Assembly (NCBI GenBank): GCA_025358355.1
Contig: JANYJX010000014.1
Location: 2,893-66,892 of the forward strand
Reading direction: 5' to 3'
Length of the DNA stretch: 64,000 nt
Source of the DNA: Actinomycetes bacterium
Lineage (GTDB): Bacteria; Actinomycetota; Thermoleophilia; Gaiellales; Gaiellaceae
Numbering within the stretch: the first letter of the stretch is position 1; each line of letters starts with the position of its first letter. This document shows, piece after piece, positions 1 through 64,000 of this stretch. The notes beneath the pieces were generated by a model, which was given only the letters and a program-made list of their open reading frames with translations, was not told the DNA's origin and made no database searches. The position numbers and the translations under genes were made by a program.

Positions 1-409
1 TGCCGAGGATCGAGCGGCGGTGGTGCGTCAGCGTCCCGTCGAACGAGCCGCCAGTGAACGTCACGCTCACGCGATACGTCTGATTCGAGCAGCGGCTGCC
101 GCGGTTCGTGACGGTGACGCTGCCGCCGGTGACCGCGCCGCCTAGCGTCACCCCGTTCACACCCACGACGGAGAACTTCCCGCCGGTCACGGCGACAGTC
201 GGCGCGCTGGAGAGCGGCTTGTGCACGATCTGCGTCCGCCACACCGCCGGCAGTTCGCCTCGCGCAACCCCAACGAACGTCCCGCGAACGGAGCTGACCG
301 GGATGATCTCGGTGCCGGTGAACGAGTCGGAGTACGAGGATGAAGCCGATGCCGCCGCCGCCAGGGGGAAGGTAAAGACAAGTGCGACGGCGACGGCAAC
401 CGGCTTCAC
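1..409 (-). CDS. Secreted beta-rich hypothetical protein (3' end runs off window)
   Basis: Own translation from GTG at 409: MKPVAVAVALVFTFPLAAAASASSSYSDSFTGTEIIPV..., signal-peptide-like and open to the window edge. TACGGT lies 6 nt upstream. Not in the ORF track. Confidence 0.6.
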   Translation of the reverse strand, partial: MKPVAVAVALVFTFPLAAAASASSSYSDSFTGTEIIPVSSVRGTFVGVARGELPAVWRTQIVHKPLSSAPTVAVTGGKFSVVGVNGVTLGGAVTGGSVTVTNRGSRCSNQTYRVSVTFTGGSFDGTLTHHRRSILG

Positions 410-467
410 GCGACCACCGTAACCCGCTGCTGTGAACGCACCGTTAGCAATCTGACAGGATTGCGGC

Positions 468-2735
468 GTGACCGCCGTCGAAGAGCCACGCGCAGCAGCG
501 TTCGTCCGCCCGGACGGCAAGGAGAAAGTCACCGGCGCGGGCCGCTACACGGCCGACCTCAACCTCACCGGCCAGCTCGTCGCGAAGTTCCGCTACGCCG
601 ACCACACCCACGCGCGCATCCTGCGCATCGACACCGCAAGGGCGCGCGCCCTCCCCGGTGTGCTCGCGGTCGTCACGCACGAGGACGTTCCGGATGTCCT
701 CTACGGCGGCATGGTCAAGGACCGTCGGCTGTTCGCGAAGGAGAAGGTGCGCTTCGAGGGAGACATCGTCGCCGGCGTCGCGGCGACGACCGCGGAGATC
801 GCCGAGTGCGCCGCCGCACTGATCGAGGTCGACTACGAGCCGCTGCCGGCGATCACAGATTTCGAGGCGTCAATGGGCGAAGGCTCGGCCCTTGTGCACG
901 ACGACTGGGAGAGCTACGAAGCCGATGACGCGCTCCTTCGTGACGGAAACAGGCTCGGCTACTCGACGATCGTCAAGGGTGACGCCGCTGCGGCCATGGC
1001 CAGCGCGGACGTGGTCGTGAAGAGCCGCTTCGTGACCGACCCGGTGCAGGGCGTGCCGATTGAGCCGCGCGCGGTAATCGCGCAATGGCAGGGCGACAAG
1101 GTCACCGTCTGGACATCGACGCAGGTTCCGTATGCGGCCCGCGGCGGCATCGCGCACACGCTGCAGATCCCCGAGTCGAACGTGCGCGTGATCGTGCCGC
1201 TTCTCGGTGGCGGCTTCGGCGCGAAGTGCGACTTTCACTTCGAGGGCCACGTCGCAGCGCTTGCCCGGGCCGCCCGACGCCCTGTAAAGCTCGTGTTCTC
1301 GCGCCGCGAGGAGTTCTTCGCCGTTGGCCATCGACGCGAGGGAATGGTGATCGAGCTCGAGACCGGTGCCCGCGCCGACGGCACGCTGCTCGCGCGGCGC
1401 GGCCGGCTGGTGCTCGACAAGGGCGCCTACTGCGGCGAGGGCGGCTTCTTCGCGCAGATGGCTGCGATGCACGCGCTCGGCCCCTACAAGATCGAGACCG
1501 CGGACATCGAATCCTCGCTCAACTACTCCACGAATCAGCCTTCGTCCTCGATCCGCGCGCCGACCGCGCCGCAGGTGTGCTGGGCGCTCGAGCAACACAT
1601 GGACGAGCTCGCCGAAGCACTCGGGATGGACCCGATCGACCTTCGCCGCCACACGCTGATCGAGGAAGGAACCGTGACGGCGACCGGTCAGAAGCTCGAG
1701 CGGATCGCGATGAAGGAGACGCTCGAGAAGGCGGTCGAGCTGATCGGCTACGGACAAGAGCTGCCCGAGGACGAGGCGATCGGCGTCGCCGTCGGCTGGT
1801 GGCCGTGCTTCGCCGCGAGCTCCGGCGCCTACGTGAAGCTGAACGGCGACGGCTCGGGGACGATCATCACCGGCGCGCAGGAGAACGGCACGGGCGCCGT
1901 GATGGCGATGCCCAAGTTCGTCGCCGAGGAGCTCGGCATGCAGCCCGAGGACTTCTCGATCCTCTACCAGGACACGGACGCGGCCCCTTCGGACATGGGC
2001 TCGTGCGGTTCGCAGACGACGTTCAACAGCGGGCGCGCGGTGATCGCGGCGGCGGTCGACCTGCGCGAGCAGCTGCTGGACGCCGCCTCAGACAAGCTTG
2101 AAGCGGCGCGCGACGATCTCGAGCTCGTCGGCGGAGCCGTGCGCGTGAAGGGCTCACCAGAGAAGACGGTGACGATCGCCGACCTCGCCGGGAGCGGAAC
2201 GTTCCACGGCAAGGGCTCGGGCGAGCCGCCGGAAGGGCCGCCGGCGGAACCGGCGGAAGGGTGTGTCGGCCGCCTTGGGCTGGAGTCGTTCCACGCACCG
2301 CAGCTGATCGCGCACGCCGCGCGGGTGCGCGTCGACCGCGCGACCGGTGTCGTGCGCGTGCTCCAAGTCGCGGCCGCGCACGACTGTGGCCGGATCCTGA
2401 ACCGGCTGGGCGCCGACGGCCAGGTCTACGGCGGCGTCGTGATGGGGATCGGGCAGGCGCTCTCGGAAGGAACGCAGCTCGACGCGGAAGGGCGCCACCG
2501 GAACGCGCATCTGACCGACTACAAGCTCGTGACGGCCTCCGACGCGCCGCAGATCGATGTCGCGTGGATCGAGACCGACACGCCGGGCGCGGGGCCGAAG
2601 GGGTCGAAGGGCGTCGGCGAGCCACCGTGCGTTCCCACCGCCGGTGCGATCGCGAACGCCATCGCAAAGGTGATCGGGTCGCGGGTGCGCTCGTTGCCGA
2701 TGACGCCGGAGCGCGTCTGGGACGCCTCGCCGTGA
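468..2735 (+). CDS. Xanthine dehydrogenase family molybdopterin-binding (large) subunit
   Basis: GAGRYTADL start, GGGFGAK, SQTTF and KGVGEPP motifs; 755 aa; followed by FAD and 2Fe-2S subunits. Confidence 0.93.
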   Translation: MTAVEEPRAAAFVRPDGKEKVTGAGRYTADLNLTGQLVAKFRYADHTHARILRIDTARARALPGVLAVVTHEDVPDVLYGGMVKDRRLFAKEKVRFEGDIVAGVAATTAEIAECAAALIEVDYEPLPAITDFEASMGEGSALVHDDWESYEADDALLRDGNRLGYSTIVKGDAAAAMASADVVVKSRFVTDPVQGVPIEPRAVIAQWQGDKVTVWTSTQVPYAARGGIAHTLQIPESNVRVIVPLLGGGFGAKCDFHFEGHVAALARAARRPVKLVFSRREEFFAVGHRREGMVIELETGARADGTLLARRGRLVLDKGAYCGEGGFFAQMAAMHALGPYKIETADIESSLNYSTNQPSSSIRAPTAPQVCWALEQHMDELAEALGMDPIDLRRHTLIEEGTVTATGQKLERIAMKETLEKAVELIGYGQELPEDEAIGVAVGWWPCFAASSGAYVKLNGDGSGTIITGAQENGTGAVMAMPKFVAEELGMQPEDFSILYQDTDAAPSDMGSCGSQTTFNSGRAVIAAAVDLREQLLDAASDKLEAARDDLELVGGAVRVKGSPEKTVTIADLAGSGTFHGKGSGEPPEGPPAEPAEGCVGRLGLESFHAPQLIAHAARVRVDRATGVVRVLQVAAAHDCGRILNRLGADGQVYGGVVMGIGQALSEGTQLDAEGRHRNAHLTDYKLVTASDAPQIDVAWIETDTPGAGPKGSKGVGEPPCVPTAGAIANAIAKVIGSRVRSLPMTPERVWDASP

Positions 2736-3589
2736 GCGTCTCGTCGTACGTCACCGCTGGTTCGGTCGACGACGTGCTCGCCGCGCTCGCTGGCGGAGCG
2801 CGGCCGGTTGCGGGCGGCACCGACCTCGTCGTCGGGGCTCGCTCGGGCAAGTCGTCGCTACCGGAGAGCCTTGTCGCGATCCACCGCGTCGCGGAGTTGC
2901 GTGGAGTCCGCGTCTCGGCGGACGGTCTCCGCCTTGGCGCACTCGCAAGCCACGAGGCGATCTGCGAGAACGAGGAGATCCAGGCGCGCTACTCCGCTCT
3001 CGCGGACGCGTGCACGATCGTCGGCTCGCACGCGACGCGCGCGCAGGGGACGATCGGGGGGAATCTGATGAACGCGTCGCCGGCGATGGAGACCGGCGGG
3101 CCGTTGATCTGCCTCGGCGCGACCGTGACGCTGCGTTCCGCGGCCGGCGAGCGCACGATCGGCCTGGCCGACCTCTTCACCGGTCCTGGCAAAACGGTGG
3201 CAGAGCCGGGCGAATTGTTGATCTCCGTCGACGTGCCGGCACCTGCGGCTGGAACCGGCAGCGCCTATCTCCGGCTCGAGTACCGCCGCCAGATGGAGAT
3301 CGCGGTCGTCGGCGCGAGCGCGCTGGTCACGGTCGACGGTGGCAAGGTGACTGACGCACGCATCGCGATGACGGCACTCGCACCGACAATCCGCCACGTC
3401 CCGGAAGCCGAAGCAGCGCTCATTGGCAGCGACGGCGGCCCGGCAGCGATCGAAGCGGCCGGAGAGGCAGTCGCGGCGGCGTCCTCCCCGATCTCAGACG
3501 TGCGCGGCTCCGCCGGCTACCGGCGCGCGATGGCAGCCGTAATCGCCGGTCGAGCGATCGAGCAAGCACTCGCGAGGGCGCGAGCATGA
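2732..3589 (+). CDS. Xanthine dehydrogenase family FAD-binding (medium) subunit
   Basis: GTGA overlap with the upstream stop; AGGTDL, TIGGNLMNASPA and SPISDVRGSAGYR motifs. Confidence 0.92.
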   Translation: MSVSSYVTAGSVDDVLAALAGGARPVAGGTDLVVGARSGKSSLPESLVAIHRVAELRGVRVSADGLRLGALASHEAICENEEIQARYSALADACTIVGSHATRAQGTIGGNLMNASPAMETGGPLICLGATVTLRSAAGERTIGLADLFTGPGKTVAEPGELLISVDVPAPAAGTGSAYLRLEYRRQMEIAVVGASALVTVDGGKVTDARIAMTALAPTIRHVPEAEAALIGSDGGPAAIEAAGEAVAAASSPISDVRGSAGYRRAMAAVIAGRAIEQALARARA

Positions 3590-4050
3590 AGGTCGCAACG
3601 ACGCTGACCGTGAACGAGATCGCCTACCCCGTCGAGCTCGACCCAGGCACGAACCTGCTCGCGGCCGTGCGCGACGTGATCGGCCTGACCGGCTCCAAGG
3701 AAGGGTGCGACGACTCCGAGTGCGGCGCCTGCATGATGCTCCTCGACGGTAAGCCGGTGAACTCGTGCTCGTACCTCGCCCTGCAGGCCGAAGGCAGCGA
3801 GATCACGACAGTCGAGGGACTCGCAACCGGCGAGAAGCTGGCGCCGCTCCAAGCAGCGTTCCTGTCCGAAGGCGGAGTCCAGTGCGGCTTCTGCACGCCC
3901 GGAATGCTGATCTCGGCGACGGCCCTACTCGACCAGAACCCAAGCCCGAGCGAAGACGAAGTGCGGATCGCCCTGAGCGGCAATCTGTGCCGCTGCACCG
4001 GCTACGACGGCATCATCAAAGCAGTACTCAGCGTCGCTAACGCCGTGTGA
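3586..4050 (+). CDS. (2Fe-2S)-binding small subunit (CoxS/CutS family)
   Basis: KEGCDDSECGAC, QCGFCTPG and NLCRCTGY motifs; ATGA overlap. Confidence 0.95.
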   Translation: MKVATTLTVNEIAYPVELDPGTNLLAAVRDVIGLTGSKEGCDDSECGACMMLLDGKPVNSCSYLALQAEGSEITTVEGLATGEKLAPLQAAFLSEGGVQCGFCTPGMLISATALLDQNPSPSEDEVRIALSGNLCRCTGYDGIIKAVLSVANAV

Positions 4051-4051
4051 G

Positions 4052-5026
4052 TTAGGCGACCGCCAGCTCCGCCTCCTCAACTGTCCCGTTCGAGCTCGCC
4101 AGGTTGACGGTCACGATCGTCTCGATGATGCGCCCCGCGATCTGGTACGGATCGCCCTGCGAGTTCGGGCGGCGGTCCTCGAGGTAGCCGCGGTAGCCGT
4201 TCTCGACGAAGCTGTGCGGCACGCGCACCGACGCGCCGCGGTCGGCGACGCCATAGTTGAACGTGTCGATCGACTGCGTCTCGTGCAGCCCCGTCAGCCG
4301 CAAGTGATTGTCCGGCCCATAAACCGCGATGTGCCCGGCCTTGTGGTCGTCGAACGCATCCATCAGAGCCTCGAAGTACTCCTTGCCGCCGACCTCACGC
4401 ATGTGCTGCGTGGAGAAGTTCGCGTGCATGCCGGAGCCGTTCCAATCGAGGTCAGCGCCGAGCGGTTTGCAGTGGAATTCGACATCGACGCGGTAGCGCT
4501 CGCACAGCCGCAGGAGCAGGTAGCGCGCAATCCAGACCTCGTCGGCCGCGCGCCTGGAGCCCTTGCCGAAGATCTGGAACTCCCACTGGCCCTTCGCGAC
4601 CTCGGCGTTGACGCCCTCGTGGCCGAGCCCGGCGTCGAGGCACAGGTCGATGTGCGCGTCGACGATCTCGCGCGCGACGTCGCCCACGTTTTTGTAGCCG
4701 ACGCCGGTGTAGTACTCGCCCTGCGGCGGCGGGAAACCGCCGGCCGCGGGGAAGCCGAGCGGGGCGCCGTCGCGGTAGAGGAAGTACTCCTGCTCGAACC
4801 CGAACCACGTGCCCGGGTCGTCGCCGATCGTCGCACGGCTGTTCGACGGATGCGGCGACCCGTCGGGGAGCATGACCTCGCACATGACGAGCACCGCGTT
4901 CGTGCGCGCCGGATCCGGGAAGACGCTGACGGGCTTCAGGATGCAGTCGGAATCGCTCCCCACTGCCTGCCGCGTCGAGCTTCCGTCGAACCCCCACTCC
5001 GGGATCTGCGCAGTCCGAGATGGCAT
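4052..5026 (-). CDS. glnII: Glutamine synthetase type II, N-terminally truncated (possible pseudogene)
   Basis: WGFDGSST, FGFEQEY, NAEVAKGQWEFQ, WNGSGMH, RLTGLHET and YLEDRRP motifs. The usual first ~30 aa (EYIWLDG...LRxKT) are absent, with an in-frame TAA 6 codons upstream of the ATG. Confidence 0.85.
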   Translation of the reverse strand: MPSRTAQIPEWGFDGSSTRQAVGSDSDCILKPVSVFPDPARTNAVLVMCEVMLPDGSPHPSNSRATIGDDPGTWFGFEQEYFLYRDGAPLGFPAAGGFPPPQGEYYTGVGYKNVGDVAREIVDAHIDLCLDAGLGHEGVNAEVAKGQWEFQIFGKGSRRAADEVWIARYLLLRLCERYRVDVEFHCKPLGADLDWNGSGMHANFSTQHMREVGGKEYFEALMDAFDDHKAGHIAVYGPDNHLRLTGLHETQSIDTFNYGVADRGASVRVPHSFVENGYRGYLEDRRPNSQGDPYQIAGRIIETIVTVNLASSNGTVEEAELAVA

Positions 5027-5045
5027 CGATAGTACCCGTAACCCG

Positions 5046-5054
5046 TGTTACACT
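5046..5054 (+). promoter_or_regulatory. Extended -10 (TGnTACACT) leaderless promoter of the TA operon
   Basis: TG-T-TACACT ends 6 nt before GTG 5061; it overlaps the near-palindrome GTGTTACAC and AACCCGTG repeats (possible operator). Confidence 0.55.
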
Positions 5055-5060
5055 GAACCC

Positions 5061-5294
5061 GTGGCCAATCTCACGCTGATGATCGATGACGATCTCCTAC
5101 GCCGCGCACGGATCCGCGCGCTAGAGCGCGGGACTTCCGTCAACGCGCTCGTTCGCGACTACCTCCGCCGATTCGCCGGTCGCGACGAAACGACCGACCC
5201 GCTGGACGCGTTCTTCGAGGTCGGCGACCGATCGGGCGCATCGAGCGGGCCGGCCGGACGAGCGTGGACGCGCGACGAGCTGCATGAGCGGTAA
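5061..5294 (+). CDS. vapB: Ribbon-helix-helix antitoxin (VapB-like)
   Basis: MANLTLMIDDDLLRRARIRALERGTSVNALVRDYL is RHH-like; WTRDELHER C-terminus; overlaps the PIN gene. Confidence 0.8.
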   Translation: MANLTLMIDDDLLRRARIRALERGTSVNALVRDYLRRFAGRDETTDPLDAFFEVGDRSGASSGPAGRAWTRDELHER

Positions 5295-5709
5295 GACGTT
5301 CGTCGACACGAACGTCCTCGTCTACGCCCAAGACGCAGCCGATCCCAACAAGCAGCAGATCGCACGCGACGTGCTCCGCACACACGCGGACGATCTGGTC
5401 TTCAGCGCCCAGGTTCTGTCCGAGTTCTACGTCGTGGTTACCAGACGACTCGCCAAGCCGATGGATCCGCAGGCCGCAGCCACCGCCGTCGACCACCTCT
5501 CGGAGCATGCGATCGTCGCTACCGACGAACACCTCGTGCGCGAAGGCATCGCACTCAGCCAAGCTGCGCAACTTTCGTTCTGGGATGGGCTGATCATTGC
5601 GGCGGCACGGTCAGGTGGCTGTGGCTCGATCCTCACCGAGGATCTCGCGACCGGATCGACGATCGGCGGAGTCCGAATCGTGAATCCGTTTTCCGGCGAG
5701 AGCGCCTAG
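5284..5709 (+). CDS. vapC: PIN-domain toxin (VapC)
   Basis: FVDTNVLVYA, QVLSEFY, SFWDGLI and ILTEDL are PIN acidic motifs. Confidence 0.92.
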   Translation: MSGKTFVDTNVLVYAQDAADPNKQQIARDVLRTHADDLVFSAQVLSEFYVVVTRRLAKPMDPQAAATAVDHLSEHAIVATDEHLVREGIALSQAAQLSFWDGLIIAAARSGGCGSILTEDLATGSTIGGVRIVNPFSGESA

Positions 5710-5727
5710 CCGCCGCGCTCGGTTCGA

Positions 5728-7377
5728 TCACAACTCGTGACGGTAGAACTCGACCGGCTCCGGGGGGAGCGGGGTGTTGCCGAGGATCAGGTCTGCGGAC
5801 TTCTCGGCGACCATCATCACCGGCGCGTAGATGTTGCCGTTCGTCACATAGGGGAACACCGAAGCGTCGACGACCCGCAGCCCGTCGACTCCGCGCACGC
5901 GCATCGTTAGCGGGTCGACCACCGCGCCCTCACGAACGCCCATCGTGCAGGTGCACGACGGGTGCAGCGCGGTTTCGGCGTCGCGTGCAACCCAGTCCAG
6001 GATCTCCTCATTGGTCCCGACCGCCGGCCCCGGCGAGATCTCGCCCTCGCTGAACGGCTCGAACGCGGGCTGCTCGAGAATCGAGCGCGCGACCCGCACC
6101 GCCTCCACCCACTCCCGCTTGTCCTGCTCCGTCGACAAGTAGTTGAAGCGCAGCGCCGGATGCACGCGTGGGTCGGTCGACGTGATCCTCACGGAGCCGC
6201 GCGCATCGGAATACATCGGCCCGACGTGCACCTGATAGCCATGTCCGCCGGCCGGCTGCGAGCCGTCGTAGCGGATCGCGATCGGCAGGAAGTGGAACAT
6301 CAGGTTCGGGTAGGCGACATCGTCGTTCGAGCGGACGAAGCCACCGCCCTCGAAATGGTTCGTCGCCCCCGGGCCGGAGCGGAAGAGCAGCCACCGCGCC
6401 CCGACCCACGGCCGGTTGCGCCACTTCATCGCCGGCGCGACCGACACCGGCTGCTTCGAGCCGTGCTGGATGTAGACCTCGAGATGATCCTGGAGGTTCT
6501 CGCCGACGCCCGGCAGATCGTGGACGACATCGAGCCCGAGCGCCTCCAGTTCAACGGCCGGCCCGACGCCGGAGAGCTGTAGCACCTGCGGCGAGTTGAT
6601 CGCGCCGCCGCACAGGATGACCTCGCCCCCGAACGCGATGTGCGTGTTGCCGCGCCCGGTCGAGTACTCGACGCCGACCGCGCGCGCACCCTCGAAGACG
6701 ACCCGCGTCACAAACGCGCGCGTCTTCACCTCCAGGTTCGGTCGACCCATGACCGGATGCAGGTACGCGCGGGCCGCGCTCAACCGCCGGCCGCGGCGGA
6801 TGTTGCGATCGAAGGCGGCGAAGCCCTCCTGCCGATAGCCGTTCACATCGTCGGTCAGCGGGTAGCCAGCTTCCTGGACGGCCTCGAAGAAGGCGCCGAA
6901 CAGCGGGTTCGTAACCGGGCCGCGCTCCAGCACGAGCGGCCCGTCGCCGCCGCGGAACTCGTCCGCGCCCGCCAGGCACGTCTCCATCCGCTTGAAGTAC
7001 GGCAGGCAGTGCGCGTAGTCCCAGGTCCCCATCCCGGCGTCGGCGCCCCAGCGCTCGAAGTCGAGCGGGTTGCCGCGCTGGAAGATCATCCCGTTGATCG
7101 ACGACGAGCCGCCCAGCACCTTGCCGCGCGCGTGGTAGATCCGCCGGCCATTCATGTGCGGCTCCGGCTCGGACTCGTACTTCCAGTCGTAGAAGCGGCT
7201 GCCGATCGGGAACGCAAGCCCGGCCGGCATGTGGATGAAGACGTCCCACGGGTAGTCGGGGCGACCGGCTTCGAGCACGAGCACGCGGGTGGCCGGGTCG
7301 GCGCTGAGGCGATTCGCAAGCGCGCAGCCCGCCGAGCCGCCGCCGACGATGACGAAGTCGTAGCTCTCGGCGGCCAT
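5728..7377 (-). CDS. betA: Choline dehydrogenase (GMC oxidoreductase)
   Basis: [39 protein letters not shown] and TNGNIYAP motifs. Confidence 0.88.
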
Positions 7378-7387
7378 GGGCGCGATG

Positions 7388-8209
7388 CTATCCCGCGAGG
7401 AGCGCGACTCCCACTGCGACGGCTACGGCTCCCGCAAGCCGAACTGGGCCGACACGCTCCTTGAGCAACGGCGCTGCCAGAGCTGTCGCGATCACAATGC
7501 TCGTCTCGCGCACCGCCGCGACCGACGCCGCTGACGCGCGCTCGAGCGCGGCCAGCACGAGCGCATAGGCACCGAACGACGCTAGGCCGGCGGCGATCGA
7601 CGCGGGCACAATCGCCGCGCGAACGCGTGACGGCCCGCGAACGACGAGCACTGTCCCTGCGTAGCCGATCGTCGCCGGGATCATGCTCAGCTCGAGGTAC
7701 GTGATCGGGCTCGCGTAGCGGATGCCGTGCTTGTCGAGCAGCGTGTACGACGCGATCGTCGCGGCTATCGCGAGCCCGAACCCGACTCCGTTCGACCCCG
7801 TCGGGCGACGGAAGCCACGCACGACGAGCACGCCGGCGGCAACGAGGCAGACGCCCACGACCTGCGTCGCCGACGTCGCAGCCGAGAGAGCCGCGGCCCC
7901 GAAGACCAGGACGATCACTGGAGCGAGCCCGCGCGCAAGCGGGTACACGACCGAGAGCTCCGAGCGGCGGTACGCGGTCGCGAGCAGCGTGAAGTAGACG
8001 AGTTGCAGCATCGACGTGACCGCGATGAACGGCCACACGCGTGAATCGACGCGCCACGTCAACGCGGTTACCGGCGCGAACACGACAACGGCCGCGACAA
8101 GCGCTACCGCCGTCGCGCACTCGACATCTCGCTCGCGAGCCAGCAGCAGATTCCAGAACGCATGGAGCACCGCCGCCGCGAGCGCGAACACGAGGGCGAG
8201 GGGCGGCAT
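7388..8209 (-). CDS. EamA/DMT family transporter
   Basis: [16 protein letters not shown] and AAVRETSIV motifs; about 10 hydrophobic segments. Confidence 0.88.
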
Positions 8210-8238
8210 CGCAAGCGGACAGTACGCTTCCGGCGCGG

Positions 8239-8889
8239 ATGTCCCGAACGCGCGCTGTCATCTTCGACTTCAACGGGACGCTCTCCCACGACGAGCCCAT
8301 CCTGCTCCGGATTTACCAGGAGCTCTTCGCCGCGCACGGTCGCCCGCTTACCGCGAACGACTACTTCTCGCAGCTCGCCGGCAATACCGAGGAGGCGATC
8401 ATCCAAGGCTGGCTCGACGTCGACGGTAACGAGCTGGAGGCGCTCGTGGCGGAGCGGATCTCGCGCTACCGCGCTGCGGCAGACGGCGCAACCGTACCGG
8501 AGACGATCCGCGATGCGGTTCGCTTCGCCGCGGCGCGCGGGCCGGTGGCGATCGTCTCGGGTGCGTTCCGCGCCGAGATCGAGCCTGTGGTCGCTGCGGC
8601 CGAGTTGACCGAGCTGTTCGCCGCCGTCGTCACCGCCAACGACGTCGTGAACGGGAAGCCGGCGCCCGATGGCTACCTCCGCGCGCTGTCTCTTCTCGGC
8701 GATCTTCCGCCCGCTGAAGTCGTCGCGTTTGAAGACACGGAGGCGGGCGTCGCGTCGGCCAAAGCGGCCGGGCTGCGTTGCATCGCCGTCCTCGGGACGC
8801 TCCCCGCCGCACGGCTCGCCGCAGCCGACGAGATCGTGGAGCGCATCGATGCCGCGCTGCTCGCGCGCCTGCTCGATCCCCGCCCGTGA
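8239..8889 (+). CDS. HAD family phosphatase
   Basis: VIFDFNGTL, IVSGA, GKPAPD and AFEDT motifs; start placed at ATG 8239. Confidence 0.9.
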   Translation: MSRTRAVIFDFNGTLSHDEPILLRIYQELFAAHGRPLTANDYFSQLAGNTEEAIIQGWLDVDGNELEALVAERISRYRAAADGATVPETIRDAVRFAAARGPVAIVSGAFRAEIEPVVAAAELTELFAAVVTANDVVNGKPAPDGYLRALSLLGDLPPAEVVAFEDTEAGVASAKAAGLRCIAVLGTLPAARLAAADEIVERIDAALLARLLDPRP

Positions 8890-9770
8890 AGATGCATGCC
8901 GACGAGCTCGAGATTGACGACTCTCTCGTCCGTCGGCTGCTCGCGGCGCAGTTTCCGCACTGGGCCGACCTCCCGATCGAGCGAGTCGAGCCTGCGGGGA
9001 CGGACAACGCGATCTACCGGCTCGGCGACGACCTAGCCGTGCGACTGCCACGCATCCACTGGGCGGCCGGCCAGCCCGAGAAGGAGCACGAATGGCTGCC
9101 GAAGCTCGCTCCGCTGCTCCCGTTGCCGATCCCGGTGCCGCTCGCGCTCGGAGCTCCCGGCGAGGGGTATCCATGGCACTGGTCGCTGTGCCCGTGGCTC
9201 GAGGGTGAGACTGCGACTCTCGATCGAGTCGCCGATGCGCGCCAGCTCGCCGCTGATCTCGCGCAGTTCGTTGCCGCGCTCCGCCGGATCGATCCCGCAG
9301 GTGGGCCGATCGCCTCCCGCGGCGGGCCGCTCGCGCCGTTAGCCGACGAGATTCTCGAGGTGATCGGCTCCCTCCGAGGGGAGTTCGGCGCCGACGCGGT
9401 GACCGCGGCGTGGAACGCGGCGCTCGATGCACCGCCTTGGGATGGCCCGCCGGTGTGGACACATGGCGATCTCGATCCGCGGAACCTGCTCGTCGCACAC
9501 GGAAGGCTCAGCGGCGTCATCGACCTCTCTGGCGTCGGCGTCGGCGATCCTGCATGCGACGTTGCGTCCGCTTGGAAAGTCCTGCCCACCCAGGTGCGCG
9601 CCATCTTCCGCGAGGCGCTTTCCGTCGACGCCGCAACCTGGGAACGCGGCCGCGGCTGGGTGATCCAGCAGGCGGTCATGATCCTCTCCTACTACACCCT
9701 CGAGACAAACGCGGTGCTCGTGCTGGAGGCTCGCCGCTGGCTGAACGAGGTGCTCTCATCACCTGGGTGA
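8886..9770 (+). CDS. Aminoglycoside phosphotransferase (APH/kinase-like) family protein
   Basis: GTDNAIYRLG, WTHGDLDPRNLL and GVIDLS motifs; GTGA overlap. Confidence 0.88.
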   Translation: MKMHADELEIDDSLVRRLLAAQFPHWADLPIERVEPAGTDNAIYRLGDDLAVRLPRIHWAAGQPEKEHEWLPKLAPLLPLPIPVPLALGAPGEGYPWHWSLCPWLEGETATLDRVADARQLAADLAQFVAALRRIDPAGGPIASRGGPLAPLADEILEVIGSLRGEFGADAVTAAWNAALDAPPWDGPPVWTHGDLDPRNLLVAHGRLSGVIDLSGVGVGDPACDVASAWKVLPTQVRAIFREALSVDAATWERGRGWVIQQAVMILSYYTLETNAVLVLEARRWLNEVLSSPG

Positions 9771-10435
9771 TCGCACACCGCGGCGCTTCGTGGGACGAGA
9801 CCGAAAACACGCTGCCGGCGTTCGAGCGGGCGATCGCGGTCGGCGCCGACTTCGTCGAGTTCGACGTCCAGGCAGCGAGCGACGGAGCGCTCGTCGCCTT
9901 CCACGATCTCGAGCTCGACCGCTTGACACCGCTAAAAGGCCCGCTCCGCAACCGGCCGCTCGCCGAGCTGCTCGAGGTTGGCATCCCCACGCTCGACGAC
10001 GTGCTCGACGTCTGCGCGGGCCGAATCGGCGTGATGGCCGAGCTGAAGAGCCCGCACCTCTACCACCGCCAAAACATCGTCGCGCGAACGGTCGCGGCTC
10101 TCCCGGGCGACGCTGTCGTGATCTCGTTCAACAAGCCGGCCCTGCTGGAAGCGCGGCGCCACCGGTCCGAGCTGCGCATGCTCCAGCACGTCGGCTACGG
10201 CGCCTCGATCGCCGCCGCAGCCAACTACGCGTGGGGGGTCGGCTTCCACAACCAGCGCGTCACAGCCCGCGGGCTCGCGAAAGCTCGCGCGCTAGGTCTC
10301 GCGACGACCGTCTACACCGTGAACGAGCCAGGGCGCATCCGAGAGCTCGAAGCGCTCGGCGTCAACGGCGTCTTTACTGATCGTCCAGAGCTAGCGCTGC
10401 GGACACTTGCTCGGCCTCGTCATCCGTCAGGCTGA
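9767..10435 (+). CDS. Glycerophosphodiester phosphodiesterase
   Basis: IAHRGAS, ENTLPAF, VEFDV, AFHD, ELK, YTVN and VFTDRP motifs; GTGA overlap. Confidence 0.9.
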   Translation: MIAHRGASWDETENTLPAFERAIAVGADFVEFDVQAASDGALVAFHDLELDRLTPLKGPLRNRPLAELLEVGIPTLDDVLDVCAGRIGVMAELKSPHLYHRQNIVARTVAALPGDAVVISFNKPALLEARRHRSELRMLQHVGYGASIAAAANYAWGVGFHNQRVTARGLAKARALGLATTVYTVNEPGRIRELEALGVNGVFTDRPELALRTLARPRHPSG

Positions 10436-11480
10436 GCAGCCTGGGGCTGTCGGCCGGGAAACGCACAGACGTGAGCGTTCCGATCGGGGTCGAGCCTACG
10501 CGTGCCGTCGGGATGTCGGCGGTGATCTCGCCCTCGCCGACCGCGACTTTAACGCGCGTAACGGAGCCAAGGAACGTGTGCGAGACGACCGGGCCGCTGA
10601 GCACACCGCTCGGCTGAGAGCCCGCACCGAGAGGCTCGAGCTCGACGGTCTCCGGCCGGACGAGCAGGAGCACGCGCTCACCCGACGCGCGTCCGTGCGC
10701 TGCATCGACCGCGAGCCGCACGCCCGCGTACTCGACGCCGCCGTCGGCCACGGTCGCCCGCAGCCGGTTCATCGTCCCGATGAACTCCGCGACAAACGGC
10801 GTCGCCGGCGAGCCATACATCTCGGACGGCGGGCCGACCTGCTCGATGCGACCGCCATACATCACCGCCACGCGGTCGGAGATCGAGAGCGCCTCCTCCT
10901 GATCGTGCGTGACGTAGATCGTCGTGATTCCGAGCTCGAGCTGAATGCGTCGGATCTCCTCGCGCAGCTGCACGCGCACCTTTGCGTCGAGCGCCGAGAG
11001 CGGCTCATCAAGGAGCAGCACCTTCGGCTCGATCGCAAGCGCGCGCGCCAGCGCAACCCGCTGCTGCATGCCGCCGGAAAGCTGGTGCGGATACCTCTTC
11101 ACCGCATGACTGAGGCCAACAAGGTCGAGCAGCTCGCCGACGCGCTTGCGCCGGTCGCCGCGCGGCTGCCTCCGCACGCGCAACCCGTACTCGACGTTCT
11201 GCTCGGCGTTCATGTTCGGAAACAGGCTGTACGCCTGGAAGACCATCCCCATGTCGCGGCGATTCGGCGGCACGCTCGAGACATCTTCACCGTCGACGAC
11301 GATGCGGCCCGACGTCGGGCGATCGAAGCCGGCGACCAGGCGAAGCGCGGTCGTCTTGCCACAGCCGGACGGCCCGAGCAGCGAGAGAAACTCGCCGGTC
11401 TCGAGCGCAACGCTGATCCCCTTCAGCGCCTCGAAGTCGCCGAAGCTCCTGCGCAGCTCTTGCAACTCGACGTGTGGCAT
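10374..11480 (-). CDS. ABC transporter ATP-binding protein (PotA-like, TOBE domain)
   Basis: GPSGCGKTT, LSGGMQQR, LLLDEP and YVTHDQ motifs; start MPHVEL overlaps the upstream TGA. Confidence 0.93.
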   Translation of the reverse strand: MPHVELQELRRSFGDFEALKGISVALETGEFLSLLGPSGCGKTTALRLVAGFDRPTSGRIVVDGEDVSSVPPNRRDMGMVFQAYSLFPNMNAEQNVEYGLRVRRQPRGDRRKRVGELLDLVGLSHAVKRYPHQLSGGMQQRVALARALAIEPKVLLLDEPLSALDAKVRVQLREEIRRIQLELGITTIYVTHDQEEALSISDRVAVMYGGRIEQVGPPSEMYGSPATPFVAEFIGTMNRLRATVADGGVEYAGVRLAVDAAHGRASGERVLLLVRPETVELEPLGAGSQPSGVLSGPVVSHTFLGSVTRVKVAVGEGEITADIPTARVGSTPIGTLTSVRFPADSPRLLSLTDDEAEQVSAALALDDQ

Positions 11481-12292
11481 CAACGACCTCCCGCCGGTTG
11501 AGTTCGATTTCGACCAGAGCCGCGGCCGACGAAGAGCAGCCCGAGCATCGCGGCCCACGTGATGCCGAAGCTGACGAGCGACAGCGCAGCCGCCTCGTAG
11601 ACCTTCTCCGCGTTGACCTGCTGGATGTAGGTCGGGAACGTGAAGAACGCCGAGAGGCTCGCGATCGTGAACTCACCCATCACGATCGCCAGTGTCAGGA
11701 ACGCCCCGCCGAGCGCCGCCGTCCGAATGTTCGGCAGGATCACCCGGCCCATCGTCGTCCGCCAGCTTGCGCCGAGGCTCTGCGACGCCTCCGTCAGCGT
11801 GTGGATGTCGATCGCACGGAACCCGGCGTCCAGCGACCGGTAGACGTACGGGAAGGCGAGGATCACGTAGGCCGAGGTGAGGAAGTAGTGCGGCTTCTCG
11901 AGGAACCAGAGCGGCGCGTGGATCGTGCCGTTGTAGAACTTGAGCAGCCCGACGACGAGGATGATCGGCGGCACCACGAACGGCAAGATCGTCATGAATT
12001 CGATGTACGGGCGGACGCGCGGCAGCTTCAGGTGCACCCAATAGGCGGTCGGGACGAGCAGGACGAGGCTGATCGCGATCGTCTCGAGCGCGAGCTCGAC
12101 GGACAGCTGGAGCGTCTTCCAGAACGTGCGGTCGTGGATGACGGTGCCGTAGGCGCTGAGGCTATAGCTCGAATTCGACCCGCTCTGGAGGCTGAAGAGC
12201 ATCGTCGCGACGAGCGGCACGAGGAAGTAGACGCCACCGATCAGCAGCCACGTCACCGCGGAGAACGAGATCCGCGTTCTCACTTCATCCAC
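11480..12292 (-). CDS. ABC transporter permease (PotC-like)
   Basis: EASQSLGA EAA loop; multiple TM segments. Confidence 0.92.
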   Translation of the reverse strand: MDEVRTRISFSAVTWLLIGGVYFLVPLVATMLFSLQSGSNSSYSLSAYGTVIHDRTFWKTLQLSVELALETIAISLVLLVPTAYWVHLKLPRVRPYIEFMTILPFVVPPIILVVGLLKFYNGTIHAPLWFLEKPHYFLTSAYVILAFPYVYRSLDAGFRAIDIHTLTEASQSLGASWRTTMGRVILPNIRTAALGGAFLTLAIVMGEFTIASLSAFFTFPTYIQQVNAEKVYEAAALSLVSFGITWAAMLGLLFVGRGSGRNRTQPAGGR

Positions 12293-13179
12293 TTCGACGC
12301 GCGACGCTGAACGAGCGTGTACAGAACCATCGATGTGGCGATCACGATGATCATCCCGAACGCGAGCGCCTGGCTCAGATGCGGGTTCGAGAGCACGTCG
12401 CCGCCGATGTTCTGGCCGATGATGATCGGCACAAGGCTCACTCCACCGAGCTGCGACGCCGTGGCGTAGGCGGCGAACGAGTTGCCGAACAGCAGGATCG
12501 TCGCACCGAGCACCGACGGCAGCAATACGGGGAAGCCGATATGGCGCCAGTACTGGAACGAGCTCGCCCCGAGGTTCGACGACGCCTCACGCCACTCGGT
12601 CCGCAACCCGTCGATCGCCGGCGCGATCACGAGGATCATCAACGGGATCTGGAAATACAGGTAGACGAGCGCGACGCCCCAGAACGAGAAGAGCGTGAAG
12701 CCGTGGCGGTAGAGGTTGACGCCGAGGTGGTCGTTCAGCAGCTTCGTGACAATGCCGGTGAAACCGAGCGTCGCGATGAAGGCAAAGGCAAGCGGGATGC
12801 CGGCAAAGTTCGCCGCGACGCCCGAGAACGTCGTGAGGAGCGGCCTGATCCATCGCGGCGTGCCGTTTCGCACAGCGGCGTACGCCAGCAGCAGACCGAG
12901 GGTGCCACCGATGATCGCCGTGACGAGGCTGATCTCGATACTCGTCTTGAAGGCACGTACGTACTCCGGTGTGTGCACCACCGTCGAGAGGTTGTCGAAC
13001 GTGAACTTGCCCTTGTCACTCTTGAACGCGCCCACGAGGACGACCCCCGAGGGGAGCAGCAAGAACGCCGTCGCGTATGCGAAGAACGGCACGACGCCGA
13101 GCCACGCAAGCGGAAAGCGACGCCGGCCGGGTCTCGACGGACCCGGCCGGACGACGCTGTCAGCTTCGGCGCTAGTCAG
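12280..13179 (-). CDS. ABC transporter permease (PotB-like); start uncertain (CTG at 13179?)
   Basis: EASSNLGA EAA loop; YLYFQIPLM; TM segments. Confidence 0.88.
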   Translation of the reverse strand: MTSAEADSVVRPGPSRPGRRRFPLAWLGVVPFFAYATAFLLLPSGVVLVGAFKSDKGKFTFDNLSTVVHTPEYVRAFKTSIEISLVTAIIGGTLGLLLAYAAVRNGTPRWIRPLLTTFSGVAANFAGIPLAFAFIATLGFTGIVTKLLNDHLGVNLYRHGFTLFSFWGVALVYLYFQIPLMILVIAPAIDGLRTEWREASSNLGASSFQYWRHIGFPVLLPSVLGATILLFGNSFAAYATASQLGGVSLVPIIIGQNIGGDVLSNPHLSQALAFGMIIVIATSMVLYTLVQRRASKWMK

Positions 13180-13183
13180 GTTC

Positions 13184-14371
13184 CTAGGCCCCGAGAACCT
13201 TCGGGCCCCACTCAGCGGCGACCTTGGCCTTCGCCTTGGAGATCTGCGTGAGGCTCGCGACCTTGACGTTTGCATAGAGCGCCGCAGGCGGCAGCGCCGC
13301 GAGCAGCGCCTTCGGGATCACCTTTCTGGCGACGAGGTCCGGGAACCGGGCCGGATGCGCGAAGCCCTTGAGGAACAAGAGCTGCCCCTGGTCGGAGTAG
13401 AGGAACTCCTCCCAGAGCCTGGCCGCCCACGGGTGCGGTGCGGTCGCGTTGATCGCCTGGCAGTAGTACCCGGCGTAGGCACCGCTCTTCGGGACGCTGA
13501 CCCCCCACTTGAAGTTCGTGTAGATCTTCTTGTAGGCCAGCTGGTTGTAGTCCCAGTCCATCGTGATCGGCGTCTGGCCTGAAGCGACGGTCTGTGGCGT
13601 CACGTTGACCGCCTGAAACTTCCCGGCCTTGTTCAGCTTCGCGAAGAAGTCGATCCCCGGTCCGATGTCGTTGAGCGAGCCACCATTGGCGAGCGATGCT
13701 GCAAAGACGCCCGAGAAAGCGGCGTTCGCCTTACGTGGATCGTCGTTCAGGGCGAACTTGGCGTTCGCTGTGAGGAGATCGCTCCAGTCCGTCGGCACCT
13801 TGTCGACGACGCTGAGGTTCGCGCCGAATGACATGACGCCCCAGTAGTCCCCGGTCCAGAAGCCGCGACCGTCCTTCATCGCGCGGGGGATCGTCCTGAA
13901 GTTCGTGTTGTAGTACCTGGCGTACAGCCCTTGGTTCGCGGGACCGACGGCGAAGCCAGGACCGACGTCGACGGCATCTGGGGCACGGCTCTGACCCTTG
14001 AGCGAGATGACCGCCTGGACCTCTTCGCCCGAGCTGCCTTCCGGGTTGTCGACCGTGTTCGGGATCCCGTACTTCTTGGAGAAGGTCGGGATGATCTCGC
14101 CGTAGTTCGCCCACTCCGGCGGCGTGGCGATCAGGTTCAGCTTCCCTTCCTTCTTCGCCTCGGCGACCAACTCAGCCATCGAGATGCTCCCACCTTTGAG
14201 CGGCGGCGCCTTGAGCACCGTCTGGCGCGCGGCCAGCGCGGCCGCGGGCGCCGAAAGAACCGTCAGTCCTGCTCCTGCTGCCAGCCCTCGCTTGAGGAGC
14301 CTGCGCCGATCGAGCTTGTCTTCGTCGAGCCTGCGCAGGAACTCATACTCCTGCTCTTGGAAATCCTCCAT
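13184..14371 (-). CDS. ABC transporter substrate-binding protein with Tat-like signal
   Basis: GGAGG RBS before ATG 14371; DRRRLLKRG twin-arginine leader; PPEWANYGE and SSGEE motifs; NATAPHP hinge. Confidence 0.88.
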   Translation of the reverse strand: MEDFQEQEYEFLRRLDEDKLDRRRLLKRGLAAGAGLTVLSAPAAALAARQTVLKAPPLKGGSISMAELVAEAKKEGKLNLIATPPEWANYGEIIPTFSKKYGIPNTVDNPEGSSGEEVQAVISLKGQSRAPDAVDVGPGFAVGPANQGLYARYYNTNFRTIPRAMKDGRGFWTGDYWGVMSFGANLSVVDKVPTDWSDLLTANAKFALNDDPRKANAAFSGVFAASLANGGSLNDIGPGIDFFAKLNKAGKFQAVNVTPQTVASGQTPITMDWDYNQLAYKKIYTNFKWGVSVPKSGAYAGYYCQAINATAPHPWAARLWEEFLYSDQGQLLFLKGFAHPARFPDLVARKVIPKALLAALPPAALYANVKVASLTQISKAKAKVAAEWGPKVLGA

Positions 14372-14505
14372 CTGCCCTCCCGTTTGCATGGCCTACCTCG
14401 CCACCGTATGGGTGATCAACACGCCCGAGCATTCGGACGCAACGTACTCCTTGCACACTCGTGAATTGTTTTCAAGTGGTGGCTGCATTGTGAAAGGCTG
14501 ACCGG

Positions 14506-14894
14506 ATGACCGGCTTCTGGCCAACCGACGGCGTCTGGCTCCGGTGCGCTCTCCACGCACACACGACGCGGTCGGACGGTGAGCTGCCGCCGGCTGGCCT
14601 CGCACAGCACTACGCGCGTGCCGGCCGAGCTAGCCACGCTGGGCACGGAGTACGCCGACCTCGCGCGCACCGCGGACTGGATCGAGGAGCACGGCGGCAT
14701 CGCCTTTCTCGCGCCGCGGGCTGTCGTCGGTGCACTGGGATGAGTTGCTCGACGCCGGCCGCGTCTGCCCTGCGATCGCGACGGACGATTCGCATCATCC
14801 CGGGTTCGGCTCGGACCACGCGTGGACGTGGGTGCGGGCAGCCGAGCACTCCGCTGCAGCGGAGTTGCGCGCCCTCGCCACCGACTCGTTCTAA
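14506..14894 (+). pseudogene. PHP-domain metallohydrolase remnant with internal deletions and frameshifts
   Basis: LHAHTTRSDG in one frame, then WIEEHGGIAFLA and HWDELLDAGR...ATDDSHH...HAWTWV in other frames. Confidence 0.65.
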
Positions 14895-14898
14895 CGAG

Positions 14899-16071
14899 CT
14901 AGTCGTCCAATGTCGTGGTCTCGGGGGCCTCGGGCGGCTCGGGCTGATCGGATGTCTCCGAGCTCGGCGCGCTGAGGGCGACCGAGGGTGACACCGGCGT
15001 CGACGGTGCTGCCGGCGGCGGGACAGCTCCGTCTGTTGGCGCGCCGCTCGGCGGAGGTGCGACTGGCGGTAGGCCGCCATGATCTGTCGGCGCGGCGGCG
15101 GGAGAGTTGGCAGGATCGCTCGGCGCCGGATCATTCGTCGTTGAGGCAGGCGGCGGAGCTTTGAGGCTGCGATCCCCCATCCGCGTCGGCGCCGCAGCGG
15201 TTACGAGCATCCGAACGGGCAACACAGCCGCCTGCGGCACAGAAACGCGTTGGGCTTTCACCGCCACGTCTTTCCGCACGTATTGCGCCGGACGCTGTGG
15301 GACGAGGGCCGCCTGAGCAACTATGGTTGGCGCCGGGACAGGTGCGGCCGAAGCAACCGGCGAAGGCGCATGTCGACCGAGCCCGGCCGAACTGGCAACG
15401 ACAAGCGCAGCTCCGGCACCGGCCGCCGCAAGCTTGGCGGCGATCGGCAGCGACGCCAGCTTTGCGAGCGTCCCCATTGCAGGCTGATCAAATCCGGGGA
15501 TCAGTCGCGCGAGCTGGTCGCGAAGCGCCACTGGGACGAGCAGACCGTTCACGCCGCTGAGCGCGCGCCGCAGGCTCGTGCGAGCCCGGAAGAGCAGCGA
15601 GTCGACCGCCGGTTCGCTCACCCCGAGCGCGAGCGCCAACTCGCTGTACGAGAGACCGGCGAACTCGCGCAACATGAACGCCTCGCGTTGCGGCCGTGAC
15701 AACGCCTCGAGCCCCGCTCGCAGGACAGCGAAATCCGCGTTGCGCTCGGCGAGCTCGAGCGGATCGGCCTGCGGCGACGGAACCTCGTGCAGCGCGAGCG
15801 GTTCGCGCATCCGCAGCTTGATCCTCGACCAGCACTCGTTGCGGGCGATCGCCGCGAGCCACGCCGCCGGCTCCCGCGGCACTGCGCCACCAAGCAAGCT
15901 GCGATAGGCAGACAGGAACGACTCCTGCGCCGCATCCTCCGCCTCCGTCACATCTCGAAGCAGGAAACGACAAAGCCCAAGGACGGTTCGCCCATGGGCT
16001 TCGTACAGCGCAGCGACCCGGACACCAGCGTCCGGGTCGCACGCCTCAAACAGCTGCTGACTAACGGTCAC
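14899..16071 (-). CDS. ECF sigma-70 factor with fused TM segment and long Pro/Ala-rich C-terminal extension
   Basis: AEDAAQESFL, WLAAIARNEC (region 2) and QREAFMLREFAGLSYSELA...SLLFRAR (region 4); start GTG 16071 inferred. Confidence 0.85.
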   Translation of the reverse strand: MTVSQQLFEACDPDAGVRVAALYEAHGRTVLGLCRFLLRDVTEAEDAAQESFLSAYRSLLGGAVPREPAAWLAAIARNECWSRIKLRMREPLALHEVPSPQADPLELAERNADFAVLRAGLEALSRPQREAFMLREFAGLSYSELALALGVSEPAVDSLLFRARTSLRRALSGVNGLLVPVALRDQLARLIPGFDQPAMGTLAKLASLPIAAKLAAAGAGAALVVASSAGLGRHAPSPVASAAPVPAPTIVAQAALVPQRPAQYVRKDVAVKAQRVSVPQAAVLPVRMLVTAAAPTRMGDRSLKAPPPASTTNDPAPSDPANSPAAAPTDHGGLPPVAPPPSGAPTDGAVPPPAAPSTPVSPSVALSAPSSETSDQPEPPEAPETTTLDD

Positions 16072-16921
16072 CGCCGCCGCCGTCACCACTGCCGCTGCCA
16101 CCTCCGTCACCTGAACCCTGGTCACCTGAACCGCTGCCAGAGCCGTCGTCGCCGGGGCCGGCTTGGTCGCCGCCGCTGCCGTCGTCCGCGCCGGGCTGTC
16201 CGTCATCACCGGAGCCGCCCTGGTCATTACCCTGGTCCTCGCCAGCTTGAACCGAGTCGACCGACACGAGTGTGAAGACGTTGTTCGCATCGACGGACAC
16301 AGACAGCTCTACCTCGTCACCGATGGCCAACGTAGCCGGGAGCAGAGTCGGATCGGACACCGTGATCGAGATCGGCAGGCCTTCCACATTCACGACTAAC
16401 GGCGACACCGTCACGACCTGACCCTCGACCTCGACGGTCGTCGTCGTGCCGAGCGCTTTCGCCGATGTCTCGCGCACACCGCCCTTGCCAATCGCAACAC
16501 CGAACCGCGCGATCGAGCCCGGGGCGAGCCCTCGAGAAGCAAACGATCGTGTAGCGCTGCGACGTCCGATCGCGATCACGCTACCACCCGTCGAGACCAG
16601 CGTCCGGCTCGCCAGCCGCCGAATCACGACGCCCTGAACCATCGCGCTGCGCACGTGGCCGAGCACCCGGAGAGAACTCGCGCTCACCGTTCCATCGCTC
16701 AACTTCGCGCCGCCGACCCGGATTCGATCTCCGAGCCGCACCGCCGCGAGCCGCGCGTGCACCGTCCGCGCCGCGCCCGACTGGGTTGCCACAACCAGCG
16801 TCCCACGCTTCGCTTCCTTCGCGACAACGACACCGGTGAACGTCGAGCCGGCCGCATGCGCGGCAGCTGGGATAACAGCCGCGGCCATGACCGCAAACGA
16901 AAGGATCAATCTCGTACGCAC
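16061..16921 (-). CDS. Exported protein with repeated OB-fold-like (DUF5666-like) domains and a Gly/Asp-rich tail
   Basis: AGGAG RBS, signal peptide MRTRLILSFAVMAAAVIPAAAHA, GDxVxV-type repeats and a low-complexity GD tail. Confidence 0.6.
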   Translation of the reverse strand: MRTRLILSFAVMAAAVIPAAAHAAGSTFTGVVVAKEAKRGTLVVATQSGAARTVHARLAAVRLGDRIRVGGAKLSDGTVSASSLRVLGHVRSAMVQGVVIRRLASRTLVSTGGSVIAIGRRSATRSFASRGLAPGSIARFGVAIGKGGVRETSAKALGTTTTVEVEGQVVTVSPLVVNVEGLPISITVSDPTLLPATLAIGDEVELSVSVDANNVFTLVSVDSVQAGEDQGNDQGGSGDDGQPGADDGSGGDQAGPGDDGSGSGSGDQGSGDGGGSGSGDGGGGDR

Positions 16922-17032
16922 AGGAACTCCTCGGATCGGAAACAGAGACGGCCCGGACGGTTCACCGAACAAGTCGGTCACCAAGTAAGAGCGGTCAGCC
17001 GCGAAAAACCTGCGCACCCATACGGGGGATCC

Positions 17033-18094
17033 TCAAGCAAAAGCTCGTTGGAGGCGCACAAACAGCGCCTCGAGAGCGAGCGACGCGTTCACATTGAACT
17101 CCTCGGCTCCGCGCCAGGCCGTCCGAACTATCTCCGCGGCTCGCTCGGCCGCGACACCGCGCTCCGAATCGGCGCGGAGATCGTCAAGGCGATCCGCATA
17201 AGTCGCTGCCGCCTCGGCTCCCGCGGACACGACCACAAGATCTCGGTACCACGCTGCGAGCGCCTCCAGCGACGCGAGCAGCTCGTCGCGCTCAGCACCG
17301 CGCTGCGCGCGCCTGACCCGCTGCTCGGCGTCACGCCCCGTCAACTCGCGTCGCTCGACCTCGGCCTCCTCGCCCTCCTTCGCGCGCTTGCCAGCGCTCG
17401 ACGTCGCCTCCAGGACGACACCTGTCGCGCGAGCTGGGTCGAACGAAGCGTCGAGATACACCGAGCGTGCCGTGTCGACGAGCTGACGACGCGCCTCGGC
17501 GTGCTCCGGATCGAGCAGGCGCTCGGCACGATCAAGTCTCCCGCCGGAACTCCGGGCGATCGCGGTGACCGTCGCCTCGTCGAGCGCGGAATCCCGGCCC
17601 GCAACCCACGCGCGCACGGCCCCGTCGGACAGCCGGTGGAACGGCACGAGTTGGCAACGCGACCGGATCGTCTCGGGCAGCGGCCCGAGCTCGTCGGCGA
17701 CAAGAACCATCGTCGCGTACGCCGGCGGCTCCTCCAGATCCTTGAGCAGCGCGTCGGCGGCGTCAGCGTTCAGCCGATCGGCCTCGAGAAGGAGATAGAC
17801 GCGCCGATCCGCCTCGAATGGCCGCATGTGGAGATCGCGGCGCATCGCGCGAATCTCGTCGATCCGGATCATCTCGCCGAGCGGCTCAAGAATGTAGAGA
17901 TCCGGGTGGATCGAGCGGCGCCCCTGCGAGAGTTCGTCGTCGCCAATGATCGCCGCGGCAAACGCCCGAGCCGCCGCGGTCTTCCCGACACCAGCCGGCC
18001 CGTGCAGGAGATACGCGTTCGCAGGCCCGTCGGCGAGAGCGGCAACGAGCAGGCGCTTGGCCGCAGTCTGCTCAGGAATGGCTGAGAAAGGCAC
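17033..18094 (-). CDS. holB: DNA polymerase III delta-prime subunit
   Basis: YLLHGPAGVGKT, HPDL, IRIDEIR, ADALLKDLEEP and TIRSRC motifs; directly downstream of tmk. Confidence 0.9.
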   Translation of the reverse strand: MPFSAIPEQTAAKRLLVAALADGPANAYLLHGPAGVGKTAAARAFAAAIIGDDELSQGRRSIHPDLYILEPLGEMIRIDEIRAMRRDLHMRPFEADRRVYLLLEADRLNADAADALLKDLEEPPAYATMVLVADELGPLPETIRSRCQLVPFHRLSDGAVRAWVAGRDSALDEATVTAIARSSGGRLDRAERLLDPEHAEARRQLVDTARSVYLDASFDPARATGVVLEATSSAGKRAKEGEEAEVERRELTGRDAEQRVRRAQRGAERDELLASLEALAAWYRDLVVVSAGAEAAATYADRLDDLRADSERGVAAERAAEIVRTAWRGAEEFNVNASLALEALFVRLQRAFA

Positions 18095-18668
18095 CGTGGA
18101 TCCTCTCCGCAAGTTCGTCCGGCGGGAGCGTCGCATCGAGGACGACGATCCGCTCCGGAAAGCGGGCGGCAAGCTCGCGGTAGCCCGCGGCGGCGCGGGC
18201 GTGGAAGCTCGCGTCCTCGCGCTCGAGCCGATCTCGCTTCCCAGTCATGCGCGAGTCGGCGACGGTGGCGTCCATCTCCAGCAACAGCGTGAGATCGGGA
18301 AGCAGACCGCCAACCGCGGCGAGATTCAGGTCGAGCACGCGTTCGAGCCCGAGCCCGCGTGCGATGCCCTGGTAGGCCACCGACGAGTCGACATAGCGAT
18401 CGCAGAGCATGACCGCCCCACGCGCGAGCGCCGGCCGGATCACCTCCTCGACATGCTGCGCGCGCGACGCCGCATAGAGCGCTGCCTCCGCCCACGGCGC
18501 CACGTTGCCGCCGTGCAGGAGGAGATCGCGAATCGCTTCGCCAAGCTCGGTTCCGCCTGGCTCGCGCGTCACGACCACGGTCTGCCCCTTAGCCGTCAGG
18601 CGTTCGGCGAGCAAGCGCAGCTGCGTGGTCTTGCCGGAGCCGTCAAGCCCCTCGAAGGTGACGAACAT
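18072..18668 (-). CDS. tmk: Thymidylate kinase
   Basis: FVTFEGLDGSGKTTQ, TREPGGT, CDRYVDSSVAYQG and DRLE motifs. Confidence 0.95.
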   Translation of the reverse strand: MFVTFEGLDGSGKTTQLRLLAERLTAKGQTVVVTREPGGTELGEAIRDLLLHGGNVAPWAEAALYAASRAQHVEEVIRPALARGAVMLCDRYVDSSVAYQGIARGLGLERVLDLNLAAVGGLLPDLTLLLEMDATVADSRMTGKRDRLEREDASFHARAAAGYRELAARFPERIVVLDATLPPDELAERIHGAFLSHS

Positions 18669-18710
18669 CGAAGTCAAGGATACGAGTGCGCACTCATCTA
18701 GGGTTGGGCG

Positions 18711-19613
18711 ATGCGCGTGATCGTCACAGGCGGAGCCGGGTTCATCGGCTCGCACGTCGTCGATGCCCTCGTGGCGCGCGGCGATGAGGTGCATGTCCTC
18801 GACAACCTCGCGACCGGCTCCAGAGAAAATGTCGCGCCAGCCGCGATGCTTCACGAAGGCGACATCCGCACTGATGCTGGGCGGCTTTTCGACAAAGTCC
18901 AACCGGAGCTGTGCGTGCATCTCGCGGCCCAAGCGGATGTCAGCACCTCGGTTCAGCGGCCCGACTACGACGCCGAGGTGAACGTACTCGGCACGGTGCG
19001 GATCCTGGAAGCGGCTCGCGCCCACGACGCGCAGGTCGTCTTCAGCTCGACGGGCGGCGCGATCTACGGCGAGTGCGACGGCCCTGCGGCCGAGGCGGCG
19101 CCACGCCGGCCGCTCTCGCCGTATGGCATCGCGAAGCTCGCAGCCGAGGAGTACCTCGCCGGCTGGAATCGCCTCTACGGGACAGGCCATGTCGCGCTCC
19201 GCTTCGCGAATGTCTACGGCCCGCGCCAGTCGGCGAGCCTCGAAGGAGGCGTTGTCGCGATCTTCCTCGAGCGCATGGCGGCGGGCCAGCCGACAGCGAT
19301 ATACGGCGACGGAGGCCAGACGCGCGACTTCGTCTACGTCGGCGATGTCGCCGAAGCCGTTCTCGCGGCTGTTCGTCACGCTGGCGGCGTCTTCAACATC
19401 GGAACCGGAGTCGAGATCTCCGTCAGTGAGCTCCACGCGGCTTGCCGCCGCGCCACCGGATCGGCCGATCTTCCCTCGCGCGGGCCAGCGCGCGAAGGCG
19501 ATGTCGTCCGCAGCGTGATTGACCCGACGCTCGCCGCGACCGCGCTCGGCTGGCACGCGCGGACATCGCTCGACGACGGCCTCGCCCTCACGTGGGCGGC
19601 GGCGCAGGACTGA
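18711..19613 (+). CDS. NAD-dependent epimerase/dehydratase (UDP-glucose 4-epimerase-like)
   Basis: TGGAGFIGS, SSTGGAIYG, YGIAK and NVYGPRQ motifs; TAGGGT 6 nt upstream (leaderless). Confidence 0.92.
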   Translation: MRVIVTGGAGFIGSHVVDALVARGDEVHVLDNLATGSRENVAPAAMLHEGDIRTDAGRLFDKVQPELCVHLAAQADVSTSVQRPDYDAEVNVLGTVRILEAARAHDAQVVFSSTGGAIYGECDGPAAEAAPRRPLSPYGIAKLAAEEYLAGWNRLYGTGHVALRFANVYGPRQSASLEGGVVAIFLERMAAGQPTAIYGDGGQTRDFVYVGDVAEAVLAAVRHAGGVFNIGTGVEISVSELHAACRRATGSADLPSRGPAREGDVVRSVIDPTLAATALGWHARTSLDDGLALTWAAAQD

Positions 19614-19659
19614 CGCTGGAGAAGGACTAGCGCCGGGGCAGGCGAACTCCCGTCTCGCC

Positions 19660-20166
19660 ATGGATCATCCGCTCACAGCGTTCGACACCGTCCGCCCCTG
19701 GCGCACCGCGACCCTCATTGCCGTTGCGGTTGCTGCGCTCGAACTCGTACTGCTTGTCATCGTCGGAGGAACGCTGTTCGCACGCCACGCGACCTCCGCG
19801 CATGCGACACCCGTTCGCGCGCACACCGTCCGCGTCGCGCCCACCCGGCTCCACATCACGAAGGCGAAGCCCGCAGCCCTCCACCTCACGCGTCGCCACG
19901 TCGGCGTGCTCATCCTGAACGGAAACGGCCAGCACGGCGCCGCGTCGTCGGCAGCCGCGCGCGTACGCAGCCACGGCTATCCGATCCGGGCAGTCGGGAA
20001 TGCGCAGCGGATGGACTACACGCGCAGCATCGTGATGTTCCGCCCCGGCTTCGAGGCCGAGGGCCGCCGCCTCGGACGCGACCTTGGGATCGCGACCGTC
20101 GGCCCGCTCGACGGCCTCCGCGCGGCGCAGCTGCACGGCGCCAAAGCCGTTCTCGTCGTCGGCTAG
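19660..20166 (+). CDS. Membrane-anchored LytR C-terminal domain protein
   Basis: N-terminal TM, then VLILNGNGQHGAA...VGNA, typical of LytR_C. Confidence 0.75.
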   Translation: MDHPLTAFDTVRPWRTATLIAVAVAALELVLLVIVGGTLFARHATSAHATPVRAHTVRVAPTRLHITKAKPAALHLTRRHVGVLILNGNGQHGAASSAAARVRSHGYPIRAVGNAQRMDYTRSIVMFRPGFEAEGRRLGRDLGIATVGPLDGLRAAQLHGAKAVLVVG

Positions 20167-20171
20167 CCGGT

Positions 20172-22088
20172 TTATCCGCAGACGCGGTCGTTGTTGACCG
20201 CGTCGCGCGCCTGATCGAGCTCGCCGCGCTTCGTCCATTCGCTGCCGTTCGGGTCGAGCGTGTACGCGTGGTTGAACGCGGTGTACGCGGCGCAGAGATC
20301 CTTCGAGCCGTAGAACTCGAACTGGCCGAGCCGGTACCACGTGCTCGTGTTCTCGGGTTGGAGGCGCGTCGCCTGCTGGAAGCGCGCCCGCGCGGTCGGA
20401 ATGTCGCCCGCGCGCGCCGCGGCCTCGCCGAGTGTGTAGAGCGACTCCGGCCGAAGCGGGTTCAGGCTCCGCGCGCTGTTCGCGTCGGATACAGCTTGCT
20501 CGAGCTGGGCGGCGTCGATCCCGCGTGTCGCCGAATCGAGCTTCCGCGCCGCGAGCCACGGCGAGCCGAGCGAGACGACAGCCGCTACGGCGAATCCTGC
20601 CACTGCAATCGGCACGACGATGCCGCCACCAGCCGGGCGTAGCGGGCGCCCCCCGCCGAGCAGCACGCCGGTCACGAGCAGCGCCGGCCCGGTGAGCGCG
20701 AGAAAGTCGAGATCGAAGTCGACAAGTGCATGTGCCGCGTAGACGACGGGCAATGCAACCAGCGCGACGGCTGCGGCGTGCTCTTCGCCTTCGAGCCGGC
20801 GCCGCGCGCGCACGATCCCGAGCCCCGCGGCACCGACGAACACGACGAGCAGCGCGCCTCCCACGATTCCCGTGTCGGCGAGGATCTGAAGCGGCACCGA
20901 GTGCGGCTCGGTGACGGAATCCGCGTCGCGTCGCACCTGTGTTCGCGCGATCGCGAACGTGCCCGCACCCGAGCCGCCCAGCGGATGGTCGGCGAAGATC
21001 CGCGCCGCCTCGCGCCACCACTGCAGCCGGTTGTTCGCGCAGAGCGAGCCGACGCGCCCGGGGTCGTTCACGCACTCGCCGCCCGAGAACCGATGTGACC
21101 CGGCGGCAACGCCGATGCCGGCGACGACTGCGACGATCGCGAGAGCGGCGAGCGCGCGCGCGAAGAGCCGCTCGCGGCCGACCGCAAACCGCGGGAGCCA
21201 CAAGCTCGCGACGATGGCGGCGCCGGCCTCGACAACGGCGAGCACCCCGAAAATCGCTCCGTCGTGGACGCGTCCCGCATGCGCGACGCCAGTGCCGACG
21301 AGCGCCGGTCGGGTGAAAACCCAGCCCGCCACGAGCGCCGCCGGCACACCCGCGCCGACCGCCACCAGCGCACTCTCGAGCCGACTACGACCGAGCCAGA
21401 GCCACAACCCAAGCGCAGGCACGGCACCGATCACGCCTGCCCGCGACGACGTGAGCAGGACGACGAGCACTGAGACGTAGACGACCAACGTCCCGGCCAC
21501 GCGCTGCGCGATTCGGCCCGCAACAGCGAGCCACAGCCCAAGCGCGACCCCCGCATCCGCCAGCAGCGCGAGCCCGTTCGCGTACCCGATCGGGCTCTGC
21601 AGCCGCCCGACACCGAGCAGATCCGACGGCCCGAGCGATGGGATCGCCTTACCGAGCAGCGCGAACACAAGCGCCGCGCCGATCACCGCCGCCAGCAGGC
21701 TTGCCACGGTCCGCGTCGTACGTGTCCCGAAGGAGCAGAGCGCCAGCCCGACGACGAAGAACCCCGCATACGCGATGCCTTTGTTCAACGCCGACCACGA
21801 GTGGTCGCCTGCGACCGACCAGGCGATCGAGATCCCCGTCCACGCGATGAGGCCGACGACCCCTGCTAGCGTGACGCGAGTTGTGCCGCCGATCTCCGGC
21901 AGGTCGATCAGGCCAAGGCTCCGCGCTACCAGAGCAGCGGCCGCGAGCAACGCCGCAGCGCCTCCGACCCAGAGCACATTCGAGTCACCGGAGCCGCCGC
22001 CGAAAAACACGGCGGCAAACACGAGGCCCGCGCTGAGGAGCGCTAACCCGACTGCAACCGGCCGACTCGTCCGCGCGGCGTCGTCCAT
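20172..22088 (-). CDS. O-antigen ligase-like membrane protein with C-terminal TPR
   Basis: RLQSPIGYANG, LTSSRAG, HPLGGSGAGTF and EPHSVPLQILADTG motifs (Wzy_C-like); helical TPR-like tail. Confidence 0.8.
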   Translation of the reverse strand: MDDAARTSRPVAVGLALLSAGLVFAAVFFGGGSGDSNVLWVGGAAALLAAAALVARSLGLIDLPEIGGTTRVTLAGVVGLIAWTGISIAWSVAGDHSWSALNKGIAYAGFFVVGLALCSFGTRTTRTVASLLAAVIGAALVFALLGKAIPSLGPSDLLGVGRLQSPIGYANGLALLADAGVALGLWLAVAGRIAQRVAGTLVVYVSVLVVLLTSSRAGVIGAVPALGLWLWLGRSRLESALVAVGAGVPAALVAGWVFTRPALVGTGVAHAGRVHDGAIFGVLAVVEAGAAIVASLWLPRFAVGRERLFARALAALAIVAVVAGIGVAAGSHRFSGGECVNDPGRVGSLCANNRLQWWREAARIFADHPLGGSGAGTFAIARTQVRRDADSVTEPHSVPLQILADTGIVGGALLVVFVGAAGLGIVRARRRLEGEEHAAAVALVALPVVYAAHALVDFDLDFLALTGPALLVTGVLLGGGRPLRPAGGGIVVPIAVAGFAVAAVVSLGSPWLAARKLDSATRGIDAAQLEQAVSDANSARSLNPLRPESLYTLGEAAARAGDIPTARARFQQATRLQPENTSTWYRLGQFEFYGSKDLCAAYTAFNHAYTLDPNGSEWTKRGELDQARDAVNNDRVCG

Positions 22089-22289
22089 GCGCGGCCACGC
22101 TAGCACCGCCCACGGGCGCTCCATTCCGGCTCGCGTCCGGCCCAGCGACCAGGGACGTGGCTGCGACAGCCACGTCAGTTCGGCCCACCGCCGTCCATAC
22201 AATTCGTTTACCCTCCTCGTACTATCGGCTCAAGGCCAGCCGGGAGACTCCCTCGAAGCCGCCGTTCGGCTCCCGCACCACCTCCGCCT

Positions 22290-22889
22290 ATGAACCTGTC
22301 TCTCTCCGCCAACAGCCGCCGTGTGGCCTTCGCCGCGTTCGTCGTTCTGCTCGCGGTCGCCGGCCTGATCGCCGCCACACCCGCGTCGGCATCGTCCGCG
22401 GCATCGGCGAAGGCAAAGGGCTGCGCAGGACAAGTCGTGTCCGATTGGTTCAACCACGCGGACCACAAAGTGCACGGGCATTACCCGCTGCACTGCTACC
22501 AGGATGCGCTCAACAGCCTCGACTCATCCGTCGAGGACTACACGAATGCCAAGCAAGCGATCTCGGCCGCGCTCGCGGCAGAAGCCGTCCGCTGCAAGAC
22601 CAACTGCGGCCCGCCGAGCTCAGGCAATGGCCCAGAGAGCTCGGTCGTTCAGCCGGGCGAGAAGCCGATCGCACGCCACAACACCTACGACTTTGGTGGT
22701 CGCCCGGTCATCGAGCCCCCGCAAGTGACGCCGCCGGTCAACACCTCGAGCCCGTCGTCAGTACCTCTGCCGCTGATCATCCTCGCCGCGCTCGCCGGGA
22801 TTCTCCTCCTGGCCGGGGCCGGCAGCTATATCGCGCGTCGCCTCAAGGCGAACCGCCCAGCACCGCCCGCCACCGACACTTCGTCCTGA
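22290..22889 (+). CDS. Secreted, C-terminally membrane-anchored hypothetical protein
   Basis: Signal peptide, four Cys, Pro-rich linker, then VPLP + TM + RRLK. Confidence 0.7.
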   Translation: MNLSLSANSRRVAFAAFVVLLAVAGLIAATPASASSAASAKAKGCAGQVVSDWFNHADHKVHGHYPLHCYQDALNSLDSSVEDYTNAKQAISAALAAEAVRCKTNCGPPSSGNGPESSVVQPGEKPIARHNTYDFGGRPVIEPPQVTPPVNTSSPSSVPLPLIILAALAGILLLAGAGSYIARRLKANRPAPPATDTSS

Positions 22890-23084
22890 TCGGACGCCGG
22901 GACTTCCCCGGTAGAATGTGGCCTACAAGAGAGAAACCTGCTGTTTAGCAGGCTTTCCCTTACCGTCCGATTCACGTCCTAGCATGGCCGGTCCGCTCGC
23001 ACGACGCCTTCAGGGGTTTGCCGAGCGAAATTTCAACTCTGTGTTTTCAACCCTGTGCTGTGACGCACCGCTCGGGAGGACGAG

Positions 23085-25865
23085 ATGGCGACCGCTAAGA
23101 CGCAAGGCACGAGCTCCAGCACCACCCCCGCCGAAACCACGGCGGAGTACGTCAACGCCGTCGTTGACGCGGGAGCGCATGTCGCTCCGCGCCGCTTCTT
23201 CACGATCCCGGGCCGCGACCCGTTCGACGAGATCGAGTGGGAGCTCCGTGACGCGCTGATCCCGGGCAAGGACGGCCCGGCGTTCGAGCAGCGAAACGTC
23301 GAGTTCCCCAAGTTCTGGTCGCAGACGGCCACCAACATCGTCGCGCAGAAGTACTTCCGCGGCCGGCTCTCCTCGCCTGAGCGCGAACGTTCCGTCAAGC
23401 AGATGGTCGGCCGTGTCGTCAACACGATCGGCGGCTGGGGCCGCGCGGGCGGTTACTTCGCGACCGACGACGAGGCCGACACGTTCGAGGCCGAGCTGAA
23501 GGCGATCCTGGTCAACCAGTACGCCTCGTTCAACTCGCCGGTCTGGTTCAACGTCGGCTTCGAGGAGAAGCCGCAGTGCTCCGCGTGCTTCATCCTCTCG
23601 ATCGAGGACTCGATGGACTCGATCCTCGACTGGATCCGGCGCGAAGGCGTGATCTTCCGCGGCGGCTCCGGCTCGGGCGTCAACCTCTCGCGGCTGCGCT
23701 CATCGAAGGAGCAGCTCTCGAAGGGTGGCTACGCGTCGGGCCCGGTCAGCTTCATGCGCGGCGCCGATGCGTCGGCCGGCACGATCAAGTCGGGCGGCAA
23801 GACACGGCGAGCGGCGAAGATGGTCGCCCTCGACATCGACCATCCGGACGTCGAAGAGTTCATCTGGTGCAAGGCCAAGGAAGAGCGCAAGGCGCGCGTC
23901 CTCGAGCAGGCGGGCTACGACATGTCGCTCGACTCGCCCGACTGGTCGTCGATTCAGTACCAGAACGCGAACAACTCGGTGCGTGTCACAGATGCCTTCA
24001 TGGAAGCGGTCGTCGAGGGCAAGGACTGGAACCTCACCGCCCGCACCGACGGCTCCGTCGTCGACACGATCGACGCGCGCAGCCTTATGCGCGCCATCGC
24101 CGAGGCGTCGTGGCAGTGCGCCGATCCGGGTGTGCAGTACGACACGACGATCAACGCGTGGCACACGCTGCCGAACACCGCGCGGATCAACGCGTCGAAC
24201 CCGTGTAGCGAATACATGTCGATCGACGACAGCGCCTGCAACCTCGCGTCGCTCAACCTGATGAAGTTCCGCAAGGAGGACGGCGAGCTCGACGTCGAGA
24301 TGCTCGAGCACGCGGTCGACGTGATGTTCCTCGCGCAGGAGATCGCCGTCGGCTACTCCTCGTATCCGACGCCTGAGATCGGCCGCAACGCCGTCCGGTT
24401 CCGTCAGCTCGGGTTGGGCTACGCGAACCTCGGCGCGCTGCTGATGGCGCGGAGCTTCCCGTACGACTCCGACGGCGGCCGTGCGTATGCCGCCGCGATC
24501 ACTGCGTTGATGACGGGCCGCGCGTACCGCAAGTCGGCCGAGATCGCGAAGCGGATGGGCTCGTTCGACGGTTACCGCGAGAACGCCGCAGCGATGATCG
24601 GCGTGATCGCGAAGCACCGTGCCGCCGTTGGGAACATCGACCACGCAAGCTCCGTGCCGGCCGATCTGCTCGGCGCGGCGCGCAAGGCCTGGGACGACGC
24701 GCTCGACCTCGGCGAGGTCGCCGGCTTCCGCAACGCGCAGTCGACGGTGCTCGCGCCGACCGGGACGATCAGCTTCATGATGGATTGCGACACGACTGGC
24801 GTGGAGCCCGACTTCTCACTGGTGAAGTCGAAGAAGCTCGTCGGCGGCGGCGAGATCACGATCGTCAACAAGACGGTGCCGATGGCGCTCGACAAGCTCG
24901 GCTACACGCCGAGCGAGGTCGACGACATCGTCGCGTTCATCGACGAGCGGAACACGGTCGTCGGCGCACCGCACCTGAAGACCGACCACTACCCGGTCTT
25001 CGACTGCGCGATCGGCGAGCGCGCGATCCACTACATGGGGCACGTGAAGATGATGGGCGCCGTCCAGCCGTTCATCTCGGGCGCGATCTCGAAGACGGTG
25101 AACCTGCCCGAGACGTCGACGATCGACGATGTCGGCCAGCTGCTGATCGAGGCGTGGCAGCTCGGTGTGAAGGCGATCGCGATCTACCGCGACAACTGCA
25201 AGGTCGCGCAGCCGCTGTCGGGCTCGAAGGACAAGAGCGAGGCTGGCATCGCCGGCACCTTGATTCCCATTGGCGTCCTGCCGCATCCGAAGCGGCGCCG
25301 CGTGCCCGAGGATCGCACTGAGGTCGGCCGCAAGTTCAAGGTCGGCGAGTACGAGGGCTACATCCACGTCGGCCTGTTCGACGATGGCACGCCGGGCGAC
25401 ATCTTTGTCGACATCGCGAAGGAGGGCACGACGCTCGCCGGCTTGATGAACTCGTTCATGATCTCCGTCTCGCTCGGCCTGCAGTACGGCGTGCCGCTCG
25501 AGGTGTACGTCTCGAAGTTCAGCCACATGCGCTTCGAGCCGTCGGGGATGACGAACGACGCCGACATCCGCGTCGCAAAGTCGATCGTCGACTACATCTT
25601 CCGCTGGATGGGCAAGAGGTTCCTGACGACCGACCAGCAGGAGGAAGCGGGCATCCTCACGGCCGAGGTGAAGGCGCGTCTCGCAGCCGCGTATGCGACG
25701 GGCGAAGCGGCGCCGGCGGCGCTCGAGCCCGCCCCGCCAGGCCAGACGGCGCTCTTCAACACGTGGGAAGACGCAGTCGAGTGCGCCAGGTGCGGCGGCA
25801 GCATGGTGAGGACCGGCAGCTGCTACACCTGCCGCGACTGCGGCACCAACACCGGCTGCTCGTAG
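23085..25865 (+). CDS. nrdJ: Vitamin B12-dependent (class II) ribonucleotide reductase
   Basis: QCSACFI, NASNPCSE, CNLASLNL, APTGTISF and ISKTVN motifs; C-terminal TSCPD-like domain and Zn ribbon ending GCS; GGAGG RBS. Confidence 0.95.
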   Translation: MATAKTQGTSSSTTPAETTAEYVNAVVDAGAHVAPRRFFTIPGRDPFDEIEWELRDALIPGKDGPAFEQRNVEFPKFWSQTATNIVAQKYFRGRLSSPERERSVKQMVGRVVNTIGGWGRAGGYFATDDEADTFEAELKAILVNQYASFNSPVWFNVGFEEKPQCSACFILSIEDSMDSILDWIRREGVIFRGGSGSGVNLSRLRSSKEQLSKGGYASGPVSFMRGADASAGTIKSGGKTRRAAKMVALDIDHPDVEEFIWCKAKEERKARVLEQAGYDMSLDSPDWSSIQYQNANNSVRVTDAFMEAVVEGKDWNLTARTDGSVVDTIDARSLMRAIAEASWQCADPGVQYDTTINAWHTLPNTARINASNPCSEYMSIDDSACNLASLNLMKFRKEDGELDVEMLEHAVDVMFLAQEIAVGYSSYPTPEIGRNAVRFRQLGLGYANLGALLMARSFPYDSDGGRAYAAAITALMTGRAYRKSAEIAKRMGSFDGYRENAAAMIGVIAKHRAAVGNIDHASSVPADLLGAARKAWDDALDLGEVAGFRNAQSTVLAPTGTISFMMDCDTTGVEPDFSLVKSKKLVGGGEITIVNKTVPMALDKLGYTPSEVDDIVAFIDERNTVVGAPHLKTDHYPVFDCAIGERAIHYMGHVKMMGAVQPFISGAISKTVNLPETSTIDDVGQLLIEAWQLGVKAIAIYRDNCKVAQPLSGSKDKSEAGIAGTLIPIGVLPHPKRRRVPEDRTEVGRKFKVGEYEGYIHVGLFDDGTPGDIFVDIAKEGTTLAGLMNSFMISVSLGLQYGVPLEVYVSKFSHMRFEPSGMTNDADIRVAKSIVDYIFRWMGKRFLTTDQQEEAGILTAEVKARLAAAYATGEAAPAALEPAPPGQTALFNTWEDAVECARCGGSMVRTGSCYTCRDCGTNTGCS

Positions 25866-25878
25866 CTTCAGACCGAAG

Positions 25879-25915
25879 ATGGTTGGAGGGCTAGCATCGC
25901 CGACCCTCCAACCAT
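25879..25915. terminator. Stem-loop between convergent genes, probable terminator
   Basis: Perfect 12-bp inverted repeat ATGGTTGGAGGG / CCCTCCAACCAT, 13 nt after the nrdJ stop. Confidence 0.65.
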
Positions 25916-25917
25916 GG

Positions 25918-26403
25918 TCATTCCCTGAGTTCTGAGACGCCGTGAGTTCCGACAACGATCACGCGCGGCAACCGATAGCGATATGCAAACTTCTCGACAG
26001 CTGAGCGACCGCTCGACTGGAACGCCTCTTTAGTCTCAGGCGGCGTCCTTGAACCTTGCATCTGAGCCGCCAAGGATCCAGAAACGCGTACCTCTACTTT
26101 GGCTACGTCACCGTTCCGATCAGCGTCTACGTACCAAGCTGAAGCTGCGTCGGCCCCTCTCCGAGGAGCACCTTCTCGCGAGGCGACTACTTGCCATCGC
26201 AGGTAGGGCTCTAGCTCGTCAACACGGAATCGCGCAGAGACACTTTCTAGGCGTTCGCCTCCCGCCCCCTGCACCGGCACTTCGACCACGGCGTGGGCGT
26301 CGTGAACTTCGAGAACCTCGCCCGGGACCCTATCGAGGCCCCACGGAACCCAGACTCCTTCACCAACGCGTGGCGGCATCTTGACCGAGTAGGCGTTCAC
26401 CAC
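25918..26403 (-). CDS. Hypothetical protein, N-terminal SH3/KOW-like beta domain
   Basis: PRVGEGVWVPWGLDRVPGEVLEV; overlaps the upstream HEPN gene by 7 nt. Confidence 0.55.
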   Translation of the reverse strand: MVNAYSVKMPPRVGEGVWVPWGLDRVPGEVLEVHDAHAVVEVPVQGAGGERLESVSARFRVDELEPYLRWQVVASREGAPRRGADAASAWYVDADRNGDVAKVEVRVSGSLAAQMQGSRTPPETKEAFQSSGRSAVEKFAYRYRLPRVIVVGTHGVSELRE

Positions 26404-26990
26404 GGAGTGTTCCGCCCAAACAAGTTCGAGAGGTGAACCGCAAGCACATTGTCCATGGTAGTCGCGAGTCCGCTCAGTGCACTTCTCCAGGATCTGACCG
26501 TGGCGAGAGTCGGGGGATAACCTTCACTGCGCAAGATGTCTAGCTCGTCCAACCGTGCGTGCGCTATCGCGTTCCGGGCACGGTTCAAGCGTTCGAGCTG
26601 CTGCTGCCGCACGGGTGTCCGCTCATCGCGGTTTGCGAGAGTAGGCCACCAGTCGACTCCGAGACGGCCAAACGCGTCTCCCAACGAACCAGGTTCGGCG
26701 TTTCCTCGGTCTAGCTTCAAGCCGACGGTGAGCGAGGTACGAACCGTTCTCTCTAGGCCAGGATTGCCGTTCGCAGCCCACTCGGCGAAAGTACCCACCC
26801 CCTCACCGTGGAGATCGCGAGCGAACCCTTGGAACTCAGCGGCGAGACGCAGGACAAGCGCCCAGTTGATTTGCTCGGTTCGGGTGCGGCGACCTCGTTC
26901 GGCACCGCCAACTCGCTCGTGAGCACCGAGTAGCTCGTCGAGCCGCCGGGCTCGCGCAACTCGCCAAGTGGAAAGAGCGGCTGATGCCAC
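26397..26990 (-). CDS. HEPN-domain protein (putative RNase)
   Basis: Helical 197-aa protein with the R-x4-H motif RNAIAH (26559-26576) and an upstream AEFQGF segment; TAGCCT 7 nt before GTG 26990. Confidence 0.7.
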   Translation of the reverse strand: MASAALSTWRVARARRLDELLGAHERVGGAERGRRTRTEQINWALVLRLAAEFQGFARDLHGEGVGTFAEWAANGNPGLERTVRTSLTVGLKLDRGNAEPGSLGDAFGRLGVDWWPTLANRDERTPVRQQQLERLNRARNAIAHARLDELDILRSEGYPPTLATVRSWRSALSGLATTMDNVLAVHLSNLFGRNTPW

Positions 26991-27075
26991 GGCACCGAGG
27001 CTAGCTACCGAGCGAGGACTATTCCATTGGTCACTTGTGACATGTCCTGTCGCCGCCGGTCGTAGGATCTGGGTC

Positions 27076-27972
27076 GTGCGCGATGAGGACATCCGCAGCT
27101 CGTGCTTCAATTCTCTTGCCGTGCTCTGCGCGCAGTTCGGTGACGACGTCCCGTACAAAGACGGCCTCGATCGCGGGTTCGCATTCCGGGGGACGCGCGT
27201 TCCGTTCTTGACCTACCAGAAGGGCATCTACCGGGCAGCCGCGCAACGCGGGCCGGCGGCGCTCTCGATCAACACGTCGTACGTCTCGCCGTACGAAGAC
27301 GAGCAGACAGACGCCGGCTTCCTCTACGCCTACCGCGCGGGGTCAATCGATCAGCCCGACAACCGGGCGCTCCGTGCGGCCTGCGAACTCCAGGTGCCGC
27401 TCGTCTACTTCATCGGCACACGACCTGGGTGGTACCGGCCTGTGTTCCCGTCCTACGTGATCGCCGACGATCCTGCCGCCCGTCGCGTCACCGTGGGCGT
27501 CGGCGTCATGGCCGGGCCGCTCGACGATCAAGAGGCCGTCATCGCCGAAGACCCGATCGAGCGCCGCTACGCAGTCCGTCAGACGAGAACGCGACTCCAT
27601 CAGGCACGGTTCCGTGGCCGAGTGTTGCCCGCGTACGGAAGTCAATGCGCGATCTGTCGGCTCAAGGAGGCGCGGCTCCTCGATGCCTCACACATCCTGG
27701 GCGACCTCGACGAGCGTGGCGACGCTGTCGTGAGCAACGGTCTCAGCCTGTGCTCGATCCACCACCGCGCGTTCGACCAAGACCTGGTTGGCGTCTCGCC
27801 GGACTACGAGGTTCGAGTCGCTCCGCGGCTCCTCGAAGATGAGGACGGACCAATGCTTGAGCTGCTCAAAGGCTTCAACGGTCAGCCGATCGTCGTACCT
27901 AAGCGCCGCAGCTGGCAGCCGGACCGGAACCGTCTGGCTGCCCGCTTTGACCGTTTCGTCGCGGCCTCCTGA
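27076..27972 (+). CDS. HNH endonuclease with SRA-like N-terminal domain (putative type IV restriction enzyme)
   Basis: CAIC...DASHI...NGLSLCSIHHRAFD HNH core; N-terminal PYEDE...YAYRAG...DNRAL. Confidence 0.8.
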   Translation: MRDEDIRSSCFNSLAVLCAQFGDDVPYKDGLDRGFAFRGTRVPFLTYQKGIYRAAAQRGPAALSINTSYVSPYEDEQTDAGFLYAYRAGSIDQPDNRALRAACELQVPLVYFIGTRPGWYRPVFPSYVIADDPAARRVTVGVGVMAGPLDDQEAVIAEDPIERRYAVRQTRTRLHQARFRGRVLPAYGSQCAICRLKEARLLDASHILGDLDERGDAVVSNGLSLCSIHHRAFDQDLVGVSPDYEVRVAPRLLEDEDGPMLELLKGFNGQPIVVPKRRSWQPDRNRLAARFDRFVAAS

Positions 27973-27982
27973 TCACTCGTAT

Positions 27983-28381
27983 CTAGCTGCAGACAACCGC
28001 CAAGGCGTCTGACAAGGATGCTGCTGCGTTCCGGAGATGAGGAATCGCTCGATTCGCGGCATCAGCGGCGTCTAACTCATCGGCTACATCAATGACAAGT
28101 GCCCGAAGCGCTGAGAGCGGCGCCTGCGCTTCGAGGGCCGCATCCTCGATGGGGTCGAGGCGCAGCACGGCCAAGGCCGCGTCGATCTGCTCGATCACGT
28201 ATGTCGCGCGCGCCGAGTCGACCGGCGGACACTGAAAGCGCAGCGTCCCGACCGCCCTGACCCTGGTCTCCTCCGATGTGGGAAGGGCGGCAGGATCGTC
28301 CAACGCCGTTCTCGCGCAGGACAGCGCATGCAGCGGATCGATCTCCATCCGATCCATCATGAGCTCAGTACCGGCCGACAT
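27983..28381 (-). CDS. Hypothetical helical protein
   Basis: ORF fills the gap; no recognisable motif; start uncertain. Confidence 0.35.
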   Translation of the reverse strand: MSAGTELMMDRMEIDPLHALSCARTALDDPAALPTSEETRVRAVGTLRFQCPPVDSARATYVIEQIDAALAVLRLDPIEDAALEAQAPLSALRALVIDVADELDAADAANRAIPHLRNAAASLSDALAVVCS

Positions 28382-28487
28382 TTCGGCTACCACGAGATGA
28401 CACACCCCAGTTCAAGCGAGCAAGCGCAATCACGTGCTCGGCCGGACTACCTGTCACGATCAGGGGCATGAACGAGGCAGCGGTTCT

Positions 28488-28694
28488 ATGACGATGCGAA
28501 CACGATCTGTCCAGCTATCCGACGCGGAGATCCATCTCCTTCGGGAGGCATTGGATTCTCACGAGTACTGGCAGCTCTCGGAAACGCAGGAACGCAACGA
28601 CGGCTACTCGATCGTTGAGGATGGCGCGAACGAGGAGATCGATGCCGTTCGGGCACTGGAATCGAAGCTCTGCAAGACAGCGGCGACGCCATAG
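28488..28694 (+). CDS. Small hypothetical protein
   Basis: MTMRTRSVQLSDAEIHLLREALDSHEYWQLS...; plausible composition, no motif. Confidence 0.45.
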   Translation: MTMRTRSVQLSDAEIHLLREALDSHEYWQLSETQERNDGYSIVEDGANEEIDAVRALESKLCKTAATP

Positions 28695-28756
28695 GTTGCG
28701 CGACCTATCGTCAGTGAGCAGCGGGCTCGGGCTCGACGGCGGTGTCTCCTAACGAC

Positions 28757-29326
28757 CTACGCCGAAAGCAGGTCGACGTCGTCGCGGAGCACTTTGGCAA
28801 CGGCGCGGCGTTCCGGCGTGCCGAGCCCCGGCACGCGAGCTCGCACCTCGAGTGCCGCGTTGAGAGCCGCGAGGAACTCCGCTCCCTCACCCACCGACAC
28901 CTCCTCGCCATGAGCTTCGCGTAGCCAGCGGGCCACGTCGCTCCACCGCCACAGGCGGGTTTTCGCATCGACCCACGCGACCGGCGTCGGGAAGTCGCCC
29001 GCGCCTCGCTTGCCCTCGATCAGCAGCCTGACGCTCTCCCGTGTGCGGCCGGCCCGCTCCGCGATCGCTGTCGCGCTGACAAGCTCGTCCGGCTCCACCC
29101 GCAGCACCTGGAGAGGCCGAACGGACTCAACCTGCTCGATCGCGTTCGTGACAGCCTCCGCCAAGCTCGGCGCCATGCGGTCGAATTCCCCGAGCTGAAC
29201 CGGGCCGCGCGTGCCGAAGAGGGCGTCGCTGCAGCCGGCCTCGTACAACCCGTCGATCACGTCTGGGCGGCTCAGGTCTGCGCCTGCGATCACGAGCGTG
29301 AAGCTGAATGTTCCCGGTTCAGACAT
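28757..29326 (-). CDS. HicB-like antitoxin / DNA-binding protein
   Basis: N-terminal alpha/beta segment (FDRMAPSLAEAVTNA) plus HTH LVSATAIAERAGRTRESVR and GDFPTP. Confidence 0.65.
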   Translation of the reverse strand: MSEPGTFSFTLVIAGADLSRPDVIDGLYEAGCSDALFGTRGPVQLGEFDRMAPSLAEAVTNAIEQVESVRPLQVLRVEPDELVSATAIAERAGRTRESVRLLIEGKRGAGDFPTPVAWVDAKTRLWRWSDVARWLREAHGEEVSVGEGAEFLAALNAALEVRARVPGLGTPERRAVAKVLRDDVDLLSA

Positions 29327-29339
29327 CTTTTTCGAGAAG

Positions 29340-29552
29340 CTACGGACACCTCGACGGGGCTTGCACGATCCGACGCGCATGGTTGCCTGGATTCTGCGGG
29401 GTCGCGAACACCGAGAGCTGGCAGCAACCGCGCGGGCAGCGCATCAACGCCCAGACGTGCCCGCTCCTACGCAGAAGCGTCCAGCCCCCACGTTCGACGG
29501 ACGCGAGCGCCTCTCGTACCTCCTTGCTCGGATGACGGTCGTGTTGGCTCAT
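29340..29552 (-). CDS. HicA-like small toxin (Cys-containing)
   Basis: HPSKEVREAL...GWTL...GHVW...CPRGCC..SVFATPQNP; directly upstream of the antitoxin-like gene. Confidence 0.6.
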   Translation of the reverse strand: MSQHDRHPSKEVREALASVERGGWTLLRRSGHVWALMRCPRGCCQLSVFATPQNPGNHARRIVQAPSRCP

Positions 29553-29781
29553 TCGTAGCCGCACTGTTGGCGGTTGTCAACACCTCTCCGAGCGCCCCTC
29601 GAACATAGCCAGCGACGACATCGCCAGATAGTCGCTTAATCGGTCACGACCACAGGAGACAGGACGACGACCAGGGTCGCTTCCATCGCTCTATCGAACG
29701 GCGGACATCAGGAGCCGCTGTGGTGTAGAGACGGCCTTGCAGCGACCATTCATGGTGTCATCGAAAGCCGAGGAGGCACAC

Positions 29782-29988
29782 ATGCATCCCTACTTCTTCT
29801 CCCAGCTGTACCGCGAGCGATTGGCCCAGTTCGAGCGGGAAGCCGAGTACCGCCGGCATCTGCCGAAGCGTGAACGCCGCTTGCTCAGGCAGGTCGGCTC
29901 GCTGCTCATGCGATCGCACCGGACGGTGCCGATCGTGACTGTGCCGATCGTGACGCCGGTCACAGCGGAAGCGTGCACGTGCCACTGA
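29782..29988 (+). CDS. Small hypothetical protein
   Basis: Strong GAGGAGG RBS; [22 protein letters not shown]. Confidence 0.6.
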
Positions 29989-29996
29989 CCGCCACA

Positions 29997-30900
29997 ATGC
30001 GGCAGATTAGCCCGGCAACCGACAGGGCAGGCCACGACCGCTGGCTCGGCGTCGAGGTGCGGCACCTTGCCGCCCTCCGCGCCGTGGCCGAGGAGGGCAC
30101 GTTCGGCGCGGCAGCACTCCGACTCGGCTACGCGCAGTCGGCGATCAGCCAGCAGATCGCCGCGCTCGAACGCCACGTCGGCCGGCGAGCTGCTCCTGGG
30201 ACACGCGGAATCGATTATGACCCGCCTGTCGGCCGCACGGATCGACCTCGACTCGATCGCCGACGAAGATCTCGGCACGACGATTCGCGTCGGCGCCTAC
30301 CAGAGCGTCGCCGCAGCGATCCTGCCGCTCATCCTGCAGGAGCTCGGCGCTGACCCGGACGAAGTGCAGTTCGATCTCACCGAATCGAACGACGACCGCG
30401 TGCTCCTCGAGATGCTGGAACGCGGCGAGCTGGATGTCGCTTTCACCGAGCTGCCGCTGCCCGACCGTCCGCTCGAAGCGACGCGACTCCTGGACGATCC
30501 CTACGGGCTGCTCCTCCACGAGGAGCACCCCTACGCCGCGCTCGGCCGCGATCTCACACTGGAGGAGGTCGCCGCGATCCCGCTGATTGCGTGTAGACGC
30601 AACTCGGGCGAAACCCGCCTAGACGAGGCTTTCGCGCTCCACGGTCTCTTGCCCCGTTTCGTGCAGAAGGTCGAGGACACCGGCACGCTCCACGGCTTCG
30701 TCGTGGCCGGGCTCGGCGGCGGGCTCATCCCGCGCTTGGCCGCGAACGTCGAGGGCAAGCCGCTTGTCGCGCTCCCGATCGAGCCACGACTACCGCACCG
30801 CGTCGTCGCGATCGCCTGGCACCGCGACCGCCTCCACACCGGCACGGCCGGGATGTTCGTCGACCTCGCCGTGGAGGTCGCGGCTCAACACGCGGGCTAG
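29997..30900 (+). pseudogene. LysR family regulator, frameshifted by an internal deletion
   Basis: The HTH (RHLAAL...[24 protein letters not shown]) and the substrate-binding domain lie in different frames; the linker is missing near 30180. Confidence 0.8.
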
Positions 30901-30926
30901 CGACTGCTTTCGGCATGCTGTAGCGC

Positions 30927-31475
30927 ATGGAGCACCGTGACCTCGCGACACTCAACGCCGGGCGCGACCAGATCCTCGCATCACCGAAGAACGACGGGCG
31001 TGTCGACCTGATCGTTCGGCGACCCGCGATCGACGAGCGCGAGACCGTCACCGAAGCAACGCTCGATACCGTCGAGGGGCTCGTGGGCGACAGCTGGCGC
31101 GGCCGCGGAGCGACGAGCACACCGGACGGGTCGGCCAACCCGAAGGCGCAGCTAACCCTGATGAACGCCCGTGTCGCCGCCCTTGTCGCGGTGAGTCCCG
31201 ACCGGATTCCGCTCGCCGGCGACCAGTTCTTCGTCGACTTCGACCTGACCGCCACGAACGTTCCCGCGGGAACGCGCCTGGCGCTCGGCTCGGCGGTCAT
31301 CGAGGTCAGCGACGAGCCTCACATGGGCTGCCGCAAGTTCTTCGACCGGTTCGGCAACGACGCGCACCGCTTCGTCAACTCCAAGGAAGACCGCGAACTC
31401 CACCTCCGAGGCATCAACGCGTTCGTCGTCACGGGCGGAACCGTCCGCGCCGGCGATACGATCAGCAAGGTTTAG
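30927..31475 (+). CDS. MOSC domain-containing protein
   Basis: GLVGDSW, QLTLMN, AGDQFFVD, GCRKF and LRGINA motifs. Confidence 0.85.
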   Translation: MEHRDLATLNAGRDQILASPKNDGRVDLIVRRPAIDERETVTEATLDTVEGLVGDSWRGRGATSTPDGSANPKAQLTLMNARVAALVAVSPDRIPLAGDQFFVDFDLTATNVPAGTRLALGSAVIEVSDEPHMGCRKFFDRFGNDAHRFVNSKEDRELHLRGINAFVVTGGTVRAGDTISKV

Positions 31476-31918
31476 AAGAGCGCGAGCAAGAGCTCGTCGA
31501 CGTCGCCGTCCGTTGCCTCGCCGGTGATCTCGAAGCCACACTTCTCCAGCACCCGCGTCGACGCGATGTTGTGCTTTGCGACGCGCGCTAGAAGCGGCCG
31601 CGTGGTCACCTCGCTGACGAACACCGCAAGCGCGGCAGACGCGATTCCCCGTCCCCAGTGTTCCTTGCCGACCCAGTAGCCGACGTACCGCTCGCCGTCG
31701 CTCAACCAGCTCACGACGTTGCCGACGACCAGCCCCTCGACGAGGACGGTGCGAAGGATGACCGACTCATCGCGGCGGATGCGCGCCCAATGCGCCGTGA
31801 ACGCCTCGAGATCTCGCGCGGGAAACGCGGCCATCGCCTTCGCGTCCGGATCGAGCTGGTGCTCGAAGAGAGCTGGGAGATCGTCGTCGAGCACGTCGCG
31901 GAGCGCGACGGCCGTCAG
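31472..31918 (-). CDS. GNAT family N-acetyltransferase (RimJ/RimL-like)
   Basis: VGYWVGKEHWGRGIAS and NIASTRVLEKCGF; start apparently CTG in a CTGA overlap. Confidence 0.85.
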   Translation of the reverse strand: MTAVALRDVLDDDLPALFEHQLDPDAKAMAAFPARDLEAFTAHWARIRRDESVILRTVLVEGLVVGNVVSWLSDGERYVGYWVGKEHWGRGIASAALAVFVSEVTTRPLLARVAKHNIASTRVLEKCGFEITGEATDGDVDELLLALF

Positions 31919-32937
31919 CGCCGGCGAAGTGTTGCGTCTTCGAGCGACGGCGGGGTGTAGCCGGTGTCCGCCGCGTTGAAGCCCGTTCCCGGCGGGACGA
32001 TCTCGTCGATCCGATCGAGGATCTCCGCGCTCAATACGACGTCTTGCGCGCCGAGATGGCTCTCGAGCTGCTCCATCGTGCGCGGGCCGACAATCGCTGC
32101 CGTCACCGCCGGATGGTTGATCACGAACGCGAGAGCCAGATGCACGAGGGAGATTCCGACATCGTCCGCAAGCGCGCCCAGCGCGTCGGCGGCCTCGAAC
32201 TTGCGCTGATTGTCTGGCAACGACATGTCGAAGCGGGCCGGAATGCGCTTCGCGCGAGTCGACTGCGGCAGATCGCGCCCCTTCCGATACCCGCCGCTGA
32301 GCCAGCCGCCCGCAAGCGGGCTCCAGGGAATGACGCCCATCCCGTACTGCTCGCAGACGGGCAGCACGTCGCGCTCGATCCCACGCACGAGCAGCGAGTA
32401 CGGTGGCTGCTCGCAGACGAACCGCTCGCGCCCGCGCCGCTCGGCCACCCACTGCGCCTCGACGATCTCGTGCGCCGGAAACGTCGACGAGCCGATGTAG
32501 CGCACCTTGCCGGCGCGGACGAGATCGGTGAGCGCGCCAAGCGTCTCGTCGATATCGGTTCCCGGCTCGGGGCGATGGATCTGGTAGAGGTCGATCCAAT
32601 CCGTGCCAAGCCGGCGGAGACTCGCGTCGACCTCCTTGATGATCCAGCGGCGCGAGTTGCCGCGCTCATTCTGGCTGTCGCCCATCGTCCCGTGCACCTT
32701 CGTCGCGAGAATCACGTCGTCGCGACGGCCGACGAGCGCCTTGCCGACGATCTCCTCCGACTCGCCGCGCGCGTAAACGTCGGCCGTATCGATGAAGTTG
32801 ATGCCCGCGTCGAGTGCTCGATGGATGATGCGGATCGACTCGTCGTGGTCGGTGTTGCCCCAGGCGCCGAACATCATCGCGCCGAGACAGAGCGGCGAGA
32901 CCATCGTTCCGGTGCGACCTAGAGGGCGAAGTTCCAC
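31915..32937 (-). CDS. Aldo/keto reductase
   Basis: LGAMMFG, FIDTADVY, LATK, IDLYQIH and PWSPLAGG motifs. Confidence 0.93.
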   Translation of the reverse strand: MELRPLGRTGTMVSPLCLGAMMFGAWGNTDHDESIRIIHRALDAGINFIDTADVYARGESEEIVGKALVGRRDDVILATKVHGTMGDSQNERGNSRRWIIKEVDASLRRLGTDWIDLYQIHRPEPGTDIDETLGALTDLVRAGKVRYIGSSTFPAHEIVEAQWVAERRGRERFVCEQPPYSLLVRGIERDVLPVCEQYGMGVIPWSPLAGGWLSGGYRKGRDLPQSTRAKRIPARFDMSLPDNQRKFEAADALGALADDVGISLVHLALAFVINHPAVTAAIVGPRTMEQLESHLGAQDVVLSAEILDRIDEIVPPGTGFNAADTGYTPPSLEDATLRRR

Positions 32938-32989
32938 GCCACCAGCCTAACGTTGCGGTGCGCCCTCGCGACCGCGTAGGCTCCGACCG

Positions 32990-33418
32990 ATGAGTGAGCA
33001 CGTGCCTGAGCCTCTGACTGGTGGGTGCCTCTGCGGCGGTGTCCGTTTTGAAGTGACCGAGCCGCCACTCGTGGCGCTCTACTGCCACTGCACCCGTTGC
33101 CAGCGACGCAGCGGATCGGCCGCTTCCGCGAACGCGAGAATCGCGCCGGGATCGCTCAAGGTCACGGCCGGCGAGCAGCTGGTCAAGAGCTACAACGCCG
33201 GCGATGGCGCATTCAAGAAAGCGTTCTGCTCGGAGTGCGGCTCCGCCCTCTGGTCTGAGCACCCGGAAAACCCCGACTTCCGCGCGGTCAGGCTCGGCGC
33301 GTTCGACTCCGATCCCGGGATCCGCCCGAGCTTCCGTCAGTTCGTCGCATACGCCGCGCCGTGGGAGCCGATCCCAGACGACGGCCTGACGCGCTACCCC
33401 GAACGCATTCCCTCGTAA
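32990..33418 (+). CDS. GFA (CENP-V) family protein
   Basis: GGCLCGGVRF, CHCTRCQ and FCSECGS motifs. Confidence 0.92.
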   Translation: MSEHVPEPLTGGCLCGGVRFEVTEPPLVALYCHCTRCQRRSGSAASANARIAPGSLKVTAGEQLVKSYNAGDGAFKKAFCSECGSALWSEHPENPDFRAVRLGAFDSDPGIRPSFRQFVAYAAPWEPIPDDGLTRYPERIPS

Positions 33419-33427
33419 GCGGCTGAG

Positions 33428-34591
33428 ATCCGGATCCTCTTCTCATGTACCGCGGCCGAGGGGCACTTTCGCCCGCTGTTGCCGCTCGCCCGCGCGATCC
33501 GCGACGACGGACACGCGATTGCCTTCGCGACAGCCGGCTCGTTCGGCGAACGGGTCGAGGCGGCCGGATTTCGACTCCTCGTCGCGGGAATCGACGAGCA
33601 GGAGCTGCTCAGACGCTGGGCGCCGGCGCGGTTGCAGGTCCAGACGATGCCGCCGAGCGAGCAGCGACCATTCGCCTTTAGTTCACGGTTCGCCCGAATC
33701 GAAGCACCCGCGAAGCTGCCGGGACTTCGGGGGGTCGTAGGGGAATGGCAGCCGGACCTGATCGTCCATGAGTCTGCCGATCTCGCTGCACCGGTCGTCG
33801 CCGCCGCACTCGGAGTGCCATCGGTGCACCACGGCTTCGGTCGCGCCGTACCTCGTGCGTGCTTCGAACAGGCGGCAGCCGAGGTGGAGTCGCTCTGGCG
33901 AGATCAAGGGCTCGACCCGGAGCCCCTGTGCGGTGCGTTCCGTGGTCGCTACGTCGACATCTGCCCACCGAGCCTCCAGCCGGAACCCGCGCCCGACGGC
34001 GTCACGGTGCTACGGCTGCGTCCCGCCGAGCCGGAAGCCCTCACGGGTACCTCGGTGCCGTGGGGCACTCGTCTGCCCGAGCGGCCCACTGTCTATGTGA
34101 CCTTGGGGACGATCTTCAACGCTCTTTCGATCTTCCGGCTACTGCTGGATGCGCTTGCAGACCTGGACTGCAACGTGATCGCAACGATCGGTAGCGGCAA
34201 CGATCCGGCGTCACTCGAGCCTCTGCCCGAGAACGCCATCGTCGAGCGCTACATCCCGCAAGCTCAGGTGCTTCCGCACGTCAACCTGGTGGTCAGCCAC
34301 GGCGGTTCAGGCTCCATGCTCGCCGCGCTCGCCTACGGGCTGCCGCAGCTGCTTCTTCCCCAGGGAGCGGATCAGTTCGAGAATGCCAACGCCTGCCGGG
34401 CGGCCAGCGCAGCTCGCATGCTGATGCCAGCCCAACTCAGCGTTGTCGCAGTTCGGGCGGAGCTGGTCATTCTCCTCAACAACCGCTCTTACGCAGAACG
34501 TGCACGGGAGATCGCGAGCGAGATCGCGGCGATGCCGTCGGCAGCCGCTGTCGCAGCGCAGCTCAGCGCCGCGCCCGAGGCCGGTTCCTAG
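33428..34591 (+). CDS. GT1/MGT family glycosyltransferase (no canonical start at the expected position)
   Basis: RILFSCTAAEGHFRPL N-terminus, DLIVHE, YVTLGT and SHGGSGS...DQF motifs; frame opens after TAA with ATC where ATG is expected. Confidence 0.85.
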   Translation: MRILFSCTAAEGHFRPLLPLARAIRDDGHAIAFATAGSFGERVEAAGFRLLVAGIDEQELLRRWAPARLQVQTMPPSEQRPFAFSSRFARIEAPAKLPGLRGVVGEWQPDLIVHESADLAAPVVAAALGVPSVHHGFGRAVPRACFEQAAAEVESLWRDQGLDPEPLCGAFRGRYVDICPPSLQPEPAPDGVTVLRLRPAEPEALTGTSVPWGTRLPERPTVYVTLGTIFNALSIFRLLLDALADLDCNVIATIGSGNDPASLEPLPENAIVERYIPQAQVLPHVNLVVSHGGSGSMLAALAYGLPQLLLPQGADQFENANACRAASAARMLMPAQLSVVAVRAELVILLNNRSYAERAREIASEIAAMPSAAAVAAQLSAAPEAGS

Positions 34592-35616
34592 CCCGCGCTG
34601 CTGGAGGTCGACCAGAGATTGAGCGCGCCGTCGGTGGCGTAGCGGTCGATCTCGTCGAGCTCGACCTTCGTGAAGTCGAGCCGTGCGAGTGCGGCGACGT
34701 TCGCCTCCAGCTGCGCAACACTCGACGCGCCGGCCAGCGTCGAGGTCATCCTCGGGTCGCGCAACGTCCACGCGAGCGCCATCTGCGCGAGCGTCTGGCC
34801 GCGTCCCTCCGCGATCTCGTTCAGCGCGCGGAGCTTGGCGAGCGTCTCGTCGGTCAGCAGCTCAGGCGAGAGAGACCCTGACCGACTCGCGCGCGATCCT
34901 GCGGGAATCCCGCCCAGATAACGGTCGCTCAGCATCCCTTGCGCGAGCGGCGAGAAACCGATGCACCCGACGCCCAGCTCGCCGAGCGCGTCGAGCAAAT
35001 CCGGCTCGATCCAGCGGTTCAGCATCGAATACGACGGCTGGTGGATCACGAGCGGCGTCCCGAGCCTGCGCAGGATCGCGGCGGCCTCGCGGGTCTTCTC
35101 GGCCGAGTACGACGAGACGCCGACGTACAGCGCTTTCCCCTGCCGCACAACGGTGTCGAGCGCGCCCATCGTCTCCTCGAGCGGCGTTTCCGGGTCAAAA
35201 CGATGCGAGTAGAAGATGTCGACGTAGTCGAGGCCCAGCCGCGCGAGGCTCTGATCGAGGCTCGCGACGAGGTACTTGCGCGATCCCCACTCGCCGTATG
35301 GGCCGTCCCACATGTGGTAGCCGGCCTTCGTCGAGATCACGAGCTCGTCGCGGTACGGCCGCAAGTCCTCGCGCAGCATGCGGCCGAAGTTCTCCTCCGC
35401 GGAGCCGTACGGCGGGCCGTAGTTATTCGCGAGATCGAGATGCGTGATGCCGAGGTCAAACGCGCGTTGAACGATCGCGCGCGATGTCTCGAACGGCACG
35501 TCGTGACCAAAGTTCTGCCACAGGCCGAGGGTCAGCGCCGGCAGCTGCAGGCCGCTTCGCCCGCTGCGCCGATAGGACATTGAGCCGTAGCGATCAGCAG
35601 CGGCAAGATAGGTCAT
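34588..35616 (-). CDS. Aldo/keto reductase (L-glyceraldehyde-3-phosphate reductase YghZ-like)
   Basis: YRRSGRSGLQLP, LGLWQNFG, DLANNYGPPYGSAEE and ISTKAGY motifs. Confidence 0.92.
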   Translation of the reverse strand: MTYLAAADRYGSMSYRRSGRSGLQLPALTLGLWQNFGHDVPFETSRAIVQRAFDLGITHLDLANNYGPPYGSAEENFGRMLREDLRPYRDELVISTKAGYHMWDGPYGEWGSRKYLVASLDQSLARLGLDYVDIFYSHRFDPETPLEETMGALDTVVRQGKALYVGVSSYSAEKTREAAAILRRLGTPLVIHQPSYSMLNRWIEPDLLDALGELGVGCIGFSPLAQGMLSDRYLGGIPAGSRASRSGSLSPELLTDETLAKLRALNEIAEGRGQTLAQMALAWTLRDPRMTSTLAGASSVAQLEANVAALARLDFTKVELDEIDRYATDGALNLWSTSSSAG

Positions 35617-35643
35617 CTGGTTGAGACTAACCGCTCGCGCCTT

Positions 35644-36597
35644 ATGATCGCCGCGGTGGCGCGACTCGGTAAGACCGATCTCGACGTGTTCCCGTTCTGC
35701 CTTGGCGGCAACACCTTCGGCTGGGCGAGCGACGAGACAGAGTCGTTCGCCGTTCTCGACGCATACGCAGCAGCCGGCGGCAACTTCATCGATACGGCCG
35801 ACGCCTACTCGGCTTGGGTTCACGGCCACGAGGGCGGCGAATCCGAGACAATCATCGGCCGCTGGATGGCGTCGCGTGGCAACCGCAATCAGATGGTGGT
35901 CGCGACGAAGGTCGGCCGCCTGACCGATCTCGCCGATCTTCGCGCAGACACGATCCGCACAGCTGTCGAGGGCTCACTGCGCCGGCTACAGACCGACCGC
36001 ATCGACCTCTACTACGCACACGGCGACGACGACAGCTCGATTCCGCTAGCCGAGACGCTAGGCGCGTTCGACGAGCTCGTCCGCGCCGGCAAGATCCGCC
36101 ACGCCGCAGCATCCAACTACGAGGTGCATCGGCTCGGCGAGGCACTCCGTACGAGCAAGGCTGCCGGCCTTACGCCGTATGTGGCGCTCCAACCGCACTA
36201 CAACCTCATGGAGCGCGAGTACGAGCAGGAGCTTGGGCCGCTGTGCTTCGCGGGCGGGCTCGCTTGCATTCCGTACTTCTCGCTCGCGATGGGCTTCCTC
36301 ACGGGCAAGTACCGGGCGGGCGTCGCTGTTACAAGCGTGCGAGCGGAGGGTGCGACTGGCTACCTCGACGAACGCGGTATCGCCGTGCTCGCGTCGCTCG
36401 ATGCGATCTCCGCAGCGCACGGCTCGACTCAGGCCGCCGTCGCACTCGCGTGGCTCCTCGCGCAGCCAACCGTCGTCGCGCCGGTCGCAAGCGCCCGCAC
36501 AGCCGAGCAACTTGCCGAACTGCTGCCGTTCGTCGACCTCGAGCTGACCGCCGAGGAACTCGCCGAGCTCAGCCGCGCGTCGCGCCCGAGTCCCTAA
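35644..36597 (+). CDS. Aldo/keto reductase
   Basis: LGGNTFGW, FIDTADAYS, IDLYYAH and LQPHYNL motifs. Confidence 0.93.
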   Translation: MIAAVARLGKTDLDVFPFCLGGNTFGWASDETESFAVLDAYAAAGGNFIDTADAYSAWVHGHEGGESETIIGRWMASRGNRNQMVVATKVGRLTDLADLRADTIRTAVEGSLRRLQTDRIDLYYAHGDDDSSIPLAETLGAFDELVRAGKIRHAAASNYEVHRLGEALRTSKAAGLTPYVALQPHYNLMEREYEQELGPLCFAGGLACIPYFSLAMGFLTGKYRAGVAVTSVRAEGATGYLDERGIAVLASLDAISAAHGSTQAAVALAWLLAQPTVVAPVASARTAEQLAELLPFVDLELTAEELAELSRASRPSP

Positions 36598-36622
36598 ACT
36601 CTTCGGAAGCTTTACGAAGCCA

Positions 36623-38449
36623 TTGCAGACGGGCGTTACGGTTCAGGCCGTGCTCCGCCGCCTTCTCGCCACCAGCGCCTTGCTCACGATCGCGCTCGGC
36701 ACTGCAGCGTTCGCCGGCGCAACACCCGCCGCTCGAGCCGTCGATGCGTGTCGTGTTCCCGACACGGCGCCGCTTTGGGTCGACTACGGCGAAGGCCCCG
36801 TCAAGCCAGATACGCGCGCCGTCCTCGCCAAGCTGGGCGTCGTCGTCGCGACGAGCGGAACCAAGATCCCGGCGAACTTCCGCAAGAAGGGCGCGGCGAC
36901 CACCTACTTCGTGATCCATCTGCCGAAGCTCGTTGGCCAGCCTTCGGCGCCGGCCGATCCCGCGACGATGCCAGCCGTCGCAGACGCGCTCTACGCGAGG
37001 GCCGCCGCTTCGACCGCATGCGCGACACCGTGGATCGCACTGAACGAGCTGTTCGGCTCATCGCTCCCAACGCCGTGGTCGCCGACGAACGCGCAGTACC
37101 GGGCGAACATCCTCGCTCTGATCCAGAGGCTTGCGGCGCACGGCGCGCATCCGGTCCTCTTCGCGAACGGGAATCCGAGCTTCGCGGGCGACGCCGCCGC
37201 GTGGTGGCAGCAGGTCGGCCAGGCCGGGGCGATTGCGTACGAGGCGTATTTCGATGCCCGCAAGATCTCGACCCTCGGGTCATTGCTCGGAAACCGCCGC
37301 GTGCGGCTCGGGATGCGCAGGACTCTGGCATCGTTCGTCGCGGCTGGCGTACCGTCGTCGCGACTCGGGCTCGTGCTCGGCTTCCACTCGGGGCTGATCG
37401 CGGGCGCCGGCGGACGCCAGGGCCTGCAGCCGCGCGAGGCGTGGCTCCGCGTCGTCAAGTGGGAGACGCTCGCTGCAAGCGAGGTCGCCGCCGACATGCA
37501 TCTCGGCTCGATCTGGATGTGGGGCTGGGGAACATTCGGTGCGGGTAGCGTCGATCCCGACAAACCGGCCGCGGCGTGCGTCTCGCTTTGGACGCGCAAC
37601 CAGGCGCTGTGCAACGCGCCAACCGTCGGAGGCGCAGCCTTCAACCCGTCACTGACCGAAGGTCAGATCGTGCTGCCGGCCGGTGTCGCCTGCAATCTCT
37701 TCGGCAGCCGCAGGATCCGCTCCGCCGATATCACCCAGCTCGCGGCCTTCACCGGCGATCGCGGCTCGGCGCTCGACACGCTGTTCGGCCGCATCGTCTT
37801 CCGAAATCGCGTGCAGGTCGGGAACGATCAAGTGCTCGCGGTCGAGCAGCAGTCGATCGCCCGTAACTTCGGTGGCGATCGCAACGCCTACATCGCGGCG
37901 CTCACGCAGGCACACGTGAGCGTCGGATTTGCGCGCAACCTGATCCGCGACGAGCTCAAGCGTCGCGCGATCCCAGCGATCCTGGCCGCCGCGGGAAGCG
38001 ATCAGGCGCCATACGACTGGCAGGCGAGCCTTCTCACAACGGAAGCGCGCACGATGATCTGCCTCCGCGATGAGCTCCCTGGCGGCAGCGACATCCGCAC
38101 CGACGACAACCGCTACGTCCCAATCGTCCCGCTGCTCACTCGGCTGCCGTTCCTGTTCGACGACACGACGCCGCCGACAGCCCCTGAAAGCGGCCCGGCC
38201 GCGATCGGCAAGGCGGTCCAGCTCAGCTGGCGCGCGCCAATCGACCCGGACGTGGCGGGGTTCGAAGTCCTCCGCTCGACGACACCGGGCGGGGTGTATA
38301 CGCGACTGAACGCGCGGCTCCTCATCCTCGAGAACTTCACCGACACTACTGCGCCCGCAGGCGTCACGTCGTACTACGTGGTGCGCGCGGTCGATACGTC
38401 CGGCAACGAGAGCGACCCCTCGCCCGAGCTCGCAGCAACGCCAGGCTAA
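36623..38449 (+). CDS. Large secreted protein: putative TIM-barrel domain plus C-terminal fibronectin type III domain
   Basis: Signal peptide; IALNEL and YEAY; C-terminal VQLSW...YYVVRAVDTSGNES is Fn3-like; start may lie a few codons downstream. Confidence 0.7.
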   Translation: MQTGVTVQAVLRRLLATSALLTIALGTAAFAGATPAARAVDACRVPDTAPLWVDYGEGPVKPDTRAVLAKLGVVVATSGTKIPANFRKKGAATTYFVIHLPKLVGQPSAPADPATMPAVADALYARAAASTACATPWIALNELFGSSLPTPWSPTNAQYRANILALIQRLAAHGAHPVLFANGNPSFAGDAAAWWQQVGQAGAIAYEAYFDARKISTLGSLLGNRRVRLGMRRTLASFVAAGVPSSRLGLVLGFHSGLIAGAGGRQGLQPREAWLRVVKWETLAASEVAADMHLGSIWMWGWGTFGAGSVDPDKPAAACVSLWTRNQALCNAPTVGGAAFNPSLTEGQIVLPAGVACNLFGSRRIRSADITQLAAFTGDRGSALDTLFGRIVFRNRVQVGNDQVLAVEQQSIARNFGGDRNAYIAALTQAHVSVGFARNLIRDELKRRAIPAILAAAGSDQAPYDWQASLLTTEARTMICLRDELPGGSDIRTDDNRYVPIVPLLTRLPFLFDDTTPPTAPESGPAAIGKAVQLSWRAPIDPDVAGFEVLRSTTPGGVYTRLNARLLILENFTDTTAPAGVTSYYVVRAVDTSGNESDPSPELAATPG

Positions 38450-38457
38450 CGGCGCGG

Positions 38458-38805
38458 CTAACGGCGCAAGTAGGCGTCGTCGCCGCGCACCCAGTCCTCG
38501 CGCACCGGCGAGAAGACGTCGAGCGCGATCGAGTCCTCGAGCGCTTCGACCTCGTGCGGCAGGTTTGCCGGGATCAGCACCGTCGCACCCGCACCGACGA
38601 TGTGCTCCTCGTCACCGAGCACGAACCGCAGGCGCCCTTCGAGCACATTCGTAATCTGCTCGTTCGGATGCTGATGGAGCGGCACGAGCGCCCCCTTCGC
38701 GAGGATGATCCGCGCGACCGTCATCGACTCCGTGTGCAGCATCTGCCGCCCGATCGTCGGGCTGAGCTGATCGACCGGCCACTCACTCCAAGGATGGATG
38801 CTCAC
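38458..38805 (-). CDS. Cupin domain protein
   Basis: HQHPNEQ...GRL and IPANLPHEV motifs; TAGGAT 7 nt before GTG. Confidence 0.9.
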   Translation of the reverse strand: MSIHPWSEWPVDQLSPTIGRQMLHTESMTVARIILAKGALVPLHQHPNEQITNVLEGRLRFVLGDEEHIVGAGATVLIPANLPHEVEALEDSIALDVFSPVREDWVRGDDAYLRR

Positions 38806-38815
38806 GGTGCCCATC

Positions 38816-39544
38816 CTATGCCGGTTCCAACGCGCTGGGCCGGAAGCGTGCAAGCAAGCGACCGACGACCGGCCCGAGCAAGACGACCGAGCCGTCGATC
38901 ACCGCGTAGCCGGCCGCAATCGCCGACGGAGGATTCCCCGACGGGATGCCCGTCCACGGCGCCTGCGCAGCCCAAGCCCAGTCGCCGGCCCAGGTGCCGA
39001 CGATCTCGATCGCCGTCGTCGCGAGCCAGATCCCGGCGAACATATCGCCGCGCCCGGAGCGCAAGATGCACCAGGCGAAGAGCGGTAACAGCAGCGCGCC
39101 CTGCACATCGACCCGGCCCGTCAGCGGAATGAGCACCGTCACGCCAGCAAGCGCCCACGCCGAGCAGATCGCGAGCACCGTGAGCCGAACCCGCCGGCCG
39201 TGCCGCTGGACAACCGGCAGCGTCGCCGCGGTGATCCCGAACAGATAGACGAGCGCATGCCCCGGCGGGACGTACAGTGGGATGTTGCGTAGCCGGTAGG
39301 TGTAGCCGCCCCAGACGAGCGAGCCGAGCGCCTCGAATCCCGTCGCGAGCGGCACCGTGAGCCACAGCTGAACCCGCTGCAACCCCTCGACGCGGTGCGA
39401 GAACGCCCACAGCACGCAGAAAGCGACGAGCCCGAGCGCGAGTTGTGGGCCGAGCCCGCCGAAGATCCCGTCCGAGACGAGCATCGCCACCGTGAACGCG
39501 AGCAGGAACGCATGCATCCCGTACGGTCGGATCGCGTCACGCAT
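38816..39544 (-). CDS. Integral membrane hypothetical protein
   Basis: About 7 hydrophobic segments; YRLRNIPLYVPPGH and GNPPS motifs. Confidence 0.65.
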   Translation of the reverse strand: MRDAIRPYGMHAFLLAFTVAMLVSDGIFGGLGPQLALGLVAFCVLWAFSHRVEGLQRVQLWLTVPLATGFEALGSLVWGGYTYRLRNIPLYVPPGHALVYLFGITAATLPVVQRHGRRVRLTVLAICSAWALAGVTVLIPLTGRVDVQGALLLPLFAWCILRSGRGDMFAGIWLATTAIEIVGTWAGDWAWAAQAPWTGIPSGNPPSAIAAGYAVIDGSVVLLGPVVGRLLARFRPSALEPA

Positions 39545-39627
39545 CGACGTTCCATTCGCCGCAACGGCTGAGCCAGGTCGGCTGTCGAGCGGTGACACGG
39601 CGATACGGTAGCCGCGCCGCCGAGAAT

Positions 39628-39843
39628 CTAACTCGGCTTGCGCGAGAGCCAGTAGCGCAGGAAATAGACCGGCACAACCACACCGGCCGCGAGAAACGCG
39701 CCGACGCCCCACGCGGTCGCGTGCGTGTTCCCATGCTTGTCCGCGTGTCGGAAGACCGCCATCGAGATCGCCGCTGCGATGACGACCGCAAGCACGAACG
39801 CGGGCGGATTGGGCAGAGCAGTGAGAAGCACGTACGACAGCAT
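39628..39843 (-). CDS. Small two-TM membrane protein
   Basis: MLSYVLLT...AVFRHADKHG...WGVGAFLAAGVVVPVYF. Confidence 0.6.
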   Translation of the reverse strand: MLSYVLLTALPNPPAFVLAVVIAAAISMAVFRHADKHGNTHATAWGVGAFLAAGVVVPVYFLRYWLSRKPS

Positions 39844-39859
39844 CGCACGCGTGGGCCTA

Positions 39860-40022
39860 AGAGCTCGAATCAAAATGAGACCTTGTGTCGCCGGGATGGG
39901 CTGTGCACGCATGCTGCCGCGTCCTCAGTCGCGTGAATAGCGCTGCTATTCACGCTCCCTGGTCCTTGCATAGCACGCGCCCATCCCATCCCGACGACGA
40001 AGCTCATTCTGATTCGAGCTCT
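39860..40022. mobile_element. 163-bp MITE-like element flanked by TA
   Basis: Terminal IRs AGAGCTCGAATCA(A/G)AATGAG match 19/20; TA at 39858-59 and 40023-24; internal perfect 11-bp hairpin at 39931-39955; no ORF of note. Confidence 0.75.
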
Positions 40023-40024
40023 TA

Positions 40025-40950
40025 GGGCCTATCCCGCTTGGGCGTGGGCGAGTCGGGCGGTATGGGCTTTCTTGAAGGCGATCAGGCCGCTGGCGAGTTG
40101 GAGCAGGGCAAGGTGGTTGGCGTCTTTCTTCGACCAGCGGATCAGGATCGCGCGGTTGCGGTTGAGCCATGAGTGGCAGGCCTCGACGACCCAGCGGCGC
40201 GCTTTCCAGCCGGGGGTGCTGGCTTTGAGCTCGATCTCGTCACGGCGCGTGCGAATGTGCGGCATGAGTCCGTACTCGCCGACCAGCTTGAGCGAGTCGG
40301 CGTTGTTGTAGGCCCCGTCGAGGCAGATACCCTGCGGCCGCTTCTTGGTCGGGGCGGGCCGCTCGATCGGGATCGACTCGAGCGTGCCCTTCAGCAGCTT
40401 GTGGTCGTTGCGCTAGGCGCCCTCGTGATCGAGTCCGATCGGGACTCCCTTGCCTTCGCTGAGGACCGACCGTTTCGCCCCCTTTTAGCTCTGCCGGTCG
40501 GATTCGGGCCGGTCTTCGGGCCGCCCAGCGGCGCCTTGGTCATCGCACCGTCGGCCGCCAGCCAAGCCCAGTCGATCCCGACGACTTCGTCGTAGTCCAG
40601 CAGGCCCTGCCGCCAGAACTCGTGGAACACCCCGGCCTGCTCCCACTCCTGAAAGCGCCGATGCGCCGCCAACGACGAACAGCCGTCGGTCACGTTGAGC
40701 GCGTTCCACTGCATCCCCGTCCTGAGCACCAACAAGATCGCGTCCATCGCATCACGGTTCGACACTCGCGGGCGATGACAGCCCAACGGGTGCGGCGGCG
40801 GCGCCGGCAACAGCGGCTGCATCAGCTCCCACAGCCAATCCGGGATCCGCCAACCATCATCCTTGCACCAAGACCCATGCCCGCCTCCCTCATTGACGAC
40901 GAAGAAGACTCCGCCGTCAAGCCACGGGCCCCTCCAAGCGGGATAGGCCC
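40025..40950 (-). mobile_element. IS5-family insertion sequence (IS427-like two-ORF type), inactive
   Basis: Perfect 17-bp IRs GGGCCTATCCCGCTTGG, TA on both sides, 926 bp long. Confidence 0.88.
40029..40878 (-). pseudogene. IS5-family transposase with frameshift and nonsense mutation
   Basis: DDGWRIPDWLW, LRTGMQW, DGAMTKAPLGG, AAAAGGGGG slip site, CLDGAY and RRWVVEACHSW. The RBS/ATG at 40878 is out of frame with the body, and there is a TAG at 40413-40415. Confidence 0.85.
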
Positions 40951-41297
40951 TAAGTCAGCTGCGAGTCATCCCGGGTGAGCGAGCCGAAGCCGATCTGCAT
41001 CGCTGCGACGTAGGCGCGACTCGGTCGTTCCAGGAGCGTCTCCTTCGGCGCCACAGGCGCGGGCGCGGCAGCGCTTGCCTGGCCGCGAAGCGCATCGATG
41101 CGCCCGTGCAACTCGCTTCGGTGGCGAGAGACCTCTTTCTCCTCGAGCTCGAGCTTGGCGAGCCGCTCGGCGCCGTCCGGGTCGTGGACGCCGCTGCCGC
41201 GGATGAAGTCGATCCGCTCATGCAGCCGCCGACGCCGCTGCGAGACCGCGCGCTCCTCCTGCTCGAGACGGGCCAGACTGCTAGCGGTATCCGGCAT
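40950..41297 (-). CDS. RsiG-like protein with two E-x3-S-x2-R-x3-H-x3-D motifs
   Basis: EERAVSQRRRRLHERID and EEKEVSRHRSELHGRID, 38 aa apart, in coiled-coil-like helices. Confidence 0.7.
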   Translation of the reverse strand: MPDTASSLARLEQEERAVSQRRRRLHERIDFIRGSGVHDPDGAERLAKLELEEKEVSRHRSELHGRIDALRGQASAAAPAPVAPKETLLERPSRAYVAAMQIGFGSLTRDDSQLT

Positions 41298-41357
41298 ATT
41301 CGGGTTATCGACAGGCGACGGCCACAGTTGACCGTCGCGCCGGCATCGCATCAATCA

Positions 41358-42905
41358 TCAGGCGGGTGAGGGGTGGTCGTCGCCGAGCCAGCCGAGCCGG
41401 ATCGCCGACGCGACGGCTTGAGTCCGCGAACGGGCGTCGAGCTTGGCCATGGAGCGACGCACGTGCGTCTGCACCGTCTCCTCTGCAATACCGAGCTGGA
41501 TCCCCACCTCGGCGCTCGTTTTCCCCTCGGCGAGCAGGCCGAGGATCTCCCGCTCGCGAGGGCTGAGCGAGCCGGATATCGGATGCCGAGATCGTAGATC
41601 GGTCGCCTCAAGCTCGCGGCGCTTACGCTCGTCGATGTCGAGGATCTGGGCGACGGAATACGCCGGAGAACCGTCATCGTCGCGGACGAGGGAGATGCTG
41701 AGATGGATCCAAACCACCGATCCGTCCTTGCGTAAGTAGCGCTTCTCCAACTGGTACGAGCTGATTTCGCCTCCCAGCAGACGCTTGCCGAACGCAAGGT
41801 CCTCGGCGAAGTCATCCTGGTGGGTGATCTCGTGCCAGCGCATCGTCAGCAGCTCGCGGGACGTGTAACCGATCATCCGGCATAGCGCTTCGTTGACTTT
41901 CAACCAACGCCCGTCGGGCGACGTCAGACCCATGCCGATCGGGGCTGCTTCGAAGGCGCCGCGGAAGCGCTCCTCGCTCTCCCGCAAGGCGCGCTCCGCG
42001 CGCCGATGCTCGCGCAGATCGCGCATGAGAGCATGGACGCCGAGCACGGAGTCGCCGTCGCGCAACGCTGTCGACGTCACCTCGACCGGGATGCGGTTGC
42101 CGGCGGAGTCGACCACGACGTACTCGTAGCGGCTACTGACACCTTCCCCTTTGAGCTTCGCCTCCACGCTTTGCTCCACGACGTCCACCCACTCGGGAGC
42201 GGCAAACGCAGCCGGGCTCTTGCCGATCAGCTCGTCGACCCTGCACCCGAGCATCCGGCAGGCCGCGGGATTGGCGTCGGTGATACGAGCCGTCGCGTCG
42301 GCGACGAAAACAGCGTCGCTCGACGTCTCGAAGAACAGTCGCTGCCGCGCGTGCTCGACCCGCATCGCCTCGGCGGCACGCGCCCGCTCGATCATCCGGC
42401 CGAGCTGGATGCCGACCGTCTGCATCAGGCTGAGCAGCTCGTCGTCGCGATCGGTCGGCGTCGTGGCGTAGAACTCGAGCACTGCCGCCACCTCCGAACC
42501 GGCGAGCACCGGAAACGCAAAGGCGCTCCCGAGACCCGCGGCCTTAGCCGCGTCGGCGCGGAAGAAGTTCGGGTCGCGGGAGACGTCCTCGACCCAGACC
42601 GCTGTTCTCGTGCCGAGCACGCGCCCGACAAGGCCCTGCCCGACGACGAACGAGATCGACTCGGATGCTTGGCGGAACGCCACAAACCGGCGCGGATCTT
42701 CGACATGCCAGAGACGAGTCGGCTCGGCACTGCCCGAAGAGACGACGAAGGCGTGGCCGACGGACGACCCGATGAAGGTGCAGATCAGCGTGAGTACTTT
42801 CGGGAGCGCTCGCTCGACGCCCTCTTCGTCATTCGCGATCGCCGTGATCGCGGCGAGGAAGTGGAGCAGCCGAGCCGGGGACTGAGTCGCGTTGCAGTGC
42901 TGCAT
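41358..42905 (-). CDS. GAF-PAS-PAS-LuxR transcriptional regulator
   Basis: GAF (GQGLVGRV...DPNFFR), two PAS domains (DANPAAC; KVNEALC...EKRYLRKDG) and LSPREREIL...TVQTHVRRSMAKL; AAGGAG RBS. Confidence 0.9.
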   Translation of the reverse strand: MQHCNATQSPARLLHFLAAITAIANDEEGVERALPKVLTLICTFIGSSVGHAFVVSSGSAEPTRLWHVEDPRRFVAFRQASESISFVVGQGLVGRVLGTRTAVWVEDVSRDPNFFRADAAKAAGLGSAFAFPVLAGSEVAAVLEFYATTPTDRDDELLSLMQTVGIQLGRMIERARAAEAMRVEHARQRLFFETSSDAVFVADATARITDANPAACRMLGCRVDELIGKSPAAFAAPEWVDVVEQSVEAKLKGEGVSSRYEYVVVDSAGNRIPVEVTSTALRDGDSVLGVHALMRDLREHRRAERALRESEERFRGAFEAAPIGMGLTSPDGRWLKVNEALCRMIGYTSRELLTMRWHEITHQDDFAEDLAFGKRLLGGEISSYQLEKRYLRKDGSVVWIHLSISLVRDDDGSPAYSVAQILDIDERKRRELEATDLRSRHPISGSLSPREREILGLLAEGKTSAEVGIQLGIAEETVQTHVRRSMAKLDARSRTQAVASAIRLGWLGDDHPSPA

Positions 42906-43083
42906 GTGGCGCTCCTTCGGGTTCCGTGTACTGGGTTCCGGGGATGCGAACGGAATCGACTTCCCTCGTCCGGACCGGCAATCCCCTTTCCGGGGGGTGC
43001 TGCATACCCGGAACGAACCGATTCTGGGTCTCGGGCCGACAACAGGCCGTAACCGAATTCGGGGACAACCCCGAGGAGGCTCG

Positions 43084-43455
43084 ATGACCTTCCTTCGCAG
43101 ACCCAGCCGGACGCTGATCGTGGCCATCCTTGCGCTCTCGATCGGCGCAGGCGCCTACGCCTACGCCGCGACCAACACGGTGCCGAGTAGCACGGCCGGC
43201 TCAGGCTCGGGCACGATCAGCGGCTACACGGTGAGCAGCATCGCGTACACGCTGAACGCAACGACGCCTACGAACCTCGACCAGGTCGCGTTCACGATCG
43301 CGCCGGCAGCCGCGACCACCGTCAAGGTGCAGCTCGCCGCCGCGGGATCGTGGTACAGCTGCACGAACACCGCGGGCAGCGTCACGTGCACCACGACGTC
43401 GCCTCAGGCCACGGCTGTCGCCGCGACCCAGCTGACAGTCGTCGCAGCACAGTAA
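43084..43455 (+). CDS. Secreted Ser/Thr-rich beta protein, putative SipW substrate (fibre subunit candidate)
   Basis: GAGGAGG RBS; signal peptide ending AYAYA, then ATNTVP; two Cys. Confidence 0.75.
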   Translation: MTFLRRPSRTLIVAILALSIGAGAYAYAATNTVPSSTAGSGSGTISGYTVSSIAYTLNATTPTNLDQVAFTIAPAAATTVKVQLAAAGSWYSCTNTAGSVTCTTTSPQATAVAATQLTVVAAQ

Positions 43456-43457
43456 CG

Positions 43458-43982
43458 ATGTCGACGGTCGTCGTACCGGCCACGTTTGACGAGTCGGTCC
43501 GCGAACGGTTCTCGCGCACGCGTACGGCTCTGTCAGTCGCACTCGCCGCCGCGGCGTTCGCCGCCACCTGGTGGTACGTCGCGCCGCCACAGCTTGGAGG
43601 CTCGACCTCGTTCGTCACGGTGGACGGCACGAGCATGCTGCCGACGCTCCGGCTGTCGGATCTCGTCGCGTTGCGGCCACCAAGCGCCTACCGCATAGGC
43701 GATGTCGTCGGCTACCGGAGTGGGCTGATCCACCGCGTCGTCCTTCACCGGATCGTTGCGATTCACGACGGCCGCTACGTGTTCAAGGGCGACAACAACT
43801 CTTTCATCGATCCCGACCGGCCGACGCGATCGCAACTCGTCGGACGTCTTTGGCTCCACGTGCCGTCGGCCGGCCGACTCGTCTCGCAGCTCCACCGACC
43901 CCCTGTCGCGGCGGCGCTTGCCGTCCTGCTCGTGCTCGCGGCCGGCCTCGGCGGCGGCACGAAACGACGGCGCTCGACCTAG
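43458..43982 (+). CDS. sipW: Signal peptidase I, SipW/archaeal-ER type (Ser-His)
   Basis: DGTSMLP, GDVVGY, VLHRIV and KGDNN..ID motifs; TM segments at both ends. Confidence 0.85.
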   Translation: MSTVVVPATFDESVRERFSRTRTALSVALAAAAFAATWWYVAPPQLGGSTSFVTVDGTSMLPTLRLSDLVALRPPSAYRIGDVVGYRSGLIHRVVLHRIVAIHDGRYVFKGDNNSFIDPDRPTRSQLVGRLWLHVPSAGRLVSQLHRPPVAAALAVLLVLAAGLGGGTKRRRST

Positions 43983-43992
43983 AGCGACCGCT

Positions 43993-44376
43993 ATGGCCAG
44001 ATGTCTCCTTCGGCTGGTGCTCGTCATCGGCGTCTTGGCCCTCGGCTTGACGAGTACAGCGCTGAGCGCGAGCAACACCGTTCCCGGCACGACGGTCACA
44101 CGCTTCGTGACAACGATCACCGCGGACAAGCTGAAACCATCCAGCTGCTCCGGTATCACGCTGACAACGGTTGTCGCGGGAGTGACGGGCACGAGCGGCG
44201 CGGATCTCCTGCTCGGCTCGGCGGCGGCCAACGTTATGAGCGGAGGCGGCGGCAACGACTGCATTCTCGGCGGCGGCGGCAACGACACGATCAGCTGCGG
44301 CACCGGCACGGATGTCGCGATCGGCGGTCCCGGCACCGACACGTTCAACGCCGACTGCGAGACGCAGATTCAGTAG
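43993..44376 (+). CDS. Secreted protein with RTX-like Ca-binding nonapeptide repeats
   Basis: Signal peptide ending TALSA, then SNTVP; GGGGNDCIL, GGGGNDTIS and GGPGTDTFN repeats; four Cys in the mature part. Confidence 0.78.
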   Translation: MARCLLRLVLVIGVLALGLTSTALSASNTVPGTTVTRFVTTITADKLKPSSCSGITLTTVVAGVTGTSGADLLLGSAAANVMSGGGGNDCILGGGGNDTISCGTGTDVAIGGPGTDTFNADCETQIQ

Positions 44377-44382
44377 CTGGAG

Positions 44383-45328
44383 TCAGCGCTCATACGTGAC
44401 GACGCCCTGAACGGCATCGTCACTCGCTGCGAGCGTGGCAGCGTCGAGCTGCAAACCCGACGCGGCGGCATTCCCGTCGAGCTGCTCGGCGCGGCTGACC
44501 CCGACGATCGCCGAAGCAACGTTCGGCTTTTGGAGGACCCACGCGAGCGCTAGCTGCGAGAGCGCAACACCGACCCCTTCAGCAACCGGCTTCAACCGGT
44601 CGACGGCGGCGAGCACGTCGTCGGCGAGGACGCGGCCGATTGCCCAGCCCATCTTCTCGGAGCTCGCTCGCGTACCAGCCGCAGGTTTGTCGCCCGCGCT
44701 GTACTTGCCGGTGAGCGCGCCCTGCGCGAGCGGCGACCAGACGATCTGCGAGATGCCGTTCGCGGCGCAAACATCGATCCCGGCGCGCGGTAGAGCAGCG
44801 AGTACTCCGGCTGGCTCGAGACGAACTTCTCCATCCCGGGCAAGTCGAGCGCCGCCTGGATCTGCGCGGGCGTCCACTCGCTGAAGCCGATGGTCCGCGC
44901 CTTGCCTGCCCGCACCACCTCGGAGTTCCCGTCCATCGTCTCTTCGAGCGGCGTGTCGGCGTCGTAGCGATGGCACTGGTAGAGGTCGACGGAATCTGTG
45001 CGGAGCCGTGCGAGCGATGCGTCGATCTGCTTCTCGACCTGAGCGCGCGAGAGGCCCTTGTCGGTATCCGACAGCGGGAATGTAGAGCTTCGTCGCGAGG
45101 ACGTAGGAGTCGCGAGGCCTCGCTGCGAGCGCCTCGCCGAGGAGCTCTTCAGCGGCGCCGCGGTTGTCGACGTTCGCTGTGTCGATGAAGTTGATTCCGA
45201 GCTCGAACGAGCGATCAAACGATCGCGCGCGCTGTCTCGGCGTCGATGCCGCTGCCGAGCGTGAGCCAGGAGCCGAGGGCGATCTCCGAGACGATCAGAT
45301 CGCTCGCTCCGAGGCGGCGGAACTCCAT
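44383..45328 (-). pseudogene. Aldo/keto reductase pseudogene
   Basis: MEFRRLG...LGSWLT, INFIDTANVD (catalytic Tyr replaced by Asp), DLYQCHRYD and IVWSPLAQG are spread over several frames. Confidence 0.85.
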
Positions 45329-45373
45329 GCGGCTGTCTATCACGCGGCTGGAGGTTCCAAGTAGGCTCGCGGC

Positions 45374-46348
45374 GTGGAGAGGCGAGCGCTCGGCAGGAGT
45401 GGATTCGAGGTCACGCGGATCGTCCTCGGCTGCGGCAACTTCGGCGGTGTGGGCTCGTCGCCCGGGTTCTTCGGACAGGGCATCGCGAAGGACGAGGCGT
45501 TCCGGATCATGGACACGGCCTGGGAGCTCGGCATCCGCACGTTCGACACCGCGGACGCCTATGGCGGCGGTCGCAGCGAGACCTGGATCGGCGAGTGGCT
45601 TCGTACGAAGCCGCAGGCGGTCCGCGACGAGCTCGTGCTCCAGACGAAGACTTTCAACGCGATGGACGAGGGCGCAGATCGCGGACTATCGCGCGCGCGC
45701 ATCCTGCGCCAGATCGACACGAGCCTCGCGCGGCTCGGCGTGGAGCAGGTCGCGCTCTACATGACGCACGCGTTCGATCCCGACACGCCGCAGGAGGAGA
45801 CGCTGCGCGCCCTCGACTCGCTCGTGCGCGCAGGCAAGGTCGGCGCCATCGGCGCTTCGAACTTCAACGCGGAGCAGCTTGCCGAGGCACTCGAGATCTC
45901 GCAGCTGGAGGAAAGCGCGCGCTACGAGTGGCTACAGAACTCGTACTCGCTGCTCGATCTCGACGACGTCGAAACGGTTCTGCCACTGATCCGCGACCGT
46001 GGGCTCGGGTATGTCCCGTTCAGCCCGCTCGCCGGCGGTTGGCTCACCGGGAAGTACCGCCGAGACGAGCCGTTCCCGGCTGGCTCGCGCATGACGCAGC
46101 GGCCCGAGCCGTACGAGGAATTCCGCACCGACCGAGTCTTCGACGCCCTCGAAGCGCTAGAGGCCGAGGCGACCGAGCGTGGCGTCTCGATGGCAGGTCT
46201 AGCGCTGGCCTGGCTGCTCGGGCAGCCAGAAGTTACCGGCGTCGTGGTCGGCCCCGGTCGCGCGGAGCACCTTGCGCCAGCGACCGAGGCGATCAGGCTG
46301 AACCTGACCGCTGCAGACGTGTCCCGACTGACGGAGGTGTTTGCGTGA
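45374..46348 (+). CDS. Aldo/keto reductase
   Basis: LGCGNFGG, FDTADAYGGG and PFSPLAGG motifs; TAGGCT 6 nt upstream. Confidence 0.92.
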   Translation: MERRALGRSGFEVTRIVLGCGNFGGVGSSPGFFGQGIAKDEAFRIMDTAWELGIRTFDTADAYGGGRSETWIGEWLRTKPQAVRDELVLQTKTFNAMDEGADRGLSRARILRQIDTSLARLGVEQVALYMTHAFDPDTPQEETLRALDSLVRAGKVGAIGASNFNAEQLAEALEISQLEESARYEWLQNSYSLLDLDDVETVLPLIRDRGLGYVPFSPLAGGWLTGKYRRDEPFPAGSRMTQRPEPYEEFRTDRVFDALEALEAEATERGVSMAGLALAWLLGQPEVTGVVVGPGRAEHLAPATEAIRLNLTAADVSRLTEVFA

Positions 46349-47313
46349 GCGTGCTCGTTCTTTCCGACGCTGAGGTGCGCGAGCTCCTCGACATGGAGTC
46401 GTGCATCGAGGCGATGGCGGGTGTTCTCGCCGCACTCCAGCGCGAGGAGCTCTCGATGCCGCTCCGGTTCATCTTCCGACCGGCGGGCGCATCCGCCGTG
46501 ATGGGGTTCATGCCCGCGTACCGCGGTGGGGACGCACCACTGTTTTCGCTCAAGGAGATCGTCATCGCCCCTGGTAACTCGGCGCTCGGGGTCGATCCGC
46601 ATCAAGGCGCGGTGATGCTCCACGACGGCAACACCGGCGAGCTACGCGCACTGCTGAACGCCTCCGCCGTGACCGAGATCAGGACGGCGGCAGTCTCGGC
46701 GGTCGCGACGCGGCTCCTCGCACGGACCGATTCCGGCGTCATCGCCGTGATCGGCGCCGGCGTCCAAGGACGATCGCACATCGAGGCGATGCGATGCGTT
46801 CTTCCCGCTGCGGAGATTCGGCTTTGGAGCCGAGGCTCGGCCCGCGCCGCAGAGCTCGCGGCAACCACAGGTGCGACTCATGTCGAGACGATCGTGGAGG
46901 CACTCGCCGGGGCCGACGTCGTCTGCACCACGACGTCATCGCGGGAGCCGATTCTCTCCCGTGACCTCCTCGCACCCGGCGTCCACGTGAACGCCGTCGG
47001 CTCGTCGATCGCCATTGCACGGGAGCTCGACTCGGCAACCGTCGCCGCCGGGTCGCTATTCGTCGATCGTCGCGAGTCCACGTTGAACGAGGCGGGCGAC
47101 TACCTGCTCGCGGTGAAGGAGGCCGGCATCGGGCCCGATCACATCAAGGCCGAGCTGGGCGAGCTGCTCGAAGGCGTCCACCCCGGCCGTACCTCCGACG
47201 ACGAGCTGACGGTATTCAAGTCGCTCGGGCTCGCGGTCGAGGATCTCGCGGCGGCCGAGCTCGTCGTCGCCCGCGCGCGGGAACGCGGCATCGGCACCGA
47301 GGTCGAGTTCTGA
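46345..47313 (+). CDS. Ornithine cyclodeaminase / mu-crystallin family protein
   Basis: TEIRTAAVS, IGAGVQG, HVNAVGS and FKSLGLAVED motifs; GTGA overlap. Confidence 0.9.
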   Translation: MSVLVLSDAEVRELLDMESCIEAMAGVLAALQREELSMPLRFIFRPAGASAVMGFMPAYRGGDAPLFSLKEIVIAPGNSALGVDPHQGAVMLHDGNTGELRALLNASAVTEIRTAAVSAVATRLLARTDSGVIAVIGAGVQGRSHIEAMRCVLPAAEIRLWSRGSARAAELAATTGATHVETIVEALAGADVVCTTTSSREPILSRDLLAPGVHVNAVGSSIAIARELDSATVAAGSLFVDRRESTLNEAGDYLLAVKEAGIGPDHIKAELGELLEGVHPGRTSDDELTVFKSLGLAVEDLAAAELVVARARERGIGTEVEF

Positions 47314-48263
47314 TCCCGCTCGCCGAGATCGAGCGCGCTCGAGGCGTGATCGCGGGCGACGCGATCCGCACGCCGCTCGTCCGGCTCCAGGTCGACCTGC
47401 CCGAGACCGAGGTCTGGCTGAAGCTCGAATGCCTCCAGCCGATCGGCTCGTTCAAGATCCGCGGTGCGGCGAACGCGATCAGGCAGGCCCCGCCCGAAGC
47501 CGTCGTGCACGGCGTTCTGACGACGAGCGCCGGCAACATGGCACAGGGCGTGGCTTGGGTCGCTCGTGACCTCGGCATCCCCGCCACCATCGTCGCGCCC
47601 GATCACGCTCCCGAAACGAAGATCGCCGCCGTCGAACGGCTGGGCGGGCACGTGATCAAGGTTCCGTACGACCGTTGGTGGCAGGCGATGGAAGAGGGCT
47701 CCTACCCCGGCGTCGAGGGGCTGTTCGTCCACCCGGTGATGGACGACAAGGTGATGGCCGGAAACGGCACGATCGGGCTCGAGCTCGTCGAGCAGCTCGA
47801 CGCGATCGACACGGTCTTGATCCCGTGGGGCGGCGGTGGGCTGGCGACGGGAATCGCGAGTGGGCTCGCGGCGCTGTCACCAGCAACGCGTGTGTACGCG
47901 TGCGAGCCGGAGACCGGCGCGCCCGTCGCGGCGACGCTCGCGAACAACGGCGTGCAGGTCGGTGTCGACTACCGCGCTTCCTTCGTCGATGGCGCGGGGT
48001 CTAAGGCGCTGCTGCCGCCGATGTGGGAACGGGCACGCGAGCTGCTCTCCGGCTCGCATGTCGTCTCCCTCGACGAGACGGCCGCCGCGGTACGGCTGCT
48101 CGCCGAGCGGACACGCGTCGTTGCGGAAGGAGCAGGCGCGCTCGCCGTGGCCGCTGCGGTCTCGCGCCGCGCCGGGACGGGACGCATCGTCTGCATCGTC
48201 TCGGGCGGGAACATCGATTCGTCCCGCCTGGCCGCGATCCTCAGCGGCTCGACGCCCGACTAG
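47310..48263 (+). CDS. PLP-dependent threonine/serine dehydratase family protein
   Basis: LQPIGSFKIRGA, SAGN, PWGGGGL and VSGGNID motifs; start CTG 47310 or GTG 47346. Confidence 0.9.
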   Translation: MIPLAEIERARGVIAGDAIRTPLVRLQVDLPETEVWLKLECLQPIGSFKIRGAANAIRQAPPEAVVHGVLTTSAGNMAQGVAWVARDLGIPATIVAPDHAPETKIAAVERLGGHVIKVPYDRWWQAMEEGSYPGVEGLFVHPVMDDKVMAGNGTIGLELVEQLDAIDTVLIPWGGGGLATGIASGLAALSPATRVYACEPETGAPVAATLANNGVQVGVDYRASFVDGAGSKALLPPMWERARELLSGSHVVSLDETAAAVRLLAERTRVVAEGAGALAVAAAVSRRAGTGRIVCIVSGGNIDSSRLAAILSGSTPD

Positions 48264-48276
48264 GCGGAGGGCCGGC

Positions 48277-48813
48277 TCAGCAGCCGCGCTGGAACGTGGC
48301 TGAGCGGGCGAGCTTCGCCCACTCGAGCGGTACAGCCGCCGCCTTGTACCACCACGTGTCGGCGTCGGTGCCGCGCATGATCAGCGTCGCCTTGGTGCAG
48401 CGACCGATGAGCCGCTTCGCCCGGAAGAGGTGGTAGCGGGACGAGACGACGATCAGCGAGAGCCAGTGGTTCCGAAGAGCAAGATCCCCCGCCAGCCGCG
48501 CTTCGCCCCGGGTCGAGAAGGGATCCGCATGCTGGCAGATCAGCTTGTAGTCGCGTGGCCTCGCGCCATTGCACAGGCGGTAGCGCACCGGATCCCGCGA
48601 TGCGCTGTCCTCCGAGACGACGAGCGTCTTCGCCGCGTGCCGGCGCATCAGGGCCAATGCAACGGGCAGCCGATCGTTGCTTCCCGCAAGCACAACGACC
48701 GCGTCCGCCGCGTGCGTCGGCAGCCGGTCGTCCGGGTGGAGCAGGAACAGCCAGATCCCCAACCCGTAGAGAGTCGCGGCCACGATGATGATGAGCGAGA
48801 GAAGTTGTCGCAT
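48277..48813 (-). CDS. YdcF/DUF218 (ElyC/SanA-like) family protein
   Basis: N-terminal TM, ADAVVVLAG, STRGEA and VVSSRYHLFRA-type motifs. Confidence 0.8.
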   Translation of the reverse strand: MRQLLSLIIIVAATLYGLGIWLFLLHPDDRLPTHAADAVVVLAGSNDRLPVALALMRRHAAKTLVVSEDSASRDPVRYRLCNGARPRDYKLICQHADPFSTRGEARLAGDLALRNHWLSLIVVSSRYHLFRAKRLIGRCTKATLIMRGTDADTWWYKAAAVPLEWAKLARSATFQRGC

Positions 48814-48829
48814 CGGATAGACATTCGGC

Positions 48830-49963
48830 GTGCGCACGATCACCGCAACCGCGCTCCGACGCCTCGTTGTCGCCGCCCAAGGGTACGCGGGGCGCCGGAG
48901 GACAGCCACCACGCGCGAGGTCGCTGACACGATCCGGCAGCTCTCGTGCGTTCAGCTCGATTCGATCTCGACCGTCGAGCGCAGCCACCGGATTGCGATC
49001 TCGTCGCGGGCCGGCCAGTACCCGTCCGAGGTCATTTCGCGTCTCCTCGGCAGCGGGCGAGTCTTCGAGTACTGGGCGCACGAGGCGTGCTTACTGCCGG
49101 TCGAGGACTGGCCGCTGTTTGCCGGAGCGATGCAGAACGGGGGGCGGCACTGGTACGGCGAGGTCGATCGGACGCACCCGCATCTCGCAGACGAGATCCT
49201 GGGCGAGATCCGTTCGCGCGGCGCGCTCGGCGCGCGTCATTTCGAGGGCGCGTCGGAGGGCGGGATGTGGAACTGGAAGCCGGCGAAGGCGATGCTCGAC
49301 CGGCTGTGGAATCGCGGCGAGCTCGTGATCGCCGGCCGGCAGGGGTTCCAGCGGCTGTACGACCTGCCGGAGCGCGTGCTGCCGAGCGCCGTGCTCGACG
49401 CGACGCCCGCCAGCGAAACCGAGCGCCTGCGCGTGCTGACGCTCAAGGCGGTCGCGGCGCGAGGCGCGCTCACCGAATCCGGCATCGTCGAGCACTGGCG
49501 TTTGCGAGGGGGCGTCGCGCGGATCCGCTCGACGGTCGACGGCCTGGTTGCCGATGGCCTGCTCGAGCGGCTGCAGGTCGACGACGGCGGCACGCCGGTG
49601 ATCGTGGCGGCGGGGGCTGAGCTGGATCGTCCCGCGCCCGCGGCGGCCGTGATGCTCTCGCCGTTCGACAACCTCCTCTGGGATCGACCGTTCGCGCGCC
49701 GCGTACTCGGCTTCGACCACCTGATCGAGGTCTACAAGCCAGAGCCGCAGAGGGTCTACGGCTACTACGTGCTGCCGTTTCTCTGGCGCGATCGGATCGT
49801 CGGCCGGGCCGACCTCAAGTCGGATCGCGCGAACGGGACGCTCATCGTCAAGGCGTTCCATCGCGAGCAAGGCGTCCGCGCGTCGGGCGCGCTCGACGAC
49901 GCGTTTGACCGCGCTCTCGACCGGCTGCGCGCGTCGATCGGGCTGGAGCGCGTGCAGCGGTGA
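48830..49963 (+). CDS. YcaQ/AlkZ-like crosslink-repair DNA glycosylase (HTH_42)
   Basis: VQLDSI...RSH, FEYWAHEA, MWNWKPAK, LSPFDNL and YGYYVLPFL motifs. Confidence 0.88.
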   Translation: MRTITATALRRLVVAAQGYAGRRRTATTREVADTIRQLSCVQLDSISTVERSHRIAISSRAGQYPSEVISRLLGSGRVFEYWAHEACLLPVEDWPLFAGAMQNGGRHWYGEVDRTHPHLADEILGEIRSRGALGARHFEGASEGGMWNWKPAKAMLDRLWNRGELVIAGRQGFQRLYDLPERVLPSAVLDATPASETERLRVLTLKAVAARGALTESGIVEHWRLRGGVARIRSTVDGLVADGLLERLQVDDGGTPVIVAAGAELDRPAPAAAVMLSPFDNLLWDRPFARRVLGFDHLIEVYKPEPQRVYGYYVLPFLWRDRIVGRADLKSDRANGTLIVKAFHREQGVRASGALDDAFDRALDRLRASIGLERVQR

Positions 49964-51024
49964 GGCTCGTCTCGGTCGAGGAAGCGCGGCGGATCGCGGT
50001 TCGCTCGCAGCTGCTGGACGGCGCAGCGACGGACGTGCCTGGCACGGTTCGCCAGCTCGGCTTCCTGCAGATCGACCCGATCGCGACCGTCGCCACGCCA
50101 CAACACCTGGTTCTCTGGAGCCGGCTCGGGCACTACGACACCGCCGAGCTCGACCGGCTGCTGTGGGAGACGAAGGAGCTCTTCGAGTGGCACGCCTTCA
50201 TCCGGCCGATCGAGGAGCTGCCGCTCGTCCGCGCATTCGAGCGCCGGTGGCGGACATCGACCCGGTACCACAGCGAGCGCTGGGTGCGCGGGTTCCTCGC
50301 CGAGAACCGCGCCTTCCGCCGCTACGTGCTCCGCGAGATCGCCGAGCGTGGCCCACTGCTCTCGCGCGAGCTGGAGGATCGGGCGGCGGGCGACCCGCGC
50401 GATCACCGCTGGTGGGGCTCACGGCGCGTCGGCCTGATGCTCCAGTCGCTGGATCTCTATGGCGAGATCGCCGTCGCTGGCCGGCGCGAGGGCCAGTGCC
50501 TCTGGGATCTCGCCGAGCGCTGGCTGCCCGCGACCGAGACGCTCTCGACGAAGGCCATGGAAACGCGCCACGCTGAGGCGAGGTTCCGCGCGCTCGGTGT
50601 CCGCCGCGCCGCGGCCGGCTGGGAGGCGCATCCGGATGCCGTCGACGGACCGGTTCCCGAACGGGCCACGTTTCTCTCACCGTTCGACCGCCTGGTCCAC
50701 GACCGCGACCGCGCCGAGCGGCTGTTCGACTTTCACTACCGCCTCGAGATGTACGTGCCGAAGGCGAAGCGCGAGTACGGCTACTACGTGCTGCCAATCC
50801 TCCGCGGCGACCAGCTGATCGGCCGCATCGAGCCAGTCTTCGAGCGCAAGACCGGCGTGCTGAACGTGAACGGCGTCTGGGCGCAGCCCGGTGCGCCAGC
50901 CAACGCCGGCGCAGATATCGGCAGAGCGCTTCGCGAGCTGGCCGGCTGGCTCGGAGCCAGCAAGATCACCGTGGGCTCACAAGTTCCGCGCGCCTGGGCC
51001 AAGGCGCTGCGCGCGTCCGTCTAG
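49960..51024 (+). CDS. Second YcaQ/AlkZ-like glycosylase
   Basis: LQIDPI, LSPFDRL and YGYYVLPIL motifs; GTGA overlap with its paralog. Confidence 0.88.
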
Positions 51025-52013
51025 ATGACGGTCAGCGGCTCGGTGCGAAGCCGCATCCCGAGCCGATCGAGCAGCTCCCGGTCACGCTCGGCCTCCGGGT
51101 TCCCGGTCGTGAGCAACTTGTCGCCGATGAAGATCGAGCTCGCACCGGCGAGCAGGCACAGCGCCTGTGCCTCGTCCGAGAGCGCAAGACGGCCCGCGCT
51201 CAACCGCACGATCGACGCGGGCATCAGGATCCGCGCAGTCGCGATCACGCGCACGAGCTCCAGCGGATCGATCGGCGGCGTGTCGCCGAGCGGTGTCCCC
51301 GCGACCGGGACCAGGACATTGATCGGCACGCTCTCCGGGTGCGGGCTCTGGGCTGCGAGCTGCTGGAGCAAGCCCAGCCGATCGGCGAGCACCTCGCCCA
51401 TCCCGATGATCCCGCCGCAGCAGACCGTGACGCCGGCGTCACGCACGAACCCGAGCGTCTCCAACCGATCCGCGTATGTGCGCGTCGTGATGATCGCGCC
51501 GTAGTACTCGGGTGAGGTGTCGAGGTTGTGGTTGTACGCCGTCAAACCCGCGTCGGCCAGAGCAACCGCCTGCTCAGCCGAGAGCATCCCGAGCGTGCAG
51601 CACGCCTCGAGCCCCAGCGCACGAACGCCACGCACCATCTCGAGCACGCGCTCGAACTGCGCACCGCGCGGAGCACTGCGCCAGGCCGCACCCATGCAGA
51701 ACCGCGTCGCGCCTTGGTCGCGCGCACTCTCGGCAGCGGCGAGCGTGTCCTCGACGCTGATCAGCCGCCCGCGCCCAAGCCCCGTGTCGTAGCGCGACGA
51801 CTGCGGGCAGTACGCGCAGTCCTCGGCGCAGCCGCCTGTCTTGACGCTGAGCAGCGCGCATCCCTGAACCTGAAGCGGATCGTGATGCGCGCGGTGGATC
51901 GTCTGCGCGCGGAACAGAAGATCCGGCAGCGGCAGCTCGTGAATCTCCGCGATCTCGTCGAGGCTCCAGTCGTGGCGGATCGCGTCGAGGGTCTCCATTC
52001 GGCCGCTGCCCAT
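51021..52013 (-). CDS. bioB: Biotin synthase
   Basis: [15 protein letters not shown] radical SAM motif; [29 protein letters not shown] and RLSAGR motifs; start 52013 or 51998. Confidence 0.95.
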
Positions 52014-52019
52014 TCTTCC

Positions 52020-52029
52020 AGGGTAGCCT
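52020..52029. promoter_or_regulatory. Overlapping back-to-back -10 elements (bidirectional leaderless promoter)
   Basis: TAGCCT on + (52024-29) and TACCCT on - (52025-20), each exactly 6 nt from a start codon. Confidence 0.6.
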
Positions 52030-52035
52030 TCGGTC

Positions 52036-53187
52036 GTGGCCGATTCGCTGCACTTCGAGACGCGCGCGATCCACGCGGGCCAGGAGCCGGATCCCACGAC
52101 CGGCGCGGTGACGACGCCGATCTACCAGACGTCAACGTTCGCGCAGGAAGCGGTCGGCGTCCACAAGGGCTACGACTACGCACGCGTCGCGAACCCAACC
52201 CGCACCGCGCTCGAGGAGTGCCTCGCCTCGCTCGAGAGCGCTTCGTTCGGCCACGCCTTCTCGTCCGGCCTCGGCGCGACGACGACGATCATGCACCTCG
52301 TCGACCCGGGCCAGCGCGTCGTCTGCGTGAACGACGTCTACGGCGGCACCTACCGGCTGTTCTCGCAGGTGTACGAGCCGAAGGGCTACCGGTTCACGTA
52401 CCTCACGCCGGCCGAGCTGTCCGACCCGGCGGCGGTCGCGGCGCACCTCGGCGACGACGTCGCGCTGATCTGGATCGAGACGCCGACGAACCCGCTGCTG
52501 AACATCGTCGACATCCGCGCCGTCTCCGACGCCGCGCATCGAGTGGGCGCGAAGGTCGTCGTCGACAACACGTTCGCGACGCCGTATCTCCAGCGCCCGC
52601 TCGAGCTTGGCGCCGACATCGTCGTCCACTCGACGACGAAGTACATCGGCGGCCACTCCGACGTGATCGGCGGCTTCGCCGCGACGAGCGACACCGAGAT
52701 CTCCGCGCGGCTGCGCTTCCTGCAGAAGTCGCTCGGCGCGGTGCCCGGCCCGTTCGACGCGTGGCTCGTGCTGCGCGGGGTAAAGACGCTGGCGGTGCGG
52801 ATGCGTCAGCACTGCGCGAACGCGCGCGCCGTAGTCGAATTCCTGAGCGGGCACGCGGCGGTCGAGCGCGTCTTGTACCCGGGCCTCGCAGAGCATCCCG
52901 GCCACGAGATCGCAGCGCGTCAAATGAGCGACTTCGGCGGCATGATCTCGCTCCTCGCCACGAGCGAAGAGGAGGCCGTCGCACTGGTCGCGCGAACGAA
53001 GGTGTGGACGCTGGCCGAGAGCCTCGGCGGAGTCGAAAGCCTGATCGAGCACCCCTTCCGCATGACCCACGGCGCCACGGCCCAGTCAGAGTTCGCAGCG
53101 CCGCGCAACCTCGTTCGCCTGTCGGTTGGCATCGAGTCAGCAGATGACTTGATCCTCGACCTTGAGCACGCGCTGGCGCGCAGCTAG
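52036..53187 (+). CDS. Cystathionine gamma-synthase/lyase (Cys/Met metabolism PLP enzyme)
   Basis: [33 protein letters not shown] and ESLGGVESL motifs. Confidence 0.93.
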
Positions 53188-53305
53188 AGATCCGCTCCCG
53201 CACGTCGATGTGCGGTGCGAGAAATCCCGGATTCGAACCGGGACTCCGCTCAGGCACAGTGAACAATCGAGTGTCCCTACCGTCTTGAAAGTCGGAGGCA
53301 CGCGC

Positions 53306-55150
53306 ATGAGCACGATGCAGACGAAGACGCATTCTCGGCTATCGCAGTTGACGGCACTGGCCGCGCTCGGCGGGGTGCTAGCTGGAGTCGGGCTGCACGT
53401 GACCGGCTTCGAGACCGCTGCAGATTCAGCGTGGGCAGCGACAACGGCGATGCTGCTCATCCCTCTGACGATCTCGGTCGTCCGGAGCCTGCTCCGGCGC
53501 GATGTCGGGGTCGATGCGATCGCGCTCGTCTCGATGGCCGGCGCTCTCGCGCTCGGCGAGTACCTCGCTGGAGCCGTCGTCGCACTCATGCTTGCCGGCG
53601 GCAACGGGCTCGAGGACTCGGCGAATCGCCGCGCCAGACGTGAGCTCACAGCGCTCGTCGAGCGCGCGCCGCATGTCGCTGTCGTCCGACGAGGGGACAC
53701 GATGGAGGAAATTCCGATCGACGATGTGCAGACCGGCGACATCGTTCTCGTCCGAGCCGGAGAGGTCGTCCCCGTCGATGGGTTAGTCGAAGGCGCCGAA
53801 GCGGTGGTGGACGAGTCTGCGCTGACGGGCGAACCTCTCCCCGTCACAATCAGACGCGGAGGCATGGTGCGTAGTGGCACTGCGAGTGTTGCCGTGGCGT
53901 TCGAACTCCGGGCGTTGCGCCCCGCGGCGGAAAGCGCCTACGCCGCTCTCGTCCGGCTTGTCCAACACGCAGAAAGCGAGCGCGCGCCATTCGTCCGGCT
54001 CGCCGACCGCTACGCAGCCTTCTTTCTGCCTGCGACGGGCATCGTCGCTGCGATCGCCTGGGCAGTTTCGCGAGATCCAGTCCGTGCGCTCGCCGTCTTC
54101 GTTGTCGCGACACCGTGCCCGCTGATCCTCGCAGCGCCGGTCGCCCTGATCTCGGGGCTCTCGCGTGCGGCGCGGGCGGGAGTCGTCGTCAAGAGCGCGG
54201 GCACAATCGAGAAGCTGGGTTCCGCGCGCACCGTGTTGTTCGACAAGACCGGCACGCTCACGCTCGGCCACCCGAAGTTGGTTCGCATGGTTCCAGCACA
54301 CGGTGCTTCTCCCGACGAGACGCTTCAGCTCGCGGCGTCACTCGACCGCCTCTCTGCCCACCCGCTCGCCGACGCCCTCATTGTCGGCGCCCAAAGTCGT
54401 GGGCTCGACCTCGCACCGGCGAGTGACACGGAGGAGACCTTCGGTCGTGGCATTCGCGGGGTCGTCGAAGGCCACCATGTGGTCGTGGGCAGCGCGCGGT
54501 GGCTGGTCGAGCTCGAGATCGATCCCACGCTTCCGGCCGATGTCGACTCGGGCGCCGCGAAGATCCTCGTCGCGGTCGACGGCAAACTCGCTGGGGTCGC
54601 CCTCGTCGAAGACGAACTGCGTGGCGAGGCGATGAATCTCGTCGAGCGGCTTCGCGCCGAGGGCATCGAACACGTCGCGCTCGTGACAGGGGACAAGGCA
54701 GCCGTCGCAAACCGCATCGGCGACGCGCTCGGTTTCGATCGGGTGTACGCGGAGCAGAACCCGGAACAGAAGCTCGAGGTGGTGCGCGCTCTACGCGATC
54801 AACCCGGGCTTGGTGGCGTCATCATGGTCGGTGACGGTATCAATGACGCACCCGCGCTCGCGCTCGCGGACGTGGGGATCGCGATGGGGACGCTGGGCGC
54901 CACTGTTTCTTCCGAGACCGCAGACGCCGTGATCCTCGTCGATCGAGTCGACCGCGTCGCCGACGCAATCCGCATCGGTCGCCGATCGCTCAAGATCGCT
55001 CTCCAAAGCGTCCTCATCGGCATCGGCGCCTCGCTCGTTGCGATGGGCTTCGCCGCAGCGGGGTTCTTGCCACCTGTCGAAGGCGCCCTATTACAGGAGG
55101 TAATCGACGTGGGCGTGATCCTGAACGCGCTCCGCGCACTTCGAGGGTGA
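53306..55150 (+). CDS. Heavy-metal P1B-type ATPase (P1B-5-like signature)
   Basis: LTGEP, ATPCP, DKTGT, HP and GDGIND motifs; QSVLIGIGASLVAM and QE...NALR; GGAGG RBS. Confidence 0.92.
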   Translation: MSTMQTKTHSRLSQLTALAALGGVLAGVGLHVTGFETAADSAWAATTAMLLIPLTISVVRSLLRRDVGVDAIALVSMAGALALGEYLAGAVVALMLAGGNGLEDSANRRARRELTALVERAPHVAVVRRGDTMEEIPIDDVQTGDIVLVRAGEVVPVDGLVEGAEAVVDESALTGEPLPVTIRRGGMVRSGTASVAVAFELRALRPAAESAYAALVRLVQHAESERAPFVRLADRYAAFFLPATGIVAAIAWAVSRDPVRALAVFVVATPCPLILAAPVALISGLSRAARAGVVVKSAGTIEKLGSARTVLFDKTGTLTLGHPKLVRMVPAHGASPDETLQLAASLDRLSAHPLADALIVGAQSRGLDLAPASDTEETFGRGIRGVVEGHHVVVGSARWLVELEIDPTLPADVDSGAAKILVAVDGKLAGVALVEDELRGEAMNLVERLRAEGIEHVALVTGDKAAVANRIGDALGFDRVYAEQNPEQKLEVVRALRDQPGLGGVIMVGDGINDAPALALADVGIAMGTLGATVSSETADAVILVDRVDRVADAIRIGRRSLKIALQSVLIGIGASLVAMGFAAAGFLPPVEGALLQEVIDVGVILNALRALRG

Positions 55151-55158
55151 CGCTTGGG

Positions 55159-56334
55159 CTACGCCGGAATCGTCAGGCTTTCGAGGTCGCGCGGGTAATC
55201 GGTGAGGATCTCGATCCCGTCTTCGATCACGACGACCGTGTCGGAGTGCCGGAAGCCGCCGAGGTCGCTCGCGTAGACGCCCGGCTCGATGGTGAGGACC
55301 ATCCCCGGCTCGATCGGCGTGTGGTCGCCGATGTCGAGGAACGGCGCCTCGTGATTGCGGAGACCGATCCCGTGGCCGACGTGCTGGCGCCAGTTCCCGA
55401 GCAGGTCGTTCGCCTCGAAATAGCGCAGCACGGCATCGTCGATATCGGCGCACGTCGCGCCGGGCCGGAACGCGTCAAACGCGACCTGCTGCGCGGCGAC
55501 CGTGTGGTCGAAGAGTCGCCGCATCTCGTCGGACGGCGGGCCGATCACCATCCCGCGCTCGAGCTCGGCGTGGTAGCCCCAAATCGGCGCGCTCGTCTCT
55601 GTCACAAGCAGGTCGCCCGCCTTGAACTCGATGTCGTGCGCTACGGCGTGCGCCCACGAACTGCGCTGCCCGATCTGCCCGCGATACCCGGCCGAGACGC
55701 CGTCGGACGACGACTGCTGCCCGGTATGACCGATCGCGGCGAGCATCGCTAGCGTCGCCTCGTGGCCGGCGTGCAGGCTCGCTTCCGCCTCGGTCGCGCC
55801 CGGCACCGAGTACTGCTGCAGGAGCCTGTGCGCCGCCTCGCACCAGCGCGCGCTCTCGCGGATCAGCTCGACCTCGGCCGGGCTCTTGCGCACCATCAAG
55901 CTCTCGACGAACGGCGCGACGCCGACGACCGCCACGCCCGTGACCTCAGAAAGAGCCGGCCCAGCGTAACCGAGAATCCCTGGGTAGCCGTCCTGATCCG
56001 CACCCGCCGCAGCGATGCCCATGTCGGCGAGCACACGAGCAAAGATCCGCATCGGATGCTCGAGCCCCGGGTACTCGGGGTACGACTCGACGCGCTCGAA
56101 CGCGGTCTCCGCCCGCACGCGATCGACCTCGAACTCCGGGACGAACACGGCCATCTCGCCGGCCACGTTCACTGCAAACGCAACGGGCCGCTCGGTTGCC
56201 AGGAACCCGAAGCCCGTGAAGTACTGGACGTACCTATCGTCGAACAAGACGCCGCCGGTCAGCCCATGTGCGCGAACGTGCTCAAGCAGCCGCTCGCGCC
56301 GCAACGCGAATTCCGCCTCCGCGATCGGCTTCAC
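55159..56334 (-). CDS. M24 (Xaa-Pro peptidase / creatinase-like) family protein
   Basis: GHGIGLRNHEAP, TIEPG and GFRHSDT motifs; N-terminal creatinase-like domain. Confidence 0.88.
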   Translation of the reverse strand: MKPIAEAEFALRRERLLEHVRAHGLTGGVLFDDRYVQYFTGFGFLATERPVAFAVNVAGEMAVFVPEFEVDRVRAETAFERVESYPEYPGLEHPMRIFARVLADMGIAAAGADQDGYPGILGYAGPALSEVTGVAVVGVAPFVESLMVRKSPAEVELIRESARWCEAAHRLLQQYSVPGATEAEASLHAGHEATLAMLAAIGHTGQQSSSDGVSAGYRGQIGQRSSWAHAVAHDIEFKAGDLLVTETSAPIWGYHAELERGMVIGPPSDEMRRLFDHTVAAQQVAFDAFRPGATCADIDDAVLRYFEANDLLGNWRQHVGHGIGLRNHEAPFLDIGDHTPIEPGMVLTIEPGVYASDLGGFRHSDTVVVIEDGIEILTDYPRDLESLTIPA

Positions 56335-56651
56335 ACCTGCCGCGCCCTGACCGCGGTGCCGTAGGCGCAGATCTCAGTCCACGTGGTGCCGAGCTCGGAC
56401 GTGTCGAAGCGCATCGCGACGATCGCGTTCGCGCCCTTCGCCGTCGCCTCTTCAACCAGCCGCGAGATCGCTTCCTCGCGTCCCTGCGCAAGCATCTTCG
56501 TCATCCCGCCGAGCTCACCACCGATTAGCGACTTGAGGCTCGCGCCAATCTGCGACCCGATGTTTCGCGCGCGCACCGTGAGCCCGAACACCTCGCCGAA
56601 CACCTCGTCGATTTCGTAGCCAGGTAGATCGTTCATCGTGCTGATCAACAT
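56331..56651 (-). CDS. YbjQ/UPF0145 family protein
   Basis: GEVFGLTVRARNIG, GANAIVAMRFD and AYGTAV motifs. Confidence 0.92.
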   Translation of the reverse strand: MLISTMNDLPGYEIDEVFGEVFGLTVRARNIGSQIGASLKSLIGGELGGMTKMLAQGREEAISRLVEEATAKGANAIVAMRFDTSELGTTWTEICAYGTAVRARQV

Positions 56652-56671
56652 CTCGTGTCCTCTCTATTGAT

Positions 56672-57169
56672 TCAGGAAACGGCAATCGGCCGGCCGACGA
56701 CGAGCGCCTCGCGCAGCTCCGGCTCGAGCTTGGCGTAGTTCGCGTCCGGTAGCACGCCGAGCGCGTCGAGTGTCTTCGAGAAGAAGCAGCGCGCGGCCGC
56801 GGCGAGCACGACGTCCATGATCTCGGTCTCCGACAGCCCGAGAGCACGGAGCCGCTGCAGGTCTGCATCGTCGATCGAAGTCGCGTCGTCGACGACCCGC
56901 TCGGCGAGATCCATCACGGCAACGTCGATCTCGCTGAGACCGGCCGCGTGGTGGTCGCGCGCGATTTCGAGCACCGGCTCGCCGAGCCCAGCCAAAACCT
57001 GGCCGTGAGCGAGGCAGCAGTAGCTCGACCGCAGTCGCCGCGCGGCCGCAAGCGTCGCCAGCTCGTAGCGCCGCAAGTCCATCCCGGCCTTGATCGCGCC
57101 ATTCAGCTGGCCCCACACCGCGTAGACCTCGGGCCGCTCGGCAAACGCCCGCTCGTGATTCGGCGCCAT
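56672..57169 (-). CDS. Carboxymuconolactone decarboxylase/AhpD-like protein, possibly N-truncated
   Basis: MDLRRYELATLAAA...SSYCCLAHG motif. Confidence 0.75.
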   Translation of the reverse strand: MAPNHERAFAERPEVYAVWGQLNGAIKAGMDLRRYELATLAAARRLRSSYCCLAHGQVLAGLGEPVLEIARDHHAAGLSEIDVAVMDLAERVVDDATSIDDADLQRLRALGLSETEIMDVVLAAAARCFFSKTLDALGVLPDANYAKLEPELREALVVGRPIAVS

Positions 57170-57194
57170 ACGACCTGAGCGTACAGTCCTCGCC

Positions 57195-58046
57195 ATGGCC
57201 GAACCGCAGCTGATCGACCTTCGCCACCTCGGTCACGAGCGCGTCATCGCGGCCTACCTGCTGGACACGTCAGACGGGCCGGCGCTCTTCGACTGCGGGC
57301 CGGCAACGACGGTCGAAACGCTGCGCGCCGCCCTCGCCGAGCACGGCCTGGCGATCGGCGACCTCCGTCATCTGCTCCTCTCACACATCCACTTCGACCA
57401 CGCGGGAGCCGCGGGTGTCCTCGTCCGCGAGAACGCGCGGCTGACCGTGCACGTCTCCGCATTCGGCGCACCACACCTCGTCGACCCGTCGCGCCTCGAA
57501 CGCAGCGCGCGACGGCTCTACGCAGACACCTTCGACACGCTCTGGGGGGAGCTCGTGCCGATCCCCGACGAGAACATCCGCTTCGTCGGCGACCGCGTGC
57601 TCGACTTCGACTGCTTCCCGAGCCCCGGCCACGCAACGCATCACGTTTGCTACCTCCGCGACGGAGTCCTGCTGGCCGGTGACGCCGCCGGCGTCCGCAT
57701 CGATCCGGCCGAGAGAGTCATCCCGCCGACTCCACCGCCCGACATCGACATCGAGGAGTGGGACGCAACCCTCGACGAGCTGGAGCGCCGCCAGCCCAAT
57801 CGCCTCGCGTTGATCCACTTCGGGTTGTTCGACGATGTCGCGCGACATCTCGCCGAGCTGCGCGAACGACTCCACCACGACTCCGAGCTAGTCGGCGCCG
57901 GCGCGACCGAGGACGAGTTCGTCGCCGCTTCGCGAGCCCACCTCGGCGCCGACACCGGCCGCTTCGAGCACGCCGTTCCCGCGTGGCAGTGCTATCAGGG
58001 CCTCGCCCGCTACTGGGAAAGACGCCGCGCCGCGCCCGCGGAGTAA
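57195..58046 (+). CDS. MBL-fold metallo-hydrolase
   Basis: SHIHFDHAG, PGHATHH, AGDA and IHFG motifs. Confidence 0.92.
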   Translation: MAEPQLIDLRHLGHERVIAAYLLDTSDGPALFDCGPATTVETLRAALAEHGLAIGDLRHLLLSHIHFDHAGAAGVLVRENARLTVHVSAFGAPHLVDPSRLERSARRLYADTFDTLWGELVPIPDENIRFVGDRVLDFDCFPSPGHATHHVCYLRDGVLLAGDAAGVRIDPAERVIPPTPPPDIDIEEWDATLDELERRQPNRLALIHFGLFDDVARHLAELRERLHHDSELVGAGATEDEFVAASRAHLGADTGRFEHAVPAWQCYQGLARYWERRRAAPAE

Positions 58047-58055
58047 TCTCTGGCG

Positions 58056-58472
58056 ATGCCGCTGATGCCGCTTCCACGCGAGTGGGACACCTTCCTCTCG
58101 CGCGCGAACCCGGCGGTGATCGCCACGATTCGCAAGGACGGCTCACCGCATTCGGTCGCCACTTGGTACGACTGGCACAAGGGCCGGATCATGCTGAACA
58201 TGGATCCGAAACGTGTCCGGCTGGAGCACATCCGCCGCGACCCGCGCGTCGCACTCACCGTTTTCGACAAGCAGGAGTGGGAGATTCACCTGTCGCTGCT
58301 CGGCCGGATCGTCGAGATCACAGACGATTACACCCTCGAGGACATCGACCGACTCGCGATTCGCTACACGCGGATGCCGTTCGGGAACCGCGACCACGGC
58401 CGGATCACGGCGTGGATGGAGCCCGAGCGCTGGCACGGCTGGGGCCAGGACGGCAACCTGGTCCCGCGCTAG
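58056..58472 (+). CDS. PPOX class F420-dependent oxidoreductase
   Basis: IATIRKDGSPH, WY and HIRRDPRVALTV motifs. Confidence 0.85.
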   Translation: MPLMPLPREWDTFLSRANPAVIATIRKDGSPHSVATWYDWHKGRIMLNMDPKRVRLEHIRRDPRVALTVFDKQEWEIHLSLLGRIVEITDDYTLEDIDRLAIRYTRMPFGNRDHGRITAWMEPERWHGWGQDGNLVPR

Positions 58473-58516
58473 AGCACCTGACACGATGACCCGCTGGATC
58501 ATTGTGCTGGGTGCTC

Positions 58517-59815
58517 CTAGAAGCCGGTCACGAGCCACCGCCGGCGGTTGAAGCGGGCCCCGAGCGTCGCGAGTCGCACCACGATCAGCAGCACGAGCGC
58601 CGGCCACACGCCGCGCACGCCCCAACCCTCGCGCAGCGACACGAGCAGCACCGTCCCGCAGCACGCGAAGGCCGCCGCCATCGAGCCGGCGAGGAACCGC
58701 CCGTCGCTCGCACCGATCAGGATCCCGTCGAGGGCGAAGACCGCACCATTCAGCGGTTGCATCAATGCGAACAGCGGCCAGAGGAGCGCGCACTGGGCGA
58801 GAACCGCGCGGTCGCCCGTGAAGATCTGCGGCAAGACATCGCGTAGAGCGAACAGCACGACGGTGAACGCGGCGCCCACCGCGACGGACAGCCAGATCAT
58901 CCGAGCGCTCGCCGCGTAGGCGGCATCGGCCCGGCCGGCGCCAAGCTCGCGCCCAACAATGATCTGCCCGGCGATCGCGATCGCATCGAGCACCAGCGCG
59001 AGGAAAATCCACAGCTGGAACGCGACCTGGTGCGCGGCAAGCGGCGCGTCTCCGAGACGCGCAACCACCGCGCCCGCCAAGATGAACGAACTCATCAGCG
59101 CGACGGTGCGGGCGAAGATGAACTTCCCGATCGAGAGCAGCCGGCGAGCGACATCCCAACGGAACGCAAGCCGCTCGCGACCCACCCGCCGCAGGATCAC
59201 CCACGCGATCCCAACGCCCATTGCCGTCTGCGCGATCGCCGTCCCCCACGCCGAGCCGCGGATGTTCCAGTCGAAGCCGTAGACGAAGACGACCTCGAGC
59301 ACGAGGTTCGCGATGTTCCCCGCCACGAGGAAGATCAGAGGCGTGCGCAAGTCGGAGACGCCGCGAAGGAACCCTTGGCCGCCGAGCGCGAGGAACGCGG
59401 AAGGAACGCCGACCGCGACGATCCTCACGTAGGTCGTGGCGTAGCCAGCGGTCGCGCCGTGCGCCCCAATCAGGTGGACGATCGGCGAGGCGAACGCCGC
59501 GATCACGGCCGCTAGAACGATTCCGAACCCGAGCGAGAGCCACAAGGTCTGCCCACCGAGTCGCGCGGCTGCCTTTTCGTCTCCTGCTCCCACCGCCCGC
59601 GCGGCTTGGGCAGTCGCCCCGTACTGGAGGAAGTTGAACATCGCGAGCGCCGAGAAGACGGTCGCAGCCACCCCGAGCGCCGCGAGTTGCGCGCGACCGA
59701 GATGCCCGACCACAGCGGTGTCGACAAGGACGTAGAGCGGTTCAGCCGCAAGTGCCCCGAGAGCGGGCAGAGCGAGCCGGAGGATCTCGCGGTCGTACGC
59801 CGACCGCACTTTCAC
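58517..59815 (-). CDS. MATE family efflux transporter (DinF-like)
   Basis: ALAAEPLYVLVDTAVVGHLG, AAHQV and DGILIGA motifs. Confidence 0.92.
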   Translation of the reverse strand: MKVRSAYDREILRLALPALGALAAEPLYVLVDTAVVGHLGRAQLAALGVAATVFSALAMFNFLQYGATAQAARAVGAGDEKAAARLGGQTLWLSLGFGIVLAAVIAAFASPIVHLIGAHGATAGYATTYVRIVAVGVPSAFLALGGQGFLRGVSDLRTPLIFLVAGNIANLVLEVVFVYGFDWNIRGSAWGTAIAQTAMGVGIAWVILRRVGRERLAFRWDVARRLLSIGKFIFARTVALMSSFILAGAVVARLGDAPLAAHQVAFQLWIFLALVLDAIAIAGQIIVGRELGAGRADAAYAASARMIWLSVAVGAAFTVVLFALRDVLPQIFTGDRAVLAQCALLWPLFALMQPLNGAVFALDGILIGASDGRFLAGSMAAAFACCGTVLLVSLREGWGVRGVWPALVLLIVVRLATLGARFNRRRWLVTGF

Positions 59816-60543
59816 TCTTCGCGACGGACGACCCGCGCGCCGGACGACTGACGCAGCGTCTTGATCACGAGCTCGTCGACGTTCACGTGCGCCGGCCGGG
59901 TCAGCGCGAACATCACGCAGTCGGCGACCTCGTCGGGCGTGATCGGGTCGATCCCGGCGTAGACGGAGTCAGCCGTCTCGACATCGCCTTTGAAGCGAAC
60001 GATCGAGAACTCGGTCTCGACAAGGCCTGCGTCGACGGTCGTGATCCGAATCGGTCGACCGAGGAGATCCTCGCGCAGCGCGTAGACGAACCCGCGCACG
60101 GCGAACTTCGAGGCGACGTACGACGCGCCGTTCGGGTAGGCCTGCCGCCCGGCGATCGAGCCCATGAAGACGATGTGGCCCTCGTCGCGGATGTGCGGCA
60201 GGCACAGACGCGTCATCCGCATCACGCCGTCGACATTCGTGTGCAGAACGCGTGCCTCGTCCTCCTCGTTCGACTCCCAAAACGGGTAGCGGCCAAGCGC
60301 GAGGCCGGCGTTGTTGAACAGGATGTCGATCCCACCGAGCTGGGCAACTGCTTCGTTGACAAACGCGGCACAACTCTCCGGCTCGGTCACATCGAGCACG
60401 AGCGCGATGTCGGCCTCAACCCGCTCGACGCGCCGCGCACCGCCGACAACGCACACGCGAGCCTCGCGCAGTTGGCGCACGGTCGCAGCGCCTATCCCGC
60501 TCGATGCGCCGGTCACAACGGCGGTCTTCCCTTCGAGTTTCAT
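59812..60543 (-). CDS. SDR family oxidoreductase (YdfG-like)
   Basis: TGASSGIG, NNAG, GSIAG and YVASK motifs. Confidence 0.92.
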   Translation of the reverse strand: MKLEGKTAVVTGASSGIGAATVRQLREARVCVVGGARRVERVEADIALVLDVTEPESCAAFVNEAVAQLGGIDILFNNAGLALGRYPFWESNEEDEARVLHTNVDGVMRMTRLCLPHIRDEGHIVFMGSIAGRQAYPNGASYVASKFAVRGFVYALREDLLGRPIRITTVDAGLVETEFSIVRFKGDVETADSVYAGIDPITPDEVADCVMFALTRPAHVNVDELVIKTLRQSSGARVVRREE

Positions 60544-60622
60544 CGGGGCAGCCTAACGTGCCCGCCACGTATCCCCCGTTGGAGGGACGCCTTCCGCCTG
60601 CGCCCGGCCGAAGATCGGAACG

Positions 60623-61297
60623 ATGATGGACGCGAGCCTCGATACCGTCACTCCCGGCACGGGCGACTCCGGGCAGCGGGACGAGCCGCTCGCGCGGATA
60701 GCCGACGCGGTTCGGGAGACGGTTCCGGGGCCTGCCGGCGACGAGCTTGTCGCCCAGATTGCCTCAATCGTCTCGGGACTCGTCCCGCACGGTCTCGAGC
60801 AGATCGCCATCGAGAACGCCCAGCTGCAGCACGAGCTCGAGATGCTCCAGAGTGTCGACGGGCTCACCGGGCTGCGCAATCGCCAGCGTTTCTTCGAAGA
60901 CTTGCGGCGCGAGTTCGCGGCTGCACGACGGTACGACTCGCCTGTCTCGTTGATCCTGCTCGACGTCCACGGCTTGCGGTCGGTGAACGAGACGCGCGGC
61001 TTCGACGCTGGCGACCGGCTGCTCCTCGCGCTTGCCGAGTTGCTGATGACGCGACTGCGCGTAACCGACATCGCGGCGCGAATCGGCGACGACGACTTCG
61101 CAGTGATCCTTCCCCGAACACCGCAGGAAGGCGCCGAGCGGCTCGCCGAGCGGATCGCCGAAGCTCTAGGAGACTGGGTGGCGATCGGCATCGGGTCGGC
61201 CGTGCCCAGCGTCGGCTCAGGCGCAGAGTTGCTCGAGTTGGCCGACCGCGATCTGGCCACGCACAAGCTCAGCCGCACGCAGCCTCCCGCCGCCTAG
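60623..61297 (+). CDS. GGDEF-domain protein with degenerate active site (GDDDF)
   Basis: DGLTGLRN, LILLDV, GDRLL and RVTDIAARIGDDDF motifs. Confidence 0.88.
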   Translation: MMDASLDTVTPGTGDSGQRDEPLARIADAVRETVPGPAGDELVAQIASIVSGLVPHGLEQIAIENAQLQHELEMLQSVDGLTGLRNRQRFFEDLRREFAAARRYDSPVSLILLDVHGLRSVNETRGFDAGDRLLLALAELLMTRLRVTDIAARIGDDDFAVILPRTPQEGAERLAERIAEALGDWVAIGIGSAVPSVGSGAELLELADRDLATHKLSRTQPPAA

Positions 61298-61332
61298 CCG
61301 TCTCTCGACAGCCGAGGTGGCATCATGGTTCG

Positions 61333-61992
61333 GTGTCCGAACCTGTCCAGCTGATGCGAACACTGGCCCTAGCGGGCGATCACGGCGACCGCGCCAAGCT
61401 GGAACGACGCGCCCGCGTGCTCGCGTGGGTTGGCATCGGCTGGCATGTCGTCGAGTTTGCGATCGCTATCGGCGCGGGAATCGCTGCCGGCTCGATCGCG
61501 CTCATCGGGTTCGGAGCCGACAGTCTGATCGAAGCGCTCGCCGGCCTCGTCGTGCTGTGGCTGTTCACAGGAAAGCGGGTCGGCTCGCACGCCGCCGAGC
61601 GCCGAGCGCAGCAGCTGATCGCCGCGACGTTCTTCGCGCTGGCGGCCTACGTCGGGATCGAAGCTGTTCGCACGCTTGCCGGTGGCGATCATCCGCGAAC
61701 AAGCTGGGCCGGCATCGGGCTGGCCATGTTCACCGCCCCGACGATGCCGCTGCTCGCGCGCGCGAAGCGGCAGATCGGCGCCAAGCTCAGCTCGGCCGCG
61801 GCGGTCAAGGAGGCATCGCAAACCCAGCTGTGCGCCTACCTCTCTATTGCGCTGCTCATCGGCCTGGGCGCGAACGCGATCGCCGGCTGGTGGTGGGCCG
61901 ATCCGCTGACCGCGCTCGCAATCGCGGGCGTGGCCGTGCGGGAGGGCCGCCAAAGCTGGCGCGGCGAGGGTTGCGCCAATGGCTGCTGCTAA
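61333..61992 (+). CDS. Short cation-efflux (CDF-like) membrane protein
   Basis: SIALIGFGADSLIE and WWWADP motifs; C-terminal CANGCC; start GTG 61333 inferred. Confidence 0.8.
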   Translation: MSEPVQLMRTLALAGDHGDRAKLERRARVLAWVGIGWHVVEFAIAIGAGIAAGSIALIGFGADSLIEALAGLVVLWLFTGKRVGSHAAERRAQQLIAATFFALAAYVGIEAVRTLAGGDHPRTSWAGIGLAMFTAPTMPLLARAKRQIGAKLSSAAAVKEASQTQLCAYLSIALLIGLGANAIAGWWWADPLTALAIAGVAVREGRQSWRGEGCANGCC

Positions 61993-62941
61993 CCACGAAG
62001 GGCACTCGCACGCGGGACACACGCACGCGACGGTCACCGCCGACACCGACACACGACGGCTTGTGGCCGCGCTCGGGCTCATCCTCGCGTTCATGGTCGG
62101 CGAGGTCATCGTCGGCATCGTCGTCCACTCGCTCGCGCTGCTCTCGGACGCGGCGCACATGCTCACCGACGCGGGCGCGCTTGGACTTTCCCTGGTCGTG
62201 ATCCGGCTCGTCGCGCGCCCCGCGCGCGGCGACCTGACCTTCGGCCTCAAGCGCGCCGAGATCCTTTCGGCGCAGGCGAGCGGGTTCACCATGCTCGTCC
62301 TCGCGGGCTTGATCGGCTACGAAGGAGTCAGCCGGCTGATCTCGCCGCCGCAGCCACAAGGGCTGCCGATCCTGGTCGTCGCACTCGTCGGGGTCGCCGT
62401 CAACCTCGCCGCAACGTGGCAGCTCTCGAAGGCGAACCGCGAGTCAATGAATGTCGAGGGCTCGTTCCAGCACATCCTCACCGACCTGATCGCGTTCGTC
62501 GCCACCGCGATCGCCGGCGCGGTGATCCTCGCAACCGGCTGGGTACGGGCCGACGCGATCGCCGCGCTCTTCGTCGCGGCGATCATGCTGCGCTCGGCCT
62601 ACGGCCTGCTCCGCGCCAGCGGTCGCGTGCTCCTCGAAGCGGCGCCCGACGGCTTGAGCGTCGCTGAGATCGGCCAGGCACTCGCCACGCACGCCCATGT
62701 CGCAAGCGTCCACGACCTCCACGTCTGGGAGGTGAGCAGTGGCTTTCCGTCGCTCTCAGCGCATGTGCTCGTTCATCCCGGAGACGACTGCCACGCGATC
62801 CGCCGCGAGCTCGAAGCCATCCTCCGCGACCGATTCGGGATCACGCACACGACGCTGCAGGTCGACCACTCAGAGGACGACAAGCTCCTGACGATCGCTA
62901 CTCAGACTCAGGCAGCGCTAGCTCCACTCGGTCGATCATGA
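61979..62941 (+). CDS. Cation diffusion facilitator (CzcD/ZitB-like)
   Basis: His-rich N-terminus; LLSDAAHMLTD, HILTD, HDLHVW and HTTLQVD motifs. Confidence 0.93.
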   Translation: MAAANHEGHSHAGHTHATVTADTDTRRLVAALGLILAFMVGEVIVGIVVHSLALLSDAAHMLTDAGALGLSLVVIRLVARPARGDLTFGLKRAEILSAQASGFTMLVLAGLIGYEGVSRLISPPQPQGLPILVVALVGVAVNLAATWQLSKANRESMNVEGSFQHILTDLIAFVATAIAGAVILATGWVRADAIAALFVAAIMLRSAYGLLRASGRVLLEAAPDGLSVAEIGQALATHAHVASVHDLHVWEVSSGFPSLSAHVLVHPGDDCHAIRRELEAILRDRFGITHTTLQVDHSEDDKLLTIATQTQAALAPLGRS

Positions 62942-63368
62942 TCGGCGTCACCGGGCGGTCGCGGCCGTCGCGTTCTGCGCGCGAGATCCGCTCAACGATG
63001 TCCTGACCCTCGGTCACCTGGCCGAAGACCGTGTGCTTGCCGTCAAGCCACGAGCACGCCTCTGCGGTGACGATGAAGAACTGGCTGCCGTTCGTGTTCG
63101 GGCCGGCGTTCGCCATTGCGAGCGCGCCACGCACCATCGGGTGCCCGCTCTGCTCGTCCTCGAACTGATAGCCAGGGCCGCCGGTGCCGTCGCCGCTGGG
63201 GCAGCCGGCCTGAGCCATGAAGTCGGGAATCACGCGGTGGAAGATGAGGCCATCGTAGAAACCGGCGCCTACGAGAGTGGTGAAGTTCTCGACCGTCTTC
63301 GGCGCGTCGGCCGGAAAGAGCTCGATTTGGACGGGACCCTCGCTGGTGTGAATCGTGGCTGATGTCAT
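62898..63368 (-). CDS. Cyclophilin-type peptidyl-prolyl isomerase
   Basis: FYDGLIFHRVIPDFMAQ, MANAGPNTNGSQFF and LDGKHTVFG motifs. Confidence 0.95.
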   Translation of the reverse strand: MTSATIHTSEGPVQIELFPADAPKTVENFTTLVGAGFYDGLIFHRVIPDFMAQAGCPSGDGTGGPGYQFEDEQSGHPMVRGALAMANAGPNTNGSQFFIVTAEACSWLDGKHTVFGQVTEGQDIVERISRAERDGRDRPVTPIMIDRVELALPESE

Positions 63369-63468
63369 GTCGTGACCGTAGCAACCGTGCCGAACGCGCC
63401 CGCCAGGGGTACCCGACTCCCTCGATCGAGGGATGCCACTAGCTCTCCTGGAACCGACGCAAGAGGGG

Positions 63469-64000
63469 ATGTTTCGCACGGCTCGCATCTCCTCTCTCGC
63501 TGCGCTCGTGCTGGTCCTTGCGACCGCAGCCGGGCTTGCCGGCCCCGCGCGGGCGCTCACCGGGCCACAACACGTTGCGATCACCGTTGTTCGCCCGAGC
63601 TCTGGGTCCGCGGTGATCGGTTGGACAGTCGATATGCCGGGCAAGGTCGTCGTCCAGTACGGCGTCGACAGCCGCTTCGGCGTGTGGTCGGCGACAACCG
63701 CAGTCTCGAATGCGGGCGCCGGCACCACGACGTTGACGGGACTCGAGCCTGGCTACACGTACCAGTTCCGCGTCGTCTCGGATGCGGGCCAGGGCTTCGC
63801 GACCGCCGACGGCTCGTTCTACACGGGCTCGCTCCCCGCGAATCCGCAGGCATCGATCACGCCGCCTTCCACCTCGACGGCGAGCACGAGCCAGTTCTTC
63901 GCCTCGCCGACCGCGCACAGCACCTCCAGTGTCCCGACCGGCCCGACCGCGCTGTACATCAACGGCACCGGCTTCTTCCCGCGCATGGTCTGGCGCCAGT
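63469..64000 (+). CDS. Secreted fibronectin type III domain protein (partial)
   Basis: Own translation MFRTARISSLAALVLVLATAAG...LTGLEPGYTYQFRVVS; open to the window end; not in the ORF track. Confidence 0.75.
   Translation, partial: MFRTARISSLAALVLVLATAAGLAGPARALTGPQHVAITVVRPSSGSAVIGWTVDMPGKVVVQYGVDSRFGVWSATTAVSNAGAGTTTLTGLEPGYTYQFRVVSDAGQGFATADGSFYTGSLPANPQASITPPSTSTASTSQFFASPTAHSTSSVPTGPTALYINGTGFFPRMVWRQ

What the first reader, a model, noticed from the sequence alone, without database searches (positions are those of the whole stretch)
25918..26990. HEPN protein translationally coupled to an unknown SH3-like partner: candidate defence or TA module
Seen: a 197-aa helical protein with RNAIAH (R-x4-H) overlaps by 7 nt a 161-aa protein with an SH3/KOW-like start and an unrecognised C-terminal half. 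Both lie in a visibly less GC-rich patch next to an HNH nuclease. Known: HEPN R-x4-H domains are RNases in abortive infection and TA systems, usually paired with an MNT or other partner. Inference: this partner is not an MNT, so the pairing may be new.
Basis: partly seen in the sequence, partly recalled or inferred. Interest (0 to 1): 0.66.

Follow-up and report, generated by a model that had tools for sequence, protein, structure and literature searches.

The report
HEPN nuclease with SH3-fold partner
A horizontally acquired two-gene cassette pairs a predicted HEPN RNA-cutting enzyme with a small SH3-fold protein; the pair travels together in about 80 bacterial species and looks like an unannotated toxin-antitoxin or phage-defence module, but its function is untested.

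Summary
26397-26990(-) encodes a 197-aa all-helical protein with an invariant R-N-x3-H motif. 25918-26403(-) encodes a 161-aa protein that starts 7 or 4 nt inside the first gene, or 17 nt after it. Its N-terminal third is an SH3/Tudor/KOW-like barrel. Both genes have foreign codon usage (GC3 0.59-0.64 against 0.84-0.93 in the flanks).

HEPN membership rests on the motif plus recurrent sub-threshold hits to two independent HEPN models. Foldseek found no structural match.

An SH3-like partner lies immediately downstream on the same strand in 79 of 80 related loci from four phyla. No other neighbour is conserved. The two proteins co-vary (r = 0.82).

Most partners are 58-100 aa and 63% end in alanine. 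The window's C-terminal half is a lineage-specific added domain of unknown fold. The HNH neighbour is not part of the conserved unit.

Pfam, NCBIfam, PADLOC, PHROGs, RefSeq names and the literature search recognise neither protein.

Best reading: a mobile HEPN RNase effector held in check by a cognate SH3-fold partner, that is, a new partner class for a known toxin kind. Toxicity, neutralisation and phage defence are untested.

The parts
26397..26990 (-). HEPN-like gene, 197 aa, the predicted RNase effector or toxin
   Evidence: ORF. 163 homologues, mostly 197 aa. All-alpha AF2 model, pLDDT 95. PF18735 weak hits in 57/95 family members. PADLOC RT-associated HEPN weak hits in 28/95.
26559..26576 (-). 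R139-N-A-I-A-H144, the R-x4-H catalytic-type motif
   Evidence: Read directly. R139 and N140 invariant, H144 kept in at least 90% of 95 sequences.
26808..26837 (-). E52-F-Q-G-F-A-R-D-L-H61, the second strongly conserved block, in helix 2
   Evidence: E52 and Q54 invariant; F53, G55, F56, R58, L60 and H61 kept in at least 90%. This block was the search pattern that recovered the family in genomes.
26397..26403 (-). Gene junction CCGTGGTGA: the HEPN Pro-Trp-stop overlaps two candidate GTG starts of the partner
   Evidence: P196 invariant and W197 kept in at least 90%. With maximal ORFs, 39 of 66 related loci overlap and 25 of 66 have gaps of 25 nt or less.
25918..26403 (-). Partner gene, 161 aa as maximal ORF (153 aa if the ATG at 26379 is used)
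26218..26370 (-). SH3/Tudor/KOW-like beta-barrel domain (about residues 12-62), the part conserved across the whole family
   Evidence: AF2 strands E15-60. Foldseek SH3-like hits. A domain HMM finds it directly downstream of HEPN in 76/80 loci, and three more were read by eye.
25921..26205 (-). Lineage-specific C-terminal domain (residues 67-161; three strands, three helices, two strands), function unknown
   Evidence: AF2 model. Conserved in close relatives. Also exists as free-standing 89-96-aa proteins and as a tandem pair. No Pfam or PDB-sequence match.
26991..27072 (.). Divergent intergenic region between the HEPN gene and the HNH gene, presumed to hold the promoters
   Evidence: HNH start inferred at about 27073 from the L001 homologue. 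No sigma-70 consensus found. 93% identical in the 90%-identity relative L083; a short palindrome here is not conserved there.
27073..27972 (+). HNH endonuclease. Island neighbour, not part of the conserved module
   Evidence: PF13391 and PADLOC HNH. Among related loci, a homologue lies next to the module only in L001 and L083.

Best explanation
This is a self-contained, horizontally mobile two-gene cassette. The first gene encodes a divergent HEPN-superfamily protein nearest the RiboL-PSP / AbiD-AbiF branch. I infer that it is a metal-independent RNase using R139/N140/H144. The second gene is co-transcribed and translationally linked. It encodes a cognate SH3-fold protein that binds the HEPN protein and keeps it inactive. 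When the partner is lost (proteolysis or halted synthesis) or displaced during phage infection or other stress, the RNase is freed and arrests the cell. That is the logic of a type II-like toxin-antitoxin or abortive-infection module. In the window the partner also carries a roughly 95-aa C-terminal domain of unknown fold, which may tune or sense rather than neutralise.

Shown: the gene anatomy, the motif and its conservation, the folds, near-obligate synteny, co-variation, foreign composition, and variable and mobile contexts.

Inferred: RNase activity, toxicity, neutralisation by binding, and the trigger.
For: (1) R-N-x3-H is invariant or nearly so in an all-alpha protein. Weak but recurrent hits go to two independent HEPN models, with no competing family: PF18735 in 57/95 members, best 1.2e-5; PADLOC RTasHEPN in 28/95, best 6.9e-5.

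(2) An SH3-like partner lies immediately downstream on the same strand in 79/80 loci across Actinomycetota, Planctomycetota, Myxococcota and Nitrospirales. It is also present in the two plasmid copies examined (M. abscessus plasmid 1 and Nocardia pPE-7) and in an IMG/VR element.

(3) No third conserved gene was found. The 145 nearest neighbours fall in 160 Pfam families.

(4) The junction is tight: 39/66 overlaps and 25/66 gaps of 25 nt or less. One locus, L023, carries an in-frame HEPN-SH3 fusion.

(5) Pairwise identities of the two proteins correlate: Pearson 0.82, Mantel 0/2000. The partner evolves faster, 26% against 41% mean identity.

(6) 36 of 57 short partners end in Ala (AA, PA or SA) against 19 of 145 neighbour proteins, Fisher 4e-12. 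This fits an ssrA-like C-terminal degron on a labile antitoxin.

(7) The HEPN gene is knocked out while the partner ORF stays intact in L011 (nonsense), L026 (frameshift) and L078 (IS-like insertion plus nonsense).

(8) Signatures of mobility or conflict: GC3 0.59-0.64 against 0.84-0.93; the cassette lies directly beside tyrosine integrases (L081, L086; 5 of 145 nearest neighbours); it sits beside MADS, Shedu, AbiEii, MTases, HNH and PDC-M06; up to two HEPN copies occur per MAG.

(9) No structured RNA or tandem repeat is present that would suggest an RNA antitoxin.
Against: No HEPN model reaches its curated threshold; the window protein scores 15.9 bits against 28.4 for PF18735. A confident model found no HEPN or any other structure in PDB or BFVD. 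A profile search of PDB sequences found nothing.

The partner has no recognisable DNA-binding domain, so classical autoregulation is not evident. The window's own partner lacks the Ala tail and carries an extra domain, so it may not behave like the short partners. Some partners carry what looks like a PD-(D/E)xK nuclease domain on sub-threshold hits only, which fits an effector or sensor better than a plain antitoxin.

Many nearest neighbours are housekeeping genes, and defence enrichment was not measured against a background. The Ala-tail and co-variation statistics are not corrected for phylogeny. MAG frameshifts may be assembly errors. There are no expression or phenotype data; the source is a sediment metagenome.
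Confidence: 0.55

Rival explanations
1. A two-component defence effector in which the SH3-like protein is a positive subunit, not an inhibitor. It would act as an adaptor that docks on the HEPN RNase and brings RNA-binding, sensing or a second effector activity through interchangeable C-terminal domains. Both proteins would be needed for activity, and neither would be toxic alone without a trigger.
For: The constant SH3 domain carries at least five unrelated C-terminal extensions: the window type; a PD-(D/E)xK-like type with D...EVK/DIK motifs and weak Mrr_cat, DUF4143 and MmcB hits; a planctomycete type; the 263-aa M. abscessus plasmid type; and none at all. SH3, Tudor and KOW folds often bind nucleic acids or peptides (one search hits). 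L023 carries an in-frame fusion. The window's C-terminal domain also exists free-standing elsewhere.
Against: About three quarters of partners are the bare domain of roughly 60-100 aa, too small to add a function beyond binding. The enriched C-terminal Ala tail and the repeated loss of HEPN with the partner retained fit an inhibitor better than an activator.
Confidence: 0.22
2. The helical protein is a catalytically different or inactive HEPN-like scaffold, and the pair has a non-conflict role such as RNA or nucleotide binding or regulation on mobile elements. The R-x4-H motif would then be a binding feature.
For: There is no significant sequence or structural match to any characterised HEPN. 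The other invariant residues (E52, Q54, N97) have no assigned role. Many neighbours are ordinary metabolic genes.
Against: R and N are invariant and H nearly so, exactly as in active HEPN RNases, and two independent HEPN models are the only recurrent hits. Distribution is patchy across four phyla: tblastn confirmed relatives at 114 stretches in a collection with one genome for each of 185,579 species (80 loci kept, two of them from one MAG in three cases), and context varies throughout. Composition is foreign and the cassette sits beside integrases. These are not features of housekeeping genes.
Confidence: 0.13
3. The cassette works together with the adjacent HNH endonuclease as a three-gene restriction-like system.
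For: An HNH is adjacent in the window, in the 90%-identity relative L083, and in L001 where it is 68% identical.
Against: An HNH homologue is absent from the other 79 genome loci. Its position and strand differ between the window (divergent, upstream) and L001 (downstream, same strand). No third gene is conserved.
Confidence: 0.04

Closest known systems
HepT-MntA (HEPN/MNT) toxin-antitoxin, type VII TA
   Same: A small HEPN protein with an R-x4-H motif is encoded with a tightly linked cognate partner in a mobile two-gene cassette.
   Different: The partner here is a roughly 55-aa SH3-like barrel with no nucleotidyltransferase fold or motif, so neutralisation by AMPylation is excluded. The gene order is HEPN first. 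No DUF86/HepT profile hit was found.
RiboL-PSP-HEPN (PF18735), in the Abi2/AbiD/AbiF branch of HEPN (Anantharaman et al. 2013, PMC3710099)
   Same: It is the only Pfam family hit recurrently (57/95 members), aligned over the region that carries the R-N-x3-H motif. Per the paper, this family keeps the R-x4-6-H motif.
   Different: All hits are below the gathering score. There is no L-PSP fusion and no ParB operon, which the paper lists as that family's associations. The SH3 partner is not mentioned there.
RT-associated HEPN of DRT/AbiA-type systems (PADLOC PDLC03820)
   Same: It is a second, independent HEPN model with recurrent weak hits (28/95 members, best 6.9e-5).
   Different: No reverse transcriptase lies in or next to the cassette. 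The window protein itself gives no hit.
RnlA-RnlB and LsoA-LsoB (HEPN RNase LS toxins with small protein antitoxins)
   Same: The proposed logic is the same: a HEPN RNase is neutralised by direct binding of a small, unstable protein, and the outcome is phage exclusion (from established knowledge).
   Different: There is no sequence or fold similarity to RnlA or RnlB. RnlA is a much larger multidomain protein. The taxa also differ.
Type II TA antitoxins with small beta-barrel folds (MazE/AbrB-type swapped hairpin)
   Same: A small beta-rich protein is encoded next to an endoribonuclease toxin and evolves faster than the toxin.
   Different: The fold here is SH3/Tudor/KOW-like, not a swapped-hairpin barrel. 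No DNA-binding function is evident. The gene order is toxin first.

Membership tests
HEPN superfamily | Conserved R-x4-6-H motif, usually R-[NDH]-x3-H | tested here: met
   R139-N-A-I-A-H144. R139 and N140 invariant, H144 kept in at least 90% of 95 homologues.
HEPN superfamily | All-alpha helical-bundle core superposable on known HEPN structures | tested here: inconclusive
   The AF2 model is entirely helical with pLDDT 95. Foldseek found no hit below E = 0.8 in PDB or BFVD, HEPN or otherwise. Coordinates could not be inspected.
HEPN superfamily | Significant profile match to a HEPN family model | tested here: inconclusive
   PF18735: window protein E = 0.012, 15.9 bits against a cut-off of 28.4; 57/95 members match at E < 0.1, best 1.2e-5. 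PADLOC RTasHEPN: 28/95 members, best 6.9e-5. No PDB sequence hit.
HEPN superfamily | Metal-independent RNase activity | not testable with these tools
   Needs biochemistry.
RiboL-PSP-HEPN (PF18735) | Score above the Pfam gathering threshold; fusion to an L-PSP domain or a ParB operon | tested here: not met
   15.9 bits, below 28.4. No L-PSP or ParB in the window, and neither among the 25 commonest Pfam families of the 145 nearest neighbours, the only part of the list shown.
HEPN/MNT (type VII) TA | The partner is a minimal nucleotidyltransferase | tested here: not met
   The partner has no Pfam, NCBIfam or PADLOC hit, and its conserved part is an SH3-like barrel.
Type II toxin-antitoxin module | Two small adjacent co-oriented genes, tightly spaced, inherited as a unit in variable contexts | tested here: met
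   79/80 loci; 64/66 junctions between -23 and +25 nt; Mantel r = 0.82; no other conserved neighbour.
Type II toxin-antitoxin module | Antitoxin with a DNA-binding domain that autoregulates the operon | tested here: not met
   No HTH, RHH, AbrB or Phd-type domain detected. An upstream palindrome is not conserved in L083.
Type II toxin-antitoxin module | Proteolytically labile antitoxin | tested here: inconclusive
   63% of short partners end in Ala against 13% of neighbour proteins, which suggests a degron. The window's long partner ends ...ELRE.
Type II toxin-antitoxin module | Toxicity of one product, neutralised by the other | not testable with these tools
   The only indirect evidence is four loci with a disrupted HEPN, three of them with the partner ORF clearly intact.
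Type III TA (RNA antitoxin) | Tandem-repeat RNA next to the toxin gene | tested here: not met
   No relevant tandem repeat or Rfam hit in 25000-30500.
Known or candidate defence systems in PADLOC v2 | A hit to a system protein model | tested here: not met
   No hit for either window protein at E <= 1.
SH3-like barrel fold (partner N-terminal domain) | Small five-stranded barrel superposable on SH3, Tudor or KOW domains | tested here: met
   Foldseek: NdhS 6l7o_S TM 0.71, 6hum_S 0.74, Ssl0352 0.71, KapB, Sgf29 Tudor and Spt5 KOW, prob 0.98-1.0, but E only 0.015-0.07.

The most novel reading that the evidence does not exclude
The SH3-like protein is not a passive antitoxin. It would be a modular docking adaptor that couples interchangeable sensor or effector domains to a dedicated HEPN RNase. 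The candidate domains are the window's strand-helix-strand domain, a PD-(D/E)xK-like nuclease domain, a planctomycete alpha/beta domain and the 200-aa mycobacterial plasmid extension. This would define a previously unrecognised family of plug-in anti-phage systems found mainly in Actinomycetota and Planctomycetota.
Probability: 0.2. Interest if true: 0.75.

Novelty: new variant of a known kind. Interest (0 to 1): 0.56.

Why it matters
HEPN RNases are a recurring weapon in toxin-antitoxin, abortive-infection and CRISPR-associated systems. Each known family is controlled in its own way: MNT adenylylation, RnlB binding, cyclic-oligoadenylate sensing. A cassette conserved across phyla, in which the controller is a roughly 55-aa SH3-fold protein, would add a new control principle.

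It would also give names to two protein families that RefSeq, Pfam, NCBIfam and PADLOC currently leave as 'hypothetical'. It would supply a small two-gene system from Actinomycetota, including plasmids of Mycobacteroides abscessus and Nocardia, that can be tested directly for toxicity, neutralisation and phage defence.

The variable C-terminal domains on the partner may show how such modules acquire triggers.

Tried and rejected
- **Structural homology for the HEPN model.** Foldseek against PDB and BFVD gave nothing below E = 0.8. A profile search against PDB sequences returned only chance hits.
- **Identity of the window's C-terminal partner domain.** The search of 1.84 billion representative proteins found free-standing 89-96-aa homologues. 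It also found spurious-looking partial matches to Big_7 Ig repeats in giant proteins. The two contexts that could be read were short contigs and uninformative. A profile search of PDB sequences and a Pfam scan of each member found nothing.
- **HNH as a third component.** Rejected: a homologue occurs in only 1 of 80 genome loci, plus L083.
- **att repeats or a tRNA target for the island.** No convincing direct repeats were found. The one ARAGORN tRNA lies inside nrdJ and is probably false.
- **Operator palindrome upstream of the HEPN gene.** GTCACAAGTGAC is not conserved in the 90%-identity relative.
- **Promoter and terminator scans.** Nothing found.
- **RNA antitoxin.** None found.
- **Phage carriage.** 0 of 50,697 phage genomes and 1 of 2.9 million IMG/VR contigs, and that one sits at the integrase edge.
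- **Expression data.** Only DNA metagenome runs hold the sequence.
- **Literature.** Four full-text searches found no description of a HEPN plus SH3-like pair. The 2013 HEPN census does not list it.
- **Profile search with the partner alignment.** It mostly recovered the roughly 150-aa planctomycete-type partners, because 60-aa domains cannot reach significance in a database of 5.8 billion sequences.

Full report
**1. What is in the sequence**

On the minus strand, 26397..26990 is a 197-aa ORF with a GTG start, and 25918..26403 is a 161-aa ORF. The 197-aa length is shared by most of 163 database homologues, which fixes the start at 26990.

The junction reads CCG TGG TGA, that is Pro-Trp-stop. 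It contains two in-frame GTG codons for the downstream ORF, giving a 7-nt or a 4-nt overlap. An ATG at 26379 would instead give a 17-nt gap. Four homologues begin near that ATG. So tight linkage is certain, but the exact overlap is not.

The region is compositionally foreign. GC3 is 0.59 for the partner and 0.64 for HEPN, against 0.93 for the adjacent nrdJ and 0.85 for the LysR gene. Window GC dips to 0.60-0.64 over 25750-28750.

The roughly 3.8-kb low-GC stretch between nrdJ (ending at 25865) and about 29700 also carries:
- a divergent HNH endonuclease;
- an unassigned 140-aa/86-aa gene pair;
- a PADLOC candidate pair, PDC-M06 A/B.

**2. Is the first protein a HEPN?**

R139-N-A-I-A-H144 is present. 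R139 and N140 are invariant and H144 is kept in at least 90% of 95 aligned homologues. A second block, E52-F-Q-G-F-x-R-x-L-H61, along with N97 and the C-terminal Pro-Trp, is equally conserved. The AF2 model built on 95 sequences is confident (pLDDT 95, pTM 0.91) and entirely helical.

The evidence from profiles and structures is mixed:
- The only Pfam hit is RiboL-PSP-HEPN, below threshold for the window protein (E = 0.012, 15.9 bits against 28.4).
- When every family member is scanned, 57 of 95 hit that model (best 1.2e-5) and no other family recurs.
- Independently, 28 of 95 hit PADLOC's RT-associated HEPN model (best 6.9e-5).
- Foldseek found nothing in PDB or BFVD, and a profile search of PDB sequences found nothing.

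I therefore treat it as a divergent HEPN-superfamily protein, nearest the Abi2/AbiD-F/RiboL-PSP branch described in PMC3710099. It is not a member of any defined family.

**3. The partner**

AF2 on 10 sequences (pLDDT 88) gives an N-terminal five-stranded barrel at residues 15-60. A second domain follows, made of three strands, three helices and two strands.

Foldseek places the barrel among SH3-like folds: NdhS with TM 0.71-0.74 on the target, Ssl0352, KapB, Tudor, KOW and PWWP. Probability is about 1, but E-values are only 0.015-0.07.

The C-terminal domain is conserved only among close relatives. It also exists elsewhere as free-standing 89-96-aa proteins and as one tandem pair. It has no Pfam or PDB-sequence match.

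**4. Comparative genomics**

A scan of one genome per species recovered 80 loci (tblastn confirmed relatives at 114 stretches; 80 loci were kept). They come from Actinomycetota (Gaiellales, Solirubrobacterales, Acidimicrobiales, Streptomyces, Micromonospora, Actinokineospora, mycobacteria and others), Planctomycetota, Myxococcota and Nitrospirales.

- **Co-occurrence.** An HMM of the partner's barrel finds it directly downstream on the same strand in 76 of 80 loci, including 10 loci not used to build it. Three Fimbriiglobus loci that the HMM missed (L040, L042, L051) carry a recognisable divergent version, as does L079, which the HMM matched only weakly. The only locus without a partner, L073, has a degraded HEPN.
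- **Junctions.** With maximal ORFs, 39 of 66 junctions overlap and 25 of 66 have gaps of 25 nt or less.
- **Neighbours.** All-against-all clustering of flanking ORFs finds no other conserved neighbour. The 145 nearest neighbours fall into 160 Pfam families.
- **Co-variation.** HEPN and partner pairwise identities correlate (Pearson 0.82; 0 of 2000 permutations reach it). The partner evolves faster, 26% against 41% mean identity.
- **Fusion.** L023 carries an in-frame HEPN-SH3 fusion.
- **Other carriers.** The pair is also found on plasmid 1 of Mycobacteroides abscessus subsp. bolletii 50594 and on the Nocardia plasmid pPE-7; a third, Nocardia farcinica, replicon matched the HEPN query but its region was not read. 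In both plasmid records examined the two genes are annotated 'hypothetical protein'. A further copy sits beside the integrase of an IMG/VR element. It is absent from 50,697 phage genomes.

**5. The partner is modular**

About three quarters of partners (57 of 76) are little more than the barrel. The rest carry unrelated C-terminal extensions:
- the window type (window, L001, L007, L029, L081, P0121-P0130, P0232);
- a roughly 130-aa type with D...E/D-[VI]-K motifs and sub-threshold Mrr_cat, DUF4143 and MmcB hits, suggestive of a PD-(D/E)xK fold (L015, L018, L021, L022, L025, L046);
- a planctomycete type;
- a 263-aa form on the M. abscessus plasmid.

**6. Clues to mechanism**

- **Alanine tails.** Short partners end in alanine far more often than neighbouring proteins do: 36 of 57 against 19 of 145, Fisher 4e-12, with AA 16 times, PA 9 and SA 7. 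Their overall Ala content is only 8%. This resembles ssrA-type C-terminal degrons and would fit a labile antitoxin. The count is not phylogenetically corrected, and the window's long partner ends ...ELRE.
- **Knocked-out HEPN genes.** The HEPN gene carries a nonsense mutation in L011 and L020, a frameshift in L026, and an IS-like insertion in L078. The partner ORF remains intact in L011, L026 and L078. This is the pattern expected when a toxin is inactivated first, although MAG assembly errors cannot be excluded.
- **Context.** Neighbourhoods include tyrosine integrases (5 of 145 nearest neighbours; directly adjacent in L081 and L086), MADS, Shedu, AbiEii, type II methyltransferases, baeRF, a ThiF/ubiquitin-like cluster, HNH and PDC-M06. 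Many ordinary metabolic genes also occur.
- **No RNA antitoxin.** No Rfam family or tandem repeat that could serve as an RNA antitoxin is present.

**7. Interpretation**

The best-supported model (confidence about 0.55) is a mobile toxin-antitoxin or abortive-infection-type cassette. In it, the HEPN protein is an RNase effector and the SH3-fold protein is its cognate, co-translated inhibitor.

The main rival (about 0.22) is that the SH3 protein is a positive adaptor or sensor subunit carrying swappable domains. Less likely readings are a non-nuclease, non-conflict role (about 0.13) and a three-gene system with the HNH (about 0.04; an HNH homologue is present in only 1 of 80 genome loci plus L083).

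Anatomy, conservation, folds, synteny and mobility are shown. RNase activity, toxicity, neutralisation and the trigger are all inferred.

**8. Comparison with known systems, and novelty**

The cassette works like HEPN toxin systems such as HepT-MntA and RnlAB. It fails the defining test for HEPN/MNT because the partner is not a nucleotidyltransferase. It also fails the threshold and association tests for RiboL-PSP-HEPN.

It matches no PADLOC, NCBIfam or PHROGs model. It was not found in four full-text literature searches or in the 2013 HEPN census.

I rate it a new variant of a known kind: a known toxin superfamily with a new class of partner. Interest is 0.56. The module is real, conserved across phyla, unannotated and easy to test, but it is rare, its function is inferred, and its logic is probably familiar.

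Noticed in passing
window 28757-29564 (-): Two overlapping genes match the PADLOC candidate defence system PDC-M06: 74 aa at 29340..29564 (PDC-M06A, 1.6e-14) and 207 aa at 28757..29380 (PDC-M06B, 1.3e-24). The B protein also hits phrog_2620, 'excisionase and transcriptional regulator' (2e-31). This looks like a second small TA-like or defence pair in the same island.
   Followed up: partly
window 26968-27972 (+): HNH endonuclease (PF13391; PADLOC HNH PDLC04132 at 4e-24). Only the C-terminal HNH part resembles the phosphorothioate-DNA restriction model NF045808 (63.6 bits against a cut-off of 180). The N-terminal ~200 aa are unassigned. The real start is probably near 27073, because the 68%-identical L001 homologue aligns from residue 36 of the maximal ORF.
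   Followed up: partly
window 27983-28405 (-) and 28434-28694 (+): A divergent pair of ORFs, 140 aa and 86 aa, with no hit in Pfam, NCBIfam, PADLOC or PHROGs. They sit between the HNH and PDC-M06. The 86-aa ORF has a weak relative in L011.
   Followed up: no
window 24012-24103 (-): ARAGORN calls a 92-nt tRNA-Thr(CGT) inside, and antisense to, the nrdJ (class II ribonucleotide reductase) ORF. It is probably a false positive.
   Followed up: no
L023 1580-2398: In an Egibacteraceae MAG, the HEPN and SH3-like domains are fused in one 272-aa ORF: the Pro-Trp-stop is replaced by a linker and the protein ends ...VRAA. This is either a natural fusion or an assembly indel.
   Followed up: partly
L059 6537-7339; L042 4586-6047: L059 has three extra SH3-like ORFs in tandem after the partner. 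L042 (Fimbriiglobus) has two tandem HEPN copies. Both are local duplications of module parts.
   Followed up: no
L078 3616-6390; L011, L020, L026: The HEPN gene is interrupted by a ~2.2-kb insertion encoding a 426-aa HTH protein (IS-like) in L078. It carries a nonsense mutation in L011 and L020 and a frameshift in L026. The downstream partner ORF is intact in L078, L011 and L026.
   Followed up: partly
L081 4473-7973: Directly upstream of the module in a 345-kb JGI contig lies a Multi_ubiq (PF14452) / ThiF E1-like / DUF4325 cluster, that is, a bacterial ubiquitin-like conjugation set. A tyrosine integrase, HTH_17 and an MT-A70 methyltransferase lie directly downstream.
   Followed up: no
P0230, P0240, P0241, P0227: The window partner's C-terminal domain gives partial matches (motif like GW[FY]VD..G.AKVEV.V.G) to repeated Big_7 Ig-like domains in large surface proteins. 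This may be a chance local similarity or a hint that the domain is a beta-sandwich derivative.
   Followed up: partly

Follow-up and report, generated by a model that had tools for sequence, protein, structure and literature searches.

The 115-amino-acid (aa) protein encoded on the minus strand at positions 40950 to 41297 of the window (the whole 64-kb stretch of DNA analyzed here) is probably a compact, single-chain “mini-RsiG” and, as such, a candidate receptor of c-di-GMP. Its sequence and motifs place it in the RsiG family, where its short-linker hairpin is a new compact form with a large, uncultured membership. To our knowledge, no c-di-GMP receptor other than RsiG is known to use a coiled coil. 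No paper describing a twin-motif RsiG with a short linker was found in a full-text literature search.

The gene was delimited from the list of open reading frames (ORFs), the sequence, the Pfam match, the homologues, and dN/dS. It runs from an ATG at 41297 to a TAG at 40950 to 40952, and the product begins with MPDTASSLARLEQEERAVSQRRRRLHERIDFIRGSGVHDPDGAERLAKLELEEKEVSRHRSELHGRIDALRGQ. The ORF has an alternative upstream start, a TTG at 41354, but the ATG is favored because homologues start with M-[PA]-D-T. The GC3 of the frame was 0.81 (window GC, 67.7%) and dN/dS against five homologues ranged from 0.23 to 0.52; by this measure, the gene is under purifying selection. A generic promoter and terminator scan around it gave nothing useful, and no RNA-seq runs containing the gene were found. 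DNA of the window was present in sediment metagenomes (DNA runs).

Two motifs, E15-x3-S19-x2-R22-x3-H26-x3-D30 (ERAVSQRRRRLHERID, 41208 to 41255, minus strand) and E53-x3-S57-x2-R60-x3-H64-x3-D68 (EKEVSRHRSELHGRID, 41094 to 41141, minus strand), lie in this frame. Numbered from the Met of the ATG, the residues are those that an earlier note on this DNA had read from the letters, and the repeat offset that it gave, 38 residues, is exact. When all six reading frames of the 64-kb window were scanned for E-x3-S-x2-R-x3-[HQ]-x3-D, only these two sites came up, both in the 115-aa protein, against an expectation of 0.18 from amino acid frequencies; not one of 200,000 shuffled versions of the protein had two motifs.

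The ligand of RsiG is a dimer of c-di-GMP, held by two E(X)3S(X)2R(X)3Q(X)3D motifs that lie on an antiparallel coiled coil (PMC8325347, PMC7005675). In homologues, the residue at Gln75 is often His, and the motif was published as E(X)3S(X)2R(X)3[Q/H](X)3D (Gallagher et al., PMC7005675). The 115-aa protein contains two exact copies of this signature with His at the Q/H position. The change from Gln to His remarked upon in the earlier note is thus real and is reported as tolerated; since Gallagher et al. write the motif with [Q/H], it is no departure from RsiG. The search with an RsiG profile that the same note had proposed was also positive, with two stretches of the protein matching the Pfam RsiG-like family PF22802 at 39.9 bits (E = 3.5e-10), above the gathering threshold of 27. 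A match to PF22802 was precomputed for all but a few of the family members found, while no NCBIfam model matched either the 115-aa protein or the long forms from Gaiella. Among solved structures, a profile built from 56 homologues matched RsiG of Streptomyces venezuelae (RsiG_Sv; 6pfj_T) at E = 3.3e-4 and RsiG of Rubrobacter radiotolerans (RsiG_Rr; 7lq2/7lq3/7lq4) at an E value of ca. 1e-3. RsiG alone fell below an E value of 0.01, the other matches being generic coiled coils at 0.06 or worse. The 115-aa sequence by itself matched Rubrobacter RsiG at an E value of ca. 0.03. The similarity to the solved RsiGs therefore appears weak but specific, and derives mainly from the motif helix. The automatic names given to family members by JGI were inconsistent.

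An AlphaFold2 model, built with the 56-sequence alignment, placed the two motifs on the two helices of a predicted antiparallel coiled coil. Helix 1 spans residues 2 to 34 (41196 to 41294, minus strand), with block mean pLDDT values of 94 to 95 over the motif and 81 to 82 at the ends; a five-residue hairpin loop, SGVHD, follows at residues 35 to 39 (41181 to 41195, minus strand), and helix 2 occupies residues 40 to 77 (41067 to 41180, minus strand; 92 to 95 over residues 41 to 70 and 73 over residues 71 to 80). In 10-residue block means, confidence was thus 92 to 95 across both motifs and 73 to 82 at the helix ends and loop. The remainder, residues 78 to 115 (40953 to 41066, minus strand), is a C-terminal tail delimited by conservation (PKExLLExPxxAYVAxMxxGFGSLTRDD) and predicted at a pLDDT of 41 to 63, with a short helix at residues 94 to 101. 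This conserved tail is a candidate partner-binding element; it was found in only about 4 of the best 150 of 538 clusters (50% identity). A Foldseek search of the model against the PDB was uninformative, returning generic helical hairpins only (E of 0.16 or worse). By eye, the tail (APKETLLERP) resembles what follows helix 1 in the 156-aa Gaiella proteins (PSPETLERP), as well as the stretches that come after the helices of RsiG_Rr and RsiG_Sv. With a tail-only profile, this likeness was not significant (0.1 bit), and it was dropped.

The heptad pattern of the sequence suggests how the two helices may face each other. The a/d core positions would pair where residue numbers sum to 78 (L8-L70, L11-I67, I29-L49, and I32-L46), and this pairing would set E15/R22 opposite L63/V56 and E53/R60 opposite L25/V18. 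It would be two-fold pseudo-symmetric about the loop, as expected of a homodimeric RsiG. With one motif on each helix, a single chain would form the pseudo-symmetric antiparallel coiled coil.

Three kinds of relatives put the compact form in perspective. The first, RsiG_Sv (PDB 6PFJ/6PFV), is likewise a single chain with two motifs on two antiparallel helices and belongs to the same Pfam family, but its motifs are 98 residues apart (PMC8325347, PMC7005675) versus 38 here, and its chain in 6PFJ has 176 residues versus 115. The second comprises Rubrobacter radiotolerans RsiG (PDB 7LQ2-7LQ4) and the RsiGs of cultured Thermoleophilia, which are also small and come from the same deep actinobacterial branch. 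The statement, in the earlier note, that the RsiGs described from Rubrobacteria and Thermoleophilia are single-motif homodimers was right, five such homologues being known from Rubrobacter, Thermoleophilum, Patulibacter, and Conexibacter (PMC8325347). The motif helix closely resembles that of Rubrobacter RsiG (EEKRISYRRRVMQGRID versus EERAVSQRRRRLHERID), and both proteins have an antiparallel coiled coil as ligand platform. However, the 115-aa protein carries two motifs per chain and is predicted to form an intramolecular hairpin, so that, unlike Rubrobacter RsiG, it would need no homodimer and would presumably be monomeric. Rubrobacter RsiG also has N- and C-terminal sigma-binding extensions, in place of which there is a single, different C-terminal tail. 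The third kind, so far undescribed, consists of twin-motif proteins of 153 to 156 aa from Gaiella metagenome-assembled genomes (MAGs; L011 to L015). They share order and His variant with the 115-aa protein, but their motifs are 84 to 85 residues apart, they begin with the “LSDDDL” lead-in typical of RsiG, and they sit at a fixed position of the core genome, between an NTP-transferase gene and FHA/MerR genes.

The 115-aa protein is, on the evidence of sequence searches, one member of a large compact family and no singular oddity. A first homologue search yielded 72 proteins, 47 of which were full length (106 to 132 aa), 56 to 97% identical, and with the C-terminal tail in common; the remainder were forms of 77 to 96 aa without the tail and the 153- to 156-aa forms from Gaiella. 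A profile search against 1.84 billion representatives then recovered 538 clusters (50% identity) at E ≤ 1e-3, and 147 at E ≤ 1e-10. In 128 of the best 150 of these 538 clusters, two motifs were found 32 to 41 residues apart, the spacing being 38 residues in 57 and 39 in 38 (together 95/128). These compact twin-motif hairpins measured 71 to 271 aa (median, 98.5 aa). Such a tight spacing is to be expected if the two motifs have to face each other, and it fits the two-fold pseudo-symmetric constraint. At least 9 loci were confirmed in the genome scan and at least 16 in the metagenome scan, and a divergent compact member (P0198) used as query returned two proteins. Among the matches listed, all family members came from metagenomes or MAGs, the taxon names were limited to Gaiella sp., Gaiellaceae, and Gaiellales (an order of the class Thermoleophilia), and the closest genome match was a Gaiellales MAG with 70% identity and a syntenic locus. 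Complete MAGs in which the gene occurs include GCA_038230035.1, GCA_936415005.1, and GCA_038237305.1.

Conservation was concentrated on the motifs. Across the 56 homologues, E15, S19, R22, and H26 of motif 1 and S57, R60, and H64 of motif 2 were invariant, and E53 and D68 were at least 90% conserved; in 131 diverse members, E, S, and R of both motifs were invariant. The five ligand-contacting positions were retained on both helices, with fixed spacing, in hundreds of clusters. For the pair of residues at the Q/H position, His/His was the commonest combination (168 of 197 twin-motif sequences).

The earlier note had also suggested that the two motifs come from an independent duplication. The two 28-residue motif segments of the 115-aa protein are 50% identical, versus 37% for α1 and α5 of RsiG_Sv by the same computation; for the whole helices of the latter, 33% has been reported (PMC7005675). 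Profiles built from the query subfamily only assigned helix 1 correctly in 95, and helix 2 in 91, of 119 other compact proteins, and in 17 and 20 of 21 long-linker forms, respectively. When the query subfamily and the 156-aa Gaiella proteins were scored reciprocally with profiles, helix 1 matched helix 1 best and helix 2 matched helix 2 best. Since like matches like, one duplication predates the split between the compact and the long-linker Gaiellales forms, which differ by ca. 46 linker residues. The helices of Streptomyces and Rubrobacter gave low, ambiguous scores on both profiles, and the duplication may be either independent of the Streptomyces one or the same.

The crystal structures of RsiG suggest how the compact protein might work. 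In them, Glu and Ser bind to ribose, Arg recognizes the central guanines, and the outer guanines are stacked upon by Gln and read at their Watson-Crick faces by Asp (PMC8325347, PMC7005675). In the 115-aa protein, the two long helices would fold back on each other via the five-residue loop, giving with one chain the coiled coil that takes two chains in Rubrobacter RsiG and that Streptomyces RsiG makes from helices 98 residues apart. By homology, the motif face would clamp an intercalated c-di-GMP dimer, with Glu and Ser directed to the riboses, Arg to the central guanines, His stacked on the outer guanines, and Asp on their Watson-Crick faces. The loaded hairpin may then bind and hold a transcription regulator, with the C-terminal tail folding onto this partner. 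By homology, a WhiG-type sigma factor encoded elsewhere is the lead candidate; the adjacent LuxR-type regulator comes second, on account of its position and its sigma-4-like helix-turn-helix (HTH). A genomic context related to c-di-GMP was seen in two relatives, with GGDEF genes beside P0038 (a GAF-HD-GYP-GGDEF gene 1 kb away) and P0254 (adjoined by a GAF-GGDEF gene, a gene for an MshEN-domain protein, and a PilMNO/PilC/ATPase type IV pilus cluster).

A stricter version, in which the c-di-GMP-loaded protein is a true anti-sigma factor and sequesters a WhiG2-type sigma-28 factor encoded elsewhere, as RsiG does, seems to us rather doubtful. It is what membership in the RsiG Pfam family would lead one to expect: RsiG always co-occurs with WhiG in the genomes surveyed, and cultured Thermoleophilia have both (PMC8325347, PMC12871210). 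Moreover, bound c-di-GMP is contacted directly by WhiG, so that presentation of the ligand might need no more than a minimal hairpin, and the pilus cluster beside the compact, tail-less member P0254 is of the kind that forms the WhiG regulon in Rubrobacter (PMC8325347). However, the elements with which known RsiGs grip the sigma factor are missing. The 115-aa protein has neither α2 to α4, the c-di-GMP-encircling loop (residues 104 to 125), and α6 of RsiG_Sv nor the extensions of RsiG_Rr; its linker is of 5 residues, and its C-terminal tail is unrelated in sequence, a tail profile scoring 0.1 bit or less on RsiG-like segments. Also missing is the Tyr after the motif Ser, which in RsiG_Sv stacks on Tyr58 of WhiG (PMC7005675). 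At this position (+5), helix 1 of the protein has Q and helix 2 has R, and the 128 compact clusters have A, R, K, D, or E. The anti-sigma role had been inferred in the earlier note, and this comparison gave it no backing; the tail-less members of 71 to 90 aa, furthermore, offer hardly any surface apart from the coiled coil.

A sigma partner was sought in the window and in related loci. The statement that no WhiG/FliA sigma gene lies in the window was borne out by phmmer over all stop-to-stop frames and by Pfam scans of ca. 50 ORFs, the only sigma factor present being of the ECF type (14899 to 16290, TIGR02937), 25 kb from the RsiG-like gene. The same Pfam scans of ca. 50 ORFs detected no GGDEF or EAL genes in the window, where the WhiG promoter consensus T[AC]AA-N16-GCCGA[TAA] occurred at chance level. 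In 365 kb of related loci, tblastn with WhiG_Sv (sequence taken from 6pfv) found no FliA/WhiG, only RpoD/SigB-like sigma factors near the long Gaiella forms. The published survey of RsiG has no Gaiella entry in its supplement.

An alternative partner is encoded next door. A gene for a GAF-PAS-PAS-LuxR (GerE) regulator, identified with Pfam (41358 to 42905, minus strand; 515 aa when counted from the start that homologues share, within an ORF of 589 aa that extends to 43127), lies 60 bp upstream of the RsiG-like gene and in the same direction. Its GerE HTH (residues 520 to 574 of the 589-aa ORF) scored 63.9 bits and was also above the Pfam thresholds of Sigma70_r4 and Sigma70_r4_2. Divergent from it is an operon (43084 to 43982, plus strand) that encodes a 123-aa secreted protein (43084 to 43455) and a SipW/archaeal-type signal peptidase I (43458 to 43982; TIGR02228 of NCBIfam, 54.6 bits versus a cutoff of 51.85), a possible target of the regulator. 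This three-gene block was also present in L001, L002, and L004. The 115-aa protein could then be a c-di-GMP co-regulator of its neighbor, binding the sigma-4-like HTH in its loaded state and coupling c-di-GMP to the sipW/secreted-protein operon. Such a role would agree with the binding of sigma region 4 by RsiG, with the short distance between the two co-directional genes in the window, L001, and L004 (44 to 60 bp), and with a 77-aa member whose gene overlaps that of a PAS-HisKA_3 (NarL-type) kinase by 4 bp. Yet we consider it unlikely, as homologues with 56 to 67% identity (L033, L034, and the P0044 contig) have no LuxR/sipW block upstream, a DUF421 gene intervenes in L002 and L032, and adjacency counts for little since PAS and LuxR proteins are common.

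Least likely of all, and in our judgment improbable, is a coiled coil whose polar stripe serves another use (another nucleotide, a metal, or protein contacts) without binding c-di-GMP, for although Mg2+ is coordinated by the motif Asp in the apo form of RsiG_Rr (PMC8325347), Foldseek found generic hairpins only, and the JGI names disagree, the ligand-contact residues are retained at fixed spacing on both helices across hundreds of clusters, RsiG alone stands below E = 0.01 among solved structures in the family profile search, and two members adjoin GGDEF genes.

Returning to the compact c-di-GMP receptor that we favor, its surroundings vary. The genes of tail-less members variously follow a ClC channel gene, precede an ArsR/Mrp operon, overlap the PAS-HisKA_3 kinase gene, or stand alone, and since gene neighborhoods differ between members, synteny indicates no partner. 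It is possible, though less likely than not, that the mini-RsiG is a free-standing minimal c-di-GMP module, widespread in uncultured Thermoleophilia and related Actinomycetota, uncoupled from WhiG, and serving various partners, such as LuxR/NarL-type regulators, histidine kinases, and pilus or matrix loci. The published account of RsiG evolution, based on 135 homologues from cultured strains, has single-motif dimers as basal and long twin-motif monomers elsewhere. The compact family shows twin-motif forms in Thermoleophilia; together with the 153- to 156-aa forms of Gaiellales, it would put twin-motif RsiG in the deepest actinobacterial classes, and the view that those lineages have single-motif RsiGs only would need revision. 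Single-chain hairpins of ca. 100 aa would also be the smallest natural c-di-GMP-binding fold of the RsiG type. With at least 128 clusters (50% identity), all from uncultured lineages among the matches listed, they would lend themselves easily to biophysics and to the design of biosensors, and would test whether the platform of coiled coil and c-di-GMP goes with sigma-28 only or serves as a general adaptor.

On the downstream side, the locus has been altered by an insertion. In a Gaiellales MAG (L007), 5 bp separate the stop codon of the homologue from the gene of a 71-aa membrane protein, and in L002, L004, L032, and L034 a gene of 71 to 73 aa is found downstream of the homologue, either next to it or within two genes. 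By alignment with L007, its counterpart in the window encodes a 71-aa protein with two transmembrane segments (39628 to 39843, minus strand). A membrane protein of ca. 280 aa (38816 to 39712, minus strand), for which no Pfam or NCBIfam match was found, is a conserved downstream neighbor and is also encoded in L002, L004, L032, L033, and L034. The constant neighbors in relatives (these downstream membrane proteins, a cupin, a protein of ca. 600 aa, and aldo-keto reductases) may reflect inherited synteny instead of a functional link because all these loci represent one lineage. In the window, an IS5-family insertion sequence of 934 bp (40021 to 40954), bounded by perfect terminal inverted repeats of 21 nt and encoding a DUF4096 transposase N-terminal domain, overlaps with its end the stop codon of the RsiG-like gene and parts it from its usual downstream genes, the 71-aa gene now lying beyond the insertion.

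The RsiG-like gene (40950-41297, minus strand) has a stop codon that is supplied or overlapped by the end of an IS5-family insertion sequence of 934 bp (40021-40954), which is bounded by perfect 21-nt terminal inverted repeats (CTTAGGGCCTATCCCGCTTGG). Its transposase is split over two ORFs, one at 40029-40265 and one at 40391-40822 that contains the DUF4096 domain; this split points to a frameshift. In L001, a related locus from a public run with an identical RsiG-like gene, the contig stops 48 bp past that gene, which is what a repeat would be expected to cause. Between the insertion sequence and the start of the gene for the 71-aa membrane protein there is also a MITE-like element of 177 bp (39853-40029), bounded by 27-nt inverted repeats that are 93% complementary.

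Two members of the compact RsiG-like family are neighbors of c-di-GMP genes. P0038 lies 1 kb from a gene coding for a GAF-GAF-HD-GYP-GGDEF protein (locus L032, 5850-8615), and P0254 (85 aa; contig JGI 3300047160) adjoins a GAF-GGDEF gene and a gene for an MshEN-domain protein, as well as a type IV pilus cluster (PilM/N/O, T2SSF, and T2SSE). In locus L040 (500-1863), the gene for another compact member, P0069 (77 aa), shares 4 bp with the end of a kinase-like gene of the PAS-HisKA_3 type, for which no HATPase domain was listed, and this overlap suggests translational coupling of the two.

Longer twin-motif RsiG-like proteins of the His type (153 to 156 aa) occupy a fixed core-genome position in five loci from Gaiella and unclassified Actinomycetes MAGs (L011 to L015; for example, L011 3210-3680), and therefore the class Thermoleophilia has twin-motif forms. 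One flank is a nucleotidyl-transferase gene (838 to 924 aa), and the other is a gene for a zinc-ribbon protein, which by eye is likely of the FHA type. After this zinc-ribbon gene comes a MerR-like one that, also by eye, resembles FtsR.

Divergent from the LuxR regulator next to the RsiG-like gene, we found a SipW/archaeal-type signal peptidase I gene with small secreted protein genes on both sides (43084-43982 and about 43990-44376). The signal peptides of these flanking proteins end in A-[AS]-[TS]-N-x-VP, and the block resembles a tapA-sipW-tasA-like matrix or fiber operon. It is also found in the related loci L001, L002, and L004, where one protein has a HemolysinCabind match.

The window also codes for an ECF-type sigma factor (Sigma70_r2 and r4_2, TIGR02937) in a 463-aa ORF (14899-16290, minus strand). 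A family match is absent over ca. 220 residues beyond region 4, and the real start may lie further inside the ORF.

At least five aldo-keto reductase genes are present in the window. For one ORF (44383-44976, minus strand), the Pfam match is confined to the C-terminal third of the model (positions 176 to 288 of 291), so that this gene is probably truncated or a pseudogene; an intact paralog lies beside it (45374-46348). A tandem pair of adjacent AlkZ-like DNA glycosylase genes (48830-51024) is kept in L002, L004, and L034. An HNH_2 endonuclease domain is encoded by an ORF of 334 aa (26968-27972, plus strand), which falls within a stretch of lower GC3 and is possibly mobile DNA; the gene for a class II ribonucleotide reductase (23085-25865) lies upstream.
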